In this document: positions 1-27,513 of the stretch, one piece after another | How the letters are laid out: every line of letters starts with the position of its first letter | Numbering within the stretch: position 1 is the first letter of the stretch | From: Escherichia coli | GTDB taxonomy: Bacteria; Pseudomonadota; Gammaproteobacteria; Enterobacterales; Enterobacteriaceae | Reading direction: 5' to 3' (one strand) | Length of the DNA: 27,513 bases | Assembly: GCF_003334385.1 (NCBI RefSeq) | Contig: NZ_QOWN01000057.1 | Program-made: the position numbers and the translations under genes | Notes under the pieces: generated by a model | The model's input: the letters and a program-made list of their open reading frames with translations, nothing else | Told to the model about the DNA's origin: nothing | Databases searched by the model: none

Positions 1-326
1 AGCGACATAATCTGAATCTGAGACAACATCTGGCAAGGCTGGGACGGAAGTTACTGTCGTTCTCAAAATCGGTGGAGCTGCATGACAAGGTCATCGGGCA
101 TTATCTGAACATAAAACACTATCAGTAAGTTGGAGTCATTACCCGACAGCGAGGTGTTTAGTGTGCCATGTCAGGCGAGAAATTCTATTGGATGAATCAA
201 GTCCAACTTACTCATTGTCAATTTCATGGTTGATTATTCGAAACGTGATGCTATTTCCAACATCAACGCTATAATTGCAGAATAATTGTAGATACATTTT
301 TGTATATACAATTAGGGATGGCAATT

Positions 327-614
327 ATGCCAATGGAGTTTGAATGGGATGAAAACAAGGCCAAAAGTAATCGGGTGAAACATGGCATCCGCTTTGAAGA
401 TGCGGTGTTATTGTTTGATGATCCACAACATTTGTCACAGCAAGAACGCATAGAAAACGGTGAGTATCGCTGGCAGACAATCGGCCTGGTTTACGGCATC
501 GTGGTTATTCTGGTTGCGCATACCATCCGTTTCGAAAGCGGAAATGAAATTATTCGAATCATCAGTGCACGAAAAGCAGATCGTAAAGAGAGGAATCGCT
601 ATGAGCATGGTTAA
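327..614 (+). CDS. BrnT-like (DUF497) type II toxin, putative ribonuclease
   Basis: Translation MPMEFEWDENKAKSNRVKHGIRFEDA...RIISARKADRKERNRYEHG fits the DUF497/BrnT pattern (FEWD..KA..N..KHG..FE.A, RIISAR.A). AGGGA sits 8 nt before the ATG at 327; the ORF track starts the frame at 300, so the start is ambiguous among ATGs at 318/327/333. Confidence 0.7.
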   Translation: MPMEFEWDENKAKSNRVKHGIRFEDAVLLFDDPQHLSQQERIENGEYRWQTIGLVYGIVVILVAHTIRFESGNEIIRIISARKADRKERNRYEHG

Positions 615-903
615 ACATAAACGAGGGACCTCCTCTACACTCGATGTGCAGCATGAGGCCGAACTGAAGGCGCTGGCGAATAAATCCGACGAAGATATTG
701 ATTACAGTGATATCCCACCTTCCAGCGATGAGCAATGGTCTAACGCCGAACGCGGTAAGTTTTATCGGCCATTGAAAACTCAGGCTTCGGTGCGTATTGA
801 TGCTGATGTGATGGAATGGTTGAAGCGACCAGGTAAAGGCTATCAAACTCGCCTGAACGCAATTTTACGTGAAGCGATGCTGCGCGATCAGAACAAAAAA
901 TAA
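601..903 (+). CDS. BrnA-like antitoxin (RHH/DUF4415-type)
   Basis: Translation MSMVKHKRG...SVRIDADVMEWLKRPGKGYQTRLNAILREAMLRDQNKK has the BrnA-type C-terminal motif. Its ATG overlaps the 3' end of the toxin gene by 14 nt (toxin-first order typical of brnTA). The track ORF starts at 460, but that upstream extension lies inside the toxin gene. Confidence 0.65.
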   Translation: MSMVKHKRGTSSTLDVQHEAELKALANKSDEDIDYSDIPPSSDEQWSNAERGKFYRPLKTQASVRIDADVMEWLKRPGKGYQTRLNAILREAMLRDQNKK

Positions 904-907
904 TTCA

Positions 908-925
908 GGCCGCCACATGGCGGCC
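908..925. terminator. GC-rich hairpin (ggccgcc-acat-ggcggcc) between convergent brnA and yjiA
   Basis: Perfect 7-bp inverted repeat directly after the brnA stop (901-903) and after the yjiA stop (937, minus strand). Confidence 0.4.
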
Positions 926-936
926 ATCATCCAAAA

Positions 937-1893
937 TTACTTCCTCAACCCCGCAAACGCTGCCCGAATCTCTTCCTCCGGCAACTGAATCCCGATAAAC
1001 ACCATCGTGCTATGCGGTTTTTCATCGCCCCACGGGCGGTCCCAGTCGGCGCTGTAGAGGCGTTGGACGCCCTGGAATAGCAGGCGGTTAGGTTCGCCGT
1101 CAATCCATAGCATCCCTTTGTAACGCAGTAGTTTATCCGCCGACTCCAGCAGCAGGTTTTCCATCACCCGGGAAACTTCGCTGATATCTACCGGGTAATC
1201 CAGTTCCACCACAATCGACGAAATATCGTTTTGTTTGTCCGCGATAAAGTGGAAACGCGGTTTGGTGCTGACGACGTTTTCTTCCAGCATAAAACCGTTG
1301 GTGTTGAACAGAAGGCCCAGGTCGATATCGCCGTGGGTAACGGTGTAGACCGGTGCGCGGGCGTTGATGCGCGCCAGGCGTTCACGCAGTTTCTCTGCTT
1401 CGCCTGCGACGTCGGTTTTCGTCAGCAGAATACGGTCGGCGTAGCCAACCTGGGACTGGGCGATGGTGAACTGGTTCATCTGCTCATCGGCATGTACCGC
1501 ATCCACCAGCGCAATCACGCCGTCCAGCAGGTAGCGCTGGCATAAAATCTCATGGGAGAAAAAGGTCTGAATAATCGGGCCGGGATCGGCCATGCCGGTG
1601 CATTCAATGACCAGACGGTCGAACTGAATATTGCCCTTGTCGAGATTATCCAGCAGGTCGAGTAGTGCGTCTTCCAGCTCGTTGGAGCGCGAACAGCAGA
1701 TGCAGCCGTTGGTCAGCGTTTTGATCTGCGTGGCGCGGTCGCCAATCAGTTGATCATCAACGGAGACTTCGCCGAATTCGTTTTCAATCACGGCAATCTT
1801 GTAGCCGTGTTGTTCGTTAAGAATATGGCGCAGCAGGGTGGTTTTGCCCGCGCCTAAAAAACCGGTGAGTAGGGTAACTGCAATCGGGTTCAT
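937..1893 (-). CDS. yjiA: P-loop GTPase YjiA (COG0523/CobW family)
   Basis: Walker A GFLGAGKTT close to the N-terminus. Start trimmed from the track ORF (1977) to the internal Met MNPIAVTLL..., giving 318 aa as I recall for K-12 YjiA. Confidence 0.9.
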   Translation of the reverse strand: MNPIAVTLLTGFLGAGKTTLLRHILNEQHGYKIAVIENEFGEVSVDDQLIGDRATQIKTLTNGCICCSRSNELEDALLDLLDNLDKGNIQFDRLVIECTGMADPGPIIQTFFSHEILCQRYLLDGVIALVDAVHADEQMNQFTIAQSQVGYADRILLTKTDVAGEAEKLRERLARINARAPVYTVTHGDIDLGLLFNTNGFMLEENVVSTKPRFHFIADKQNDISSIVVELDYPVDISEVSRVMENLLLESADKLLRYKGMLWIDGEPNRLLFQGVQRLYSADWDRPWGDEKPHSTMVFIGIQLPEEEIRAAFAGLRK

Positions 1894-1903
1894 GCTCTCT
1901 CCA

Positions 1904-2107
1904 TTAACAACAGCGCATACCGCCTTTACCATCGCCGCCGTAGCGTGCGTTCTGGCGTTCGCGGAAGAATTCTTCATAGCTCATGTACGGCTTGTCGGGA
2001 TGGTTGGTCTTCATATGCTCGACGTAGTTGTCGTAGTCTGGAATGCCAATCAACATCTTCGCCGCCTGGCCGAGATATTTTTTTGCCTGTCCTAAGTTAC
2101 CAAACAT
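1904..2107 (-). CDS. yjiX: YjiX, small DUF466 protein
   Basis: 67-aa [36 protein letters not shown]... lying between yjiA and btsT as in K-12. Confidence 0.85.
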
Positions 2108-2128
2108 AGTTCACTCTGATAAGAACAA

Positions 2129-2148
2129 AGCCCCGCCGAAGCGGGGCT
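2129..2148. terminator. Hairpin (gccccgc-cgaa-gcggggc) between btsT and yjiX
   Basis: 7-bp GC stem with a 4-nt loop immediately downstream of the btsT stop on the minus strand, followed by a T-containing tract; possible terminator or attenuator. Confidence 0.35.
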
Positions 2149-2156
2149 AAACACGG

Positions 2157-4307
2157 TTAGTGGTGCGAAGAGATCTTCACGCCGCCTTCCGGGATTGGAA
2201 CGTACGGTGTTTCTTTGTCAGTACGTTTGTCGCTGTTACGCACCGCAAGCCAGGTTTTGAAACCGTAGAAGATGATGCTGTACACCACAATCAGGAACAG
2301 AATACTCAGACCTGCGTTGGTGTAGTTGTTCACAACGATGTGGTTCATGTTGGCAATCTGCTGCGCCGTCAGGTCAGTACCGTTAGCAATCTTCTCTTTG
2401 TACTGGCTTGCCATGTAGAAGAAGCCTTCCATCTGCGGGTTGGTGCTGAACAGTTTCAGGCCCAGCGCCCAGGTGGTGCAGATAAGCAGCCATACAGCCG
2501 GAACAACAGTTACCCAGATGTATTGGGTGCGCTTCATCTTAATCAGCACAACGGTGCCCAGTACCAGCGCTACGGCTGCCAGCATCTGGTTGGAAATACC
2601 GAACAGCGGCCACAGGCTCTTAACGCCGCCCAGCGGATCGACCACGCCCTGATACAGCAGGTAGCCCCACAGACCCACACAGCCCGCAGTACCGATGATA
2701 CCGGCAACCAGAGAGTCGGTTTTTTTCAGGAACGGGATGAAGTTACCCAGCAGGTCTTGCAGCATAAAGCGGCCAGAACGGGTACCCGCATCCAGCGCGG
2801 TCAGGATGAACAGTGCTTCGAACAGAATACCGAAGTGATACCAGAAGCCCATGTCAGCCATCGGCAGCACTTTGTGGAACACGTGAGCGATACCTACCGC
2901 CAGCGTCGGCGCACCACCTGCACGGTTCAGGACAGAAGGCTCACCAATGTCTTTCGCGGTTTGCAGGATCTGCTCTGGCGAAATCACGAAGCCCCAGGAG
3001 CTGACGGTCGCTGCCGCGTGTGCGGTAACGTCTTTCAGCTGCGCCATGATGATCGGCGCGTTCTCGCCACCCATTTCATGCAGGTTAGGCATGGTGATGC
3101 CAAGGCCAGCAGGCGGGGTGTTCATCGCGAAGTAAAGACCCGGTTCGATGATGGACGCAGCAACCAGCGCCATAATCGCCACGAAGGACTCCATCAGCAT
3201 TGCGCCGTAGCCGATGAAACGCGCGTCGGTTTCATTAGCCAGCAGTTTTGGCGTCGTACCGGAAGAGATCAGCGCGTGGAAGCCAGATACCGCACCACAG
3301 GCGATGGTGATGAACAGGAACGGGAACAGAGCGCCTTTCCACAGCGGGCCAGTACCGTCAATGTACTGGGTCATGGCAGGCATTTTCAGTTCCGGGTTCA
3401 GCACCACGATACCCAGCGCCAGGCCGACGATAACGCCGATTTTCAGGAAGGTTGCCAGATAGTCGCGCGGTGCGAGGATCAGCCACACCGGCAGCAGTGC
3501 GGAAACAAACGCATAGCCAATCAGCGCGAAGGTAATGGTGGTGTCTTTAAAGGTCAGTGCCGGACCCCAGTACGGATCGTGAGCAATCACGCCACCGAAG
3601 TAGATAGAGGCAACCAGCAGCACGATACCAATGACAGAGACTTCACCCACACGCCCCGGACGAATAAAGCGCATGTAGATACCCATAAACAGCGCAATCG
3701 GTACGGTTGAGCAAACGGTGAAGACACCCCACGGACTTTCGGCCAGGGCTTTAACCACAATCAGCGCCAGGACGGCGAGGATGATGATCATGATTAAGAA
3801 ACAGCCAAACAGCGCGATAGTCCCCGGTACTGGTCCCATCTCTTCTTTGATCATCTCACCAAGAGATGCGCCATTACGGCGAGAGGAGATAAACAGCACC
3901 ATAAAGTCCTGAACCGCACCGGCCAGCACGACCCCCGCCAGCAGCCACAGCGTGCCAGGCAGGTAGCCCATCTGCGCGGCGAGAACCGGACCCACCAGCG
4001 GACCAGCACCGGCGATAGCGGCGAAGTGGTGACCAAACAACACGTAACGGTTGGTCGGAACGTAGTTCAGACCGTCGTTGTTAATAACCGCAGGCGTCGC
4101 GCGCGTGGGGTCGAGTTTCATCACCTTCTGGGCGATGTACAGACTGTAGTAGCGATACGCCACCAGATACACCGATACAGAGGCGACCACGATCCACAGG
4201 GCGCTGACGTGCTCCCCCCGACGTAATGCAACTACCGCGAGGCAGAATGCACCGATGATTCCGAGAATCACCCAGGGTATGTGCTTGAATATCTTTTTAG
4301 TATCCAT
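2157..4307 (-). CDS. btsT: Pyruvate/H+ symporter BtsT (CstA family), formerly YjiY
   Basis: Long polytopic membrane protein. Start trimmed from 4322 to MDTKKIFKHIPWVILG..., matching my recollection of the K-12 N-terminus (716 aa). Confidence 0.9.
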   Translation of the reverse strand: MDTKKIFKHIPWVILGIIGAFCLAVVALRRGEHVSALWIVVASVSVYLVAYRYYSLYIAQKVMKLDPTRATPAVINNDGLNYVPTNRYVLFGHHFAAIAGAGPLVGPVLAAQMGYLPGTLWLLAGVVLAGAVQDFMVLFISSRRNGASLGEMIKEEMGPVPGTIALFGCFLIMIIILAVLALIVVKALAESPWGVFTVCSTVPIALFMGIYMRFIRPGRVGEVSVIGIVLLVASIYFGGVIAHDPYWGPALTFKDTTITFALIGYAFVSALLPVWLILAPRDYLATFLKIGVIVGLALGIVVLNPELKMPAMTQYIDGTGPLWKGALFPFLFITIACGAVSGFHALISSGTTPKLLANETDARFIGYGAMLMESFVAIMALVAASIIEPGLYFAMNTPPAGLGITMPNLHEMGGENAPIIMAQLKDVTAHAAATVSSWGFVISPEQILQTAKDIGEPSVLNRAGGAPTLAVGIAHVFHKVLPMADMGFWYHFGILFEALFILTALDAGTRSGRFMLQDLLGNFIPFLKKTDSLVAGIIGTAGCVGLWGYLLYQGVVDPLGGVKSLWPLFGISNQMLAAVALVLGTVVLIKMKRTQYIWVTVVPAVWLLICTTWALGLKLFSTNPQMEGFFYMASQYKEKIANGTDLTAQQIANMNHIVVNNYTNAGLSILFLIVVYSIIFYGFKTWLAVRNSDKRTDKETPYVPIPEGGVKISSHH

Positions 4308-4514
4308 AGTAAAACCTGGCATGTATTGATTAATAGTTGGCCGAAGCCGTTCTAGGTTTGCGTTGCGTTTGAGGAGGTAAATTGACCGCTATCCTGTAGT
4401 GATGTTGCCAGAGTTACGCGCGCGTAAAGTAAGGTAAATAACTGAGTGGTTATTTTAGGGATGTAAGCGGTCAGTTTTGCGGTTGAGCGGCAAAGGCGTC
4501 GTTTAAGTGACGAT

Positions 4515-4540
4515 AAATATGTGATTCATATCACATATTT
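4515..4540. promoter_or_regulatory. Candidate CRP site: 10-bp inverted arms AAATATGTGA / TCACATATTT around a 6-bp spacer (core TGTGA-N6-TCACA)
   Basis: Read directly from the sequence; the core matches the CRP consensus half-sites. It lies in the divergent btsT-tsr intergenic region; btsT/yjiY is known to be cAMP-CRP dependent. Confidence 0.5.
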
Positions 4541-4626
4541 ATATTGTGAATAATTTATGTAAATAATGGCTTTTTAAATTCAGAGTGTGAATAAAATTAC
4601 TCGGCGTAATCTCCGCGGGATATTCA

Positions 4627-4653
4627 TAAAGTTTTTCCTTTCCAGGCCGAAAA
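4627..4653 (+). promoter_or_regulatory. Sigma-28 (FliA) type promoter for tsr: TAAAGTTT-N11-GCCGAAAA
   Basis: Matches the FliA consensus TAAAGTTT-N11-GCCGATAA with one mismatch, about 30 nt upstream of the tsr start; tsr belongs to the flagellar class 3 regulon. Confidence 0.55.
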
Positions 4654-4683
4654 TCTTGCATCGGTCCACAGGAAAGAGAAACC

Positions 4684-6348
4684 ATGTTAAAACGTATCAA
4701 AATTGTGACCAGCTTACTGCTGGTTTTGGCCGTTTTTGGCCTTTTACAACTGACATCAGGCGGTCTGTTCTTTAATGCCTTAAAGAATGACAAAGAAAAT
4801 TTCACTGTTTTACAAACCATTCGCCAGCAGCAATCCACGCTGAATGGCAGCTGGGTCGCGTTGTTGCAGACGCGTAACACCCTCAACCGCGCGGGTATCC
4901 GCTACATGATGGATCAGAATAATATTGGTAGCGGTTCAACCGTTGCTGAGCTGATGCAGAGTGCCAGTATTTCGCTGAAACAGGCGGAAAAAAACTGGGC
5001 GGATTACGAAGCGTTGCCGCGTGACCCGCGTCAGAGCACCGCCGCAGCGGCAGAGATCAAACGTAATTACGATATTTATCACAATGCGCTGGCGGAGCTG
5101 ATCCAACTATTAGGTGCAGGCAAAATCAACGAGTTCTTTGATCAGCCGACCCAGGGATATCAGGACGGTTTCGAGAAGCAGTATGTGGCTTACATGGAGC
5201 AAGACGATCGGCTCTATGATATCGCCGTCAGCGATAACAATGCCTCCTACAGCCAGGCGATGTGGATTCTGGTGGGCGTGATGATCGTCGTACTGGCGGT
5301 CATCTTCGCCGTCTGGTTCGGTATTAAAGCCTCGCTGGTAGCGCCAATGAATCGCCTGATTGACAGCATTCGTCATATTGCAGGCGGCGATCTGGTGAAA
5401 CCGATTGAGGTGGATGGCTCTAATGAGATGGGGCAACTGGCAGAGAGTTTGCGCCATATGCAGGGAGAGCTGATGCGTACCGTCGGTGATGTGCGCAACG
5501 GGGCCAATGCCATCTATAGCGGTGCCAGCGAAATCGCCACCGGCAATAACGATCTCTCTTCGCGCACCGAGCAACAGGCCGCTTCGCTGGAAGAGACGGC
5601 AGCCAGCATGGAGCAACTGACCGCAACGGTGAAACAGAACGCCGAGAATGCGCGTCAGGCCAGCCATCTGGCGTTAAGTGCTTCTGAAACGGCGCAACGC
5701 GGCGGCAAAGTGGTGGATAACGTAGTACAGACCATGCGCGATATCTCCACCAGTTCGCAGAAAATCGCCGATATTATCAGCGTAATTGACGGCATTGCCT
5801 TCCAGACCAATATTCTGGCTTTGAACGCGGCGGTTGAAGCAGCGCGCGCGGGTGAGCAAGGGCGCGGTTTTGCGGTGGTCGCGGGTGAAGTGCGTAATCT
5901 GGCTCAGCGCAGCGCTCAGGCGGCTCGTGAAATTAAAAGCCTGATTGAAGACTCGGTGGGGAAAGTAGATGTTGGCTCTACGCTGGTCGAAAGCGCAGGG
6001 GAAACAATGGCGGAGATTGTCAGTGCCGTGACCCGCGTGACGGACATTATGGGCGAAATTGCTTCTGCTTCTGATGAGCAGAGCCGTGGTATCGATCAGG
6101 TTGGCTTAGCGGTTGCTGAGATGGACCGGGTAACTCAACAGAACGCTGCGCTGGTGGAAGAATCTGCCGCTGCCGCCGCCGCGCTGGAAGAGCAGGCCAG
6201 TCGCCTGACCGAAGCTGTGGCAGTGTTCCGGATTCAGCAACAGCAGCAACAGCAGCGTGAAACATCGGCTGTGGTAAAAAACGTGACGCCAGCTACGCCG
6301 CGTAAAATGGCAGTGGCAGATAGCGGGGAGAACTGGGAAACGTTTTAA
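4684..6348 (+). CDS. tsr: Methyl-accepting chemotaxis protein I (serine chemoreceptor)
   Basis: Two transmembrane segments, HAMP domain, highly conserved MCP signalling domain, C-terminal NWETF pentapeptide. 554 aa here, with a 7-Gln tract in the C-terminal linker. Confidence 0.95.
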
Positions 6349-6359
6349 TCGCCATAAAA

Positions 6360-6389
6360 ATGCCCGATAAGCAAAATGTTATCGGGCAT
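6360..6389. terminator. Bidirectional terminator hairpin (atgcccgataa / ttatcgggcat) between tsr and lgoT
   Basis: Perfect 11-bp inverted repeat with an 8-nt loop, flanked by an A-run on one side and a T-containing tract on the other, between convergent genes. Confidence 0.6.
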
Positions 6390-6396
6390 AGGGAGT

Positions 6397-7758
6397 TTAA
6401 TCTTTACGCGGGTCGTTGATCGGCTGACGAACCAGGAAGATGTACGCCAGTGCTCCCGCTGCGGTGACGCAACCGCAGATGATTAGTGCCAGACGGAATG
6501 AGTGGGTGGTATCAACAATAAAACCAGTAATGATCGGCGCAAAAGAGGCGCAGATGAAGCTGGCAAAGTTCTGGATACTGCCCACCGACGCCGTCATGCG
6601 AGAAGCAACTGCGACGTGGATCAAGCCCCAGCAGGATGTTCCGGCAAAGTGAATACAGAACAGTGCCATGCCAATCAGCAGAACCGCCGTCATGGATGTT
6701 GTCGCTTGCGGTACGACCAGCGTAAAGGCGGCAGAACAGAACATCCCGGCAATAATGCAGATCTTACGGCTTTTAATCGGAGCCATTCCCCCTTTGACCA
6801 GCCAGTCAGTAACGTAACCGTTGACCAGCATCCCGGCAGCCCCAAACAGGAAAGGGATAGCCGCCATCAACCCTGTGCTTTTTAAATCCAGGTTATAGGC
6901 TGTTTGCAGGTAACCAGGAAGCCAGGCCAGATACAGCCACGCAGTGTAGTTGATGCCACTGAATCCGAGCATCATTCCCCACATTGTGCGGTTACGGAAC
7001 AGGCTGCGCCATTCGGCAAAACTGAGCGGATCTCGGCGGGCATTGACGCTACCTGCATTGAGATAAGCTTGTTCAACGGCAGTCAGTTCTACGTGCTCGC
7101 GGTTGCGATAGAGCATATACCAGCCAATGGCGAGAAAAATCCCCAGCACACCAATGGTAATAAACATCCCACGCCAGCCCATCACCAGCATCATCGCCGC
7201 CAGAATCGGTGGGCTTACGGCAACGCCAATGGTAGAAGCTGCGTTGAAGAAGCCCATCGGGCGTCCGCGCTCTTTGATGTTGAACCAGTCGTTAATGACT
7301 TTTACGCCACATGGGTTCATCGGCGCTTCACCAATCCCCATACCGATACGCACCAACACGAACTGCGTAAAGCTGTGCACCATGCCAGACATGGCCTGGA
7401 ACAGTGACCAGAAGAACATCCCCAGTCCCAGCATCAGGCGTGGGCCTTTACGATCCAATAGTGGGCCGCAAGGAAGTTGCGCAATCCCGTAAGCGAGTGA
7501 AAACACGGAGAGCAAAGCGCCGATTTCGGTGGCACTTAATCCCAATTCTTCACGAATCGTTAAATTTGCTACCGACAGCGAACTGCGGTCGAGATAATTG
7601 ATTACCGCCGCAAAAAATAATAACAACATGGCGGTGGTTTGAATGCGTTTAATTCGGGTACTGCGTTGAACTAATCCATCTGGTGGCACGGGAATATCTG
7701 CCGACGAAGATGGAGTAAATGAAGAACGCGGATCGAGGGTGATATTTTCTTTTTCCAC
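6397..7758 (-). CDS. lgoT: MFS transporter, L-galactonate:H+ symporter
   Basis: 453-aa polytopic membrane protein in the K-12 yjiZ/lgoT position between tsr and lgoR. Confidence 0.85.
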   Translation of the reverse strand: MEKENITLDPRSSFTPSSSADIPVPPDGLVQRSTRIKRIQTTAMLLLFFAAVINYLDRSSLSVANLTIREELGLSATEIGALLSVFSLAYGIAQLPCGPLLDRKGPRLMLGLGMFFWSLFQAMSGMVHSFTQFVLVRIGMGIGEAPMNPCGVKVINDWFNIKERGRPMGFFNAASTIGVAVSPPILAAMMLVMGWRGMFITIGVLGIFLAIGWYMLYRNREHVELTAVEQAYLNAGSVNARRDPLSFAEWRSLFRNRTMWGMMLGFSGINYTAWLYLAWLPGYLQTAYNLDLKSTGLMAAIPFLFGAAGMLVNGYVTDWLVKGGMAPIKSRKICIIAGMFCSAAFTLVVPQATTSMTAVLLIGMALFCIHFAGTSCWGLIHVAVASRMTASVGSIQNFASFICASFAPIITGFIVDTTHSFRLALIICGCVTAAGALAYIFLVRQPINDPRKD

Positions 7759-7972
7759 GCCGGACTCCTGTATTTATAATTTTAATTGTTTACGTAATTG
7801 TGCATTACGCAAGGTTGACATTAACGGCAGGTTAAAGTTTTAGGACTTTACTACCGCTCACAAAAACATTTTTAGTCGACTGATTGTGAGCATAGGTAAG
7901 CGGGAATTTCCCGGTATTTATCTTTTGATAAAACCGTGCACCCGCTAATAGTTTGCTGTTTTTAATCCGTAC

Positions 7973-8887
7973 TTAATGAGCATAACGCGTGTTCTCATTA
8001 ATGGATCGAATCATTGATTGTTTAGCTGAATTCAAATGGTTACGGAGCGCAAGGGTGGCATCAAGGTCACTGCGGCAAATCAGAGCGCTGAGAATGGTCA
8101 TATGCTCATCGACGGCAATGATATTGCGCTGTTTAAGATCGCTTTCGTCCCATTGATAGTGAAAATGAAAGATGACTGAGATGATCTCAAGAGATTGATC
8201 AAAAAAGATATTGTCGGCAGCTGAAAGCAGTAAGGAGTGAAAATCTCTGTCAAGTTGCGAGAACATGCGAAAGCTATTGCCGATGTTGTCACGCAGTAGC
8301 CGATGACGTTCGAGCATGGTTTTCGCCTGCAGCCAGCGGGGATCATGATCAGGCAGGTTGAGAAAGTGCTGAAGTGAATGTGTTTCGAGCATTTCGCGTA
8401 GTTCAAACAGCTGCTCGGCGTAGGATTGATCGAATTGCTTCATGCTCCACTGGCCGCGCTTTTCGCTTTGAATAAGATTATAACGGCCGAATTTTAAAAG
8501 ATATTCTCTTACTACAACCGGGCTGACACCCGCGGCCCGAGCCAGTTGCAGTTCAGAAAAAGTTTCCCCAGGGCGTAACTGGCGCTGGTTTATCATCGTG
8601 AAAAAAGCCTGCTCAAACACTTTGTTTTGTTCACTCATTGAAGCGGTAGTACAGGCGAAACCGTCATCATGGTCAGGTTTACGCGCAATCACATAGTCGT
8701 TTCCAACCTGCGTTAAGACGCCGCATTCGCGTAAGTGGCTGAGAATATGACGCACTGTAGTGCGGCTGATGTTGTACATTTCCGCCAGCGCACTTTGCGA
8801 TGGAAGTGGGGAAGGGATATGACCCCGCGCCATATCATCAATGACCTGGTTAATCACATTGTGGCGTAAATTTTGTGAACGACTCAT
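7973..8887 (-). CDS. lgoR: GntR/FadR-type transcriptional regulator of L-galactonate catabolism
   Basis: 304-aa ORF with an N-terminal HTH-like region (NISRTTVRHILSHL) and a second HTH-like stretch (LQLARAAGVSPVVVREYL); position matches K-12 yjjM/lgoR. Confidence 0.85.
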   Translation of the reverse strand: MSRSQNLRHNVINQVIDDMARGHIPSPLPSQSALAEMYNISRTTVRHILSHLRECGVLTQVGNDYVIARKPDHDDGFACTTASMSEQNKVFEQAFFTMINQRQLRPGETFSELQLARAAGVSPVVVREYLLKFGRYNLIQSEKRGQWSMKQFDQSYAEQLFELREMLETHSLQHFLNLPDHDPRWLQAKTMLERHRLLRDNIGNSFRMFSQLDRDFHSLLLSAADNIFFDQSLEIISVIFHFHYQWDESDLKQRNIIAVDEHMTILSALICRSDLDATLALRNHLNSAKQSMIRSINENTRYAH

Positions 8888-9025
8888 ATTTTCCTCCTTG
8901 TGAGTCCATTAAAACCCGATTTAAAACATTTTTATGCGTGTGTTTTCACAAAACAGATTTTCCGTTCCGCTGCCATTTTTCATTTTCATTGATATCTAAG
9001 GCAACAAAAAATGGAGAGCCGAATC

Positions 9026-10048
9026 ATGTCTACGATGAATGTTTTAATTTGCCAGCAGCCGAAAGAATTAGTCTGGAAACAACGCGAGATACCTATTCCG
9101 GGTGACAATGAAGCATTAATAAAAATTAAGTCTGTCGGGATTTGCGGTACCGATATTCATGCCTGGGGTGGAAATCAACCATTTTTTAGTTATCCACGGG
9201 TTTTAGGCCATGAAATATGTGGGGAGATTGTTGGGCTGGGTAAAAATATTGCAAATCTTAAAAATGGACAGCAAGTAGCGGTGATCCCTTATGTTGCCTG
9301 TCAGCAATGCCCGGCGTGTAAAAGCGGGCGTACCAATTGCTGTGAAAAAATTTCAGTCATTGGCGTGCATCAGGATGGCGGTTTTAGTGAGTATTTGAGC
9401 GTGCCGGTGGCGAACATTTTGCCCGCAGATGGTATTGACCCGCAGGCGGCAGCATTGATTGAACCTTTCGCTATTAGCGCTCATGCGGTACGTCGCGCAG
9501 CCATTGCTCCCGGCGAGCAGGTGCTGGTGGTCGGGGCGGGGCCAATCGGTCTGGGCGCGGCGGCAATCGCTAAAGCCGATGGCGCACAGGTGGTGGTGGC
9601 GGATACCAGTCCGGCGCGCCGTGAACATGTGGCAACGCGTCTGGAGTTGCCCGTGCTGGACCCATCAGCCGAAGATTTTGACGCGCAGCTGCGGGCGCAG
9701 TTTGGTGGTTCTCTGGCGCAGAAAGTGATCGACGCGACAGGTAATCAACATGCGATGAATAACACCGTGAATCTGATTCGTCACGGCGGCACGGTGGTAT
9801 TTGTCGGTCTGTTTAAAGGTGAGTTGCAGTTCTCCGATCCAGAATTCCATAAAAAAGAAACGACGATGATGGGTAGCCGCAACGCCACGCCGGAAGATTT
9901 CGCTAAAGTCGGTCGACTGATGGCGGAAGGGAAAATCACTGCCGACATGATGTTAACCCATCGCTACCCGTTCGCCACGCTGGCAGAAACCTACGAGCGT
10001 GATGTGATTAACAATCGTGAGTTGATTAAGGGTGTAATTACTTTCTGA
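9026..10048 (+). CDS. lgoD: Zn-dependent L-galactonate-5-dehydrogenase (MDR family)
   Basis: GxGxxG Rossmann motif VVGAGPIGLG and a Cys/His-rich zinc region. Start trimmed from 9011 to MSTMNVLICQQ... (340 aa) to match my recollection of K-12. Confidence 0.85.
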   Translation: MSTMNVLICQQPKELVWKQREIPIPGDNEALIKIKSVGICGTDIHAWGGNQPFFSYPRVLGHEICGEIVGLGKNIANLKNGQQVAVIPYVACQQCPACKSGRTNCCEKISVIGVHQDGGFSEYLSVPVANILPADGIDPQAAALIEPFAISAHAVRRAAIAPGEQVLVVGAGPIGLGAAAIAKADGAQVVVADTSPARREHVATRLELPVLDPSAEDFDAQLRAQFGGSLAQKVIDATGNQHAMNNTVNLIRHGGTVVFVGLFKGELQFSDPEFHKKETTMMGSRNATPEDFAKVGRLMAEGKITADMMLTHRYPFATLAETYERDVINNRELIKGVITF

Positions 10049-10074
10049 TAAGGCGAGATTATTAAAGTTGCCAT

Positions 10075-10110
10075 GCAGCGTCCGGGGAAGTGTTGGGCGC
10101 TGTTTTTTTT
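10075..10110 (+). terminator. Rho-independent terminator candidate after lgoD
   Basis: Imperfect GC stem (cagcgtcc...gggcgctg) followed by a run of eight T at 10103-10110. Confidence 0.5.
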
Positions 10111-10143
10111 CTGTTTCTCAATGATGTTTTGTAGGCCGGAGAA

Positions 10144-10178
10144 GATGTGTAGGTCGCACCTTATGCGACCTACACATC
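10144..10178. repeat. REP-like perfect 15-bp inverted repeat (gatgtgtaggtcgca / tgcgacctacacatc)
   Basis: Perfect palindrome with a 5-nt loop between convergent lgoD and opgB, preceded by a gtaggccgga motif typical of REP elements. Confidence 0.5.
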
Positions 10179-10187
10179 AGTCAGAAA

Positions 10188-12479
10188 TTACCCTTCACGT
10201 TCCACAACTTTAATTTCCACCATGCCGATCCCGAGCTTACGCGGCGAGTGTCCGAGGATATTCCCTTCGTTGGTTGAGACAGGTTCCGGCGGCACAATTA
10301 CCAGTGTGTCGGCATCGGTTGGGTTATCGAAATGCAGTGTGGTGGTGGTCACTTCATTGCCCAGCACAAGAGTTTTTTCTTCATTGCCTACGCGTACCGG
10401 AATAGGACGGCTGGCGTTATTGCCGTATGCTTTGGCGGTAATCACCAGGTCAAATTTCTTCGGCAGCGGATGCTTGTACTCGATTTTTACTTCATCGCCC
10501 AGCTGCGCGTTGGACCAGCGGCCCCACGACTCTGGACGGGAAATCCCACTAAACTGTTTCACCTCTTCTGGCGCACCGGCGACGTTGAAGATGAAACTGT
10601 CGGCTTTGTAGCGAATATCGTTATCAACAATTTTCAGCGTATCGACATTGCCTTTATAACGCGCCATGTCGATGACCGTATCTTTAAATGCCGTTTTGCC
10701 CTGCCATGTTGTTTTGTCAACATGCTGAACAATTTGCTGACCGCCAAGCTGCCCTTGCGAGACACACCAGTCGGTGGAGAGTGCCAGTTCCGGAGCCCAG
10801 AGTTGTGCCATCTTATAGCAACGGTCAACCCAGACGAAATTGTCGCGTGGAGCGAAATCGGCCAGCTGGAAACGCAGCGGTGCTGAGTATTCGCTTTCCG
10901 GCAGCGGTTCCACGCGTTTGTCTGAAACCCGCAACAGCAGCGGCAAACGGAAATGGCTACCCGAGAAGGCAATCATGTTTTTCTGCTGGTCGATGGTGAA
11001 CTCTTTCATCTCTTTAGGGAATTTCCACAGGCGGATGATATCTGGCTTCCACGCCAATGTTTTCTCTTTGATATTGAGGAAGATTTCCGACATCGACTGC
11101 CCGGATAAACTGCTACGACCAAGTCCGAGATAGTTATCGCCACCGAGAATGTCCAGCACCGTCGCGCCGTTATCCATCGTGTTACGCTTCACTGCCAGCG
11201 TCTCTTGCTGCGGCTTGTCGCCACGAATGACAAAAAACAGGTTATTGCGATCCTGCTTATTGAGGTATTTCCACGCCGTGTTGTTCATCGCTAAATGGTC
11301 AGAAGAGACGACGATGACAGTATCTTTAAACCACGGTGACGCTTTGATTTTGTTGATAAACGTCGCGATATTCTCCTGGCTGCAACTTACCGCGCTGAAT
11401 GACTGATTCGGTTTACCGTCAAAATCATATTTTTTGCGGTTACAGGTACGAGAAATAAAACCATCCGGGTGATGGGTATCGACTGTCAGGGTAAACAGTG
11501 AGAATCGCTGACCTGAGCGGGAAAGCTCTTCAAACTTTTTCCACGCTTCATCGAGAACGGTATCGTCGTAGAATCCCCAGTCGTTGCGATAGTGCGGGTC
11601 GGCTACCACGCTTTTCAGCTCTTCTGAGCCGTATAAGTGGTCGAAGCCGTGCGATTTCAGGAACACATCTTTACCGGCAAAACGCAGATTTGCGCCCTGC
11701 ACGAAATAGTTCTGATAACCCGAGTTTTTCAGGATATCGCCCAGACAGATGTTCTGCGGGAAGAAGCTGGAGACAGAGGCGGAGGCGTTGCCTTCAAAGG
11801 GGGCAAACAGCGGTATGCCGCACTGAGAAGCCACCATGCCCGCAATCGTGTAATCCGTTCCTGGCAGCTGCTGCGTGTGGCTGAAATCCAGGCCTTCATT
11901 TTTCAACGCGCCCAGTTCAGGCGTGAGATCCGGGAAAGCCTCGTTATCAAAATAGGTCCGCTCGAGACTTTCGCCGTAGATATAAACCAGGTTGAGTTTC
12001 GGGTCAGGGATAGTTTTCGACGGCTCTTTATAATAAGCCGCAAAGTCCGGGTCGCCATCGCGTGACTGGGATTTCACCAGTTCCGTTATCTGACGAAATG
12101 CCGGGCTGGCGTCCACCGAACCCAGCGCCAGTAAGAGCGCCAGCAGGCTGTAACCAAAATGGTGCGGATGATGGCGACGACGGCGCAGGATCCAGCCCAG
12201 CGCACCGAACACCGCTGTCAGCCCCAGCACAATGCCGATACCCGGCAGGATGTATTTGCTGACGCCAGCACCGGTCAGGCTGTTGGTTAAGGTATAGAGA
12301 ACCGCGTCGTTAATACCATCGCCAGTAAAATAGTCGCTGGCAAACAGGGTGATATTTAAAACGACAAATAGCCCCAGCACTGTTAATGTGGCTGCAAACC
12401 ACCAGGTGTTACGTCCCGCTTTCCATGCGTAAATCAGCACAGAGGCGAGAAAAAGGGCGAAAGAGAGTAGTTCTGACAA
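10188..12479 (-). CDS. opgB: Phosphoglycerol transferase I (OPG biosynthesis, sulfatase-type domain)
   Basis: 763-aa ORF with an N-terminal membrane anchor and a large periplasmic domain, in the K-12 mdoB/opgB position. Confidence 0.9.
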
Positions 12480-12732
12480 CGGGCGATCCTCACTAAACCG
12501 GGCTGTTTAGCCAACGTTTAAGCTTTTTGAGAAGCACAATGTAATGGCGTCGCCATATTGCTGCAATTCTAGTGTCAAAAAAATGCGATGTTGTTAGGAA
12601 TTAGTTTATAAACAGACTTTTTTGATCGCGGTCGCTTCCCGTGTAACAGGGGGAAAACCGTCCAGGAGCAGGGAAAAGGGCAGGAGAGAGCCGCGTCAGC
12701 CGGGTAACAGCTAAAACGCGGCGTTTCGCGGT

Positions 12733-13230
12733 TCAGGAAATGAAGTTCAGCCCCTGCTTTAACACCAGATCGCAGGCTTTGGTTTTCACCTTTTCTGCCA
12801 GCGGAGTCGTTCCGATGTTATCCAGATTGAGTTGCTGACCATCTTTGGTTTTCAGCAAACCCTGAATGCCATCCAGATAGTTGGTGTCTTCTTTTTGTTC
12901 TTCACTGTTCAGGCCCAGCTTTTCCAGCACCTGGTTCTTGATGTTTTCGGCATCGGTTACCGAAGCCAGCTTTTGCTTCGCGCAGTATTGCAGAATGCCT
13001 GCGGCGTTGTTCATGTTATCTGCGCTTAAGGCCTGGTTCCCGCTGCTAAGCAAGTTAGTTAATGACGCGAGCGACCAACCGCCTTCCTGTGTCGTGCTGT
13101 TTTGGTTGCCAAGTTCGCTGGCGGCGCTGGAGAGCGCATCTTTCCAGGACGCAGCATGCACCCCGGTGGAAATTAATGCGCTGGCGGCAATGGCACAGCA
13201 CAGAAGGTGTTTAACAGTTTTCATCATCAT
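12733..13230 (-). CDS. yjjA: YjjA, secreted DUF2501-type protein
   Basis: Signal-peptide-like N-terminus (MKTVKHLLCCAIAASALISTGVHA). Start ambiguous among three consecutive ATG codons. Confidence 0.8.
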   Translation of the reverse strand: MMMKTVKHLLCCAIAASALISTGVHAASWKDALSSAASELGNQNSTTQEGGWSLASLTNLLSSGNQALSADNMNNAAGILQYCAKQKLASVTDAENIKNQVLEKLGLNSEEQKEDTNYLDGIQGLLKTKDGQQLNLDNIGTTPLAEKVKTKACDLVLKQGLNFIS

Positions 13231-13275
13231 TACTCAAGGTGGAATTGTGTCGCAGTATACCGCCAGAAACGGGGA

Positions 13276-14013
13276 TTAATACTCTTTACCTGTTACCCGG
13301 CTACGGTAGCTATCCCAGTTGAAGATCACCCATAAACTGTTACCCAGGCGCATACGGTCCATCACGCGTTCGCCCAGCAACTTGGTCATCTCTTCCATAT
13401 TACTGTTGGTCAGCATCCCGGTTGGGCGTTTGGAAGAAGAGCGGCGATCGACGATCTGGTTGATGATCACTTTTTCGTATTTCGATTCGGTCTGCACGCC
13501 GATCTCATCGATCACCAGCAGATCAACGTTGCTCAGATCGTTAAGCAGTTGTTCTTCGCTGGTACCGCTATTCCTGAAGGTATCTTTCATCGCCGACATA
13601 ATATCGGCCACGGTGATGATCAATACGGATTTACCGCGTAGCAGCAGCTCGTTGCAGATTGCCGCCGCCAGATGGTTTTTGCCGGTTCCTGGCTTACCAG
13701 AAAAGATGAAGCTGGCGATGTTGCCGTCAAACTCTTCGACATACTGGCGCGCTTTGCTTAACGCATTCATCTGCCCTTCACACTCAACGCGATAGTTCTC
13801 AAAGGAGCAGTTCTGATGCAGTGGACGAATACCGGAGCGGTTAAAGGTGCGCTGCATTTTCATCGCCCGATTTTCACGTTCGAGAGCGGCGGAGCGGATC
13901 GCCCCTTGTTCTTTCTGCCAGGCCAGTAGCTCTTCACCCGTTTTGAATGCAGGTTTGATATGGGCAGGCATCATTTTTTGCAGGCGTTGCATCAGGTCGC
14001 CAACGTTTTTCAT
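13276..14013 (-). CDS. dnaC: DNA replication helicase loader DnaC
   Basis: 245 aa, Walker A GKPGTGKNHLA, conserved synteny directly downstream of dnaT. Confidence 0.95.
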   Translation of the reverse strand: MKNVGDLMQRLQKMMPAHIKPAFKTGEELLAWQKEQGAIRSAALERENRAMKMQRTFNRSGIRPLHQNCSFENYRVECEGQMNALSKARQYVEEFDGNIASFIFSGKPGTGKNHLAAAICNELLLRGKSVLIITVADIMSAMKDTFRNSGTSEEQLLNDLSNVDLLVIDEIGVQTESKYEKVIINQIVDRRSSSKRPTGMLTNSNMEEMTKLLGERVMDRMRLGNSLWVIFNWDSYRSRVTGKEY

Positions 14014-14015
14014 CG

Positions 14016-14555
14016 TTACCCTCTGAATCCTGGTGGAATTTGGCTGTCAGGTTCGCTGACCGTATTCACATCTCGTTTCGGCAGTCCGCCGTTGCTGGCA
14101 CGTCCGATTTGCAGGCTGCGCGCCAGTTTTTGTTGCCACTGCACATGGTGAAAAACTTTACCTTCCGCCTGCCAGTAGGCAATGAATGAGGCCAGTTCTT
14201 CGGTGGTCACCGGTTCTCTTAGTGCCACGCCCCATAGAGCAGCCAGGCGGATAAAGTCGGCATCGGGTTGCCAGTCCGGATACATGGCAAATTTCCCCAT
14301 TGGTACAGCAACGGGAGCGGCTTGCGGTTCCTGATAGAGTTGATCGTCCAGAGCGACATCGCTTCCCGGACGCGCCAGCTTTTCTTCCAGTGCCAGCAGT
14401 TCAGCCAGGCGTGCAGGCGTGACGGCATAAAACGCCGGGGCATTGTTAGCAAATACGGCAACCACACCGCCTTCAGCTTTTGCCAGAACGGTTTGGTGAT
14501 CGTGTACCAGGGCGTCAATACCAACGACGTCCGGGGTCAAAACTCTGGAAGACAT
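14016..14555 (-). CDS. dnaT: Primosomal protein DnaT
   Basis: Start trimmed to [17 protein letters not shown]... (179 aa); the stop lies 2 nt upstream of the dnaC start. Confidence 0.9.
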
Positions 14556-14662
14556 ACTGTTTCTCAAATATGGAACGATGAACGAGAAGGGAGATAACTT
14601 TTATAGTAACACACGGAGGAGAGGAGGCTGTCTCTCATCCGCGTGCTTTAAGCGAGGCAATT

Positions 14663-15136
14663 TTATACGCGAGGGCGCTTGCGGTACAACCATAATCCAG
14701 GAATGGAAAGACCGATGGATAACGCACCAACAATCGATGAAGCTGTAAGAAAGTTGGTTAATAGGGTAATCATCAACGGTTCGCTGTAACCTAACTGGCT
14801 GATTTTTACCGCCGAAATCATTGCGGTATAAGCCGATATGCCCGGAAACATGGGGATAACGGCCGCCACGGTAAACACTTTCGGATGCGCCAGATACCAG
14901 CGCGACCATTGAATACCAATGGTGCCGACCAGCATAGAGGCCATAAAGGTTGACCACTCAATATTCAGCCCGCTGGTCATCAAGATCATTCGGGAACCAT
15001 GACCTATCGAGCCAAGCAGCGCACACCAGCGTAACGCCCGCACGGGAACGTTGAACACCATCGCAAAGCCGACCGCAGGAATGGCGGCGAGGATCATATC
15101 CTGCGCCAACGCTAACAGAAATTCGATCACACCCAT
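14663..15136 (-). CDS. yjjB: YjjB, membrane protein (ThrE-family C-terminal half; YjjPB putative exporter)
   Basis: Hydrophobic 157-aa product starting [16 protein letters not shown]...; overlaps the 3' end of yjjP by about 10 nt. Confidence 0.85.
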
Positions 15137-15897
15137 CCGCGTAGCCCCCAAATCGTCAGTGCCATCACTACGCCGACGCAGGTAGCCAGTGTCAGCAGAC
15201 TGGCGATCGCCCAGCGTGCCAGTCCGGTATTGATGTGGCCTTTAAACATATCGGCGACGGCATTAATCAACGGAAAGCCCGGCACCAGCAGCAGAACGCT
15301 GGCGGCCATCGCAATGGTGGGGGTATTGCTGAAAGTGGGGAGTTGCAAAAGCAATCCGGAAATGGTGGTGGCGGCGAAAGCGGTAAGGCAAAAGTTGATT
15401 TGTGGATGAAGATGACGTTGTGCCAGCAGCTGGCGGATATACATCGCGGCCGTACTGGCAAAGAAGGTGATGACGGCACCATCCCAGCCACCTTTATTGA
15501 GTTTACAGAAACAGGCACAAGAAAGGCCAACCATTAAGGCTACCAGCCATCTTGGGTAACGTAATGGCTGAATTTGGCTAAATCGTTTCTCTACGCCTTT
15601 GTAATCCAGCAGATGGTGCTCCGCCAGAATCACAATGTGCTGGACTTCAGTCACCACATGCATATTAATGCCGCGATCGTGATTTTTACGTGTCGATGTC
15701 AGGCATTGCCCATCTTTAATGGTTGTCAGCACTATGGCGTTCGAAGAGATAGAACTTTCGACGCTGTCCATCCCCAACGCCCGACCCAGTCGTGAGGAAA
15801 GCTCATCAACCAACGCGCTTTCCGCACCATGTTGCAAAAGAAATAATCCACACTGGATACAAAGCCGTGTTACGGCTCGCTGTTGCTCAGTTTGCAT
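15127..15897 (-). CDS. yjjP: YjjP, membrane protein (ThrE-family N-terminal half)
   Basis: Start placed at [12 protein letters not shown]... (256 aa); the track ORF extends to 15960 and that start cannot be excluded. Confidence 0.8.
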
Positions 15898-15960
15898 AAC
15901 TCGCCCTTTGTCATAGACGTGCTGCGTATTGTTCAGATAATGAGAATCCATTTGTATCAT

Positions 15961-16515
15961 GAAGCACGGTTGTTTTGCGGTAGGTTAAGATCAAAATTGC
16001 GCTGATTAATCCTGGTTATCGGGAGAAGTTCGGTGATAAAAAGCGAATTATCTCTCGCCGCAAACAAATTATCACATGAATATTATCACCATAATGAATT
16101 TATTGTTTGGCCTTTACGAATCAGGATAATAGATAACTGGGCGCGTTTTTTAATGCCAACAAGTTAAAACAATCAGATTTTATTGAATAAATATTGGTTG
16201 TGTGATTTTGCATTTTGCGGGAAGAGGTATCATTGAATTATAAATTAAATGAATGATATTTCTGTTTTTCATTAAGTATTTCTAACAACTTAATGTAGAT
16301 ATTTTAAATGTCTCCAGGCTATTTCACCAGGTTATCATTTGATGCTAACCTTCTGACACATGCAGTGGAGTTGTTGTGCAGCAGGAGTATGCTGATATGA
16401 AAGTGAATGCTAAGGATAATTTATTCGCTTAATCTATTAATTTGCTGGAAACATTTAAGGAATGAATATCCTGAATAAACCATCATGATTTTTAGACAGT
16501 GGATGTGGAGGAAAT
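15961..16515. promoter_or_regulatory. AT-rich intergenic region upstream of the yjjQ-bglJ operon
   Basis: Roughly 550 bp, strongly AT-rich with A/T tracts and no credible ORF; in K-12 this region is H-NS-silenced and LeuO-activated. Confidence 0.5.
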
Positions 16516-17241
16516 ATGTTGCCAGGATACTGCAAAAATGGAATTGTTATCAGTAAAATACCTGTTATGCAAGCAGGGTTAAAAGAGGTCATGAGGACTC
16601 ACTTCCCTGAATATGAAATAATATCCAGCGCCTCTGCGGAGGACCTTACCTTATTACAATTACGTCGTTCCGGATTAGTCATTGCTGATTTAGCCGGTGA
16701 AAGTGAAGATCCACGTTCTGTTTGTGAACATTATTATTCTTTAATCTCACAATATCGGGAAATTCACTGGGTTTTCATGGTGTCACGCTCCTGGTATTCC
16801 CAGGCAGTAGAACTGCTCATGTGCCCTACGGCGACGTTATTGTCTGATGTTGAACCCATTGAGAATCTGGTCAAGACCGTACGTTCCGGCAATACGCACG
16901 CAGAGCGTATCAGCGCCATGCTGACCTCCCCGGCAATGACTGAAACTCATGATTTTAGCTATCGCTCCGTCATTCTCACTCTTTCAGAGCGCAAGGTACT
17001 GCGGCTATTAGGTAAAGGATGGGGCATCAACCAGATAGCTTCATTGCTTAAGAAAAGTAATAAAACTATCAGCGCCCAAAAAAACAGTGCGATGCGTCGA
17101 CTGGCAATTCACAGCAACGCTGAAATGTATGCATGGATAAATAGCGCGCAGGGTGCAAGAGAACTTAACTTGCCTTCTGTTTATGGAGATGCCGCAGAAT
17201 GGAACACAGCCGAATTAAGAAGAGAAATGTCGCACTCATAG
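16516..17241 (+). CDS. yjjQ: LuxR/FixJ-family transcriptional regulator YjjQ
   Basis: 241 aa with a C-terminal LuxR-type HTH ([41 protein letters not shown]). Confidence 0.85.
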
Positions 17242-17876
17242 AAAAATGCGTCATGAGTAGTATCGGTATTGAGAGTTTATTCAGAAAGTTTGCGGGCAAC
17301 CCTTATAAGCTCCATACCTATACCAGTCAGGAGTCATTTCAGGATGCCATGTCGCGGATCTCGTTTGCGGCGGTCATTTTTTCTTTTTCTGCCATGAGAA
17401 GTGAGCGCAGAGAGGGATTATCTTGCCTGACTGAACTGGCGATTAAGTTTCCGCGTACCCGGCGTTTAGTTATTGCGGATGATGATATTGAAGCTCGGCT
17501 GATTGGTTCATTGTCGCCATCACCGCTGGACGGTGTATTAAGTAAAGCGTCAACGCTGGAGATTTTTCATCAGGAACTCTTTTTGTCATTAAATGGTGTA
17601 CGTCAGGCGACCGACCGACTGAACAATCAGTGGTACATTAACCAAAGCCGGACGCTAAGCCCGACGGAGAGAGAAATATTGCGCTTTATGTCGCGTGGCT
17701 ACTCAATGACACAAATTGCCGAGCAGCTTAAACGCAATATCAAAACGATCCGCGCGCATAAATTTAATGTGATGTCGAAGCTGGGCGTCAGTTCTGATGC
17801 AGGATTGTTGGAGGCCGCAGATATTCTGTTATGTATGCGGCATTGCGAAGCAAGTAATGTGTTGCATCCCTATTAA
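17199..17876 (+). CDS. bglJ: LuxR-family transcriptional activator BglJ
   Basis: 225 aa with a C-terminal LuxR-type HTH ([43 protein letters not shown]); overlaps the yjjQ 3' end by 43 nt in a different frame. Confidence 0.85.
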
Positions 17877-17886
17877 TCCGCATGAT

Positions 17887-17906
17887 GCCGGGTTTACTTC
17901 CCCGGC
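17887..17906. terminator. Hairpin (gccggg-N8-cccggc) between convergent bglJ and fhuF
   Basis: 6-bp GC stem followed by a T-containing tract. Confidence 0.4.
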
Positions 17907-17913
17907 AGTGCTT

Positions 17914-18702
17914 TCATTTCAGCGTACAATCGCCACATTGCTGCACATCCGGTAAGCGATAACGCTGGCAGCAAGTGCGGCGCACCAGCAGGCCGTCGCG
18001 CAGTACCACGGTACGCCAGAGTGGATTATCTTCACCGTTCGTGAGCGTTTTCTCAAAAAAGATGGCATGGCGCAGCGATTCAACCGTCGCCTCGCCGAGC
18101 AGTTGCTTCATCTCAGTGAGATACCAGTTGATCAAATAACCGGTATTACTCCAGATAAGTTTGCCGTTGATCTCTCCGGTCGCTTCTAGTGCCTGCACAA
18201 CCGGAACCAGCGCCTGGCTGATTAACGTTTCCATTCGCTGCTGCGGCGAATGTGGTGTTGCGTTTTTATCTTCACACACATCGACCCAGAAACAGGCGGC
18301 ACGGCCGGTTTCGTGAAACTCAGCATGGAAATGTTCCGGCGACACATCTAATGCTTTTTCCTGCGTCAGTAGCGCCAGCATTAATGGTGGCACCATCAGG
18401 CCGATATACCATTGTGCCCATAGTGAGATCAGCGGTTTGTTCTCGCGGATCATCGTTGGTTGGTTGCGATAGATATGATCGGAATAGACCTCGAGTAGAG
18501 AACTTAGCGCATTCGGTGATGACCATTGCGCCAGCGTCATGGCGTTAAGCGGAGCGGGTTCATCCAGGCGGATAAACTCCAGCAAATGTTCACGATGTTC
18601 GGCGATCGTCGCACGTACGGCTTGTGCAAGCCCAGCATCCTGTGGCTGGAGATGCGTTCGCCAGATGATATCTTCATAGAGCGGTGCGAAACGATAGGCC
18701 AT
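17914..18702 (-). CDS. fhuF: Ferric-siderophore reductase FhuF
   Basis: 262 aa with the C-terminal Cys cluster C-C-x10-C-x2-C (RRTCCQRYRLPDVQQCGDCTLK) typical of the FhuF 2Fe-2S motif. Confidence 0.9.
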   Translation of the reverse strand: MAYRFAPLYEDIIWRTHLQPQDAGLAQAVRATIAEHREHLLEFIRLDEPAPLNAMTLAQWSSPNALSSLLEVYSDHIYRNQPTMIRENKPLISLWAQWYIGLMVPPLMLALLTQEKALDVSPEHFHAEFHETGRAACFWVDVCEDKNATPHSPQQRMETLISQALVPVVQALEATGEINGKLIWSNTGYLINWYLTEMKQLLGEATVESLRHAIFFEKTLTNGEDNPLWRTVVLRDGLLVRRTCCQRYRLPDVQQCGDCTLK

Positions 18703-18711
18703 AACCGTGAT

Positions 18712-18832
18712 AGTAATCTAAATGATAATGATTGCTAATCCTAGCGATAGGTTTACCCGATAGCAAGGGATTTCTCTGGCTTGCAAATGATAAAAATTAT
18801 CATATGATATCGGTTATCATTATCAATGAAAG
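18712..18832. promoter_or_regulatory. Cluster of Fur-box-like sequences in the fhuF/yjjZ divergent promoter region
   Basis: aatGATAATGATtgctaatc, aaTGATAAaaATTATCAt and ggTTATCATTATCaatg resemble the Fur consensus GATAATGATAATCATTATC; fhuF is a known Fur-regulon member. Confidence 0.55.
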
Positions 18833-18842
18833 AGATGAAACC

Positions 18843-19079
18843 ATGTTGCAACGTACGCTGGGCAGTGGCTGGGGAGTGTTGCTGCCGGGATTGCTGATTG
18901 CAGGGCTGATGTATGCGGATTTATCGCCGGATCAGTGGCGGATTGTCATTCTGATGGGATTGATATTGACGCCGGTGATGCTGTATCACAAACAGTTACG
19001 GCATTACATTTTGCTACCATCGTGCCTGGCGCTTAGTGCTGGCATCATGCTGATGCTAATGAATTTGAATCAGGGATGA
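18843..19079 (+). CDS. yjjZ: YjjZ, small membrane protein
   Basis: Start trimmed from 18732 to MLQRTLGSGWGVLLPGLLIAG... (78 aa) to match K-12; hydrophobic. Confidence 0.75.
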   Translation: MLQRTLGSGWGVLLPGLLIAGLMYADLSPDQWRIVILMGLILTPVMLYHKQLRHYILLPSCLALSAGIMLMLMNLNQG

Positions 19080-19117
19080 AAAATCAAGGAAGAAACAAGA
19101 AAGGAAGTAAAGATAAT

Positions 19118-19204
19118 TGGTGCGAGGGGGGGGACTTGAACCCCCACGTCCGTAAGGACACTAACACCTGAAGCTAGCGCGTCTACCAATTCCGCCACCT
19201 TCGC
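19118..19204 (-). tRNA. tRNA-Leu (anticodon CAG), 87 nt including CCA
   Basis: The reverse complement reads GCGAAGGTGGCGGAATTGGTAGACGCGCTAGCTTCAGGTGTTAGTGTCCTTACGGACGTGGGGGTTCAAGTCCCCCCCCTCGCACCA: class II tRNA with a long variable arm and a CAG anticodon. Only one copy is present. Confidence 0.95.
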
Positions 19205-19339
19205 ATACCATCAATTCTTAAAAAGAATTGCTACCACGGAGGCGCATTCTAGTGGTTTTCAGCTTTTCGTCAATAGTTAATTATCGCCGGAGGTGTAATT
19301 GCTGGAAAAATGGCCATCAGCGGATTGTGGATAATTCGT

Positions 19340-19495
<156 letters not shown>

Positions 19496-19504
19496 GCGGG
19501 ATAC

Positions 19505-20536
19505 TTAACCTTTTTTCGCCTGGCGGGTCATAATGGCGCGATATACCTTGAAACGCCCGGTTTGCGCAATCACTTCATGGAAGCCAAATGTCTCATCCAG
19601 CACGTCCGGATAAGGCAGGAAGGCGTTCGCTACAATTCGCAGCTCGCCGCCACTATTAAGATGACGCACCGCGCCGCGAATCAGCGTTTGCGCCGCATCC
19701 AGGCTGGTTTGCATCCCATCGTGGAACGGCGGGTTGGAGATGATCATATCAAAACGACCTTTCACCTCGGAAAAGACGTTGCTGGCAAAGACTTCACCTT
19801 CAACACCGTTGGCCGCAAGTGTTGCGCGGCTGGCTTCTACCGCTGGCGCAGAGACATCGCACAAGGTGAGACGAATTTTCGGCGAATGGCGCGCAAAGGC
19901 AACTGAAAGCACACCCGCGCCACAGCCGACATCCAGCACTTTACCTTTCGTGTGCGGGGTTAACGTCGAGAGCAGCAACTGGCTACCGACATCCAGACCG
20001 TCGCGGCTAAACACGCCAGGCAGCGTTTTGACCGTCAGGCCATCGACGCTGTATTCGCCCCAGAATTTATCGGCATCAAATACCGGCTGTTTTTCCAGAC
20101 GACCAAAATAGAGGCCACAGCGACGAGCGCTGTCGACTTTATTCAACGGCGCATAATCTGCCAGCATCTGCTCGGCGCTGCGCACGCCGCTGCGGTTCTC
20201 GCCAACGACAAAAATATCTGTCCCCACTGGCAGCAGAGAAAGTAAATTCATCAACTGGAACTGGGCTTCCGGTTTGTTCTTCGGCCAGTAGTAAATCAGC
20301 GTATCGCAATCTGCGACGTCATCCACCGTGGCGACCAGACTGAAACGGGCGTTATCCCCCATCTGGCGGCTTAATACCTGCCAGTGGTGGAATTGCTGGG
20401 TATGAGCACGGCTGGCCGCGGTATCTAAACGCGCGGGCAGGTCATCCTGTAAGTCTCCGGCAAACAGAATACGGCTTTGTTCGAAATCATCACTGTGACG
20501 CAGCAAGACTTCACTTGCCGGGGTAAATGCAGACAT
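19505..20536 (-). CDS. rsmC: 16S rRNA m2G1207 methyltransferase
   Basis: 343 aa with a SAM-binding motif [11 protein letters not shown] and an NPPFH catalytic motif. Confidence 0.9.
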
Positions 20537-20638
20537 GGAATGCTCCTCAATTGATACTGGCGGCGATTATAGCCATATGTTGGCGCGGTATCGACGAATT
20601 TGCTATATTTGCGCCCCTGACAACAGGAGCGATTCGCT

Positions 20639-21052
20639 ATGACATCCCGACGAGACTGGCAGTTACAGCAACTGGGCATTACCCAGTGGTCGCTGCGTCG
20701 CCCTGGCGCGTTGCAGGGGGAGATTGCCATTGCGATCCCGGCACACGTCCGTCTGGTGATGGTGGCAAACGATCTTCCCGCCCTGACCGATCCTTTAGTG
20801 AGCGATGTTCTGCGCGCATTAACCGTCAGCCCCGACCAGGTGCTGCAACTGACGCCAGAAAAAATCGCGATGCTGCCGCAAGGCAGTCGCTGCAACAGCT
20901 GGCGGTTGGGTACTGACGAACCGCTATCACTGGAAGGCGCTCAGGTGGCATCACCGGCGCTCACCGAATTACGGGCAAACCCAACGGCACGCGCCGCGTT
21001 ATGGCAACAGATTTGCACATATGAACACGATTTCTTCCCTCGAAACGACTGA
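20639..21052 (+). CDS. holD: DNA polymerase III psi subunit
   Basis: 137-aa product MTSRRDWQLQQLGITQWSLRRPG..., which I recognise as K-12 HolD. Confidence 0.9.
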   Translation: MTSRRDWQLQQLGITQWSLRRPGALQGEIAIAIPAHVRLVMVANDLPALTDPLVSDVLRALTVSPDQVLQLTPEKIAMLPQGSRCNSWRLGTDEPLSLEGAQVASPALTELRANPTARAALWQQICTYEHDFFPRND

Positions 21053-21467
21053 TTTACCAGCGGCTTACCACATTGAACAACGCGCCCACGCCTTTCCGTG
21101 GAGTGAAAAAACCTTTGCCAGCAACCAGGGCGAGCGTTATCTCAACTTTCAGTTAACGCAAAACGGCAAAATGGCGGCGTTTGCGATTACGCAAGTGGTG
21201 CTGGATGAAGCTACATTGTTCAATATTGCGGTCGATCCTGACTATCAGCGTCAGGGATTGGGAAGGGTGCTGCTGGAACATCTGATCGACGAACTGGAAA
21301 AACGCGGCGTGGCGACACTATGGCTGGAAGTCCGTGCCTCAAATGCTGCCGCCATTGCCCTGTACGAAAGTTTAGGCTTTAACGAGGCGACGATTCGCCG
21401 CAATTACTACCCCACCACGGACGGTCGCGAAGACGCCATCATCATGGCGTTGCCAATCAGTATGTAA
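21021..21467 (+). CDS. rimI: Ribosomal protein S18 alanine N-acetyltransferase (GNAT)
   Basis: 148 aa; GNAT motif [13 protein letters not shown]; overlaps holD by 32 nt as in K-12. Confidence 0.9.
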
Positions 21468-21481
21468 GACAAGGTGGAATA

Positions 21482-22159
21482 ATGAAGTGGGACTGGATTT
21501 TCTTTGATGCCGATGAAACGCTGTTTACCTTTGACTCATTCACCGGCCTGCAGCGGATGTTTCTTGATTACAGCGTCACCTTTACCGCTGAAGATTTTCA
21601 GGACTATCAGGCCGTTAACAAGCCACTGTGGGTGGATTATCAAAACGGCGCGATCACTTCATTACAGCTTCAGCACGGGCGTTTTGAGAGCTGGGCCGAA
21701 CGGCTGAAAGTTGAAGCAGGCTTGCTTAACGATGCCTTTATTAATGCGATGGCGGAAATCTGCACGCCGCTGCCGGGCGCGGTTTCTCTGCTTAACGCCA
21801 TTCGTGGCAACGCCAAAATCGGCATCATCACCAACGGCTTTAGCGCCTTGCAGCAAGTGCGTCTGGAACGCACGGGCCTGCGTGATTACTTCGATTTGCT
21901 GGTGATTTCCGAAGAAGTTGGCGTTGCCAAACCGAATAAGAAAATTTTCGATTATGCGCTGGAACAGGCGGGCAATCCTGACCGTTCACGCGTGCTGATG
22001 GTTGGCGACACTGCCGAGTCCGATATTCTCGGTGGCATCAACGCCGGGCTTGCGACCTGCTGGCTGAATGCGCACCATCGCGAGCAACCAGAAGGCATCG
22101 CGCCCACCAGGACCGTTTCTTCGTTGCACGAACTGGAGCAGCTCCTGTGTAAACACTGA
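21482..22159 (+). CDS. yjjG: HAD-family pyrimidine 5'-nucleotidase YjjG
   Basis: 225 aa with the HAD motif I FFDADETL near the N-terminus. Confidence 0.9.
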
Positions 22160-22249
22160 TTGCCTCCCCCCCGTTGATGGGTAAAATAGCCGCAATTTTT
22201 CGTTTTCAACAAGCGCGGCGCGATGCCGCTTACTCAAGAAGAAAGAATT

Positions 22250-22324
22250 ATGACGTTGTCTCCTTATTTGCAAGAGGTGGCGAAGCGCCGCACTTTTGCC
22301 ATTATTTCTCACCCCAATAATTAA
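22250..22324 (+). pseudogene. prfC: Truncated 5' end of prfC (peptide chain release factor RF3): 22 native codons, then 2 foreign codons and a stop
   Basis: The ATG at 22250 encodes [22 protein letters not shown], identical to the RF3 N-terminus as I recall it. The G1 P-loop motif (HPDAGKTT in K-12) is broken after HP; the frame continues NN-stop and the sequence becomes AT-rich and unrelated. Confidence 0.8.
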
Positions 22325-22478
22325 GCCCAAATTAAAGCTCTTTTACTCTTTCAAAGTCCTTTCAGTTAATTGAGTGCTAATCATATAACTCATTTAATAA
22401 CATGATGTTATGTGGTTTCTTTAATTGAAAATTCTTTCATGTAACTTTAAATCGATCAGGTTGCTTTCATCAAAAATC

Positions 22479-22535
22479 TGTACATGTGCTTGTACATAAT
22501 GTACAAAACAGCAGAGGTGTTTTTTTATTTGTACA
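22479..22535. promoter_or_regulatory. Four TGTACA hexamers (22479, 22491, 22500, 22530) upstream of the integrase start; candidate operator or arm-type sites
   Basis: Read directly: ctgTGTACATgtgctTGTACATaaTGTACAAaac...tttatTTGTACAAggtgagtaATG. Confidence 0.3.
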
Positions 22536-22544
22536 AGGTGAGTA

Positions 22545-23756
22545 ATGGCGCTGTCTGATGCGTGGTTGCGTTCAGTCGTTGGAAAGGAACGTGATAAGGT
22601 TTTGGTAAAATCCGATCGTGATGGTCTGTCTGTCAGAGTATCACCGAAAGGTCGCGTAGTGTTCCAATACCGTTATCAATGGGCAGGGAAAGGTGAGCGT
22701 CTTGATATCGGAACTTACCCGGCAACTGGATTAAAAGAGGCCAGAGAAGAAGTTATCCGTCTCCGTGGTGAACTCGAGTCAAACCGTAATCCACGATTGG
22801 TCAAGCAGGCTGAAAAACGAAAAGCTACTGAAGCCATGACGGTAGAGTCTGTGATCCGTGCCTGGTATGAAGCATATTGTGTAAAAAATAAAAAGGGTTC
22901 TGAACAGATACTCCGCTCGTTTGAGCTGCACCTGTTCTCTAAAATCGGGAATATCCCTCACGATGCAGCTACATTGCATGATTGGTTAGAAGTCCTGGAG
23001 CCTCTTAGCACTAAGACTCCAGCAATAGCAGACCGATTGCTAATTAACGCAAAGCAGGCCCATGTCTGGGCGTATAAGAGAAAGCTTATTGAAACTCGCC
23101 CGCTGTCGGACATCACGGGTAAAGATATGGATATCCGTAAAGGTCAGAAGAAACGGTTTCTGACACACGATGAAATTAAAATTCTTTATGCTGCGATCGA
23201 TGGTTCTCGAATGGTTCCCAAATACCGGGCCTTCATTAAACTATTGCTGCATTTCGGCTGTCGTAGTTCAGAGCTGATTACTGCCAGGGTGGACGATTTT
23301 GATTTCATTAATAAGGTATGGACTGTACCACCAGAACGACATAAGACAGGGGACATAACAGGCGAACCGCTAAAGCGGCCCATTATTGAACCTGTTGAAG
23401 AGCTTATAAAATATGTTATCTCTATGAACAACGGTTCCGATATGCTTTTTACTAAGGAAGGAAGCAGGGAGCCGGTTGGTCGGACATCATTGCAGTCGCT
23501 GCCTTACAATTTAATGCAGTACGCATGGCGGCGTTTAGGATATCAATTCCCTCATTGGTCTCTTCATGACTTGAGACGTACAGCTCGAACAAATTTTTCT
23601 GATCTTACTGCGCCTCATATCGCAGAAATTATGCTTGGTCATAAGCTGCCAGGGGTATGGCAAGTTTATGATAAGAGCGATTATCTAGAAGAACAGCGTA
23701 AAGCCTACCAGACATGGTGGGAGAGAGTTGAATCGATAGTTACTTGTACTAGCTAA
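22545..23756 (+). CDS. Tyrosine site-specific integrase (P4-like; N-terminal DUF4102-type arm-binding domain plus catalytic domain)
   Basis: 403 aa. N-terminus MALSDAWLRSVVGKERDKVLVKSDRDGLSVRVSPKGRVVFQYRY is typical of the P4-integrase family. The C-terminus carries catalytic-box residues HDLRRTARTN (H-x-x-R), LGHK and the nucleophile Tyr in VYDKSDY. Confidence 0.9.
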   Translation: MALSDAWLRSVVGKERDKVLVKSDRDGLSVRVSPKGRVVFQYRYQWAGKGERLDIGTYPATGLKEAREEVIRLRGELESNRNPRLVKQAEKRKATEAMTVESVIRAWYEAYCVKNKKGSEQILRSFELHLFSKIGNIPHDAATLHDWLEVLEPLSTKTPAIADRLLINAKQAHVWAYKRKLIETRPLSDITGKDMDIRKGQKKRFLTHDEIKILYAAIDGSRMVPKYRAFIKLLLHFGCRSSELITARVDDFDFINKVWTVPPERHKTGDITGEPLKRPIIEPVEELIKYVISMNNGSDMLFTKEGSREPVGRTSLQSLPYNLMQYAWRRLGYQFPHWSLHDLRRTARTNFSDLTAPHIAEIMLGHKLPGVWQVYDKSDYLEEQRKAYQTWWERVESIVTCTS

Positions 23757-24052
23757 GATTCCCGTTGACAGTTTGCGTAGCCAGAGCGCAATCAAATCTG
23801 ACGGTCTGCTTTGAGCTGAAGAGCGGATCTTATGTTCTTTTCACTGTTTCCTCAAAAGCATCTATTACTCACTTCGTTGCTCTTTGTGTCGTTTTGAAGA
23901 AAATGCCACTTAACAAAGAATTGGATTAACTAACTTTTTTAAAGGATGTACTTGCAACTTCAATCACAGAAAAAATTTCCAGTTACCCTAAAATGGTCAG
24001 CTTAAATCATTTTCAAAAAATTATTCAAATGTGTAGGGGAAGTGGGATTTTT

Positions 24053-25840
24053 ATGAGACTTGAAAAACTAATTTTAAAGAATTTTCGTGGCTATCACGGT
24101 GAACATAGTATTGACATTAATTCACTAACTGCAATCGTTGGACGTAATGATGTTGGAAAAACAACTATCCTAGATGCGCTTGGAGTGTTTTTTGACCATA
24201 AATTATGTAAATATGATGCTGCCGATAAATGTGTTGATAGTTTAGATAATGATGACGTAGCAATTGGGTGTGTTTTTTCAGGGGTTGAAATACCTATTGT
24301 CTTAGATGCTTCATCTATAACTAATCTTGAAAAAGAATACTTATTAAATAATGATAAAAAGTTAGAGATATATAAGGTTTTTACTAAAGGTAAGGGAAAT
24401 GGTAGCATTCAAGCGAAATGTATGGCTCCATCAGTAAAAAGTGCAAAGTCTTTACTCGCTAAAAAAAATGAGGAGCTTAAAAGAATTGCTGAATCTATTG
24501 GTGTGGATGATGCAGACAAAAGAAGTAATGTTAGTTTAAGGCAAGAGATTTACAAGAAAATTGGAGATTTGAAACTTCATGAAAGCTTTGTTAAATTAAA
24601 TGCTGAGGAGGGTAAAGTAATTTGTGATAAAATATACGATAAACTCCCTCATTTTGCACTGTTTCGCGCAGATAGACCTAGCACTGATGAAGAATCAGAA
24701 GTACAAGACCCTATGAAGTCAGCTGTACAAACAGCATTGCAAAAAATTGATGTTCAACTTGAGTCCATTAAAGATAATGTAAAAAAACACGCAATTTCCG
24801 TAGCGAATAACACAATTAATCATTTGCATGATATATCTCCTAATCTTGCATCTGGATTAGTTCCAAAGTTTAAGGTGGAACCTAAGTGGGAAAATATTTT
24901 TAAACTGACACTAGAAGATGATAGAGGTATCGCTATAAATAAACGTGGCAGTGGCGTTAGACGTCTTGTCCTGATTAGCTTTTTTAAAGCAGAAGCAGAA
25001 AGATTGCAAAGTGAATTCCCAGATAAAGGTGTTATCTATGCTATCGAAGAACCTGAAACATCTCAACACCCCTCTAATCAGAGACTCCTTATTGAGGCTT
25101 TTCAAGAGTTAGCAAGTTCAGATAAATGCCAAGTATTAATCACCACTCACGTACCAGCACTCGTAGAAAAGATACCGACTGAGTCTTTACGCCATATAAC
25201 CAGAACTCTTGACAATGGTTTAGAAGTAAAAAATGGTGATGATGATGTTCTTAAGAATATAGCAAATGATCTAGGTGTATACCCCGACAGTAGGGCATCT
25301 GTTCTTGTGTGCGTTGAAGGTCCTAATGATATAAACTTTTTAAAAAATATCGGTAAGGTTTATCTTGATTATGGTGTTAAAAATGTTCCAGACATGATGA
25401 ATGATCCGCGTATAGTTTTTATTCCAATGGGGGGGCATACTCTCAAAGATTGGGTTAATAACAATTATTTGAAAGTTCTAAATAAACCAGAGGTTCATAT
25501 TTATGACAGAGATGTTGCAGTTCCTCCCCAGTATGAAAATGAATGTAATTCAGTAAATGCAAGGAAGGATGGCTCTATAGCATTTATGACCCAAAAAAGA
25601 GAAATGGAGAATTATTTACACCCTGATGCCATTCAGGCTGTTTTCGGTATTACTCTAACCATAGACGATATGACAGATGTTCCTTCCGTTGTATCTAAAT
25701 TAACAGCATTCAATGAAAGCAAAGCGAAGAAGAAACTTAATAAGTTCGCTACAGGTAAAATGAGCTATCAAATGCTCACTGCAAGCGATACAGAAAGAGA
25801 GACGTTATCATGGTTTAATGCTATATATGACAGATTATAA
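24053..25840 (+). CDS. OLD-family ATP-dependent endonuclease-like protein (N-terminal ABC/AAA ATPase plus C-terminal Toprim); candidate single-gene anti-phage / abortive-infection factor
   Basis: Walker A VGRNDVGKTT near the N-terminus; Walker B / D-loop VIYAIEEPETSQHPS; H-loop LITTHVP; C-terminal Toprim-like motifs VLVCVEGPND (conserved Glu) and VHIYDRD (DxD). Start placed at MRLEKLILKNFRGY, with GGGGAAG about 10 nt upstream, rather than the track start 23993. About 595 aa, close to the size I recall for P2 Old. The gene is markedly AT-rich. No UvrD-like helicase partner is adjacent. Confidence 0.8.
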   Translation: MRLEKLILKNFRGYHGEHSIDINSLTAIVGRNDVGKTTILDALGVFFDHKLCKYDAADKCVDSLDNDDVAIGCVFSGVEIPIVLDASSITNLEKEYLLNNDKKLEIYKVFTKGKGNGSIQAKCMAPSVKSAKSLLAKKNEELKRIAESIGVDDADKRSNVSLRQEIYKKIGDLKLHESFVKLNAEEGKVICDKIYDKLPHFALFRADRPSTDEESEVQDPMKSAVQTALQKIDVQLESIKDNVKKHAISVANNTINHLHDISPNLASGLVPKFKVEPKWENIFKLTLEDDRGIAINKRGSGVRRLVLISFFKAEAERLQSEFPDKGVIYAIEEPETSQHPSNQRLLIEAFQELASSDKCQVLITTHVPALVEKIPTESLRHITRTLDNGLEVKNGDDDVLKNIANDLGVYPDSRASVLVCVEGPNDINFLKNIGKVYLDYGVKNVPDMMNDPRIVFIPMGGHTLKDWVNNNYLKVLNKPEVHIYDRDVAVPPQYENECNSVNARKDGSIAFMTQKREMENYLHPDAIQAVFGITLTIDDMTDVPSVVSKLTAFNESKAKKKLNKFATGKMSYQMLTASDTERETLSWFNAIYDRL

Positions 25841-25980
25841 CGTTTGATTGTACGCAATTAGGGATCTTTCTTGATATTTAAAAGGCTGCTCCATACATCG
25901 CCTCACAATAGTGGTGTCGTTATTCGGTTACAAATACTACTACTAGGGGGACGGTGAGTGCTAAGGTAACTGTCCTTATT

Positions 25981-26057
25981 GGCACAGAGCGGATTTCAGA
26001 TTAGGTGTGACTCTGTGCCATAGATGGGTATTAGCTCACATTTGATCTAATACCCAT
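25981..26057. terminator. Two stem-loops in the convergent intergenic region between the OLD-like gene and the alpA-like gene
   Basis: ggcacagag-N21-ctctgtgcc (25981-26019) and atgggtattag-N12-ctaatacccat (26024-26057); the second abuts the stop codon of the alpA-like gene. Confidence 0.35.
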
Positions 26058-26251
26058 TACTCAATAACTCCCGCAAACCTGTATATCTTGCGCGATGCCC
26101 ATTTATTTGGGCAGGATTTTATATCAGGATTTGGAAAGTCAGGCCTGTATTTCTGGCCTGTTTTCCTGTTTACGCTGTTCCAGCGAAGAACAGTCGATAC
26201 TGAAACGCCACAGAAGTCGGCGACTTGTTTAGTTGTCATTAAGTTGTTCAT
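26057..26251 (-). CDS. Small HTH DNA-binding protein, AlpA/excisionase-like
   Basis: 64 aa; TTKQVADFCGVSVSTVLRW resembles the AlpA/Xis-type helix-turn-helix. Its start overlaps the stop of the upstream DUF551 gene (TAATG). Confidence 0.55.
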   Translation of the reverse strand: MNNLMTTKQVADFCGVSVSTVLRWNSVNRKTGQKYRPDFPNPDIKSCPNKWASRKIYRFAGVIE

Positions 26252-26898
26252 TACTTCACCTCCTGCGGCGGCTCTGGTAGCGGTATCCAGTGGGTTACTT
26301 TCGATGCCGGTTCTTCTCCATCGTCAGTAACTGCCCACCATTTGTTTCTCGAACAATCGTAATACCCTTCGAAGGTATCGCACTCAGTCCAGCCGTAAGA
26401 CTTACCCCAACACCAAACATACTGTTTATCGTTCGGCATTCGCTCACTACAGCTTATCCAACCATCCGGAGTTACCGGAGAGTTGCCATCCAGCGCGTTC
26501 AACTTGTAAGCCTGGCTTACAGGTTCGGCACTATGAAGTATGGCTGCGCGGCAGGCGTTCCAGCCTGTAGCGTATGCAGCCGCTTTGCTGCTGTCTTCAA
26601 CTGGCGCATCCTGCCAATACATTTCTTCCGGCACTATCGGCGCTGGAGGGGCGGCAAATAGATATCCGCCAAAGTCAGGAAGCTCTCCAATGGCCTGTAC
26701 GAACTTTTGTTTGCCTACGTCAACTCCTAATGGGTAATGAGCTATAATCTTTGCCACCGGCTCTGCTTCCAGCGATACCAGTGCAATTCGTGCCAGTTCT
26801 TCCGCTTCTTCTGCTGGCAGTACAACGTTGCTACCCGGTCCGTATGTTTCGCGCCACTGCTTGATTGTCAGCAGTCGCCCTTTGGTAATAGTGATCAT
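26251..26898 (-). CDS. DUF551 domain protein (phage-associated)
   Basis: 215 aa; the C-terminal region WISCSERMPNDKQYVWCWG...WWAVTDDGEEPASKVTHWIPLPEPP matches the DUF551 signature (...VTHWMPLPEPP) as I recall it. Start overlaps the stop of the upstream gene (ATGA). Confidence 0.65.
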   Translation of the reverse strand: MITITKGRLLTIKQWRETYGPGSNVVLPAEEAEELARIALVSLEAEPVAKIIAHYPLGVDVGKQKFVQAIGELPDFGGYLFAAPPAPIVPEEMYWQDAPVEDSSKAAAYATGWNACRAAILHSAEPVSQAYKLNALDGNSPVTPDGWISCSERMPNDKQYVWCWGKSYGWTECDTFEGYYDCSRNKWWAVTDDGEEPASKVTHWIPLPEPPQEVK

Positions 26899-27410
26899 GC
26901 CGCGTATCCTTCTTTCTTATTAACAATCACACCGTCATATATTTCATTAAGGTGCCCTCTCAACTCCATGCGCCTTAATGCAGATAACATGTAATCGCAT
27001 TCAACCTGCTTATTCCCAGTAAATGGCTTATCGTCAGGATTACCCCAACAGCAATTACCCCTGGGCCATCCATGTACTTTCCGTACTCTTCCGTTAACAA
27101 CGTGAAGTAATCCCCAGCCGGGAGGTAAATCCTCAACTGAAATAATTTCCGGCTCACTAATAAAGAATCGCCAGTCGCCCATGCCAAGTGAGGGATTTTT
27201 ACGGAAACGCTTTTTTCTATCTGCCAACAAGTCAGCACGAGAACACTTCGCCTCTATCAGGCATGATGCTGAATTTCTGAATCCCATAGCATCTGGCTGT
27301 TCTCCGGTACTGGTTACAGCAACAAAGCGGTCATGAAAGCAAACCTTGAACCCGTTGCGCTTAAGGAACTTGTACGCAATCTGACAGAGTTCGTGGTGTG
27401 TTAACGCCAT
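26895..27410 (-). CDS. PD-(D/E)xK-type nuclease, MmcB-like
   Basis: Start set at MALTHHELCQIAYKFLKRNGF... with AAGGAG 7 nt upstream (the track ORF starts 11 codons earlier at 27443). Contains a PD...EAK arrangement (EQPDAMGF...CLIEAKCSRAD) consistent with a PD-(D/E)xK active site. Confidence 0.55.
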   Translation of the reverse strand: MALTHHELCQIAYKFLKRNGFKVCFHDRFVAVTSTGEQPDAMGFRNSASCLIEAKCSRADLLADRKKRFRKNPSLGMGDWRFFISEPEIISVEDLPPGWGLLHVVNGRVRKVHGWPRGNCCWGNPDDKPFTGNKQVECDYMLSALRRMELRGHLNEIYDGVIVNKKEGYAA

Positions 27411-27411
27411 A

Positions 27412-27513
27412 TCACTCTCCTTTGATGCGAATGCCTGTTGCAATGCTGTTTATGATGCTGTCAGTGCATGGGGTAGAAAGCTGGGCATCTCCAGCAATTT
27501 TCATGACCTCAAC
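27412..27513 (-). CDS. 3' end of an upstream ORF (partial, continues beyond the window), product unknown
   Basis: On the minus strand the frame ...VEVMKIAGDAQLSTPCTDSIINSIATGIRIKGE-stop is open from the window edge; its TGA lies 1 nt before the ATG of the MmcB-like gene, and the MmcB RBS sits within its last codons. Confidence 0.3.
   Translation of the reverse strand, partial: VEVMKIAGDAQLSTPCTDSIINSIATGIRIKGE

Follow-up and report, generated by a model that had tools for sequence, protein, structure and literature searches.

The BrnT/BrnA toxin-antitoxin pair of Brucella abortus (reportedly Heaton et al. 2012; PDB 3U97) is said to be the founding member of the protein families PF04365 and PF14384. 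In Brucella, the antitoxin has a DNA-binding domain at its C-terminal end, and reviews describe repression by the toxin-antitoxin complex of its own promoter (PMC11980606, PMC5086665); the RNase activity of the toxin requires residues D6, E7, K9, R41 and E78 (reviewed in PMC5086665). The Escherichia coli pair analysed here shares with the Brucella system both Pfam families, the toxin-first bicistronic order and the five RNase residues, but its toxin carries insertions in loop regions and its genomic setting, the edge of a restriction island, is a different one. A second point of comparison is PDB 7VD7, with chains that the depositors named 'toxin' and 'antitoxin', which is effectively an ortholog of the E. 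coli pair with a solved complex; it differs in having Ala in place of the E. coli Glu9, and the crystallised antitoxin is a 44-residue toxin-binding fragment only. Further relatives, from Acinetobacter baumannii and from small enterobacterial plasmids, have toxins 58-72% identical to that of E. coli, the same overlap architecture, the palindrome TTGTATATACAA upstream and a near-identical BrnA C-terminus; these plasmid copies lie on replicons of 5-9 kb and larger, whereas E. coli has a single chromosomal copy fixed at one locus.

The E. coli pair is itself already known: it belongs to the BrnT/BrnA family as an ordinary member, RefSeq gives it the family names, and it appears in a 2025 EcoSal Plus review of the immigration control region (PMC12707154). 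That review gives yjiA and yjiN as the anchors of the region and lists three toxin-antitoxin systems within it, namely brnAT, symE-symR and rpn. Its brnAT is the same gene pair at the same locus, between yjiN and yjiA; the review gives no detail on an operator, on allele frequencies or on an IS1-bounded deletion. A search of the accessible literature found no experimental study of the E. coli pair.

Here we examine the locus as it occurs at the left end of a 27,513-nucleotide stretch of E. coli DNA (the window; contig NZ_QOWN01000057.1). An earlier note on the same DNA had recognised a BrnT/BrnA-like pair beside yjiA. By combining profile searches, structural comparison, promoter and palindrome scans, and a survey of complete E. 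coli genomes, we arrive, with a probability of roughly 0.88, at the following reading: positions 144-936 are a complete chromosomal BrnT/BrnA type II operon at the yjiA edge, encoding a predicted RNase toxin and probably autorepressed, and positions 1-143, the end of an IS1 element, mark a deletion.

Results

The brnT and brnA genes and their products

The toxin gene brnT occupies positions 327-614 of the plus strand (95 aa; Shine-Dalgarno AGGGA at 313-317) and the antitoxin gene brnA positions 601-903 of the same strand (100 aa; Shine-Dalgarno GAGAGGA at 588-594). The toxin thus comes first and the genes overlap by 14 nt, in agreement with the overlapping, toxin-first pair of 95 and 100 aa that the earlier note had described, all elements of which lie where it had placed them. 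Toxin-first order with an overlap of 14-20 nt is conserved in five other loci, and the 14-nt overlap makes translational coupling probable. PGAP gives the same two gene calls in a 99.9%-identical genome. Other small or antisense open reading frames in 144-936 (for example 562-846 on the minus strand, 94 aa, and 161-274, 37 aa) were considered and rejected, as they are unsupported and lie inside the better-supported genes or the control region.

The family assignment, for which the note had proposed DUF497 (BrnT) and BrnA profiles as the check, is borne out by both searches: the brnT product matches Pfam BrnT_toxin (PF04365) with E=5.3e-24 over model positions 1-77 of 77, and the brnA product matches BrnA_antitoxin (PF14384) with E=3.1e-17 over positions 1-68 of 68 (residues 37-93), in accord with the PGAP names. 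Identical proteins are listed in RefSeq as 'MULTISPECIES: BrnT family toxin [Enterobacteriaceae]' and 'BrnA antitoxin family protein', and exact copies of both sequences were found on at least 1000 contigs. Families of the PHROGs collection match BrnT and BrnA, BrnT matching the family 'ribonuclease toxin of AT system' with E=6e-23. A search of NCBIfam returned no match for either protein, despite PGAP naming both.

BrnT is about 84% identical to chain A of 7VD7 over 94 residues (counted on the printed alignment; E=4e-52), and aligns with Brucella abortus BrnT (3u97_A) at 36% identity (phmmer E=1.6e-4). Through its similarity to these two structures it is assigned, indirectly, a RelE-like fold, in which short helices support a four-stranded antiparallel sheet. 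In the Brucella alignment, D8, E9, K11, R48 and E88 of the E. coli protein correspond to D6, E7, K9, R41 and E78; Glu9 varies among close relatives, being Ala in the B2 allele as well as in 7VD7.

Residues 14-57 of BrnA are 73% identical to the 44-residue antitoxin fragment crystallised as chain B of 7VD7, which puts the region that binds the toxin in the N-terminal half of the protein. Residues 56-94, at the C-terminal end, are nearly invariant across genera, and it is the N-terminal part that diverges. BrnA is read as binding the toxin with its N-terminal part and DNA with its C-terminal part, the latter probably of ribbon-helix-helix type. An AF2 monomer model (pLDDT 62, low confidence) has an extended segment at 61-67 and helices at 68-74 and 81-99 with no beta strand called; this order of segments is compatible with strand-helix-helix, and so with a ribbon-helix-helix domain, though it is no proof of one.

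The control region and a candidate operator

The earlier note had taken the first 300 bp of the window as devoid of a credible open reading frame and as a possible junction or remnant. The second half of this description holds for positions 1-143, which are the right end of an IS1-family element; positions 144-326 are instead the intact and conserved upstream control region of brnTA (plus strand). This non-coding, AT-rich segment (36% GC, against 52-60% in yjiA) has a mean column identity of 96% with B2-type strains that lack the IS1, and in other strains its equivalent is the divergent intergenic region between brnT and an annotated restriction endonuclease gene.

A perfect -10 hexamer, TATAAT, can be read on the plus strand at 270-275 and is a candidate promoter element of brnTA, although a good -35 element was not found. 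In keeping with this, a sigma-70 consensus scan that required both hexamers called no promoter on the plus strand, and its three minus-strand hits do not exceed the 2.0 expected from shuffled sequence. Downstream of the hexamer lies a perfect 12-bp palindrome, TTGTATATACAA, at 300-311 (it reads the same on both strands), together with a degenerate copy, TTGTAGATACAT, at 286-297, whose centre is 14 bp from that of the palindrome; an inverted repeat with 14-nt arms (283-296 and 301-314) encloses both sites. Between the TATAAT box and the palindrome, a repeat search found a tandem 11-nt duplication on the plus strand, ATAATTGCAGA followed by ATAATTGTAGA, at 271-292. This duplication is polymorphic, being present in the window and in B2 strains and reduced to a single copy in the genome L006, and its copy number alters the spacing between promoter and operator.

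We regard the palindrome as a putative BrnA operator. When the whole window was scanned for it with up to two mismatches, only these two sites were found, against 0.98 expected by chance, a number too small to be significant; what supports the operator is its position and its conservation across genera. Plasmids of Klebsiella aerogenes, Xenorhabdus doucetiae and Acinetobacter baumannii have the perfect palindrome as well, 22-27 nt before the brnT codon that aligns with M3 (the third residue here), and a 10/12 version precedes the brnT of a Salmonella plasmid, even though the BrnT proteins that these plasmids encode are only 58-72% identical to that of E. coli. An operator at this place fits the autoregulation of Brucella BrnTA described in reviews (PMC11980606, PMC5086665). 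With adjacent, overlapping and co-directional genes preceded by a palindrome, the locus has the layout of a type II toxin-antitoxin operon, the operator being putative. An Rfam scan of positions 1-1000 gave only a drz-agam-1 hit of 21.5 bits, below the gathering score of 37 (E=0.13), which we take as chance.

The hairpin between brnA and yjiA

A GC-rich hairpin, GGCCGCC-ACAT-GGCGGCC, occupies positions 908-925, in the space common to the convergent genes brnA and yjiA (a GTPase gene at 937-1893 on the minus strand, part of the conserved framework that bounds the variable island). Its predicted free energy is -16.5 kcal/mol, with z=-5.8 against shuffled sequences. The stop codon of yjiA (937) lies 11 nt past the hairpin, so that the pair does abut the 3' end of yjiA, as had been noted. 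The hairpin had also been called a terminator following the toxin-antitoxin genes, and on this point the structure stands but the assignment shifts: a terminator scan called it on the minus strand only, where it would serve yjiA and is followed by UGAAUUAUUUUUU, a T tract encoded by the last codons of brnA (AAC AAA AAA TAA). Downstream of the hairpin on the plus (brnTA) strand the sequence reads AUCAUCCAAAAUUAC, with no U tract. As a canonical intrinsic terminator the hairpin therefore belongs to yjiA, and it appears to serve that gene no less than brnTA. In K-12 the place of the hairpin is taken by another element, a REP-like one, and homology between K-12 and the window starts exactly at the yjiA stop codon, which indicates that the hairpin belongs to, or came with, the brnTA cassette.

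The IS1 end and the deletion junction

The IS1 end at 1-143 (plus strand) runs off the left edge of the window. Positions 3-128 encode the last 41 codons and the stop of insB, recognised from the translation as the InsB C-terminus, and the terminal inverted repeat of the element ends with GTCATTACC at position 143. PGAP annotates an 'IS1 family transposase' pseudogene here in genomes 99.9% identical over 1-936, one record specifying IS1F-like, and the full 768-bp IS1 is seen at 19376-20143 in the matching genome L001 (NZ_CP025903.1). Over 1-936 the window differs from the best-matching genomes at position 51 alone, which is T in the window and C in L001; the substitution turns Ser into Leu in what remains of the InsB C-terminus, and in those genomes the IS1 is already a pseudogene.

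Since the window begins within the IS1, its left side was read from matching genomes, in which there are two contexts. In the first (L012), the IS1 lies between the native upstream region of mdtM and the upstream region of brnT; in the second (L001), it lies between a 270-bp patch from the distant yghW-yghX locus and the upstream region of brnT. Both lack the whole stretch between and including rpn and the restriction endonuclease gene, which amounts to about 11.3 kb when B2 strains are taken for comparison. No target-site duplication of about 9 bp was found for either left context (tggaatccg or ttaaaattt on the left, cgacagcga on the right), and its absence points to a deletion junction, consistent with an IS1-associated deletion or rearrangement and not with a simple insertion. 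The junction (143/144) falls 13 bp from the start codon of the restriction endonuclease gene of other strains and leaves the brnTA control region intact.

A 120-nt probe over the IS1-brnT junction was found in 1113 of 5426 complete E. coli genomes, and the left junction between the yghX piece and the IS1 in 664. The simplest reading, we infer, would be that a single old IS1-associated deletion came first and that the left side was rearranged later.

The patch itself (98% identical; in the region 19029-19376 of L001, and in the same 664 genomes) comprises the 5' end of yghW, the yghW-yghX intergenic region and the 3' end of yghX, the last annotated by PGAP as a dienelactone hydrolase fragment. 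A 7-nt microhomology (CGGCATG) links the patch to mdtM at about codon 8, and the yghW promoter thereby comes to precede a YghW'-'MdtM hybrid 5' end.

The island in other strains

brnTA adjoins yjiA directly, and the content of the island beside it differs among K-12, B2-type strains, strain GF43 and the lineage with the IS1 junction. K-12 has no brnTA; there mrr and hsdR adjoin yjiA, in line with the restriction cluster that the earlier note gave for this strain. In B2-type strains, brnTA lies between yjiA and a divergent gene annotated only as 'restriction endonuclease', beyond which follow type I hsdM, hsdS and hsdR, then symE, yjiS, yjiR, an rpn gene and mdtM. In GF43, a variable cassette (Fic, a GmrSD-like DUF262/DUF1524 protein and type I restriction genes) ends inside brnT.

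That this strain has different content at the locus was correctly noted so far as K-12 is concerned, but brnTA is no substitute for hsd and mrr: B2-type strains have it beside restriction genes, so it coexists with them. Looking leftward for what replaces those genes, as the note had suggested, shows through the matching genomes that the restriction genes are indeed gone and that nothing replaces them; in the IS1-junction lineage a deletion reaching to an IS1 has removed them. The module itself, brnTA, resides at the island's yjiA edge.

This setting invites the view that brnTA is mainly an abortive-infection or phage-defence component, in which phage infection would free BrnT to kill or arrest the infected cell. 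The pair sits within a recognised defence island, where its neighbours in other strains include restriction genes of types I and IV, and is grouped with the defence content of the island in PMC12707154; other toxins of the RelE/ParE superfamily have defence roles (PMC11980606), and phage-encoded BrnTA relatives exist among the PHROGs. We nevertheless consider this role unlikely. PADLOC has no model matching BrnT or BrnA, which leaves a defence function without support from that source, a literature search found no published phage phenotype for BrnTA, and the persistence of brnTA after deletion of all the neighbouring restriction genes speaks against a functional tie to them.

Distribution of brnTA and loss of the toxin

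The brnTA region is present in 2113 of the 5426 complete E. coli genomes (about 39%), always as a single copy and in all but one case on the chromosome. E. albertii, E. fergusonii and the cryptic Escherichia clades have it too, with an identity of at least 90%. E. coli 'plasmids' in PLSDB (AP026530.1 / NZ_CP128951.1, 655 kb; CP054241.1, 834 kb) carry a brnT 95-100% identical to that of the window; these 655-834 kb replicons, with the chromosomal brnT locus, look like chromosome fragments or chromids and not like ordinary plasmids.

Counting as full length any gene with 80% coverage or more, so that point mutations and frameshifts go uncounted, brnA is full length in 2111 of these complete genomes and brnT in 1781. 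About 330 genomes (roughly 16% of carriers) have thus kept brnA with a brnT that is truncated or internally deleted, as in L005 (8001-8352), where a cassette boundary falls inside brnT, and L006 (8173-8591), which has an internal brnT deletion; the reverse, brnT without a full brnA, occurs in at most one or two genomes. Such an asymmetry is expected of a live toxin, for which loss of the antitoxin first would be lethal. With the toxin lost in about 16% of carriers and the module absent from 61% of E. coli, brnTA is dispensable.

The same observations bear on the view that brnTA brings the cell no benefit, being either a selfish addiction cassette or a remnant in slow decay, kept only because losing brnA before brnT is lethal. 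Among its close relatives are pairs on plasmids of just 5-9 kb, on which toxin-antitoxin systems have a stabilising role, its GC content is low against the flanking genes, and both the one-sided loss of brnT in some 330 genomes and the absence of the module from most of the species fit this view. Against it, both genes are full length in 1781 genomes, the module is at least 90% identical in the other Escherichia lineages, and the operator and the RNase residues are intact; full-length occurrence across so much of Escherichia suggests long retention. We regard this view as possible, at somewhat less than even odds.

The orphan brnA genes, common to hundreds of E. coli genomes, raise one more possibility, namely an anti-addiction role of chromosomal brnA, alone or together with brnT, in which it would neutralise or cross-repress plasmid brnTA and so permit plasmid loss without killing. 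The DNA-binding end of BrnA and the palindrome are near identical to those of the Klebsiella, Xenorhabdus, Salmonella and Acinetobacter plasmid copies, but the toxin-binding N-terminal half of BrnA is divergent, making cross-neutralisation doubtful, and we hold the proposal to be improbable. If it were true, the island edge would be a plasmid-control element as well as a restriction locus.

Other features of the window

Two further regions of the window deserve a brief description. A single tRNA-Leu(CAG) gene lies at 19118-19204, where the otherwise collinear L001 has three tandem tRNA-Leu genes; the difference may reflect recombinational collapse of the tandem array or collapse during assembly. 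Positions 22545-27443 look like an integrated element, probably a defence islet, that reaches the window edge. It has a tyrosine integrase (22545-23756, 403 aa), followed by a 615-aa ATPase (23993-25840) that matches the PADLOC AriA model with E=8e-57 and, more weakly, OLD and GajA, and by two minus-strand open reading frames with no family match (26251-26898 and 26895-27443). Upstream of this element, a 225-aa open reading frame at 21482-22159 is presumably yjjG, judged by its position in the K-12 gene order.

Discussion

Taken with the described members of the family, the locus at 144-936 suggests the following mode of action for the operon. BrnT, with all five of the Brucella RNase residues present, would be a small RNase of the RelE/ParE superfamily, and BrnA would wrap around it and block its activity. 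The BrnTA complex would bind the TTGTATATACAA operator at 300-311 and the degenerate copy at 286-297, just downstream of the TATAAT hexamer, and by this binding repress its own transcription. Were BrnA degraded or no longer made, free BrnT would be expected to cleave RNA and so bring about translation and growth arrest. For the E. coli pair, toxicity, neutralisation and operator binding are all read from homology.

As for the history of the locus, if the arrangement before the deletion was that of comparable strains, the IS1-associated event would have taken rpn, yjiR, yjiS, symE, the type I hsd genes and the restriction endonuclease gene.

Beyond its correct annotation the brnTA pair matters little, and what the present analysis adds is modest: its residency at the yjiA edge, the IS1-bounded loss of restriction genes, and a candidate BrnA operator shared across genera. 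The conservation of this candidate operator could guide a simple binding experiment. For the species at large, the restriction genes of the island have been lost by IS1-bounded deletion in about one fifth of complete E. coli genomes.

Follow-up and report, generated by a model that had tools for sequence, protein, structure and literature searches.

The btsT-tsr spacer and its palindrome

The palindrome described here lies in a 376-bp spacer (positions 4308-4683) between two divergent genes of the window, by which we mean the whole stretch of 27,513 nucleotides of Escherichia coli DNA that was analyzed. On one side, btsT, formerly named yjiY, encodes a pyruvate/H+ symporter and occupies positions 2157-4307 of the minus strand, with its ATG at 4307, according to the open reading frame and to the RefSeq annotation of identical DNA; it is the gene under the control of the site. 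On the other side, tsr is encoded on the plus strand with its ATG at 4684. The spacer is 100% identical to that of many E. coli chromosomes, in which RefSeq annotates btsT and tsr as the flanking genes, and the annotation of these matching records bears out the divergent btsT-tsr context given in the initial annotation of this DNA. The palindrome is also identical in K-12 MG1655, where the spacer has a 1-bp insertion about 60 nt away: relative to positions ~4598-4599 of the window, MG1655 (L084) has one extra C (AAAATTCACTCGG vs AAAATT-ACTCGG). Hence, the window carries the K-12-type allele of the region, but is not K-12 itself.

The initial annotation described the element at 4515-4540 as two perfect 10-bp arms around a 6-bp spacer, and the sequence that it gave matches the window exactly (AAATATGTGA-TTCATA-TCACATATTT). 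A repeat search revealed that the palindrome is larger than this. It is a perfect inverted repeat of 30 bp (4513-4542), whose arms of 13 nt at 4513-4525 (ATAAATATGTGAT) and 4530-4542 (ATCACATATTTAT) are 100% complementary and separated by a loop of 4 nt (TCAT). The motif TGTGA-N6-TCACA that had been read inside the palindrome is indeed present, perfect, at 4520-4535, and this is its single occurrence in the 27.5-kb window. The core alone is within what is expected by chance, since the motif with at most one mismatch gives at least one match in 58 of 100 shuffles. The palindrome with 13-nt arms, on the other hand, exceeds chance: dinucleotide shuffling of the window produced a perfect inverted repeat of this kind (arms ≥13 nt, loop ≤8 nt) in 2 of 200 runs, and 5000 shuffles of the 376-bp spacer never produced arms of 12 nt or longer. 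When single-stranded, it folds into a 13-bp hairpin of -9.9 kcal/mol (z -4.9).

Other perfect inverted repeats were observed elsewhere in the window. The longest perfect palindrome, with 15-nt arms (GATGTGTAGGTCGCA ccTTa TGCGACCTACACATC), is found at 10144-10178 between the convergent ORFs 9011-10048 (plus strand) and 10188-12479 (minus strand), and is probably a terminator or a REP-like element. A repeat with 11-nt arms (ATGCCCGATAA...TTATCGGGCAT) at 6360-6389 follows the stop codon of tsr (6348), precedes a convergent ORF, and is probably a bidirectional terminator.

The core of the palindrome belongs to a 22-bp cAMP-CRP site at 4517-4538 (ATATGTGATTCATATCACATAT, to which no strand is assigned), identified from its sequence, from a SELEX listing, and from orthologous sites. 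The 22-bp consensus of CRP is AAATGTGATCTAGATCACATTT (aaaTGTGAt...aTCACAttt). The 22-mer of the window agrees with it at 17 of the 22 positions, with both 5-bp cores perfect, and the mismatches are all at positions of low information. The centre of the site falls between 4527 and 4528, i.e., at -220.5 from the ATG of btsT and 156.5 nt upstream of the ATG of tsr.

This site has been published before. Genomic SELEX with purified CRP identified the yjiY<>tsr spacer as a target at 4.58952 Mb, with the site TGTGATTCATATCACA (Shimada et al. 2011, PMC3105977). This 16-mer is identical to positions 4520-4535 of the window, and the CRP reading of the initial annotation had thus recovered a site that was already listed. 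The accompanying statement that btsT/yjiY requires cAMP-CRP is in line with the published record, since the deletion of crp completely abolishes the expression of btsT-lux (PMC7730263). Several papers of the Jung laboratory report that btsT needs cAMP-CRP on top of BtsS/BtsR, the gene is described as catabolite-repressed in the literature, and PhyloScan (2007) ranked yjiY 4th to 7th genome-wide among its CRP predictions. Considering the SELEX listing, the effect of the crp deletion, the Jung papers, and PhyloScan, the CRP site of btsT counts as already known, and the palindrome is an already documented cAMP-CRP activator site of the btsT promoter. The supplements of Crp ChIP-exo work mention neither yjiY, nor btsT, nor tsr, and we found no in vivo CRP occupancy there. 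A full-text literature query with the 16-mer itself returned no match.

The btsT control region across Enterobacterales and within E. coli

The CRP site is followed, in the direction of btsT, by repeats of the BtsR (YehT) type on the minus strand. They were searched with the motif ACC[G/A]CT[C/T]A, whose definition reportedly goes back to Kraxenberger et al. in 2012. A regex scan and the conservation profile identified the promoter-proximal repeat, ACCACTCA, at 4443-4450 and another, ACCGCTTA, at 4464-4471, which are 21 nt apart from start to start, with a 13-nt spacer. A third, distal repeat of the BtsR type, GCCGCTCA, was found at 4484-4491 by a motif scan and as a block of conserved columns. 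It lies 20 nt upstream of the two published ones and is conserved across Enterobacterales (AACCGCT.A; loci L002-L081). The window's copy has one mismatch to the motif, and most other species, as well as the other E. coli alleles, have ACCGCTCA or ACCGCTTA at this place.

The core promoter of btsT can be tentatively placed at 4411-4439 of the minus strand, with a -35-like ATTTAC (4439-4434), a 17-nt spacer, and a -10-like TAACTC (4416-4411). This putative promoter is suggested by conservation of the block ATTTACC...TCTGGCA, which follows the proximal BtsR repeat in the direction of btsT. A scan for consensus sigma-70 promoters reported no btsT promoter downstream of the BtsR repeats, and the supplements of an E. 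coli/Klebsiella paper on transcription start sites do not mention btsT and gave no transcription-start data for it. From the position of the putative promoter, we infer that transcription of btsT may start near 4404, which would put the centre of the CRP site near -123 and the BtsR repeats between about -87 and -39. Such a position, which would be exceptionally distant for a CRP site working by itself, is compatible only with co-activation; this assignment of an activation class is as conditional as the transcription start, which is itself deduced from the sequence.

To place the site in an evolutionary context, 80 btsT loci, one per species, were fetched across Enterobacterales using the N-terminus of BtsT (MDTKKIFK) as the search pattern, and their upstream regions were scanned for CRP-like cores and for the BtsR motif. 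There were 78 testable upstream regions, i.e., regions that are long enough, corresponding to 75 species loci and three E. coli alleles. In 76 of these 78 btsT promoters, a core NGTGA-N6-TCACA (at most two mismatches) starts 44 +/-1 nt before the distal BtsR repeat. The centre of the CRP site is about 36.5 nt (35.5-36.5) before this repeat, with or without tsr as a neighbor, and the three BtsR repeats are 20-21 nt apart across the loci. The fixed spacing between CRP and BtsR sites is found in Escherichia, Salmonella, Citrobacter, Klebsiella, and Enterobacter, and out to Proteus, Lonsdalea, and Erwinia. The profile of 76 aligned sequences has as conserved blocks GTGATC..ATCACAtAttt, the three BtsR repeats, and the ATTTACC...TCTGGCA block mentioned above. 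The btsT-proximal half-site TCACA is essentially invariant and its flank (TCACA-TATTT) is also conserved, whereas the far half-site varies (TGTGA, CGTGA, or AGTGA) and has a flank of near-zero information content.

Some loci have additional elements. In Kluyvera (L026), a second perfect TGTGA-N6-TCACA core (TGTGAtttaaaTCACA) is found 445 nt upstream of btsT, besides the conserved site. The 5' leader of btsT contains, directly ahead of the ribosome-binding site, an inserted ERIC/IRU-type element (~123 bp, core GTGAATCCCCGGGAGCTTACAACAGTAAGTGACAGGGGTGAACG) in E. albertii, another Escherichia species, Citrobacter portucalensis, and the E. coli allele called hpa-type below (L003 about 2320-2470, L004, L012, and L088 2375-2500); the window lacks it.

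Within E. coli, the variable part between btsT and tsr begins at 4491, which is the first base of the distal BtsR repeat, and we distinguished three structural alleles. The K-12-type allele, where tsr is adjacent, has a 132-bp segment (4491-4622) that holds the palindrome and is found in about 2750 of 5426 complete genomes. In the hpa-type allele (about 2070 genomes; L088, 2665-5164), the hpa (4-hydroxyphenylacetate) operon lies between btsT and tsr. The O157-type allele (about 366 genomes, mainly O157; L001, 1684-2500) has an 817-bp segment with an ORF for a hypothetical protein of 180 aa. This ORF (L001 1793-2335, minus strand) has no significant match among NCBIfam, Pfam, or PADLOC families, its best weak matches being a TnsA-like N-terminal domain (E 0.11) and an orphan methyltransferase model (E 9e-4, 16 bits).

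Each of the three alleles has a perfect TGTGA-N6-TCACA exactly 29 nt beyond a shared GAGCGG, so that the distance to the BtsR repeats is the same in all. The sites, given in the orientation of btsT, read tataaataTGTGAtatgaaTCACAtatttatc in the K-12-type, atttttatTGTGAtctcaaTCACAtatccacc in the hpa-type (whose site is also given as ATATGTGATTGAGATCACAATA), and gcttcggtTGTGAtcatcaTCACAtaaataac in the O157-type. Among these alleles, arms that extend past TGTGAT/ATCACA are found in the K-12-type alone. The terminator hairpin of hpaC, in the hpa-type allele, starts about 9 nt past the CRP core, so that the conserved btsT control region ends outward at the CRP site. One E. coli strain has TCGCA instead of TCACA.

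A direct repeat containing TGTGAATAA was observed between the CRP site and the tsr promoter, at 4537-4553 and 4578-4594 (41 nt apart). The possibility that the TGTGAATAA copies at 4545 and 4585 serve as additional CRP half-sites was rejected. Both are mutated (TGCGA, GGGTGA) in E. coli sub-alleles of 95% identity, and these TGTGA motifs are thus probably not functional CRP half-sites.

Alternative readings of the site and of its long arms

The location of the site in a divergent spacer raises the question of its relation to tsr. The promoter of tsr is of the sigma-28 type (TAAAGTTT-N11-GCCGAAAA, 4627-4653, plus strand), as judged by comparison with the sigma-28 consensus TAAAGTTT-N11-GCCGATAA, in keeping with the SELEX peak that was reported for the RpoF holoenzyme in this spacer. 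It lies about 100-120 nt from the palindrome, outside the CRP/BtsR module. The CRP SELEX paper gives the target as yjiY<>tsr and does not choose a side, so that one could conceive of a shared, bidirectional site that also controls tsr. We find this improbable given the distance of some 120 nt to a promoter of another type, and because about 45% of the E. coli genomes have an inserted ORF or the hpa operon between the site and tsr. The tsr promoter is retained in the O157-type allele, while the palindrome segment is not. Furthermore, a Tsr homolog is found within 2.5 kb in only about 30 of the 80 species loci, and the approximately 50 loci lacking a nearby tsr keep the CRP site, which indicates that the site travels with btsT and not with tsr. 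Its spacing is likewise fixed relative to the BtsR repeats, not to tsr. One could also see in the palindrome a structural nucleic-acid element, be it a terminator, an RNA hairpin, a cruciform or recombination junction, or the remnant of a mobile element, as it can form a stable 13-bp hairpin and belongs to the 132-bp segment that distinguishes the K-12-type allele. To this we give almost no credence. A terminator was rejected because there is no T-run and a scan gave no terminator-like site, and no gene reads into the palindrome in the K-12-type allele. The Rfam scan of the spacer gave no family at threshold, its sole match (Pistol, 20.4 bits for a gathering score of 34.5, E 0.18) being taken as chance. 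The segment is single-copy in nearly every carrier genome (median 1, highest 2 places), which speaks against a repeated or mobile element, and the different sequence that the other alleles have at the same place is again a CRP site.

The length of the arms requires a separate explanation. We scored the outward extension, i.e., the perfect complementarity beyond the 5-bp core, over 77 sites. It is 0-3 nt in 75 of them (0 nt in 60 sites, 1 nt in 11, 2 nt in 2, and 3 nt in 2), and it is 0 in the hpa-type and O157-type alleles. The remaining sites are the one of the window (K-12-type), with 7 nt, and the one of Citrobacter werkmanii (L010: TGAAAATATGTGActaaaaTCACATATTTTCA), with 8 nt. The latter, 224 nt upstream of btsT, also has 13-nt arms (TGAAAATATGTGA-ctaaaa-TCACATATTTTCA), with a sequence that differs from that of the window. 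When the left flank of one species was paired with the right flank of another as a control, the probability of an extension of at least 7 nt was 9e-4; from the local composition, the probability of a 7-nt extension is about 1e-4. Among the 75 distinct sites, 0.07 cases with at least 7 nt are expected and 2 are observed. Long perfect palindromes are thus commoner here than composition predicts, and the improbability of the 7-nt extension given the composition of the flanks suggests that something beyond a minimal CRP site shaped the palindrome. Part of this extension is the 22-bp CRP consensus itself. Its conserved part is the btsT-side flank, which is within the ~30 bp that a CRP dimer is known to contact, and the extra arm length is particular to the K-12-type allele, such that the conserved function can do without it.

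According to the initial annotation, the unusually long arms could indicate a second, overlapping regulator. While its CRP site and the link to btsT hold, both being already published, this part of the interpretation is not supported: the extension is missing in two other E. coli alleles and in nearly all species, even though the position of the CRP core is kept. In its fullest form, the arms would be a composite operator, in which the AT-rich outer arms (ATAAATA/TATTTAT) are read by a second dimeric regulator, either in competition or in cooperation with CRP. In its favor, such a perfect extension is unusual in statistical terms, a review reports that LeuO represses btsT (we could not locate a LeuO site), and an overlap of Fis and CRP sites was proposed at the paralog cstA (PMC7730263). 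Nevertheless, we regard a second regulator as very unlikely. The comparison across species that had been proposed as a check of the arm extension gives an unconserved distal flank, and the E. albertii ortholog of the K-12-type allele has three differences in the arms (4513, 4535, 4539), none of which is compensated, at a rate like that of the surrounding DNA. The E. coli sub-alleles that differ from the window at about 5% of the neighboring positions do keep the arms, with changes at the centre (TCAT to TTAT) and at 4512, just outside; however, zero arm changes is not significant when about 1.2 are expected. The only other motif checked, that of IHF (WATCARNNNNTTR), fits with one mismatch on each strand, and as there are 69 such matches in the window for 45 expected by chance, this fit is uninformative and an IHF site was not retained. 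The long arms may instead be a mutational by-product with little or no functional effect. Quasi-palindrome correction is a well-known source of mutations in E. coli, and a template switch of this kind during replication might have used the btsT-side flank as the template for the other arm. The CRP site, being a 6+4+6 palindrome, can seed an intrastrand hairpin, and the single strand folds into a stable one. The btsT-side flank TCACA-TATTT is conserved and the other arm is its exact mirror. All three E. albertii differences are one-sided, with the E. coli state complementary in each, and two of the three sit close together in the distal arm, at a distance of 4 nt. The independent lineage of C. 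werkmanii, with its 8-nt extension of another sequence, adds to the excess over the expectation. We hold this origin to be possible, but somewhat doubtful: there is no outgroup with the K-12-type allele, an ancestral palindrome that was perfect and decayed in E. albertii would explain the data just as well, the same pattern is predicted by selection for a CRP site of greater symmetry and affinity, and two cases are a small sample.

Both selection for a more symmetric, stronger CRP site and template-switch correction fit the long arms, and the C. werkmanii case could reflect either. We consider it unlikely that the outer arms have a function in the K-12-type lineage, either by making a high-affinity symmetric CRP site that alters the cAMP response of btsT relative to the hpa- and O157-type alleles, or by docking an additional regulator that binds AT-rich palindromes (e.g., LeuO). 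If they had one, the palindrome of C. werkmanii would represent repeated selection or repeated template-switch symmetrisation of the CRP site.

Proposed co-activation of btsT and comparison with known promoters

Taken together, the palindrome is very probably the cAMP-CRP site of the btsT promoter, where CRP co-activates with phosphorylated BtsR. The binding of CRP in vitro (SELEX), the requirement for crp, and the conservation of the site and of its spacing to the BtsR repeats are shown. In the mechanism that we propose, a CRP dimer would bind the 22-bp site at 4517-4538, immediately upstream of the three repeats for BtsR, a response regulator of the LytTR type. CRP and phosphorylated BtsR would then co-activate the transcription of btsT, placing pyruvate uptake under catabolite repression. 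From its putative position near -123, CRP may act as an upstream co-activator through contact with alpha-CTD and/or DNA bending, as at rhaSR and araBAD. The btsT-side arm would correspond to the conserved TCACA-TATTT flank, of which the other arm would have become the mirror image in the K-12-type lineage.

Since the CRP site and the crp dependence of btsT were already published, the finding in itself adds little. The comparative analysis, however, assigns the CRP site firmly to btsT and not to tsr. It also defines a rigid module of a CRP site and three BtsR repeats across Enterobacterales, the third of which is degenerate in K-12. Finally, it shows that natural E. coli have three variants of the CRP site at one position, which constitute a ready allelic series for relating the symmetry of the CRP site to the catabolite control of pyruvate uptake. 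The lineage-specific, possibly recurrent symmetrisation of the site is a minor curiosity.

The site resembles other CRP sites of E. coli in its perfect TGTGA/TCACA cores, their 6-bp spacing, the T/A inward of the cores, and the A/T-rich flanks, as well as in being bound by CRP in SELEX next to a crp-dependent gene. It differs from them in its symmetry, which runs 4 nt past the 22-mer on each side, for a total of 30 bp, close to the length of DNA contacted by the CRP dimer in crystal structures. This extension is restricted to one E. coli allele and C. werkmanii.

The closest functional parallels are co-dependent promoters such as rhaSR (with CRP at -111.5, upstream of RhaR), araBAD, and acsP2 (with a distal CRP site at -122.5). 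As in these promoters, CRP at btsT is directly upstream of the repeats of the specific activator, here BtsR, at a fixed spacing, and expression needs CRP as well as this activator. In contrast with them, the partner at btsT is a LytTR-type response regulator with three direct repeats, and the position of CRP relative to the transcription start is deduced from the sequence. The promoter of cstA, which encodes a paralogous transporter, is also CRP-dependent and has an unusually distant CRP site, far upstream, with which overlapping Fis sites were proposed (PMC7730263). The two promoters nevertheless differ, as the deletion of fis had no significant effect on the expression of btsT (PMC7730263), whose specific activator is BtsR.

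Follow-up and report, generated by a model that had tools for sequence, protein, structure and literature searches.

The glutamine tract heading the Tsr tether of Escherichia coli is a 9-bp in-frame repeat that varies in copy number among strains

The Tsr encoded in the window, a 27,513-nt stretch of E. coli DNA, carries a run of seven glutamines, which was confirmed. The run is one of several copy-number states in which a 9-base in-frame tandem repeat occurs among strains. The alleles form a series of 4, 7, 10 and 13 glutamines (4Q, 7Q, 10Q and 13Q), stepping by one 9-bp unit. The window holds the common version; the 4Q allele of K-12 is a minority allele and a short outlier. An earlier note, made from the letters of the window, had suggested a trinucleotide-repeat length polymorphism: the length does vary by strain, but the unit is 9 bp and the steps are of three glutamines. 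Overall, we consider it likely that the tract is a recurrent whole-unit VNTR at the head of the tether and that it is tolerated with a small functional effect.

According to Pfam, the product of the window gene contains TarH (residues 1–173; 3e-54), HAMP (217–263; 9e-12) and MCPsignal (327–484; 3e-62) domains. A single membrane protein carries these ligand-binding, HAMP and signalling domains, as is characteristic of Tsr (MCP-I). The annotation 'tsr: methyl-accepting chemotaxis protein' stood under each match in 5,383 of 5,426 E. coli genomes, and the gene order of the window, btsT-tsr-lgoT, is that of K-12 (MG1655 derivative). By sequence and chromosomal position, the gene is the orthologue of K-12 tsr, and serine sensing is predicted.

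The tract reads CAGCAACAGCAGCAACAGCAG and is in frame with the tsr ORF, the sole long ORF over it (Table 1). The earlier note had placed a seven-glutamine run of CAG and CAA codons in the C-terminal tail of a 554-aa Tsr, upstream of NWETF, and both the sequence and the ORF agree. Its statement that K-12 Tsr has 551 aa and a shorter run was also correct: the tract of an MG1655 derivative is CAGCAACAGCAG, which encodes four glutamines in a protein of that length. Glutamine makes up 7.8% of the window Tsr, the expected number of runs of at least seven is ~9e-6, and none of 200,000 residue shuffles of the protein contained such a run. These data indicate that the seven-Gln run is not a chance feature. 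The tract is built as a coding VNTR is, from identical head-to-tail units and with alleles that lie whole units apart.

Table 1. Features of tsr in the window
Feature	Position	Strand	Description
tsr CDS (serine chemoreceptor, MCP-I)	4684..6348	+	554 aa plus stop; from Pfam domains, annotation and gene order
Gln tract, Q518–Q524	6235..6255	+	Two copies of the 9-bp CAGCAACAG plus a terminal CAG; copy-number-variable element
C-terminal tether, I517–E549	6232..6330	+	33 residues, from the last conserved body residues to the pentapeptide
NWETF pentapeptide, residues 550–554	6331..6345	+	From translation and conservation

To count alleles, we used a 119-nt probe comprising the 13Q allele and 40-nt flanks, which matched 5,386 records among 5,426 complete E. 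coli genomes. Tract length, which the earlier note had proposed tabulating, separated into 13Q in 3 genomes (0.06%; identity band 95–99%), 10Q in 72 (1.3%; 90–95%), the 7Q allele of the window in 4,060 (75%; 80–90%) and the 4Q allele of K-12 in 1,251 (23%; 60–80%), frequencies of a database in which K-12 derivatives and O157 abound, rather than of natural populations. The note had also named, as an outcome that would count against its suggestion, that K-12 and most strains carry seven glutamines; most do, at about three quarters, and K-12 does not. An independent 110-nt 10Q probe returned 72 records at ≥95%, and all 60 of those among the matches listed had the exact 10Q span. Shorter blastn probes of 40, 49 and 58 nt were rejected as allele counters, their bands being mixed with partial local matches at 100% and with joined pieces. 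In one such probe, 39 records in the 90–95% band are compatible with partial or mismatched alignments, as the listed records of the 10Q class (60 of 72) have the exact span.

The 10Q allele (three units plus CAG, 557 aa) was found in E. coli HS, DEF2, LF82, MP1 and 94-3024, and the 13Q allele (four units plus CAG, 560 aa) in RM14723, A13 and Z1323HEC0355. The pattern (CAGCAACAG)n CAG was perfect in the 23 E. coli alleles read, bar one 7-codon allele with a Q-to-H change. This last, in strain 2009C-3133, reads QQQQQHQ, so that the second 9-bp unit is broken; the His interruption would be expected to make the repeat more stable. This strain also has an lgoT pseudogene, which adjoins an IS1 element. 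Solved structures hold both common forms, 4Q in 6S1K and 7Q in the Af1503 HAMP–Tsr chimera 3ZX6, and the 551-residue Tsr chain of 6S1K aligns to the window Tsr with a 3-residue gap in the tract. Both protein lengths are already plain in public annotation and the PDB.

To place the tract in the receptor, we compared Tsr orthologues obtained by scanning the genome contigs of 80 species-level genomes, including Citrobacter, Salmonella, Enterobacter, Leclercia, Kluyvera and Buttiauxella. A protein homologue search was unsuited for other species, as the 120 matches listed were near-identical E. coli singletons only. From its start to the invariant F515, each of the 80 orthologues counts exactly 515 residues. 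Conservation across the 81 sequences ends at R516/I517 and returns only at R540, K541 and N550–F554; W551, E552 and F554 are invariant, and the protein ends in the xWxxF pentapeptide. Between F515 and the pentapeptide, the tail has 34 residues in 47 of the 80 orthologues and 33–35 in 71, within a range of 31–37 plus a single tail of 49. By contrast with this near-constant length, tails of equal length are 44% identical vs 88% for the body. At the tract, relatives read RIQQ[E/T/A]QQR.., with which E. coli 7Q aligns gap-free. The tail is 34 residues long in the window and 31 in K-12, the lower edge of the between-species range, and the 13Q tail, at 40, exceeds every orthologue tail except the outlier of 49. 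In this comparison, 7Q gives the canonical tail length, the one most frequent among orthologues from other genera.

The tract falls in no Pfam domain and begins right after I517, the last conserved body residue. An AF2 monomer of the window Tsr, predicted on the orthologue alignment with moderate quality (mean pLDDT 69, pTM 0.34), extended the final helix across the tract as far as residue 528, as pLDDT dropped from 63 to 48; residues 528–554 were all below 50. In this model, the glutamines may add to the length of a fraying helix instead of a random coil. The most apt description places the tract where helix meets tether, and published work likewise sets the tether start at I517 (PMC10561060). 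Counted from there, the tether has 33 residues in the window, 30 in K-12, and 30/33/36/39 in the 4Q/7Q/10Q/13Q series.

The NWETF pentapeptide docks CheR and phosphorylated CheB, and a linker of ~30–35 residues lets these enzymes act on methylation sites of the same receptor and of its neighbours (PMC7390727, PMC8609364, PMC10561060). With Tar tethers of 22, 29, 34 and 46 residues, the CheR distribution moves by 0.128 ± 0.048 nm per residue (PMC10561060). By this measure, three residues would shift it by ~0.4 nm, a distance below the 1.05 nm that separates the sites, so that a modest kinetic effect is expected. In the explanation we favour, the tether need only let pentapeptide-bound CheR or CheB reach the methylation sites; a 3-residue step would be tolerated and would probably shift adaptation kinetics only slightly. 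Linker truncation was reportedly studied by Li and Hazelbauer in 2006. That 4Q and 7Q Tsr are both widespread and have both been employed in structural work was counted for tolerance. We infer that the functional effect of gaining or losing three residues is small.

The same data bear on a reading in which copy number is under selection. In this case, the 9-bp module would be an evolvable length dial that lineages repeatedly reset under selection on serine adaptation kinetics, setting the reach of CheR and CheB and the kinetics and precision of Tsr adaptation lineage by lineage, so that the 4Q, 7Q and 10Q alleles would be functionally distinct. The orthologues lend this idea support: tail length is kept across 80 species while tail sequence is not, which suggests that length is constrained and that a change of three residues may be non-neutral. 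It is also consistent with the measurable effect of Tar tether length on CheR distribution, with the argument that linker length is matched to methylation-site distances (PMC10561060), and with 4Q being fixed in large lineages, at 23% of genomes, and having arisen more than once. Against it, the predicted shift falls below the spacing between sites, the modal allele just equals the orthologue length, the rare 10Q and 13Q alleles look like mutation-drift tails, and no host or niche association was visible among the matches listed. Overall, we regard such tuning as unlikely. If it did hold, the K-12 tether, the laboratory reference, would be atypically short, and quantitative models and the argument comparing the linkers of Tsr and Tar would describe a minority allele.

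We return to a tolerated whole-unit VNTR, in which the tract is a short in-frame coding repeat, (CAGCAACAG)n followed by CAG, at the head of a poorly conserved tether. Perfect adjacent 9-bp copies would misalign, by replication slippage or unequal exchange, and one whole unit would be added or removed. Each step would alter Tsr by three glutamines exactly and leave the reading frame intact; repeated events in E. coli would yield the 4Q, 7Q, 10Q and 13Q alleles, with the window at n = 2, the commonest allele, and a tail as long as that of orthologues. Slippage is suggested here by the series of whole-unit alleles. As to the ancestral state, the 7Q allele is colinear with the QQxQQRxx motif of relatives, but its two units are perfectly identical, which could also point to a recent duplication that brought a 4Q allele back to this length.

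Slippage of single codons in a CAG/CAA microsatellite, as the earlier note's wording implied, is a far poorer fit. The tract is built of CAG and CAA codons only, and Tandem Repeats Finder does list a period of 3, but that description has only 78% matches, as against 100% over 2.4 copies for period 9 (unit CAGCAACAG, 6235–6256). Single-codon steps would generate intermediate alleles. No 3Q, 5Q, 6Q or 8Q allele was detected among the 5,386 complete E. coli genomes matched; the 90–95% band, where alleles one codon different would fall, was empty with the 49-nt 7Q and 40-nt 4Q probes; and a single-CAG probe found no 1Q allele across E. coli genomes. The classes observed were 4, 7, 10 and 13 glutamines, and the 60 listed 10Q matches were uniform. 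We consider single-codon slippage very improbable.

To investigate whether copy number has changed repeatedly, we built an NJ tree of 23 E. coli tsr genes from 1,623 gap-free sites. Rare alleles were deliberately included in the panel, and tsr itself belongs to a mosaic region, which further limits the counting of independent events; the tree gives a lower-bound impression of their number and no rate. Copy numbers were interspersed on the tree. BEN2908 (4Q) is 2 differences from E686 (7Q) and 26 from the nearest other 4Q gene; HS (10Q) is 8 from Ec1119 (7Q) and 25 from the nearest other 10Q gene; and 94-3024 (10Q) is 6 from 3PT (7Q) and 26 from the nearest other 10Q gene. At least four tail haplotypes bear 4Q and three bear 10Q. 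Because the same copy number occurs on unrelated tsr haplotypes, gain and loss of units have recurred in E. coli. BEN2908 is instructive, as it keeps its lineage G seven nucleotides 3' of the tract (REAS, not RETS): import of a K-12-type 4Q allele would need an endpoint within 6 nt, so that such import is unlikely and a new deletion is simpler.

These data leave least room for a sequencing or assembly artefact, to which repeats are prone, or for one ancient indel passed on solely through descent and the recombination that differing tsr flanks indicate is active in the region, an explanation we all but discount given a tract of 12–39 nt, far below any read length, discrete alleles reproduced in independent assemblies (HS four, 8178 three, K-12 many), equal copy numbers on backgrounds 25–38 differences apart with unequal ones 2–8 apart, and the SNP retained beside the BEN2908 tract.

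The tract is not fast phase-variable, as assemblies of the same strain agree: 10Q was found in 4 of 4 HS assemblies and 3 of 3 assemblies of strain 8178, and 4Q in each K-12 derivative among the matches listed (MGY, JME64, MC4100, RV308, EMG2). A contingency (phase-variation) locus was rejected on the same agreement and because a unit length divisible by three always keeps the frame. The 13Q strains RM14723, A13 and Z1323HEC0355 encode an identical 560-aa protein (WP_000919582.1). At the nucleotide level, the tsr of A13 has 9 synonymous differences from the other two and is closer to that of LF82 (10Q). Judged from these differences, either 13Q would have arisen twice or recombination would have occurred inside tsr.

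The K-12 Tsr, as in PDB 6S1K, shares with the window Tsr its locus, its domains, the NWETF end and the sequence flanking the tract. It differs in having one 9-bp unit and a 30-residue tether, as against two units and 33 residues, and in tail residues T530, A534 and E545, which are N, T and G at the aligned positions of the window. In Tar and other MCPs, the tether is an unstructured linker of about 30–35 residues plus NWETF; like the Tsr tail, it is poorly conserved and runs from the end of the signalling helix to an xWxxF that docks CheR and CheB (PMC7390727, PMC10561060, bioRxiv 10.1101/2024.03.07.583918), and at 34 residues the Tar tether is close to that of the window 7Q Tsr, at 33. In the papers on Tar and other MCPs, linker lengths vary by receptor and species, and no homopolymeric or tandem-repeat module is described; the length of tsr, by contrast, varies within a species by copy number.

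In-frame coding VNTRs of bacteria (MLVA-type loci) also have a perfect short repeat, change by whole units, keep the frame and are stable within clones; the tsr tract differs from them in its very low copy number (1–4) and low allelic diversity. With eukaryotic CAG/polyglutamine repeats, it shares a Gln run of mixed CAG and CAA codons and length polymorphism, but its unit is 9 bp and not 3 bp, and it reaches at most 13 Gln with no sign of open-ended expansion. A literature search aimed at prior reports found no description of a tsr Gln-tract polymorphism, and no MLVA scheme or paper naming the tract was found. The tract is a fresh example of a familiar in-frame coding VNTR in a poorly conserved tail, and the finding is ordinary: a routine polymorphism, with no evidence for a special function.

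The allele series nevertheless carries a caution for work on chemotaxis, as the K-12 Tsr of nearly all experiments bears a minority, 30-residue tether. In three quarters of sequenced E. coli and in most related genera, the tail is three residues longer than in K-12. The K-12 Tsr tether, counted as 30 residues from I517, has been argued to be shorter than the 34 of Tar in keeping with shorter methylation-site distances (PMC10561060). That argument rests on K-12; given the common allele, Tsr (33 residues) and Tar (34) have tethers of almost the same length. The natural 30/33/36/39 series offers a ready and minimally perturbing test of models of tethered enzymes.

Other variants of Tsr were noticed during these comparisons. 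In E. coli 3PT (NZ_CM137004.1, tsr at 585–2216), the protein has 543 aa owing to an in-frame deletion of 11 residues, V491–L501, corresponding to ~6154–6186 of the window. Short direct repeats, AAL-(V)EE, flank the deletion, which falls in the second methylation helix and takes out methylation site E493; the receptor may be inactivated or shifted in register as a result. Within the corresponding stretch of the window, positions 6164–6182 have a 6-bp period (CTGCCG, 3.2 copies) that encodes an Ala run, A495–A500. A database protein of 553 aa (P0058) has one Ala fewer in this run, which indicates that the run also varies rarely in length. Two further rare E. coli variants carry in-frame tandem duplications: one of 570 aa (P0007) repeats 16 residues in HAMP, and one of 568 aa (P0077) repeats 14 residues, or two heptads, spanning methylation sites in the first methylation helix. 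At residue 174, the window encodes Asp (5203–5205), where at least 90% of the 81 aligned sequences have Asn, as do the other E. coli proteins inspected; on this alignment, D174 is a substitution in the periplasmic domain.

Finally, the flanks of tsr were read in loci L001–L008 and L089–L102. On the 5' side, the neighbour is btsT, hpaR or a MurR/RpiR regulator, depending on the strain (window ~4323–4683); downstream, from 6349 onward, it is lgoT-lgoR or a TRAP transporter operon. The gene sits at a mosaic junction, with flanking genes that differ among strains. Between the convergent tsr and lgoT of the window, positions 6360–6389 contain a hairpin with an 11-bp stem (ATGCCCGATAA...TTATCGGGCAT) and, after it on the minus strand, a T-run; this element is terminator-like and possibly bidirectional. 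The best matches to the whole window cover 95% of the query at no more than 99.1% identity, and these matches include a tyrosine recombinase/integrase after lgoT. The partial matches and the recombinase together suggest an integrated element downstream of lgoT, in the part of the window that extends to about 23.8 kb.

Follow-up and report, generated by a model that had tools for sequence, protein, structure and literature searches.

The closest described system is the same locus in Escherichia coli K-12. Chen, Lewis, Shultzaberger, Schneider et al. scanned and footprinted the region between the divergent genes fhuF and yjjZ in 2007 (NAR 35:6762; PMC2189734). Their model placed three sites of 16.1, 20.8 and 22.3 bits in a strong cluster and two sites of 14.6 and 9.3 bits in a weak one. 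In DNase I experiments with 50 nM Fur, one region was fully protected and the other weakly (PMC2189734). The two footprints, fhuF1 and fhuF2, are separated by an unprotected gap, and protection spreads as the Fur concentration rises (secondary footprinting); a gel shift was also published for the K-12 allele (PMC2189734). The strong cluster is usually named the fhuF Fur box and serves in gel shifts and as a positive control of the Fur titration assay (FURTA), whose reporter is fhuF::lacZ (PMC3788343).

Both genes belong to the core Fur regulon, as determined by ChIP-exo in nine E. coli strains (PMC10164565) and likewise for strain CFT073 (PMC7157518). The sigma-70 promoter of yjjZ is silent in the wild type and active in delta-fur cells and in vitro (PMC10301672), and Salmonella yjjZ is iron- and Fur-regulated and derepressed by iron limitation (PMC8432900). 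In addition, OxyR represses fhuF under H2O2 (PMC8115020, PMC4207228), and RegulonDB holds four OxyR sites at fhuF.

Here we analysed a 27,513-nucleotide stretch of E. coli DNA (the window) for which three overlapping Fur-box-like sequences, shared by divergent fhuF and yjjZ, had been predicted from the letters alone. The Fur control of fhuF that this original prediction took as established is well documented by footprints (PMC2189734), ChIP-exo (PMC10164565) and the FURTA reporter (PMC3788343). The literature provides the evidence for Fur binding, for expression that depends on Fur and iron, and for the transcription starts; our own results are the sequence significance of the boxes, their mapping to the window and the comparison with related genera, in which the two arrays are separate. 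We conclude, with a probability of about 0.9, that the region holds the two known Fur operators, that the strong array represses yjjZ and the weak array fhuF, and that both are gene-specific and were juxtaposed through the absence of a GGDEF gene in Escherichia.

Fur boxes of the fhuF-yjjZ region

In the window, fhuF (17914-18702, minus strand, 262 aa, siderophore-iron reductase) was identified from the list of open reading frames and the RefSeq annotation of near-identical genomes. Its divergent neighbour yjjZ (18843-19079, plus strand, 78 aa, DUF1435 protein) follows from RefSeq annotation and from orthologues in other genera detected by tblastn, and NCBIfam assigned no family to YjjZ. A 115-aa TTG-initiated open reading frame (18732-19079) was rejected as a mere upstream extension of the yjjZ frame, which by annotation and conservation begins with the ATG at 18843. 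The two genes are separated by an intergenic region of 140 bp (18703-18842). A 1-kb query around this region matched 5,426 of 5,426 complete E. coli genomes, and the annotations beneath the matches were fhuF, yjjZ and tRNA-Leu. An Rfam scan of 18400-19400 (E<=1) revealed no RNA element in the intergenic region; its matches, a tRNA and a sub-threshold REP-like element, were both located outside.

Aligned with K-12 MG1655, the intergenic region displayed six SNPs (18705, 18708, 18741, 18774, 18811 and 18841) and no indels. The published footprints, transcription starts and model predictions therefore carry over to the window, where positions correspond to NC_000913.3 coordinates minus 4,586,961 or NC_000913.2 coordinates minus 4,584,984. 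The high-affinity cluster, footprint fhuF1 (4603763-4603815 in NC_000913.2, PMC2189734), maps to 18779-18831. The low-affinity cluster, footprint fhuF2 (4603680-4603733 in NC_000913.2, PMC2189734), maps to 18696-18749 and contains boxes at 18718-18736 and 18724-18742. About 29-30 bp separate the two footprints.

We scored the boxes with a palindromic 19-bp Fur position weight matrix (PWM, 15 bits) trained on footprinted sites without fhuF (fepA-fes, fepB, entC, fepD-entS, fur, tonB, cir, sodA, fecA and fecI). The sequences came from six 50-kb K-12 stretches and the footprinted regions from Table 3 of Chen 2007 (PMC2189734). This matrix, which was seeded from the Fur consensus and rests on only 10 sites scoring 13.7-22.7 bits themselves, ranked 18806-18824 (18.8 bits) and 18783-18801 (18.2 bits) as the top two sites of the whole 27.5-kb window, above genomic background and within the training range. 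Outside the fhuF-yjjZ region, no position of the window exceeded 13.0 bits. Weaker overlapping sites were found at 18789-18807 (11.6 bits), 18800-18818 (9.1 bits), 18724-18742 (9.1 bits) and 18718-18736 (8.2 bits). The strong cluster hence comprises four overlapping sites of at least 9 bits with successive offsets of 6, 11 and 6 bp, and a 6-bp register of overlapping boxes is present in the pairs 18783/18789, 18800/18806 and 18718/18724.

Simpler models gave corresponding results. The 19-mer consensus GATAATGATAATCATTATC with up to three mismatches occurred once in the window, at 18806-18824, and in 0 of 100 shuffles. With up to four mismatches it occurred twice (18783-18801 and 18806-18824, both intergenic), versus ten matches in a 300-kb sample of K-12 DNA in which known Fur sites are included. 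The 7-1-7 model TGATAATNATTATCA matched 18788-18802 with one mismatch, and two such matches exist in the 300 kb of K-12 DNA. Within the 140 bp we counted seven GATAAT/ATTATC hexamers (up to one mismatch), where 1.9 are expected from the window average.

Fur-box-like sequences are thus located where they had been predicted, with PWM, consensus and 7-1-7 model in agreement. For the strong cluster, three is an approximately correct count of overlapping matches (three strong sites in the published model, four overlapping sites of at least 9 bits by PWM). The interval given for them, 18712-18832, captures this cluster, but also encloses the separate weaker pair at 18718-18742.

Since the intergenic region is AT-rich (66% versus 51% for the window) and the Fur consensus is itself AT-rich and -10-like, the matches might be read as a by-product of promoter DNA (-10-like, UP-like) without any specific role in Fur binding. 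Among 5,000 dinucleotide-preserving shuffles of the region, however, only 6 reached the observed maximum, and none reached the two-site sum or the count of sites of at least 8 bits. Likewise, none of the 775 AT-matched natural 140-bp windows attained the two-site sum of 37.0, the best value being 26.1 at fecI. Moreover, the boxes have changed less between genera than the sequence on either side, and binding has been demonstrated by footprints, gel shifts and ChIP-exo (PMC2189734, PMC10164565, PMC7157518). We therefore reject an origin by chance or AT-richness, which the published footprints already refute and to which we assign a negligible probability; the low scores relative to background that were named in advance as evidence against the prediction did not occur with either the shuffles or the AT-matched windows.

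In the K-12 background, 300 kb chosen to contain known Fur targets, eight positions scored at least 18 bits, and all but one were training sites or fell within the same known clusters. The remaining position is a 19.1-bit match, GATAATGCATATAATTTTA, in the metJ-metB intergenic region (48524-48542 of its 50-kb stretch). Either a genuine Fur site or a look-alike in AT-rich promoter sequence could account for this match.

Some further features of the window were recorded. The yjjP-yjjQ intergenic region contains a 13.0-bit match (15936-15954), and three matches of 10.6-12.3 bits fall within about 170 bp (25454-25619), apparently inside the 5' part of yjjU. Both stretches are AT-rich by eye, and these matches are probably due to chance. 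Between yjjZ and rsmC, the window has one copy of tRNA-Leu(CAG) (19118-19204, minus strand). The copy number of this tandem array varies from strain to strain, with three copies in K-12 (leuV, leuP, leuQ) and one or two in other E. coli genomes. From tRNA-Leu to rsmC (19205-19504), the window is about 101 bp longer than the otherwise closest strain, STK39-3-E (rsmC at 19505-20536 versus 19403-20434 in the STK39-3-E locus). The sub-threshold Rfam match mentioned above belongs to the REP-derived family naRNA4 and concerns especially 19345-19397 (36 bits versus a gathering score of 59.5). The extra 101 bp or so are probably a REP/BIME element insertion.

Position of the clusters relative to the promoters

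The published yjjZ transcription start (4,605,777 in NC_000913.3, PMC10301672) corresponds to window position 18816. A promoter scan independently found the hexamers TTGCAA (18781-18786) and TATGAT (18803-18808), and together with the published start these define a sigma-70 promoter at 18781-18816 on the plus strand. For fhuF, the published starts (4603717 and 4603716 in NC_000913.2, PMC2189734) correspond to 18733 and 18732. From these starts, we assign a putative fhuF promoter to 18732-18766 on the minus strand, comprising the likely -35 element TTGCTA (reverse complement of 18761-18766), a 17-bp spacer and the likely -10 element TAGGAT (reverse complement of 18738-18743).

Positions computed from the published starts place each cluster on a core promoter. 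With the yjjZ start as reference, the strong footprint extends from about -37 to +16 and its four boxes from -33 to +9, so that the -35 element, the -10 element and the start site of yjjZ are all covered by boxes of the strong cluster. Counted from the fhuF start, this cluster occupies -46 to -98, on the upstream side of the core promoter. For the weak footprint, the range with respect to fhuF is about -16 to +38, with the two boxes at -9 to +16; the weak cluster overlies the fhuF -10 element, the start site and the early transcribed region. Such an arrangement points to exclusion of RNA polymerase through occlusion of the promoters by Fur.

One of the SNPs falls in the strongest box and one in the presumed fhuF -10 element. 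At 18811, inside the strongest box, the window has a C, while a T is found in K-12 and in all further Escherichia loci that were sampled. According to the PWM, the box at 18806-18824 scores 18.8 bits with C18811 versus 21.7 bits with T, a loss of about 3 bits. The exact 53-bp sequence of the strong cluster was detected in 409 of the 5,426 complete genomes, and most of the others differ at one position, which, judging from K-12, would usually be 18811. C18811 is a minority allele, and the footprints cover the K-12 allele. At 18741, the window has a C where K-12 has an A, which turns the presumed fhuF -10 element from TATGAT into TAGGAT. Among the relatives sampled, TAGGAT is the commoner form and A18741 of K-12 is unusual.

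Separation of the two clusters in related genera

A single scan of reference genomes for FhuF returned 12 loci. Those from Escherichia (E. albertii, E. whittamii and cryptic clades) retain the two clusters as well as the 140-bp arrangement. In Citrobacter (four loci), S. enterica arizonae and K. grimontii, yjjZ is divergent from fhuF as well, and its start is about 1420-1445 bp away. A gene of 354 aa in the same orientation as fhuF lies between the two in Citrobacter, S. arizonae and Klebsiella. It encodes a membrane-anchored protein with a GGDEF diguanylate cyclase domain (TIGR00254, E = 3e-47) and occupies 324-1388 (plus strand) of one sampled locus and the same position in five further loci. 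Between fhuF and yjjZ, this gene was absent in all Escherichia sampled. Given its place beside a Fur-controlled yjjZ promoter, the GGDEF gene of those genera might itself be iron-regulated.

The two clusters part company where the genes do. In Citrobacter, S. arizonae and K. grimontii, the strong box GATATTGGTTATCATTATC (19.6-21.7 bits) precedes yjjZ by about 20 bp, and the weak cluster CTAAATGATAATGATT.. (8-14 bits) stays directly upstream of fhuF. The strong cluster adjoining yjjZ is conserved across all genera sampled, and the yjjZ -10 element TATGAT is invariant in the yjjZ-side alignment, including the genera other than Escherichia. The second strong box (18783-18801), which covers the yjjZ -35 element, scores below 10 bits outside Escherichia versus 18.2 bits here. 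Upstream of fhuF, AATCTAAATGATAAT is invariant and the next GATT nearly so in Escherichia, Citrobacter, Salmonella and Klebsiella; the presumed fhuF promoter elements are invariant as TAnnAT (-10) and TTGC (-35) in 14 sequences from four genera.

Alignments also allowed us to locate the approximate junction between the two sides. Homology on the fhuF side ends at about 18775 and homology on the yjjZ side begins at about 18781, which places the junction at 18776-18780. At this point, the other genera have about 1.28 kb with the GGDEF gene. By parsimony, this alignment suggests that the Escherichia lineage lost about 1.28 kb, whereby two independent promoter-operator modules would have been joined.

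Since each cluster stays with its own gene where the GGDEF gene intervenes, we favour two gene-specific operators over a single shared one. The region itself is physically shared by fhuF and yjjZ, as had been predicted, but its operators look gene-specific, with separate clusters where the genes are about 1.4 kb apart. A common fhuF/yjjZ operator made up of the three strong boxes is less likely; these boxes sit on the yjjZ promoter and at -46 to -98 from the fhuF start.

A different reading of the same region would make the strong cluster a truly shared operator, at which Fur nucleates and from which it spreads or loops to the weak cluster, so that both promoters depend on it. In favour of this reading, a mere 29 bp of the 140-bp intergenic region lies between the two footprints, the protected stretches lengthen as the Fur concentration is raised (PMC2189734), and in other divergent gene pairs of E. 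coli, such as fepD-entS, a single cluster serves a 110-bp intergenic region. However, the clusters are about 1.3 kb apart in three other genera, each of them kept beside its own gene, and the K-12 footprint has an unprotected gap between the two regions (PMC2189734). Furthermore, fhuF is a weak-affinity, easily titrated Fur target, which is unexpected if boxes of 19-22 bits controlled it. We therefore regard a shared operator as unlikely. Nevertheless, the strong cluster may add to fhuF repression, by spreading or through cooperativity over the gap, because Fur can extend from strong sites and the footprints are separated by only about 29 bp. Slightly less doubtful, yet still speculative, is the idea that the loss of the GGDEF gene brought the strong operator of yjjZ to positions -46 to -98 of fhuF, where it might now aid Fur loading on the weak operator and so shift the iron threshold of fhuF relative to Salmonella and Citrobacter. 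That the box over the yjjZ -35 element is strong only in Escherichia could belong to the same adjustment. If true, the loss of this gene would represent a small case of regulatory rewiring by deletion.

Control of fhuF at this site might also be exerted mainly by OxyR in response to peroxide, with ATAG repeats between the Fur clusters as the key operator. This is what the curated H2O2 repression of fhuF and its four RegulonDB OxyR sites would suggest. We scanned for the OxyR consensus of four ATAG-type elements with 10-bp spacing (ATAGnTnnnAnCTAT-N7-ATAGnTnnnAnCTAT), and the best match in the fhuF promoter, a candidate at 18725-18761, agreed at 13 of the 20 specified positions. This match is marginal, as 10 positions in the 27.5 kb score as high and the known ahpC site reaches 16 of 20. 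The motif CGATAGG-N6-CGATAGCAAG (18745-18767) lies between the Fur clusters and overlaps the presumed fhuF -35 element. Escherichia, Citrobacter and Salmonella keep this motif and Klebsiella does not; it is a candidate for the published OxyR site. In the literature, though, control by OxyR adds to that by Fur and does not replace it, and the boxes over yjjZ would be left unexplained. A dominant role of OxyR thus seems very improbable to us.

For two gene-specific operators, the best-supported mechanism is a conventional one. When iron is sufficient, Fe(II)-Fur dimers would fill the arrays of overlapping 19-bp boxes. On the strong array (18779-18831), they would lie over the yjjZ promoter (about -37 to +16) and keep RNA polymerase off. 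On the weak array (18696-18749), they would cover the fhuF -10 element, the start site and the early transcribed region, and fhuF would be repressed at a higher Fur-Fe threshold. Upon iron starvation, Fur would be released and both genes transcribed divergently. The distance of about 30 bp between the arrays would be particular to Escherichia and due to the missing GGDEF gene of the related genera. We infer that the two arrays differ in iron threshold and act independently in E. coli.

Comparison with known Fur operators

The Fur operators of fhuF and yjjZ are already published and constitute an ordinary regulatory region, and no open question is affected by our result. Its main value is that of a positive control, as the original prediction had put it: a textbook Fur operator was placed correctly from sequence alone, both published footprint regions fall on the window, and the assignments to E. 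coli, fhuF and yjjZ hold. The small addition is comparative. By position and evolutionary history, the so-called strong fhuF Fur box is the yjjZ operator, and the weak cluster close to the fhuF promoter is the ancestral operator of that gene. That fhuF's own operator is this weak cluster would explain why fhuF::lacZ is so sensitive a titration reporter.

Compared to fhuF1 and fhuF2 of K-12, the window presents the same locus with the same architecture, namely a strong three-site cluster and a weak two-site cluster, both footprinted, and differs by six intergenic SNPs. The fepA-fes, fepD-entS and fepB-entC regions of the enterobactin cluster are alike in that divergent iron-regulated genes flank a short AT-rich region with boxes over promoter elements. 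Their PWM scores are comparable (16.6-22.7 bits). These regions may differ from fhuF-yjjZ, which has two separate, unequal clusters, one per promoter, with separate evolutionary histories. The yjjZ promoters of Salmonella, Citrobacter and Klebsiella, finally, share the GATATTGGTTATCATTATC box and the TATGAT -10 element with that of the window, but their divergent neighbour is the GGDEF gene instead of fhuF.

Follow-up and report, generated by a model that had tools for sequence, protein, structure and literature searches.

The gene prfC, which encodes RF3, is the textbook attachment site of the SXT/R391 ICEs and lies outside the tRNA genes that serve other elements. Integration of SXT in the 5' end of this gene was reportedly described by Hochhut and Waldor in 1999, and phage cdtI (NC_009514) is said to have been reported by Asakura et al. 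in 2007. The Stx1 phage of O103, also located in prfC, changes the N-terminus of the protein, and the native promoter and RBS are lost (Ogura et al. 2007, PMC2323221). More recently, the cdtI integrase and IntSXT have been placed in a single prfC-targeting "SXT cluster" of recombinases (2021, PMC8138268). Integration in prfC accompanied by rebuilding of the gene is already known, then, from publications of 1999 (SXT), 2007 (Stx1 phage of O103, cdtI) and 2021. An earlier note on the locus analyzed here had regarded a target in the 5' coding region as less usual, but the case is not unusual for this integrase clade, prfC being a common and already described integration site.

The locus belongs to a stretch of 27,513 nucleotides of Escherichia coli DNA (hereafter, the window), whose positions 22250–27513 very probably hold the left junction (attL) of a temperate lambdoid prophage of the cdtI type, inserted in the 5' coding region of prfC, along with its first 5.2 kb. 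A tyrosine-integrase element inside the prfC coding sequence had indeed been proposed from the sequence, and the gene set of ~49 kb in the closest complete genome identifies this element as a lambdoid prophage. On the left side, the K-12-like synteny that had been recognized through yjjG and the first 22 codons of prfC is borne out by translation (positions 22250–22315 encode exactly those codons) and by matches to the empty site. The latter was assembled from window positions 22100–22314 and the prfC continuation of a relative; 4,717 of 5,426 complete E. coli genomes contain it over its whole length at ~99–100%, with the annotation yjjG and prfC, so that the DNA left of the junction is genuine K-12-like yjjG-prfC.

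The prfC 5' stub (22250–22324, + strand) consists of 22 native codons, two phage-derived codons encoding NN, and a stop codon at 22322–22324; in the PGAP annotation of relatives, the 69-nt prfC stub is a partial pseudogene. Residues P22 and D23 of the sequence SHP/DAGKT, the G1/P-loop motif of translational GTPases, are separated by the break, and the P-loop of RF3 is split, as the earlier note had stated. Across the junction, the GC content falls from ~0.55 to 0.40, and it lies at 0.31–0.37 in 23750–25750, which agrees with the AT-rich foreign DNA that had been described after the stub. The whole attL (22100–22560) is found in 701 of the 5,426 complete E. coli genomes with a coverage of at least 80%.

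The att core, ATTATTTCTCACCC (14 bp, 22301–22314), is identical at attL and attR, and the crossover must therefore fall within it. Revealed by the comparison of both junctions, it is the att direct repeat that the earlier note had anticipated. Within the RF3 P-loop, this core specifies the residues I-I-S-H-P; it coincides or overlaps with the 17-bp SXT/R391 site, whose attP consensus is ATcATcTCtCACCCtGA (PMC9058013). An inverted repeat formed by ATTATT (22301–22306) and AATAATT (22316–22322) flanks the 9 bp TCTCACCCC, and the region 22301–22322 may hold the core-type binding sites of the integrase; phage cdtI carries in its attP a perfect 7-bp version of this repeat (AATTATT/AATAATT), whose arms are 9 nt apart.

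The P' arm of attL (22315–22544, + strand) is AT-rich and holds four TGTACA motifs, at 22479, 22491, 22500, and 22530, as putative arm-type Int sites. Over the whole window, TGTACA occurs 8 times versus 5.1 expected, a count that is not significant alone; the signal lies in the clustering, with four of the eight copies falling within 57 bp of the P' arm, and in the cross-genus conservation. In Pseudomonas, Vibrio, Serratia, and Acidovorax, a GTACA-N7-GTACATAA pair and an inverted TATGTAC are conserved, with their distance from the int ATG unchanged, and a metagenome locus (L011) retains only the tandem GTACA-N7-GTACATAA pair. These TGTACA/GTACATA repeats are probably the arm sites of Int. The predicted attP, obtained by joining the left half of attR to the right half of attL, is contiguous in phage cdtI (98.7% identity over 100%), where window positions 22315–22560 correspond to its right half, and is also contiguous in phages 2H10 and Ayreon.

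The far end of the element can be followed in its relatives. In JNEC-KY204, the closest complete genome (99.8% identical over the visible part of the element), a lambdoid set of ~49 kb lies between the stub and prfC, including cI/cro, Q, lysis, terminase, head, and tail genes. Both in this genome and in O103:H2 12009, which carries a Stx1a prophage and has the same phage-type RF3 N-terminus, an element-encoded start of 21 residues is fused in frame to DAGKTT, and the fusion is an intact prfC of 528 aa, annotated as such. The attR, found in 699 of the 5,426 complete E. coli genomes, reads ATGACAAGCCTTTTGGCCGCAGAGGTAGCGAAAAGAAGAACCTTTGCAATTATTTCTCACCC followed directly by GGACGCC, giving the RF3 of 528 aa. 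The chimeric prfC that had been supposed at the right junction is thus present in relatives; the junction of this genome lies beyond the window and presumably looks like theirs.

According to the proposed mechanism, an arm-binding tyrosine integrase would recombine attP with the host site inside ATTATTTCTCACCC, attP bearing 21 codons that imitate the start of prfC, together with an upstream region of its own. The left product of integration would be the native promoter with the 22-codon stub and a stop two codons later, as seen in the window, and the far-end product (attR) a phage-started, in-frame, full-length prfC, as seen in relatives. The corresponding end of this element would be expected ~45–60 kb downstream, with a dinI-like gene, ATGACAAGCCTTTTGGCC...ATTATTTCTCACCCGGACGCC, and an intact prfC of 528 aa. 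The chimeric prfC would be transcribed from a phage-borne promoter, and the altered RF3 would be functional.

Alternatively, prfC could be simply inactivated, with the phage-borne 21 codons providing homology for attP-attB pairing, a rebuilt ORF that is poorly expressed or not expressed, and RF3 being dispensable. In line with this, Bobay et al. count prfC among the prophage-disrupted genes, and Ogura et al. (PMC2323221) pointed out that the authentic promoter and RBS are lost and that prfC is not essential, leaving its transcription and translation in such lysogens as a question. The phage side lacks a strong predicted promoter: a consensus scan upstream of the phage-borne start yielded no + strand sigma-70 site, and a lenient PWM finds in the phage arm the moderate candidates TTTTCT-17-CATAAT (9.5 bits) and TATGCT-17-TACAAT (5.9 bits), whose -10 elements lie 17 and 59 nt upstream of the ATG, respectively, versus 11.9 bits for the native promoter. 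Because the consensus scan was negative and the PWM candidates are moderate, the replacement promoter can be put forward only tentatively; for prfC to stay functional, the element had been expected to bring both an N-terminus and a promoter, of which the former is present in relatives and the latter is weakly predicted.

Nevertheless, the simple loss of prfC appears unlikely. A core of 14 bp suffices for recombination, yet the phage copy still starts with an ATG, stays in frame, and is identical at 14 residues despite eight differences, all of them synonymous. These differences fall in the nine codons to the left of the core (EVAKRRTFA), where 8 of 27 nt differ between the native and the phage versions, whereas random trials of eight substitutions were all-synonymous in only 1 of 2,000,000. 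In addition, all the lysogens examined (JNEC-KY204, O103:H2 12009, and two listed attR genomes) have a full-length chimeric ORF with the annotation of an intact prfC. The synonymous-only divergence and the intact ORFs argue, from sequence, for a chimeric RF3 that would be expressed and active; the synonymous-only pattern could also have been inherited from the functional prfC of a donor species and not maintained in the phage.

The native promoter-like site (TTGCCT-16-TAAAAT, 22160–22187, + strand), predicted to act as the prfC promoter, has the top PWM score (11.9 bits) in 22100–22249, with no second promoter-like site on the + strand in 22100–24100. It now lies upstream of the stub and, as no + strand terminator-like site was found in 22316–22545, upstream of int as well. 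In the circular attP, the prfC-imitation region immediately precedes int and points the same way, no terminator separating the two, and the TGTACA(T/A)AT arm motifs form -10-like hexamers in this attP region. A promoter swap reporting the integration state, in which int would be driven by the promoter of the imitation on entry and, once integration has handed this promoter to the host prfC, by the native prfC promoter, while Int bound at GTACATA would tune both int and RF3, is a speculative and rather doubtful proposal. If true, the level of RF3 would be a trait under phage control, and the conserved triad of arm motifs would have a regulatory as well as an architectural role.

The integrase gene (22545–23756, + strand) encodes a protein of 403 aa, assigned to the cdtI-phage type of tyrosine integrases from Pfam, PHROG, and the comparison with cdtI. 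The earlier note had placed an integrase 220 bp downstream; it is there, although its distance is 229 nt past the last prfC base. The protein holds the domains PF13356 Arm-DNA-bind_3 (residues 3–90), PF22022 Phage_int_M (101–192), and PF00589 Phage_integrase (205–379), and shares with the prfC-targeting integrases the catalytic domain, the N-terminal DUF4102/Arm-DNA-bind_3 domain, and integration in 5' prfC at the conserved 17-bp site. It matches the phrog_1 integrase at 6e-75, and an NCBIfam search returned sub-threshold matches only, with no specific family. Since 399 of its 403 residues (99%) are identical to the cdtI integrase, which PMC8138268 places with IntSXT, this integrase probably belongs to the SXT cluster of the IntSXT subgroup. 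In Serratia, Vibrio, Pseudomonas, and Acidovorax, homologues sharing 51–61% identity with it are encoded ~200 bp past a prfC stub, and in all four genera the stubs stop at the same IISHP breakpoint. Separately, a match of 413 aa (P0050) was considered as IntSXT and rejected, its contig bearing a chaperone-usher fimbrial cluster.

Downstream of int, a cargo gene (24053–25840, + strand) encodes 595 aa from M21 of the ORF starting at 23993, a start taken from PGAP in a relative, and has a low GC content (0.31–0.37). Its product is an ABC-type ATPase (Pfam AAA_15, 3e-64) with PADLOC matches to AriA (8e-57), Old (7e-24), and GajA (1e-23), and PDB matches to the OLD nuclease 6p74 (2e-11) and to GajA, which makes it a candidate anti-phage defence gene of the OLD/PARIS-AriA/GajA-like kind. 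The match to PARIS/OLD covers the ATPase part, to which alone the fused AriAB model aligns, and sequence searches of NCBIfam, Pfam, and PDB gave no assignment for the C-terminal ~200 residues (~430–615). A Toprim-like E...DxD pattern (VEG, DRD) can be read by eye in this protein.

The remaining visible genes are encoded on the - strand. The first one (26057–26251) encodes a predicted excisionase of 64 aa with an HTH (phrog_1553 at 1.9e-35; weak NCBIfam matches to Xis_Gifsy_1 and excise), followed by a DUF551-type early-left prophage gene of 215 aa (26251–26898, phrog_60 at 9e-63, DUF551 in relatives), and by an early-left prophage gene of 182 aa with no assigned function (26895–27443, phrog_9263 at 4e-120). 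An Rfam search gave no RNA family inside the element, and neither the window nor the closest relative showed stx genes.

Since the visible part of the element amounts to 5.2 kb and its far end lies beyond the window, where it could be truncated or rearranged, a decayed remnant or another type of island (ICE, satellite) sharing only the int-xis module must also be considered. Phages, ICEs, and small islands share the int module of this clade, the closest relative contains several pseudogenes in the early-left region, and the window differs from it by an indel in the DUF551 gene. This explanation is, however, improbable, given that every visible gene beyond xis belongs to a lambdoid early-left PHROG family, that no conjugation or satellite genes are seen, and that the two genomes with the same cargo gene are 99.7–99.8% identical over it, one of which, the fully examined JNEC-KY204, has the full lambdoid set. 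As in the cdtI-type group, attL is composed of the native stub, the P' arm, and int, near-identical to the attP half; the window shows int, xis, and early-left genes, and the closest relative the regulatory, lysis, and morphogenesis modules. Finally, an assembly artefact, in which a chimeric contig would join yjjG-prfC' to unrelated phage DNA, could be suspected from a window that ends inside the element and from a nearby repeat that looks collapsed (one tRNA-Leu versus three in the relative), but is effectively refuted by the identical junction in 701 complete genomes, the reciprocal attR in 699, and the matching attP in three independent phage genomes.

The attL described here marks a prophage able, in relatives, to carry Stx1a, Stx2c, or Cdt toxins. 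About 13% of complete E. coli genomes encode an RF3 whose N-terminus comes from the phage, cases that one survey scored as gene disruption. Experiments could start from two small handles, the conserved GTACATA arm triad and the variable slot for defence genes that separates int from xis.

Among the described systems, phages cdtI, 2H10, and Ayreon exhibit the same layout as this element (dinI-like gene, attP, int, cargo slot, and xis), and the 98.7% identity of the cdtI attP takes in the imitation of prfC, the core, and the TGTACA arms. They differ in the int-xis cargo, which is Borvo BovA in cdtI and Ayreon versus the OLD/AriA-like ATPase here, and in the cdt toxin genes, which adjoin dinI in cdtI and are absent from the closest prophage relative of this element. 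The Stx1a/Stx2c prophages at prfC from STEC O103:H2, O111:H8, and CC119 (PMC2323221, PMC10132054) share the same attL, attR, and chimeric RF3 N-terminus, and the change of N-terminus and loss of native promoter and RBS published for them fit this element, but they are 94–96% identical to the element over only about half of its visible part, and hold a dGTPase or unknown genes in the cargo slot.

The SXT/R391 ICEs, for their part, use the same 5' prfC target, and their 17-bp ATcATcTCtCACCCtGA overlaps the core found here. However, they are conjugative, with tra genes and SetCD/SetR control, whereas this element is lambdoid, with cI/cro and structural genes in its relatives. In the SXT literature consulted, members of the family are recognized by a nearly identical Int, and three ICEs added to it from genome searches were 99% identical to IntSXT, an identity that is not expected for the integrase described here. 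As for the tra and setCD/setR backbone, the relatives carry phage genes and no conjugation genes, and the element works like SXT at the att site without being a member of SXT/R391. The dusA-targeting integrative elements have another target gene and another integrase family. In the case of phage 21 and e14 in icd, and of the tRNA-targeting P4-like integrases, a phage copy of the displaced segment also keeps the host gene intact. Those elements, however, replace the 3' end of their targets, for which no promoter or start is needed, while here it is the 5' end that is replaced, together with the start codon, the RBS, and the promoter.

The left side of the window is an ordinary K-12-type locus, since a composite empty site (window 22100–22314 joined to the prfC continuation from a relative) aligns end to end, at ~99–100%, in 4,717 of the 5,426 complete Escherichia coli genomes in which site states were counted, and is annotated there as yjjG followed by prfC. 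Translation yields 22 prfC codons (22250–22315, plus strand), followed by NN and a stop codon at 22322–22324, while the GC content drops at the junction from ~0.55 to 0.40 and lies at 0.31–0.37 deeper in the element. The earlier description of a 22-codon stub in K-12-like synteny giving way to AT-rich DNA is thus confirmed, as is that of an integrase just downstream, whose ORF starts 229 nt past the stub (220 bp had been given). The gene is broken between P22 and D23 (SHP/DAGKT), in the G1/P-loop motif of translational GTPases. An attL of the window type is found, with at least 80% coverage, in 701 of these genomes, and an attR of the type of strain JNEC-KY204 in 699, the matches listed being annotated there as prfC and a DinI-like gene. 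These counts show that the junction is real, ruling out the assembly artefact that had been considered. The window-type junction is present in ~13% of complete E. coli genomes and nearly all occupied prfC sites are of this att type, so the finding is ordinary for the species.

The chromosomal flank holds further features. The window carries a single tRNA-Leu(CAG) gene (19118–19204) versus three tandem copies in JNEC-KY204, with ~235 nt missing in the alignment, which could reflect either a collapsed assembly repeat or a real deletion through recombination between copies. The Rfam family naRNA4 (CssrE, a REP-derived nucleoid-associated RNA) is matched with 73 bits at 19345–19427, between tRNA-Leu and rsmC. 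Upstream of tsr, ~135 nt (4490–4626) stand in place of ~820 nt with a pseudogene in the closest genome, an indel or mosaic difference.

The element, a cdtI-type lambdoid prophage, belongs to a known kind, with a documented site and a documented integrase cluster. Its tyrosine integrase (22545–23756, plus strand, 403 aa) holds Arm-DNA-bind_3, Phage_int_M, and Phage_integrase domains, matches phrog_1, and has 399 of 403 residues in common with the integrase of Enterobacteria phage cdtI. Further on, the opposite strand encodes an excisionase of 64 aa (phrog_1553, 1.9e-35), and the four genes past int also include a DUF551-type and a phrog_9263 gene, the latter two being typical lambdoid early-left content. 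The closest complete genome, JNEC-KY204, shares 99.8% identity across 96% of window 21900–27513; there, ~49 kb encoding a LexA-family (cI-like) repressor, cro, Q, holin, lysozyme, terminase, portal, capsid, tail, and J separate the stub from prfC, and a dinI-like gene is the last at the right end. In a search of a phage collection, Stx1a- and Stx2c-converting prophages matched the element at 93–94% over 40–48%. The DUF551 gene includes a 136-nt segment (26487–26623) versus ~400 nt in the closest genome, again an indel or mosaic difference.

Between int and xis, the slot at 23757–26056 holds a single low-GC gene (24053–25840, plus strand) for a 595-aa OLD/AriA/GajA-like ATPase with an AAA_15 domain. 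PADLOC matches it best to AriA (PARIS), then to Old and GajA, and its unassigned C-terminal domain displays a Toprim-like E...DxD pattern. This gene, with most of the query covered, occurs at this site in only two of the 5,426 genomes; elsewhere the slot contains Borvo BovA (phages cdtI and Ayreon), a defence-type dGTPase (O111/O157 relatives), or unknown genes (O103:H2). Given this variable content with defence-type genes, the slot looks like a hotspot for defence cargo.

The far junction, visible in JNEC-KY204, reads ...AATTATGACAAGCCTTTTGGCCGCAGAGGTAGCGAAAAGAAGAACCTTTGCA ATTATTTCTCACCC GGACGCCGGTAAG... and translates into an uninterrupted RF3 of 528 aa with a phage-supplied start, annotated by PGAP as prfC. 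The reasoning of the earlier note was therefore sound: the chimeric prfC that it predicted is borne out in relatives, and the att direct repeat that it proposed looking for is the 14-bp ATTATTTCTCACCC (window 22301–22314) shared by attL and this attR. As attL and attR differ to either side of these bases (on the left GCC versus GCA, on the right C-AATAAT versus G-GACGCC), the crossover must fall inside them. Recombination of attP with attB within this core thus yields the stub and the chimeric gene. The phage parts of attR and attL, put together, predict a 530-nt attP that is contiguous in phage cdtI (98.7% identity, 100% coverage), as well as in phages 2H10 and Ayreon, the latter recorded with E. 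coli K12 as host. In E. coli O103:H2 12009, the same stub and chimeric start flank an Stx1a prophage. Within attP, 21 codons imitate the start of prfC and end in the same NN and stop as the stub. A perfect 7-bp inverted repeat (AATTATT/AATAATT) surrounds the 9 bp TCTCACCCC there, the expected look of putative core-type binding sites and overlap region.

This imitation bears on whether the rebuilt gene works. Over the stretch EVAKRRTFA, nine codons that precede the core, native and phage copies differ at 8 of 27 nt without any amino-acid change, while eight random substitutions preserved the peptide in 1 of 2,000,000 trials. The first 7–8 residues differ (native MTLSPYLQ versus phage MTSLLAA, one residue shorter), and the phage-borne N-terminus is similar to the native Pseudomonas prfC start. 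Only the core is needed for recombination, yet the ATG, the reading frame, and 14 residues identical to native prfC are kept, which, as far as sequence comparison goes, points to selection for a functional N-terminus. The synonymous-only pattern could also stem from the prfC of a donor.

The phage-borne region upstream of the imitation would supply the transcription and translation signals for prfC. A consensus promoter scan upstream of the phage-borne start returned no site on the correct strand; a lenient PWM gave only moderate candidates, TTTTCT-17-CATAAT, which scores 9.5 bits and ends 17 nt short of the ATG, and TATGCT-17-TACAAT, which scores 5.9 bits at a distance of 59 nt, whereas the native prfC site TTGCCT-16-TAAAAT reaches 11.9 bits. 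Two LexA boxes (CTGT-N8-ACAG) are present on the attR side of JNEC-KY204 (20079–20122 of locus L002, its attR sequence), within the 219 bp that separate the chimeric prfC from the divergently oriented dinI-like gene, so that the rebuilt gene adjoins an SOS-regulated promoter region. The consequence for prfC is already known, having been described in 2007 for the O103 Stx1 phage with expression stated as unknown (Ogura et al. 2007, PMC2323221), and prfC was scored as disrupted by Bobay et al.

On the P' arm, the tandem pair GTACA-N7-GTACATAA precedes the int ATG by ~70 and ~58 nt (window 22479–22535), with an inverted TATGTAC closer to it, at ~22 nt. The pair is present in all six loci aligned, and the full triad is conserved in Pseudomonas, Vibrio, Serratia, and Acidovorax, where the surrounding arm sequence is not; in the aligned arm of the metagenome locus L011 the inverted copy is absent and the pair alone is kept. 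The E. coli form, TGTACA, occurs four times per arm of attP and eight times in the window, four of them within 57 bp. These repeats are most likely arm-type sites for the Int N-terminal domain, possibly overlapping the int promoter. The triad, a small detail, is apparently undescribed in the literature surveyed. Int would bind the arm repeats together with the inverted core repeat, and Xis would direct excision. In the lysogen, transcription from the native prfC promoter may extend into int, as the window scan revealed no terminator-like site between stub and int; in circular attP, the imitation region takes the same place. A promoter swap built on these positions is speculative.

A protein search with the integrase gave more than 1,000 homologues, and the genomic context was retrieved for four of 51–61% identity, from Serratia (in a prophage-like setting), Vibrio diabolicus, Pseudomonas, and the betaproteobacterium Acidovorax. 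In all four, a prfC stub precedes the integrase by ~200 bp, and the stubs share one ending, with a stop within 0–9 codons. The published SXT/R391 attP consensus ATcATcTCtCACCCtGA (PMC9058013) spans the same bases as the 14-bp core, and the cdtI phage integrase, IntSXT, and related ICE integrases form one cluster inserting next to prfC (Smyshlyaev et al. 2021, PMC8138268). The shared breakpoint, consensus, and cluster make target choice a property of the clade, which exploits a nucleotide string that is among the most conserved in a conserved gene. Conserved ORFs of ~79 and ~90 aa come after the integrase in Pseudomonas, V. diabolicus, and Acidovorax, followed by a second tyrosine recombinase in Pseudomonas and Vibrio (the latter also with a type I restriction HsdR) and by a 286-aa gene with no Pfam match on record in Acidovorax; these elements occupy the site as islands of another type, not as phages.

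The element is not a member of SXT/R391, as its relatives carry no conjugative backbone; at the att site, however, it works like SXT, for which the consequence for prfC was reportedly described in 1999.

Follow-up and report, generated by a model that had tools for sequence, protein, structure and literature searches.

What are the four copies of the hexamer TGTACA that crowd the last stretch of DNA before the integrase gene (int) in this 27,513-nucleotide segment of Escherichia coli DNA (hereafter the window)? A first-pass annotation had noted four copies upstream of int, and we find them at 22479 to 22484, 22491 to 22496, 22500 to 22505, and 22530 to 22535, reading TGTACAT (22479), TGTACAT (22491), TGTACAA (22500), and TGTACAA (22530) with the next base included. 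The int start codon is at 22545, directly behind AAGGTGAG. The cluster does lie within 70 bp of this ATG, the first hexamer starting 66 nt before it, but the last hexamer ends 9 nt upstream of the start codon and not 10 as first given. Two readings had been offered for these repeats, arm-type sites of the integrase and an operator for a regulator. The first of these has stood, given a word present on both arms of the attachment site, an arm-binding domain in the integrase, and an association with Int that holds across elements; the second has not. From sequence comparison, we consider it highly probable that the hexamers are int-proximal arm-type binding sites of the heterobivalent tyrosine integrase of a cdtI-like prophage inserted in prfC.

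The cluster stands out against the rest of the window, which holds eight copies of TGTACA in all 27.5 kb. Dinucleotide-preserving shuffles of the window (n = 2,000) never placed more than two copies in a 57-bp span, and none of 20,000 shuffles of the AT-rich 224-bp spacer contained four (the maximum, three, was reached four times), indicating that the cluster is real and not a product of chance. The hexamers had been described as iterated palindromes. TGTACA is indeed repeated, but once the flanks are taken into account the repeated word is an oriented 8-mer, TTGTACAT. Site R1 (CTGTACAT; 22478 to 22485, plus strand) and site R2 (TTGTACAT; 22490 to 22497, plus strand), which can be extended to TGTACATAAT, form a direct pair with a 12-bp spacing. 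They are followed by an inverted copy, R3 (ATGTACAA; 22499 to 22506, minus strand), and by a proximal copy just before the ribosome-binding site, R4 (TTGTACAA; 22529 to 22536, minus strand). The R4 word is self-complementary, and its counterpart in relatives is inverted, with the consensus TATGTACACA.

The window is part of an E. coli chromosome and is 100% identical to strain JNEC-KY204 (genome NZ_AP045180.1). [quoted passage not shown] The native prfC start is cut off after the codons I-I-S-H-P; its severed 5' end, 24 codons (22250 to 22321) followed by a stop, can be read from the sequence at 22250 to 22324 (plus strand), on the host side of attL, and is annotated as a partial CDS in the identical genome NZ_AP045180.1. 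A full prfC with a phage-supplied 5' end is found at the far end of the prophage in the matching lysogen. The element SXT, as Hochhut and Waldor reportedly described in 1999, uses the same I-I-S-H-P spot and supplies a replacement prfC 5' end together with a promoter. Comparison of attL, attR, and the attP of cdtI delimits a 14-bp common core, ATTATTTCTCACCC (22301 to 22314, unstranded), which lies at the I-I-S-H-P codons, is common to all three attachment sites, and by this comparison must contain the point of strand exchange. The core thus mapped places the hexamers in the phage arm of attL (22315 to 22544, plus strand), 165 to 220 bp from the core, and in this int-proximal arm the sequence is the same as on the int side of the phage cdtI attP. 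The spacer from core to int ATG measures 230 bp, and both the prfC 5' end and int are on the plus strand. Counting genomes in which at least 80% of a query spanning 22200 to 24000 is present, the int-att module sits at prfC in 699 of 5,426 complete E. coli genomes (about 13%).

The prophage gene order runs from int through an inserted ATPase gene, xis, the early-left operon, and the genes for a LexA-family repressor and Cro to the replication, Q, lysis, head, and tail genes. The ATPase gene (23993 to 25840, plus strand) encodes 615 amino acids; compared with PADLOC, it scores best against AriA of the PARIS defence system (E = 8e-57) and less well against OLD and GajA. In relatives, a small gene homologous to xis is directly convergent on int, so that the ATPase gene looks like an anti-phage defence gene inserted at the prophage edge.

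The int gene (22545 to 23756, plus strand) encodes a 403-amino-acid tyrosine integrase with arm-binding, central, and catalytic domains recognized by Pfam. Residues 3 to 90 match Arm-DNA-bind_3 (PF13356; E = 5e-16), with PF22022 and PF00589 following, and the first 97 residues match the solved arm-binding domains 3JTZ (HPI integrase; E = 1.4e-7) and 3JU0 (HAI7). Both Pfam and structure matches therefore assign the protein the arm-binding domain of a heterobivalent tyrosine integrase. It is 99% identical to the Int of phage cdtI and 97.8% identical to the integrases of Stx1a and Stx2c phages. The cdtI phage Int has been classed in the IntSXT subgroup, in a prfC-targeting cluster with SXT, and its DUF4102 domain has been described as arm-binding (PMC8138268). 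The protein encoded here shares both features of that cluster, a DUF4102 N-terminal domain and insertion in the prfC 5' end.

The word recurs on the two arms of attP. The circular genome of phage cdtI (47 kb) has 13 copies of TGTACA, of which 8 are inside the 420-bp attP, four to the left of the core and four to the right, and all six copies of TTGTACAT/ATGTACAA in this genome also fall within attP. On each cdtI arm, two copies of like orientation form a pair 12 bp apart (L3-L4 and R1-R2), accompanied by isolated and inverted copies. Phages 2H10 and Ayreon have the same two-arm pattern, and the homology to Ayreon sets in about 25 bp beyond the outermost site, limiting attP to roughly 450 bp. 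In the lysogen that matches the window at 100%, the other four (left-arm) sites are found at attR, upstream of the rebuilt prfC. Similarly, the Acinetobacter phage vB_AbaM_ABMM1, whose Int is 44% identical, carries a 12-bp pair on its int side and another located 234 bp upstream of that one, and its int side also includes a proximal copy. A scan of viral contigs for a GTACA pair 50 to 80 bp before a prfC core returned 18 stretches, most of them attR junctions from outside E. coli in which the substitute prfC starts vary. Intact attP sites account for two of the 18, in the metagenomic viral contigs L175 (Int 46% identical) and L182 (50% identical), and in both the int-side sites are present even though the pattern did not demand them. 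The left arms of four further contigs (L180, L187, L188, and L189) carry extra copies beyond those that the pattern required. Outside E. coli, the two-arm evidence comes from three elements (ABMM1, L175, and L182), two of which were found by a pattern that itself demanded the left-arm pair.

The far end of the prophage was examined in phage cdtI and in a sequence covering this end of the window's prophage (L093). The replacement prfC 5' end and its upstream region are phage-supplied (2570 to 2770 in cdtI; 19880 to 20070, minus strand, in L093). The four far-arm TGTACA sites lie 20 to 135 bp before the replacement prfC ATG, a position from which integrase occupying attR could influence how the rebuilt release-factor-3 gene is expressed. 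A DinI-like gene, oriented divergently from the far attP arm, is preceded by two LexA-box-like sequences (CTGT-N8-ACAG; 2495 to 2550 in cdtI, 20080 to 20130 in L093).

Conservation in the int-side arm is concentrated in the repeats. Among 20 distinct E. coli haplotypes of the spacer, 48 of 200 non-hexamer positions are variable, compared to none of the 24 hexamer positions (Fisher one-sided p = 0.002, a value that is indicative only, as the haplotypes are related). These haplotypes come from a scan of viral contigs for close relatives, and their integrases, all 98 to 100% identical, add no divergence. Comparison across seven genera, including Salmonella, Trabulsiella, Pantoea, Symbiopectobacterium, Xenorhabdus, and Serratia, extends the range of Int identity to 61 to 85%. 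The 230-bp arm has diverged among these genera, and no block has stayed invariant except for the core, R1, R2 (as TGTACATAAT), and R4. R3 appears to be a lineage-specific extra site, present in E. coli, Salmonella, Trabulsiella, and Pantoea and degenerate or absent in Symbiopectobacterium, Xenorhabdus, and Serratia.

The first-pass annotation had proposed comparing the hexamers with the int upstream regions of related elements, and this comparison bears out their conservation. A scan of one genome per species yielded 80 relatives (Int 43 to 99% identical), from which we analyzed 74 distinct non-E. coli upstream regions from Gamma-, Beta-, and Alphaproteobacteria (Int 43 to 84% identical). In 64 of the 74, GTACA-N7-GTACA (copies 12 bp apart) occurs less than 100 bp from the int start, and any other GTACA spacing between 8 and 16 bp is seen in three of the 74 at most. 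The pair is about 70 bp before int, with the consensus T-TGTACAT-N4-G-TGTACATAA. Most relatives add an inverted copy (AAnTATGTACACA) near position -19 (median, 19 bp before the ATG), and in 39 of 43 cases a distance of 36 to 39 bp separates this copy from the second site. TGTACA reaches a density of 20.4 per kb in the int upstream regions and 0.12 per kb elsewhere in these loci. Some of the relatives' elements are at prfC and some are elsewhere; a prfC 5' fragment is found upstream of int in 29 of the 49 loci examined, in all 29 in the same orientation as int.

A few lineages have exchanged the word and kept the layout. Both the 12-bp direct spacing and the inverted copy are retained with the word GGTGTAAA in L141/L142 and with GTGTCCATAT in L160, and the 12-bp direct spacing is retained with the variant word GTACAAAT in L118/L149. 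Even in the viral contig L179 (717 to 1100), with an Int only 32% identical, the int side reads GGCACCCC-N4-GGTACCCC (GGYACCCC) in the 12-bp register; the TGTACA pair left of the prfC core in this contig probably reflects two different elements in tandem at prfC. Int residues Ser29 and Gln41 (codons at 22629 to 22631 and 22665 to 22667) are conserved in relatives using GTACATAA and are replaced in the changed-word lineages L141/L142, L160, and L118/L149, by N/M, W/F, V/S, and C/S. For instance, L141 combines Asn and Met with GGTGTAAA, and L160 combines Trp and Phe with GTGTCCATAT. Residues 29 and 41 are thus possible specificity determinants. Word swaps that track substitutions in the N-terminal domain are as expected of arm sites read by that domain, and the sites travel and covary with the integrase and not with other modules, in what are few independent lineages.

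These patterns also bear on other possible roles for the hexamers. The "AlpA-like" protein of the first-pass annotation is the 64-residue prophage excisionase, or recombination directionality factor (xis, 26057 to 26251, minus strand; phrog_1553, E = 1.9e-35), and as a possible binder it keeps the place of a minor rival. The hexamers would then be sites at which Xis, through its AlpA-like helix-turn-helix, bends the arm for excision and represses int, as with TorI of KplE1 and Vis of P4. Indeed, the KplE1 directionality factor binds attL over the intS promoter (PMC2951348). Closely spaced direct repeats are often bound by excisionases, and xis is conserved beside int in Enterobacterales relatives; since its gene travels with int in this order, Xis could be the binder in these bacteria. 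The sites of an excisionase are normally grouped on a single arm, as in lambda, whereas TGTACA is found on both attP arms and in both orientations. Further, the GTACA triad persists in Pseudomonas, Betaproteobacteria, most Acinetobacter elements, and phage ABMM1, in which no Xis homologue was detected in the 3 kb after int with a small HMM of limited sensitivity, and word changes follow substitutions in the Int N-terminal domain, which argues against Xis as the binder. A better excisionase candidate is the separate repeat CTTTCA, restricted to the int-side arm, with four direct copies between 22348 and 22469 (starting at 22348, 22359, 22434, and 22464, plus strand). Salmonella, Trabulsiella, Pantoea, and Symbiopectobacterium retain those near -110 and -174, although the count alone is not significant, as about 10% of shuffles reach four copies of some hexamer. 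CTTTCA copies are candidate sites for excisionase or an accessory factor, and we regard Xis binding at the TGTACA hexamers themselves as quite unlikely.

An operator for a regulator of int, whether a phage protein (CI, Cro, or CII) or one from the host, for example a response regulator that recognizes direct repeats, would agree with the position of the sites directly upstream of int and with the perfect 17-bp palindrome, TTGTACAT-A-ATGTACAA, that R2 and R3 form together. However, this palindrome is not conserved, as Xenorhabdus and Serratia have other spacings and orientations, and the motif has been retained by phages and islands from three classes of Proteobacteria whose one gene in common is int. 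A host factor would have to be common to all three classes and yet track Int substitutions, and we find an operator function extremely hard to credit. The immunity regions of cdtI and the window's prophage are unrelated while the att-int module is the same, which indicates that the word belongs to the integrase module rather than to a repressor. Two specific operators were considered and rejected: the cI-cro spacers of cdtI and of the window's prophage (L001) contain no TGTACA, and CTGTACATGTGCTTGT does not fit the LexA box CTGT-N8-ACAG, LexA-like boxes being located at the other end of the prophage. It is also very improbable that the conserved words are mainly promoter or 5' untranslated region elements of int, for example a -10 element in TGTACATAAT, instead of repeats recognized by a protein. 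The geometry relative to the ATG is very constant, and the only -10-like hexamer in the arm, CATAAT (22495 to 22500), is within R2. Outside Enterobacterales, though, the extension is mostly CATAAA, missing the key final T, our scan found no -35 partner, and the far arm, which needs no int promoter, has four further copies of the word. Nor does the RNA of this region (22470 to 22560) fold better than shuffled sequences (z = -0.8), a result that likewise gives no evidence of an attenuator.

If the hexamers are integrase arm-type sites, as we favor, the parallel with lambda suggests how the two ends of Int would divide the work. The C-terminal domains would bind and cut the 14-bp core (22301 to 22314), and the N-terminal arm-binding domains would hold the TTGTACAT words 165 to 220 bp away and, in attP, the four further copies on the other arm. 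Arms and core would thereby be bridged into a recombination complex that sets the balance of integration and excision. Classical intasomes usually need a bending protein. A search for the IHF consensus allowing at most one mismatch found no site inside attP and an overall count no higher than chance.

The placement of the sites also points to control of int itself. With the int start codon only 9 nt beyond the last site and int transcription leading away from the core, bound integrase probably lowers int transcription, and by analogy to other elements we infer that arm-bound integrase probably exerts negative autoregulation. Scans of 22150 to 22650 and of the cdtI attP found neither a terminator nor, on the int strand from the core to the ATG, a sigma-70 promoter; with no sigma-70-like promoter in the arm, the autoregulation step has no mapped target. 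The sole sigma-70-like match between 22150 and 22650 is a prfC promoter-like site, TTGCCT-16-TAAAAT (22160 to 22187, plus strand; consensus scan only), which reads towards attL and int. As this site points at int with no terminator-like sequence in between, read-through in the lysogen is possible. The target of repression could be a weak promoter that overlaps the sites, or else transcription running through from the prfC promoter. When the phage is circular, int might possibly be transcribed from the prfC-substitute promoter of the far arm, again by analogy.

The proposed arrangement can be compared to well-studied integrases. As with the lambda Int arm-type sites (P1, P2, and P'1 to P'3), a repeated word distinct from the core occurs on both arms, including tandem copies, within an attP of roughly 250 to 450 bp, and is read, here by prediction, by the N-terminal arm-binding domain of a tyrosine integrase. 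It differs from lambda in the word itself (TTGTACAT), in an arm domain of the Arm-DNA-bind_3/DUF4102 type, in the transcription of int outward from the arm rather than toward attP from pL/pI, and in having no detected IHF consensus. Another parallel is KplE1 (CPS-53), where the intS promoter is inside attL, arm-type sites for IntS overlap it, and IntS represses it; the same has been predicted for loci with the target gene ahead of int, in the same orientation, and a spacer of about 210 to 230 bp, and int of the satellite phage P4 is likewise repressed by its own integrase (PMC2951348). The geometry here is of the KplE1/P4 type: the target gene is upstream of int in the same orientation, int adjoins attL and points away from the core, xis is not cotranscribed with int, and the predicted arm-type sites occupy the last ~70 bp before the start codon. 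In contrast to KplE1 and P4, the target is the protein-coding gene prfC and not a tRNA gene, and repression is proposed here by analogy.

SXT/R391 elements also target the 5' end of prfC, and their integrases belong to the same cluster in a published tree (PMC8138268, PMC4344509). In SXT, int is expressed from the SetCD-dependent promoter Ps003 and is not directly against attL, whereas here int adjoins attL and the element is a lambdoid phage, not a conjugative element. The literature searched contained no description of SXT arm-type sites. In ICEKp1, int is subject to state-dependent promoter switching (PMC13023037). Purely by analogy, the host prfC promoter could read into int when the prophage is integrated, and an element promoter at the far end could do so when it is circular; no terminator or attenuator was found here.

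A broader proposal joins these observations, and we put it forward as tentative and rather doubtful. The GTACA triad, consisting of two direct copies 12 bp apart and an inverted copy 36 to 39 bp further on, would be a clade-wide arm code of DUF4102 integrases spanning Alpha-, Beta-, and Gammaproteobacteria, with Int residues 29 and 41 setting its specificity. In members at prfC it would form part of a two-way switch, in which Int at attL would control the transcription that reaches int from the host prfC promoter, and Int at attR would occupy the phage-supplied prfC promoter region, tying release-factor-3 expression to the state of the prophage. The literature searched did not link TGTACA to integrase arm sites and did not include the word, the 12-bp register, or their wide conservation in this integrase clade; it did not cover older work on cdtI and SXT, key papers among it, so an earlier description is possible. 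The kind of element is itself ordinary and of a textbook type.

The int-att module is carried by phages that include Stx1a-, Stx2c-, and Cdt-I-converting phages. The arm sites define a functional attP of about 450 bp, which helps to predict the mobility of such toxin phages, and they provide an easily recognized signature for related elements. Conserved across the family, with a few swaps of the word, they are a natural data set on how DUF4102 arm-binding domains read DNA.

Follow-up and report, generated by a model that had tools for sequence, protein, structure and literature searches.

The closest described counterpart of the locus analysed here is the variable Z/fun region of P2-like coliphages, which is reportedly flanked by inverted repeats according to the work of Nilsson, Karlsson and Haggard-Ljungquist of 2004 (Mol Biol Evol 21:1). 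In the database entries for the 'Z-region' of P2-EC46, P2-EC31 and P2-EC53 (AJ512680, AJ512677 and AJ512682), elements annotated as 'right inverted repeat' and 'left inverted repeat' flank putative lysogenic-conversion ORFs, and the P2 Z/fun locus has been described as a defence hotspot (PMC9519451). Two other kinds of known system resemble parts of the locus. Classical morons of temperate phages are defined by a promoter and a terminator only, and the class 1 OLD nucleases, among them P2 Old and, as references here, the Thermus scotoductus OLD protein (6p74) and GajA, combine an N-terminal ABC-type ATPase with a C-terminal domain carrying the E and DxD residues. Small hydrophobic proteins do occur in the accessory regions of prophages, and Ibs, Ldr, TisB and ShoB, which are small hydrophobic proteins or type I toxins of enterobacteria, are about 20–35 aa long.

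The window, that is, the whole stretch of Escherichia coli DNA that was analysed (27,513 nt), was compared with these systems. Its prophage part could be mapped sharply, as the integrase gene ends in a repeat at the edge of a slot that holds a stand-alone OLD-family gene with a likely role in defence. A reading frame of 21 codons at this edge had been considered in an earlier note as a leader peptide, a small membrane peptide or a chance product of AT-rich DNA, and the comparison described below favours the last of these.

The slot behind the integrase gene and its boundary repeats

The chromosomal part of the window follows the core order opgB...rsmC-holD-rimI-yjjG and leads into the truncated 5' end of prfC (22250–22318, + strand; first 22 codons, annotated by PGAP as a partial CDS), which forms the left junction of the prophage. 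This short stretch is presumably the PrfC start, as the protein of E. coli K-12 and the order of the neighbouring genes in that strain indicate. The prophage then begins with the integrase gene (22545–23756, + strand), which encodes a tyrosine integrase of 403 codons (PGAP; PHROG 1 integrase, E 6e-75), and continues with the ATPase gene and, on the opposite strand, with the early genes yfdQ/R and those for a LexA-type repressor, Cro, Rha and RusA. Over positions 22400–26000 the window matches strain JNEC-KY204 at 100% identity and ETEC1721 at 99.9%.

About 700 of the 5426 complete E. coli genomes carry an integrase of 95% identity at the prfC site. The homology of these genomes to the window ends at 23828–23836 and resumes at 26014, with a different gene in between, encoding a hypothetical protein of 413 aa. 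Since these relatives diverge and then rejoin the window with another gene between the two points, the region 23829–26013 is an exchangeable slot. The 413-aa protein (L005 5554–6795; also in L006 and L007) occurs in most E. coli prfC prophages and gave no match in PADLOC; its gene is a candidate for an uncharacterised defence or conversion gene.

An inverted-repeat element lies at each end of the slot. The A-type element (23742–23831, + strand; about 90 nt; nhmmer E 1.7e-18) takes in the last codons and the stop of the integrase gene, and homology with all other carriers ends at its terminal ...AGCGGATCTT. By blastn it matches AJ512680 at 3249–3169, the part annotated as 'right inverted repeat', and it recurs at 79–87% identity in P2-like prophages, where it is placed between tail-fibre assembly and tail-sheath genes. 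The B-type element at the opposite end (25968–26054, − strand) corresponds to the P2 'left inverted repeat' in a partly decayed form and is convergent with the A-type element. Its profile match covers 26054–25975 (nhmmer E 2.7e-14), alignment A3 sets its inner end at 25968, and positions 25979–26053 are 82.5% identical by blastn to the P2 left repeat (AJ512680 107–47), in inverted orientation. The outer part of the B-type repeat also shows a near-perfect 15-nt inverted repeat with a 4-nt loop (ATGGGTATTAGCTCA/TGATCTAATACCCAT, window 26024–26057). The cargo cassette enclosed by the two elements (23832–25967, + strand; limits taken from the inverted-repeat profiles and alignment A3) measures 2136 bp and contains one gene. 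Its GC content is 35%, against 51% for the core chromosome, and its first cargo-specific triplet is the ATG of the 21-codon reading frame.

The slot shares with P2 Z/fun the same two types of repeat of about 90 nt in convergent arrangement, the precise junction after ...AGCGGAy-r-TT, and a low-GC cargo with a gene of its own; the sampled cargo of other carriers often matches defence families. It differs from P2 in its position, as it lies directly after the integrase gene of a prfC prophage with lambdoid-type early genes and not between the tail genes G and FI, and in the partial decay of the repeat at its right end (25968–26054). The morons of temperate phages offer a second comparison, since here too a single accessory gene of deviant base composition, with an AT-rich 5' flank, is inserted between conserved backbone modules. 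However, the unit in the window is bounded by a specific pair of inverted repeats that is common to many unrelated phage backbones, and neither the promoter nor the terminator by which classical morons are defined is demonstrable for it. What the window slot displays is the arrangement typical of Z/fun, a convergent A/B pair with variable foreign cargo starting right after the inner end of the repeat. The repeat-bounded slot is in this respect a known kind of structure, which here occupies another backbone and has a wide distribution.

The OLD-like ATPase gene of the cargo

The sole gene of the cargo (24053–25840, + strand) encodes a putative OLD-family ATPase-Toprim protein of 595 aa. Its mechanical open reading frame begins at 23993, whereas PGAP and every 595-aa homologue place the start at 24053. 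The Pfam family AAA_15 covers residues 1–371 (E 3e-64), and the best PADLOC match for this ATPase half is AriA, with partial matches to Old and GajA. The curated NCBIfam and Pfam models gave no match to a Toprim domain at the C-terminus, so that sequence profiles recognise the ATPase half only. The C-terminal 220 residues nevertheless contain E422 (in VEGPND), G460-G461 and D485-R-D487, all of them invariant across 28 homologues. An AlphaFold model of the protein (mean pLDDT 84) finds its best full-length fold matches in the OLD nuclease 6p74 (E 1.5e-16), GajA and the retron Eco8 effector, within a range of E 1e-16 to 1e-13 for all three and of E 1e-16 to 1e-15 for the first two. The fold matches to 6p74 and GajA, together with the conserved Toprim-type residues, support the name 'OLD-like' under which the gene had been introduced.

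As in the class 1 OLD nucleases, an N-terminal ABC-type ATPase is followed by a C-terminal domain with the E and DxD residues, and the gene stands alone in its prophage, but the identity to the solved OLD-family proteins is only 12–16%. The difference from PARIS is of another kind: AriA is the best match of the ATPase half, yet the AriB partner is absent from the cargo. Since the cargo encodes no helicase, reverse transcriptase or AriB, the protein resembles a stand-alone (class 1-like) OLD protein. From its sequence and its predicted fold, the ATPase-Toprim protein is likely to act as an anti-phage effector.

A blastn search with the cargo against phage and plasmid collections gave no match among the phages and two plasmids with distant matches to the ATPase gene. 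As this search was nearly empty, the relatives of the cassette were gathered through the protein. Relatives of 595 aa with 80–87% identity were found in many enterobacteria, and the cluster of the exact protein by itself counts 142 member sequences. In these genomes the gene behaves as a wandering single-gene unit (loci L010–L022, L023–L102 and L209–L215), with relatives in this range of identity in a TIR/Nmad2 defence island, a P4-like element, two P2-like prophage ends and a lambdoid nin region, and further ones in an ICE-like element and beside SIR2 or RNase genes. ATPase relatives of the same length and 40–60% identity are spread across many bacterial phyla.

The 21-codon reading frame at the cargo edge

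The micro-ORF (23832–23897, + strand) runs from ATG to TGA over 21 codons, translates as MFFSLFPQKHLLLTSLLFVSF followed by the stop, and occupies the initial 66 nt of the cargo, within its non-coding 5' flank. Its description in the earlier note was accurate with respect to its position between the integrase gene (22545–23756) and the OLD-like ATPase gene (start at 24053), to the hydrophobicity of the peptide (GRAVY 1.31) and to the weak purine-rich stretch upstream, which is GAAGAG at 23818–23823, placed 8 nt before the ATG at 23832. The PGAP annotation of an identical genome calls no gene at 23832–23897.

The length of the frame is not beyond chance. Over the whole window, ATG ORFs that reach or exceed 21 codons number 222, a density of 8.1 per kb, and 105 ORFs of at least 20 codons are present in the 7.5 kb surrounding the micro-ORF. 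When 5000 random sequences were drawn from a first-order Markov model that reproduces the composition of the 296-nt intergenic region, 55% of them carried an ATG ORF with 21 or more codons on the + strand (chance P = 0.55) and 79% had one on either strand. The hydrophobicity of the peptide is less common, as a GRAVY of 1.31 falls in the top 2.4% of the random ORFs, above 97.6% of those drawn at average intergenic composition. The peptide is hydrophobic because T makes up 31 of the 66 nt of the micro-ORF (47%), and codons rich in T specify F, L, V and S.

The 21 residues, the ATG start and this GRAVY value are the features that speak for a small membrane or type I toxin-like peptide, newly arisen in the prophage and specific to the lineage or the strain, and the peptide is similar in length to Ibs, Ldr, TisB and ShoB and, like them, strongly hydrophobic. 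However, those proteins have conserved frames, dedicated promoters, antisense RNAs and families, none of which was found for the micro-ORF. It is conserved in no homologous cassette, its hydrophobic stretch, which P-Q-K-H interrupts, is rather short to cross a membrane, and the only other complete E. coli genome that bears the cassette is identical over 23760–24060 and thus offers no variation to test. A scan for consensus promoters over 23500–24300 on both strands gave no site, and a relaxed scan of five aligned flanks picked up no more than weak -10-like hexamers, some 30 nt ahead of the ATPase ATG, and none conserved near the micro-ORF, so that a promoter-like site upstream of it was not found. 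The Rfam search, carried out over the whole window at the gathering threshold and over 23650–24150 at E up to 10, returned only tRNA and naRNA4, both distant from the micro-ORF, and meaningless eukaryotic matches; no antisense RNA family was matched for the micro-ORF at E up to 10. Its Shine-Dalgarno sequence, in addition, is weak and sequestered in structure. A new membrane or toxin-like peptide is accordingly held to be very improbable.

The Shine-Dalgarno/anti-Shine-Dalgarno duplex of the micro-ORF reaches −3.4 kcal/mol, a value equalled or bettered by 25% of the ATGs in the window, while that of the ATPase gene reaches −6.4. The GAAGAG stretch is itself paired and belongs to the 3' arm of a hairpin (23803–23829, 10 bp, −11.7 kcal/mol) whose stem is present in the MFE structure. 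The micro-ORF would seem to be without a useful level of translation. The hairpin (GGTCTGCTTT/AGAGCGGATC) and the T-rich tail that follows it (TTATGTTCTTTTC), at 23803–23842 on the + strand, were matched in a scan for terminator-like structures. The stem contains 4 G-C and 3 G-U pairs among its 10 bp and closes a 7-nt loop, the structure is located 47 nt past the int stop, and the ATG of the micro-ORF falls within the T-rich tail. The RNA fold of the whole 94-nt repeat region is no stabler than that of shuffled sequences (z = −0.37). A T-run at the start of the cargo is seen in all versions of the cassette (ATGTTCTTTTC in the window, ATGATCTTTTC in L209 and ACAATTTTTCC in L010); the other prfC prophages retain the hairpin and lack the T-run. 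The hairpin at 23803–23829 and the T-run may be regarded as a candidate intrinsic terminator for int, to which they bear a weak resemblance. In this scenario the terminal hairpin of the left repeat and the T-run supplied by the cargo would together end the transcription of the integrase gene.

A comparison across versions of the cassette was possible through the 5' flank of the ATPase gene (23832–24052, + strand), a non-coding stretch of 221 nt with 32% GC that is homologous in five other versions: L010 (an E. coli defence island), L014 (Klebsiella), L025 (Erwinia), L026 (Atlantibacter) and L209 (a relaxase element). The cassettes of L010 and L014 both adjoin TIR and Nmad2 genes. The homology of the flank is invisible to plain blastn and became apparent with MAFFT and with local alignment against shuffled sequences, at 53–67% identity and with scores of 43–54, against 21 ± 3 for the shuffles. 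Downstream, all five copies retain the B-type repeat, and upstream each has a repeat that is either complete or decayed; they are therefore versions of the same repeat-bounded cassette.

In four of the five (L010, L014, L025 and L026) the triplet aligned to the ATG of the micro-ORF is TAC. In L209 the ATG is kept and an indel shifts the frame after 4 codons, giving an unrelated peptide of 32 aa (MIFSHVSWSIYCSIRSVSFGRK...); this recurrence of an ATG at the first position of the cargo counts against the chance reading. In-frame stops or indels are found across the micro-ORF in all five versions, and the DNA identity over its columns (53%) is below that of the remaining flank (63–67%). Conservation of the frame across related islands was the check proposed for the micro-ORF in the earlier note, and the frame is lost in every one of the five homologous cassettes, the outcome for which the note had taken the micro-ORF as refuted.

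These alignments also bear on the possibility that the micro-ORF is a relic of an older small gene, now decayed, that used to stand in front of the ATPase gene. An intact ATG ORF of 36 codons lies over the same DNA in two versions, L010 (MSKTLQFFRVFPKVSIVQCVVIRFVKEKNRLTQDFD, at 3778–3888, where it was also called by the gene finder of the source) and L025. The micro-ORF shares the frame of this ORF for 'FFSLFP/FFRVFP', up to a 2-nt indel, after which the remainder of the 36-codon ORF matches the other frame of the window (..KASITHFVALCVVLKKMPLNKELD and a stop). However, the 36-codon ORF carries a 1-nt deletion in L014 and L026, whose ATPase genes are intact, it is missing from L209 and from the window, and its start lies within a decayed copy of the boundary repeat. 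Between L010 and L025 about 7 non-synonymous and 4–5 synonymous changes were counted in alignment A2, which does not clearly indicate purifying selection, and inspection of the sequence showed no usable Shine-Dalgarno sequence at normal spacing. With the frame shifted in L014 and L026 and absent elsewhere, the 36-codon ORF (L010; L025, A2 columns 48–158) was rejected as a real gene. It is probably a product of chance too, with a small residual probability of a decaying gene, and the origin of the micro-ORF as such a remnant is improbable.

The last rival reading, of a leader peptide or uORF that controls the OLD-family gene by attenuation or translational coupling, would be in keeping with the fact that the micro-ORF precedes the ATPase gene, shares its strand and adjoins a hairpin. 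However, its stop lies 155 nt before the ATPase start, no terminator-like structure was found between the two, and the sole hairpin precedes the micro-ORF instead of following it. The frame, moreover, is not conserved where the flank is homologous. ATPase relatives of 74–84% DNA identity were also compared in four other contexts (a Kosakonia P4-like element, the Serratia chromosome, a Providencia P2-like prophage and a Cronobacter lambdoid nin region), and there the homology begins only at the ribosome-binding site (24040–24051), with nothing shared upstream of it. As the ATPase gene occurs elsewhere without this flank, it functions without that upstream DNA, and control through a leader peptide is extremely improbable. 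The rest of the 221-nt flank, in the AT-rich 155 nt after the micro-ORF, would presumably hold the promoter and the 5' UTR of the defence gene; the scans located no convincing sigma-70 promoter for this gene.

The density of ORFs in the window, the 55% frequency in Markov sequences, the T content of 47% and the lack of frame conservation in the homologous cassettes all point to chance. Thus, from the three readings offered for the micro-ORF, the leader peptide and the small membrane peptide fall away and chance in AT-rich DNA stands. The micro-ORF exists as a string of codons and is, with a probability of about 0.88, a chance reading frame in the T-rich non-coding edge of a horizontally acquired cargo, neither a gene nor a real functional feature. 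Annotation of the 21-codon ORF is unwarranted and it is unimportant as a gene candidate; comparable micro-ORFs at AT-rich cargo edges are to be expected by chance.

Spread of the repeats and exchange of cassettes

The repeats that bound the slot were found well beyond the prfC prophages. A scan of IMG/VR with an exact pattern for the repeat core gave 106 viral contigs. In 81 of the 117 loci examined, which include L002–L009 and L103–L209, the nhmmer profiles revealed the convergent pair (A-type, then B-type), with variable cargo of 1–6 kb in between. After the same repeat, 61 different cargo starts were seen. The left flanks belong to unrelated backbones, such as the FI side of P2, the prfC integrase and the tail-fibre genes of other phages, and the carriers of the repeat include P2-like phages, prfC and other prophages (where it adjoins genes for an integrase or for tail fibres), defence islands of the chromosome and an element with a relaxase. 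Four of the 10 sampled cargo proteins matched PADLOC families (PDC-S51, PD-T7-1, Aga nuclease and PDC-S31). The repeat pair is shared by defence islands and many phage backbones and for this reason may serve as a practical marker for defence cargo, and it may also be a lead on how such cargo moves.

The repeat has the invariant core AATCTGACAGTCyGCT and the inner end AGCGGAC-r-TT. Its inner 14 nt (A-nn-AGCGGAC-rTT) co-vary with the cargo and its outer 58 nt with the backbone, which places the breakpoints of exchange in the invariant core. As judged from these sequences, breakpoints in the core would be compatible with site-specific and with homologous recombination and do not separate the two. 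A tentative proposal, which we consider possible but rather unlikely, is that the A/B repeats of about 90 nt are recognition sites of a trans-acting site-specific recombination system that moves single defence-gene cassettes from one enterobacterial mobile element to another, unrelated one. If so, the crossover would take place in AATCTGACAGTCyGCT..TG.GC.A, and the ATG of the micro-ORF would merely be the first triplet carried in by the cassette. To our knowledge, the repeat bears no convincing resemblance to ERIC, the ends of Mu, shufflon sfx sites, integron core sites or tRNA-Sec.

A different role for the outer end of the repeat, that of closing the three upstream reading frames, was considered and rejected, as this occurs in 10 of 108 copies against 8% of random sequences.

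One A-type copy lies in an unusual setting in E. coli E300010, downstream of nadR (L003 3001–3089), where it replaces the 3' end of a nadS pseudogene and adjoins an IS1. Metabolic and transport genes follow this copy, and obvious defence genes do not; a B-type partner for it was not found (best candidate E 0.75).

Two further observations were made in the chromosomal part of the window. The tRNA-Leu(CAG) gene (19118–19204, − strand) is present in single copy according to ARAGORN, and L001 and L005–L007 are annotated with three tandem copies at this place (the leuQPV position); the coordinates suggest an interval between fhuF and rsmC that is some 200 nt shorter in the window. The single copy could be due to collapse of the tandem array or to an assembly artefact. 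Between this tRNA gene and rsmC lies a match to naRNA4, a REP-derived nucleoid-associated RNA (19345–19427, + strand; Rfam, 73 bits).

Follow-up and report, generated by a model that had tools for sequence, protein, structure and literature searches.

Our study identified the reading frame left open at one end of this stretch of Escherichia coli DNA as, very probably, the C-terminal tail of an ead/Ea22-like gene (Pfam PF13935) that lies in a lambdoid prophage, within its early-left operon, and is cut by the end of the contig. The stretch analysed, called the window here, is the entire 27,513-bp contig QOWN01000057.1 of the E. coli draft assembly GCA_003334385.1, and the window edge is therefore the contig end. 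The gene family found at this edge is already known, and in that respect the finding is real but ordinary. The frame ends in a short stop/start joint that also closes unrelated reading frames in other phage loci.

The reading frame at the contig end

The edge of the window contains the following features:

27412..27513, minus strand: 3' end of the putative ea22-like gene (33 codons and TGA), equivalent to residues 150-182 of the 182-aa full-length form and cut by the contig end
27417..27422, minus strand: perfect Shine-Dalgarno sequence AAGGAG of the downstream gene, 6 nt before its ATG and within the AAA GGA GAG (Lys-Gly-Glu) codons
27408..27435, minus strand: conserved 28-nt module joint, GGCATTCGCATCAAAGGAGAGTGA-T-ATG, which encodes ...GIRIKGE with its stop and then the start of the next gene

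Read on the minus strand, the end of the window is GTT GAG GTC ATG AAA ... ATT CGC ATC AAA GGA GAG TGA T ATG. An earlier note, made from these letters, had described a minus-strand frame open from the window end, a TGA one nucleotide before the ATG of a nuclease gene, and a ribosome-binding site within the last codons, and our analysis confirms what it observed: positions 27513..27415 have no stop through 33 sense codons up to the edge and translate as VEVMKIAGDAQLSTPCTDSIINSIATGIRIKGE followed by the stop; the TGA (27414..27412) and the ATG of the next gene (27410..27408) are separated by a single spacer T (27411), giving TGA-T-ATG; and AAGGAG (27422..27417) lies inside the Lys-Gly-Glu codons. 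The interpretation placed on these observations is partly supported, as the genomic context described below indicates. The same note had called the frame unannotated, which is not strictly true, as a public gene-call set has a partial gene of 33 residues there (L003 1..102).

A frame of 33 codons is open by chance about 1 time in 5 (3 stops per 64 codons), so that its openness alone is weak evidence and the case for the edge frame rests on homology. The frequency of open frames among random 33-codon stretches is also what favours reading this one as a non-coding chance frame in the 5' leader of the downstream 171-aa gene, a possibility that we regard as close to negligible given that the fragment matches a phage protein family profile and has exactly the sequence of the 3' end of a gene that Pfam recognises and hundreds of genomes carry. 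The profile in question is phrog_11761, whose C-terminal end (positions 79-109 of 110) is matched by the 33-aa fragment with an E of 1.7e-6. Many complete E. coli genomes match the final 414 nt of the window with 100% identity, and in them the 102 nt of the frame lie under the annotation 'ead/Ea22-like family protein'. This 102-nt segment is present in 391 of 5426 complete E. coli genomes, mostly annotated as ead/Ea22-like, both on chromosomes and on plasmids of ~86-110 kb, and it is also 100% identical in phages.

The protein WP_000065512.1 of E. coli O104:H4 strain 2011C-3493 has 182 aa and ends in exactly the 33 residues of the window; its start is a GTG located 447 nt upstream of the position equivalent to the window edge. 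The Pfam Ead_Ea22 domain (PF13935) covers its residues 2-151 (E 5.6e-36), and the protein also matches several PHROGs of unknown function. It is important to note that the Pfam comparison was made on this full-length relative, which is 100% identical over the 102 nt, that the domain itself lies beyond the contig end, and that the 33-residue tail falls outside it, the family membership of the fragment resting on identity to full-length relatives. In phage PhiR5_1, a 97.8% identical gene carries the name Ea22. In NCBIfam, neither the 33-aa fragment nor the full-length Ea22-like protein has a match, and the full-length protein has none in PADLOC.

An independent small ORF of 30 codons starting from the ATG at 27504, which the ORF listing gives as a 30-aa ATG ORF (27412..27504), has very little probability: the frame stays open 5' of this ATG up to the contig end, the methionine at 27504 is the internal residue 153 of the 182-aa protein in identical relatives, and the ATG is preceded by only GAGG, two bases upstream, too close for a ribosome-binding site.

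Two further properties agree with the assignment of the edge frame to the Ea22 family. First, the C-terminal ending: a basic-Gly-Glu (+GE) terminus has been reported for all Ea22 proteins (PMC7093339), and the window ORF ends in ...IRIKGE. Second, the location: the frame lies in an early-left region, with an excisionase-like gene and an integrase downstream in the window, and with a repressor/cro switch and early genes upstream in relatives. The same tail is borne by two N-terminal variants among related loci. Across these loci, codon changes within the 102 nt amount to 6 variants, some of them caused by indels, with 3 synonymous and 7 non-synonymous changes, too few to inform. The AF2 model of the full-length relative shows one long helix at residues 78-158, with pLDDT 84-91 over residues ~80-130; the model is poor overall (mean pLDDT 62), and residues 150-182, those seen in the window, are poorly modelled (pLDDT below 50-60). 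The full gene would probably encode ~182 aa, with a helix at the N-terminus, a small domain that varies, the long conserved helix also present in lambda Ea22, a short C-terminal variant and the terminal ...GIRIKGE.

The contig end and the assembly break

The whole region was found in none of the 5,426 complete E. coli genomes searched, the best of them being JNEC-KY204, which diverges at the joint. This genome has the closest complete prophage at the same site, 99.4-99.6% identical downstream; its match to the window starts at 27433, where the joint has its upstream edge, and further upstream the genome carries another ea22 C-terminus, ...EHALRVADIRIKGE. A contig of a second draft assembly (L004) starts at window position 27435, where the joint begins. 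Of the 5426 complete E. coli genomes, 1136 contain the exact 31-nt joint, as many as five times in one genome, and short-read assemblies break at such repeats. Most likely, the contig ends inside the ea22-like gene because ea22 segments and the 3' joint are repeated among E. coli prophages.

A different cause for the contig end would be that only a 3' remnant is left, the 5' part of the ea22-like gene having been lost by deletion or broken up, for instance by an IS element, with the contig ending at the disruption. IS copies often coincide with contig ends, the closest complete genome has a disrupted copy of the neighbouring DUF551 gene, and some Ea22-like genes are labelled 'incomplete' by PGAP. 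We consider such a remnant unlikely. The ORF under the PGAP 'incomplete' label in JNEC-KY204 reads through intact (L001:5423-6022), and in all 22 IMG/VR loci with the C-terminal type of the window the ORF is intact and has 182-185 aa. Intact ea22 genes match the contig through to its final base, without foreign sequence, although this is a weak argument against an IS insertion; and the repeated joint together with the repeated central block is a simpler cause of the assembly break.

Prophage context and the early-left operon

The chromosomal part of the window carries rsmC-holD-rimI-yjjG, after which the prophage genes begin:

22545..23756, plus strand: tyrosine integrase of the prophage, adjoining yjjG
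23993..25840, plus strand: AriA/OLD/GajA-like ATPase of 615 aa, between the integrase and the excisionase-like gene (PADLOC AriA, E 8.2e-57; Pfam AAA_15 and AAA_21)
26057..26251, minus strand: excisionase-like protein of 64 aa, the last minus-strand operon gene in the window (phrog_1553 excisionase, E 1.9e-35; weak Xis and HTH NCBIfam matches)
26251..26898, minus strand: DUF551 protein of 215 aa (PF04448), whose ATG and the stop of the preceding gene overlap as ATGA
26895..27410, minus strand: PD-(D/E)XK, MmcB-like-fold protein of 171 aa, the downstream partner of the joint

The minus-strand genes, in the order ea22' (the truncated ea22-like gene), 171-aa gene, DUF551 gene and excisionase-like gene, converge on the integrase and the ATPase. 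Between ea22' and the gene that follows it, the minus strand showed no site resembling a promoter or a terminator. In the JNEC-KY204 prophage, the region upstream of the ea22-like gene holds a Cro/CI switch, a LexA-family repressor, yfdP/Q/R-type genes and small ORFs, and the O104:H4 prophage has the same gene order. What the earlier note had called an island is a lambdoid prophage beside yjjG, and the operon is its early-left operon, equivalent to the exo-xis region of lambda. The gene that precedes the 171-aa gene in this operon is a familiar prophage gene and not hidden cargo of an island.

Other elements of the contig can be described separately. In the 615-aa ABC-type ATPase (23993..25840, plus strand), the match to AriA, of the PARIS system, spans residues 21-391, and the G+C content is low (0.31-0.39); this is probably a prophage-borne anti-phage defence gene. 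The chromosomal part contains a tRNA-Leu(CAG) gene (19118..19204, minus strand) and an Rfam naRNA4 match, REP-derived (19345..19427, plus strand), both unrelated to the finding; the Rfam scan of the window gave no match near the edge frame.

The downstream 171-residue protein

The ATG at 27410 is supported as the start of the downstream gene by the residues H5, C9 and L16, which are invariant in 39 homologs of 59-96% identity, and by the sequence upstream of it, which varies between contexts. Residues D40, E53 and K55 are also invariant in the 39 homologs. The AF2 model built from these homologs is good (pLDDT 84, pTM 0.78) and has a PD-(D/E)XK fold with the conserved D...E-x-K, its nearest neighbour being the solved structure of the MmcB-like family (3dnx), whose aligned fragment is itself recognised as MmcB-like by Pfam (E 5.4e-10). 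For the 171-aa protein, Pfam gave no match even at E <= 10, the MmcB-like profile PF06319 included, and neither did NCBIfam or PADLOC; a search of the 39-homolog profile against PDB sequences gave 3dnx at an E of only 0.48. The label 'MmcB-like nuclease' used in the earlier note is thus fair for the fold, whereas membership of the family is not borne out. Compared with the MmcB-like DNA repair family (PF06319, 3dnx), the protein forms its own prophage-borne family, with many homologs in Enterobacterales, all of them annotated as 'hypothetical'.

Annotation of the mosaic region

Several gene models in this region differ from the reading frames present. In complete genomes, RefSeq/PGAP gives the 171-aa gene (L002:4104-4619; L001:6024-6539) as a short 'frameshifted hypothetical protein' of 179 nt, and another gene caller gives only 95 aa, while the 171-codon ORF is intact and conserved across Enterobacterales. 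The JNEC-KY204 Ea22-like gene (L001:5423-6022) is labelled by PGAP as 'incomplete; missing C-terminus', and its ORF reads intact to ...IRIKGE and the stop. For the mosaic Ea22-like gene at L086:2551-3102, the annotation table, which is the sole source for this case, carries a PGAP incomplete label or leaves the 3' part unannotated. The PGAP 'incomplete' labels are probably artefacts, produced when mosaic genes are aligned to a reference that has another C-terminal module. In phage 933W (L087:3950-4104, minus strand), the reference annotation leaves a gap between the ea22-like gene and p08; the gap holds a 50-codon ORF whose start overlaps the ea22 stop (TAATG) and whose end overlaps a further ORF (ATGA); this further ORF begins upstream of the annotated start of p08.

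The 28-nt stop/start joint

The last 24 nt of the window ORF are GGCATTCGCATCAAAGGAGAGTGA, and the joint has the general form GGCATTCGCATCAAAGGAGAGTGA(T/G)ATG. We surveyed it in 80 IMG/VR loci encoding relatives of the full-length Ea22-like protein, in which 76 Ea22-like ORFs could be read to their stop. The ending ...KGE, encoded by cgcatcaaaggagagTGA and followed by (T/G)ATG, was found in 59 of the 76, in proteins with lengths from 182 to 380 aa. The variants of the joint, AAAGGAGGTGAGTAATG (ending GGE) and AAAAGAGGTGAGTAATG of 933W (ending RGE), retain a purine run similar to a Shine-Dalgarno sequence and an adjacent start. When the occurrences of AAAGGAGAGTGA were anchored, the 49 unique contexts showed a conservation of 0.8-1.0 from -21 to +6 and of ~0.4-0.5 on both flanks.

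The joint AAAGGAGAGTGA(T/G)ATG connects 15 upstream C-terminal types with 18 downstream genes in 37 combinations, the commonest of which is that of the window. For 20 of the 83 occurrences, the preceding ORF was flagged as lacking the Ea22 central motif; in ~14 of them this ORF is clearly unrelated, for example Zn-finger-like (...CGFCKKPSAAQNLWKNHLRTKGE before the stop) or DUF551-like (...NACRAAMLHGKGE before the stop), and the remainder are contig-end fragments or Ea22-type C-termini.

The last three ea22 codons thus also supply the ribosome-binding site for the gene that follows. The geometry of the gene pair, TGA-T-ATG with AAGGAG 6 nt upstream of the start, is that of translational coupling and is kept in the 49 unique contexts. 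We infer from this geometry, itself directly visible, that the ea22-like and 171-aa genes are co-transcribed and probably translationally linked. The mRNA fold around the joint and start showed no structure beyond that of shuffled sequences (z 0.03), and nothing argues for an obligatory coupling. The reuse of the joint between many unrelated genes points to a second role: the 28 nt would therefore probably also be a short homology patch for the swapping of modules by recombination, to judge from the combinations seen.

Comparison with other phages

Ea22, a tetrameric coiled-coil protein transcribed early from pL, favours lysogeny and has C-terminal domains that vary by phage (PMC7093339, PMC10834534). 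By analogy, the product of the window gene would be an early protein tilting the phage towards lysogeny; it is important to consider that the pro-lysogenic effect comes from deletion studies in lambda and Stx phages only, whose C-terminal domains differ from the type found in the window (PMC7093339, PMC10834534).

The Ea22 protein of lambda (NP_040612.1, 182 aa) shares its last 24 nt with the window ORF, and, when aligned with the full-length relative, has in common with it the helix at the N-terminus, the block LLDERERNQQYIKRRDQENEDIALTVGKLRVELE at the centre and GIRIKGE at the end. In lambda, ea22 likewise belongs to the early-left region, upstream of xis and int, and 933W has the same layout. 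There are three differences. The 25 residues that precede the joint in the window (VEVMKIAGDAQLSTPCTDSIINSIA) are unrelated to the structured mixed alpha-beta C-terminal domain of lambda Ea22, the window-type segment being short and predicted, at low confidence, to be helical; most relatives have an extra small domain at the N-terminus, which lambda Ea22 lacks; and the joint in lambda is no longer followed by an ATG.

The Ea22 proteins of the Stx phages 933W, Phi24B and P27 (Dydecka et al. 2020, PMC7093339) belong to the same family, with the same mosaic pattern and the +GE ending. Unlike the window type, they have other C-terminal domains and lengths of 257-315 aa. In phage P27 the joint of ea22 is identical (the same 24 nt), and the GenBank record KU238067 annotates AAGGAGA, within the last ea22 codons, as the ribosome_binding_site of the next gene. 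Phage 933W combines its variant joint and RGE ending with an overlapping TAATG.

The theory of modular evolution in phages reportedly goes back to Botstein in 1980, and short conserved boundary sequences between lambdoid modules are said to have been described on phage HK620 by Clark et al. in 2001. Like those boundary sequences, the joint of the window is a short conserved patch flanked by interchangeable unrelated sequences; unlike them, it is also a translation signal, made of a Shine-Dalgarno sequence, a stop and a start, and recombination at this site is deduced from the combinations. Among the papers covered, our literature search for boundary or linker sequences in lambdoid phages returned nothing relevant.

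Significance of the joint

The ea22 tail and the joint were also present on 111-156 E. coli plasmid records of phage-plasmid size (~86-110 kb), and the module therefore passes between prophages in the chromosome and phage-plasmids outside it. The shared joint probably also accounts for the recurrent assembly breaks and for the RefSeq 'incomplete' and 'frameshifted' labels on intact ORFs in the mosaic region.

The +GE motif of Ea22 proteins has been published as a feature of unknown significance (PMC7093339), and the Shine-Dalgarno sequence embedded in the stop/start joint probably explains it. We consider it rather probable that this motif is the translated shadow of a reusable 28-nt joint, formed by a Shine-Dalgarno sequence, a stop, one base and an ATG, which ends many unrelated early-left genes, drives the translation of the next gene and serves the exchange of cassettes among E. 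coli prophages and phage-plasmids. If the +GE ending is indeed imposed by the joint, changing the last codons of ea22 would alter the expression of the next gene, which matters for the design of Ea22 truncations and tags.
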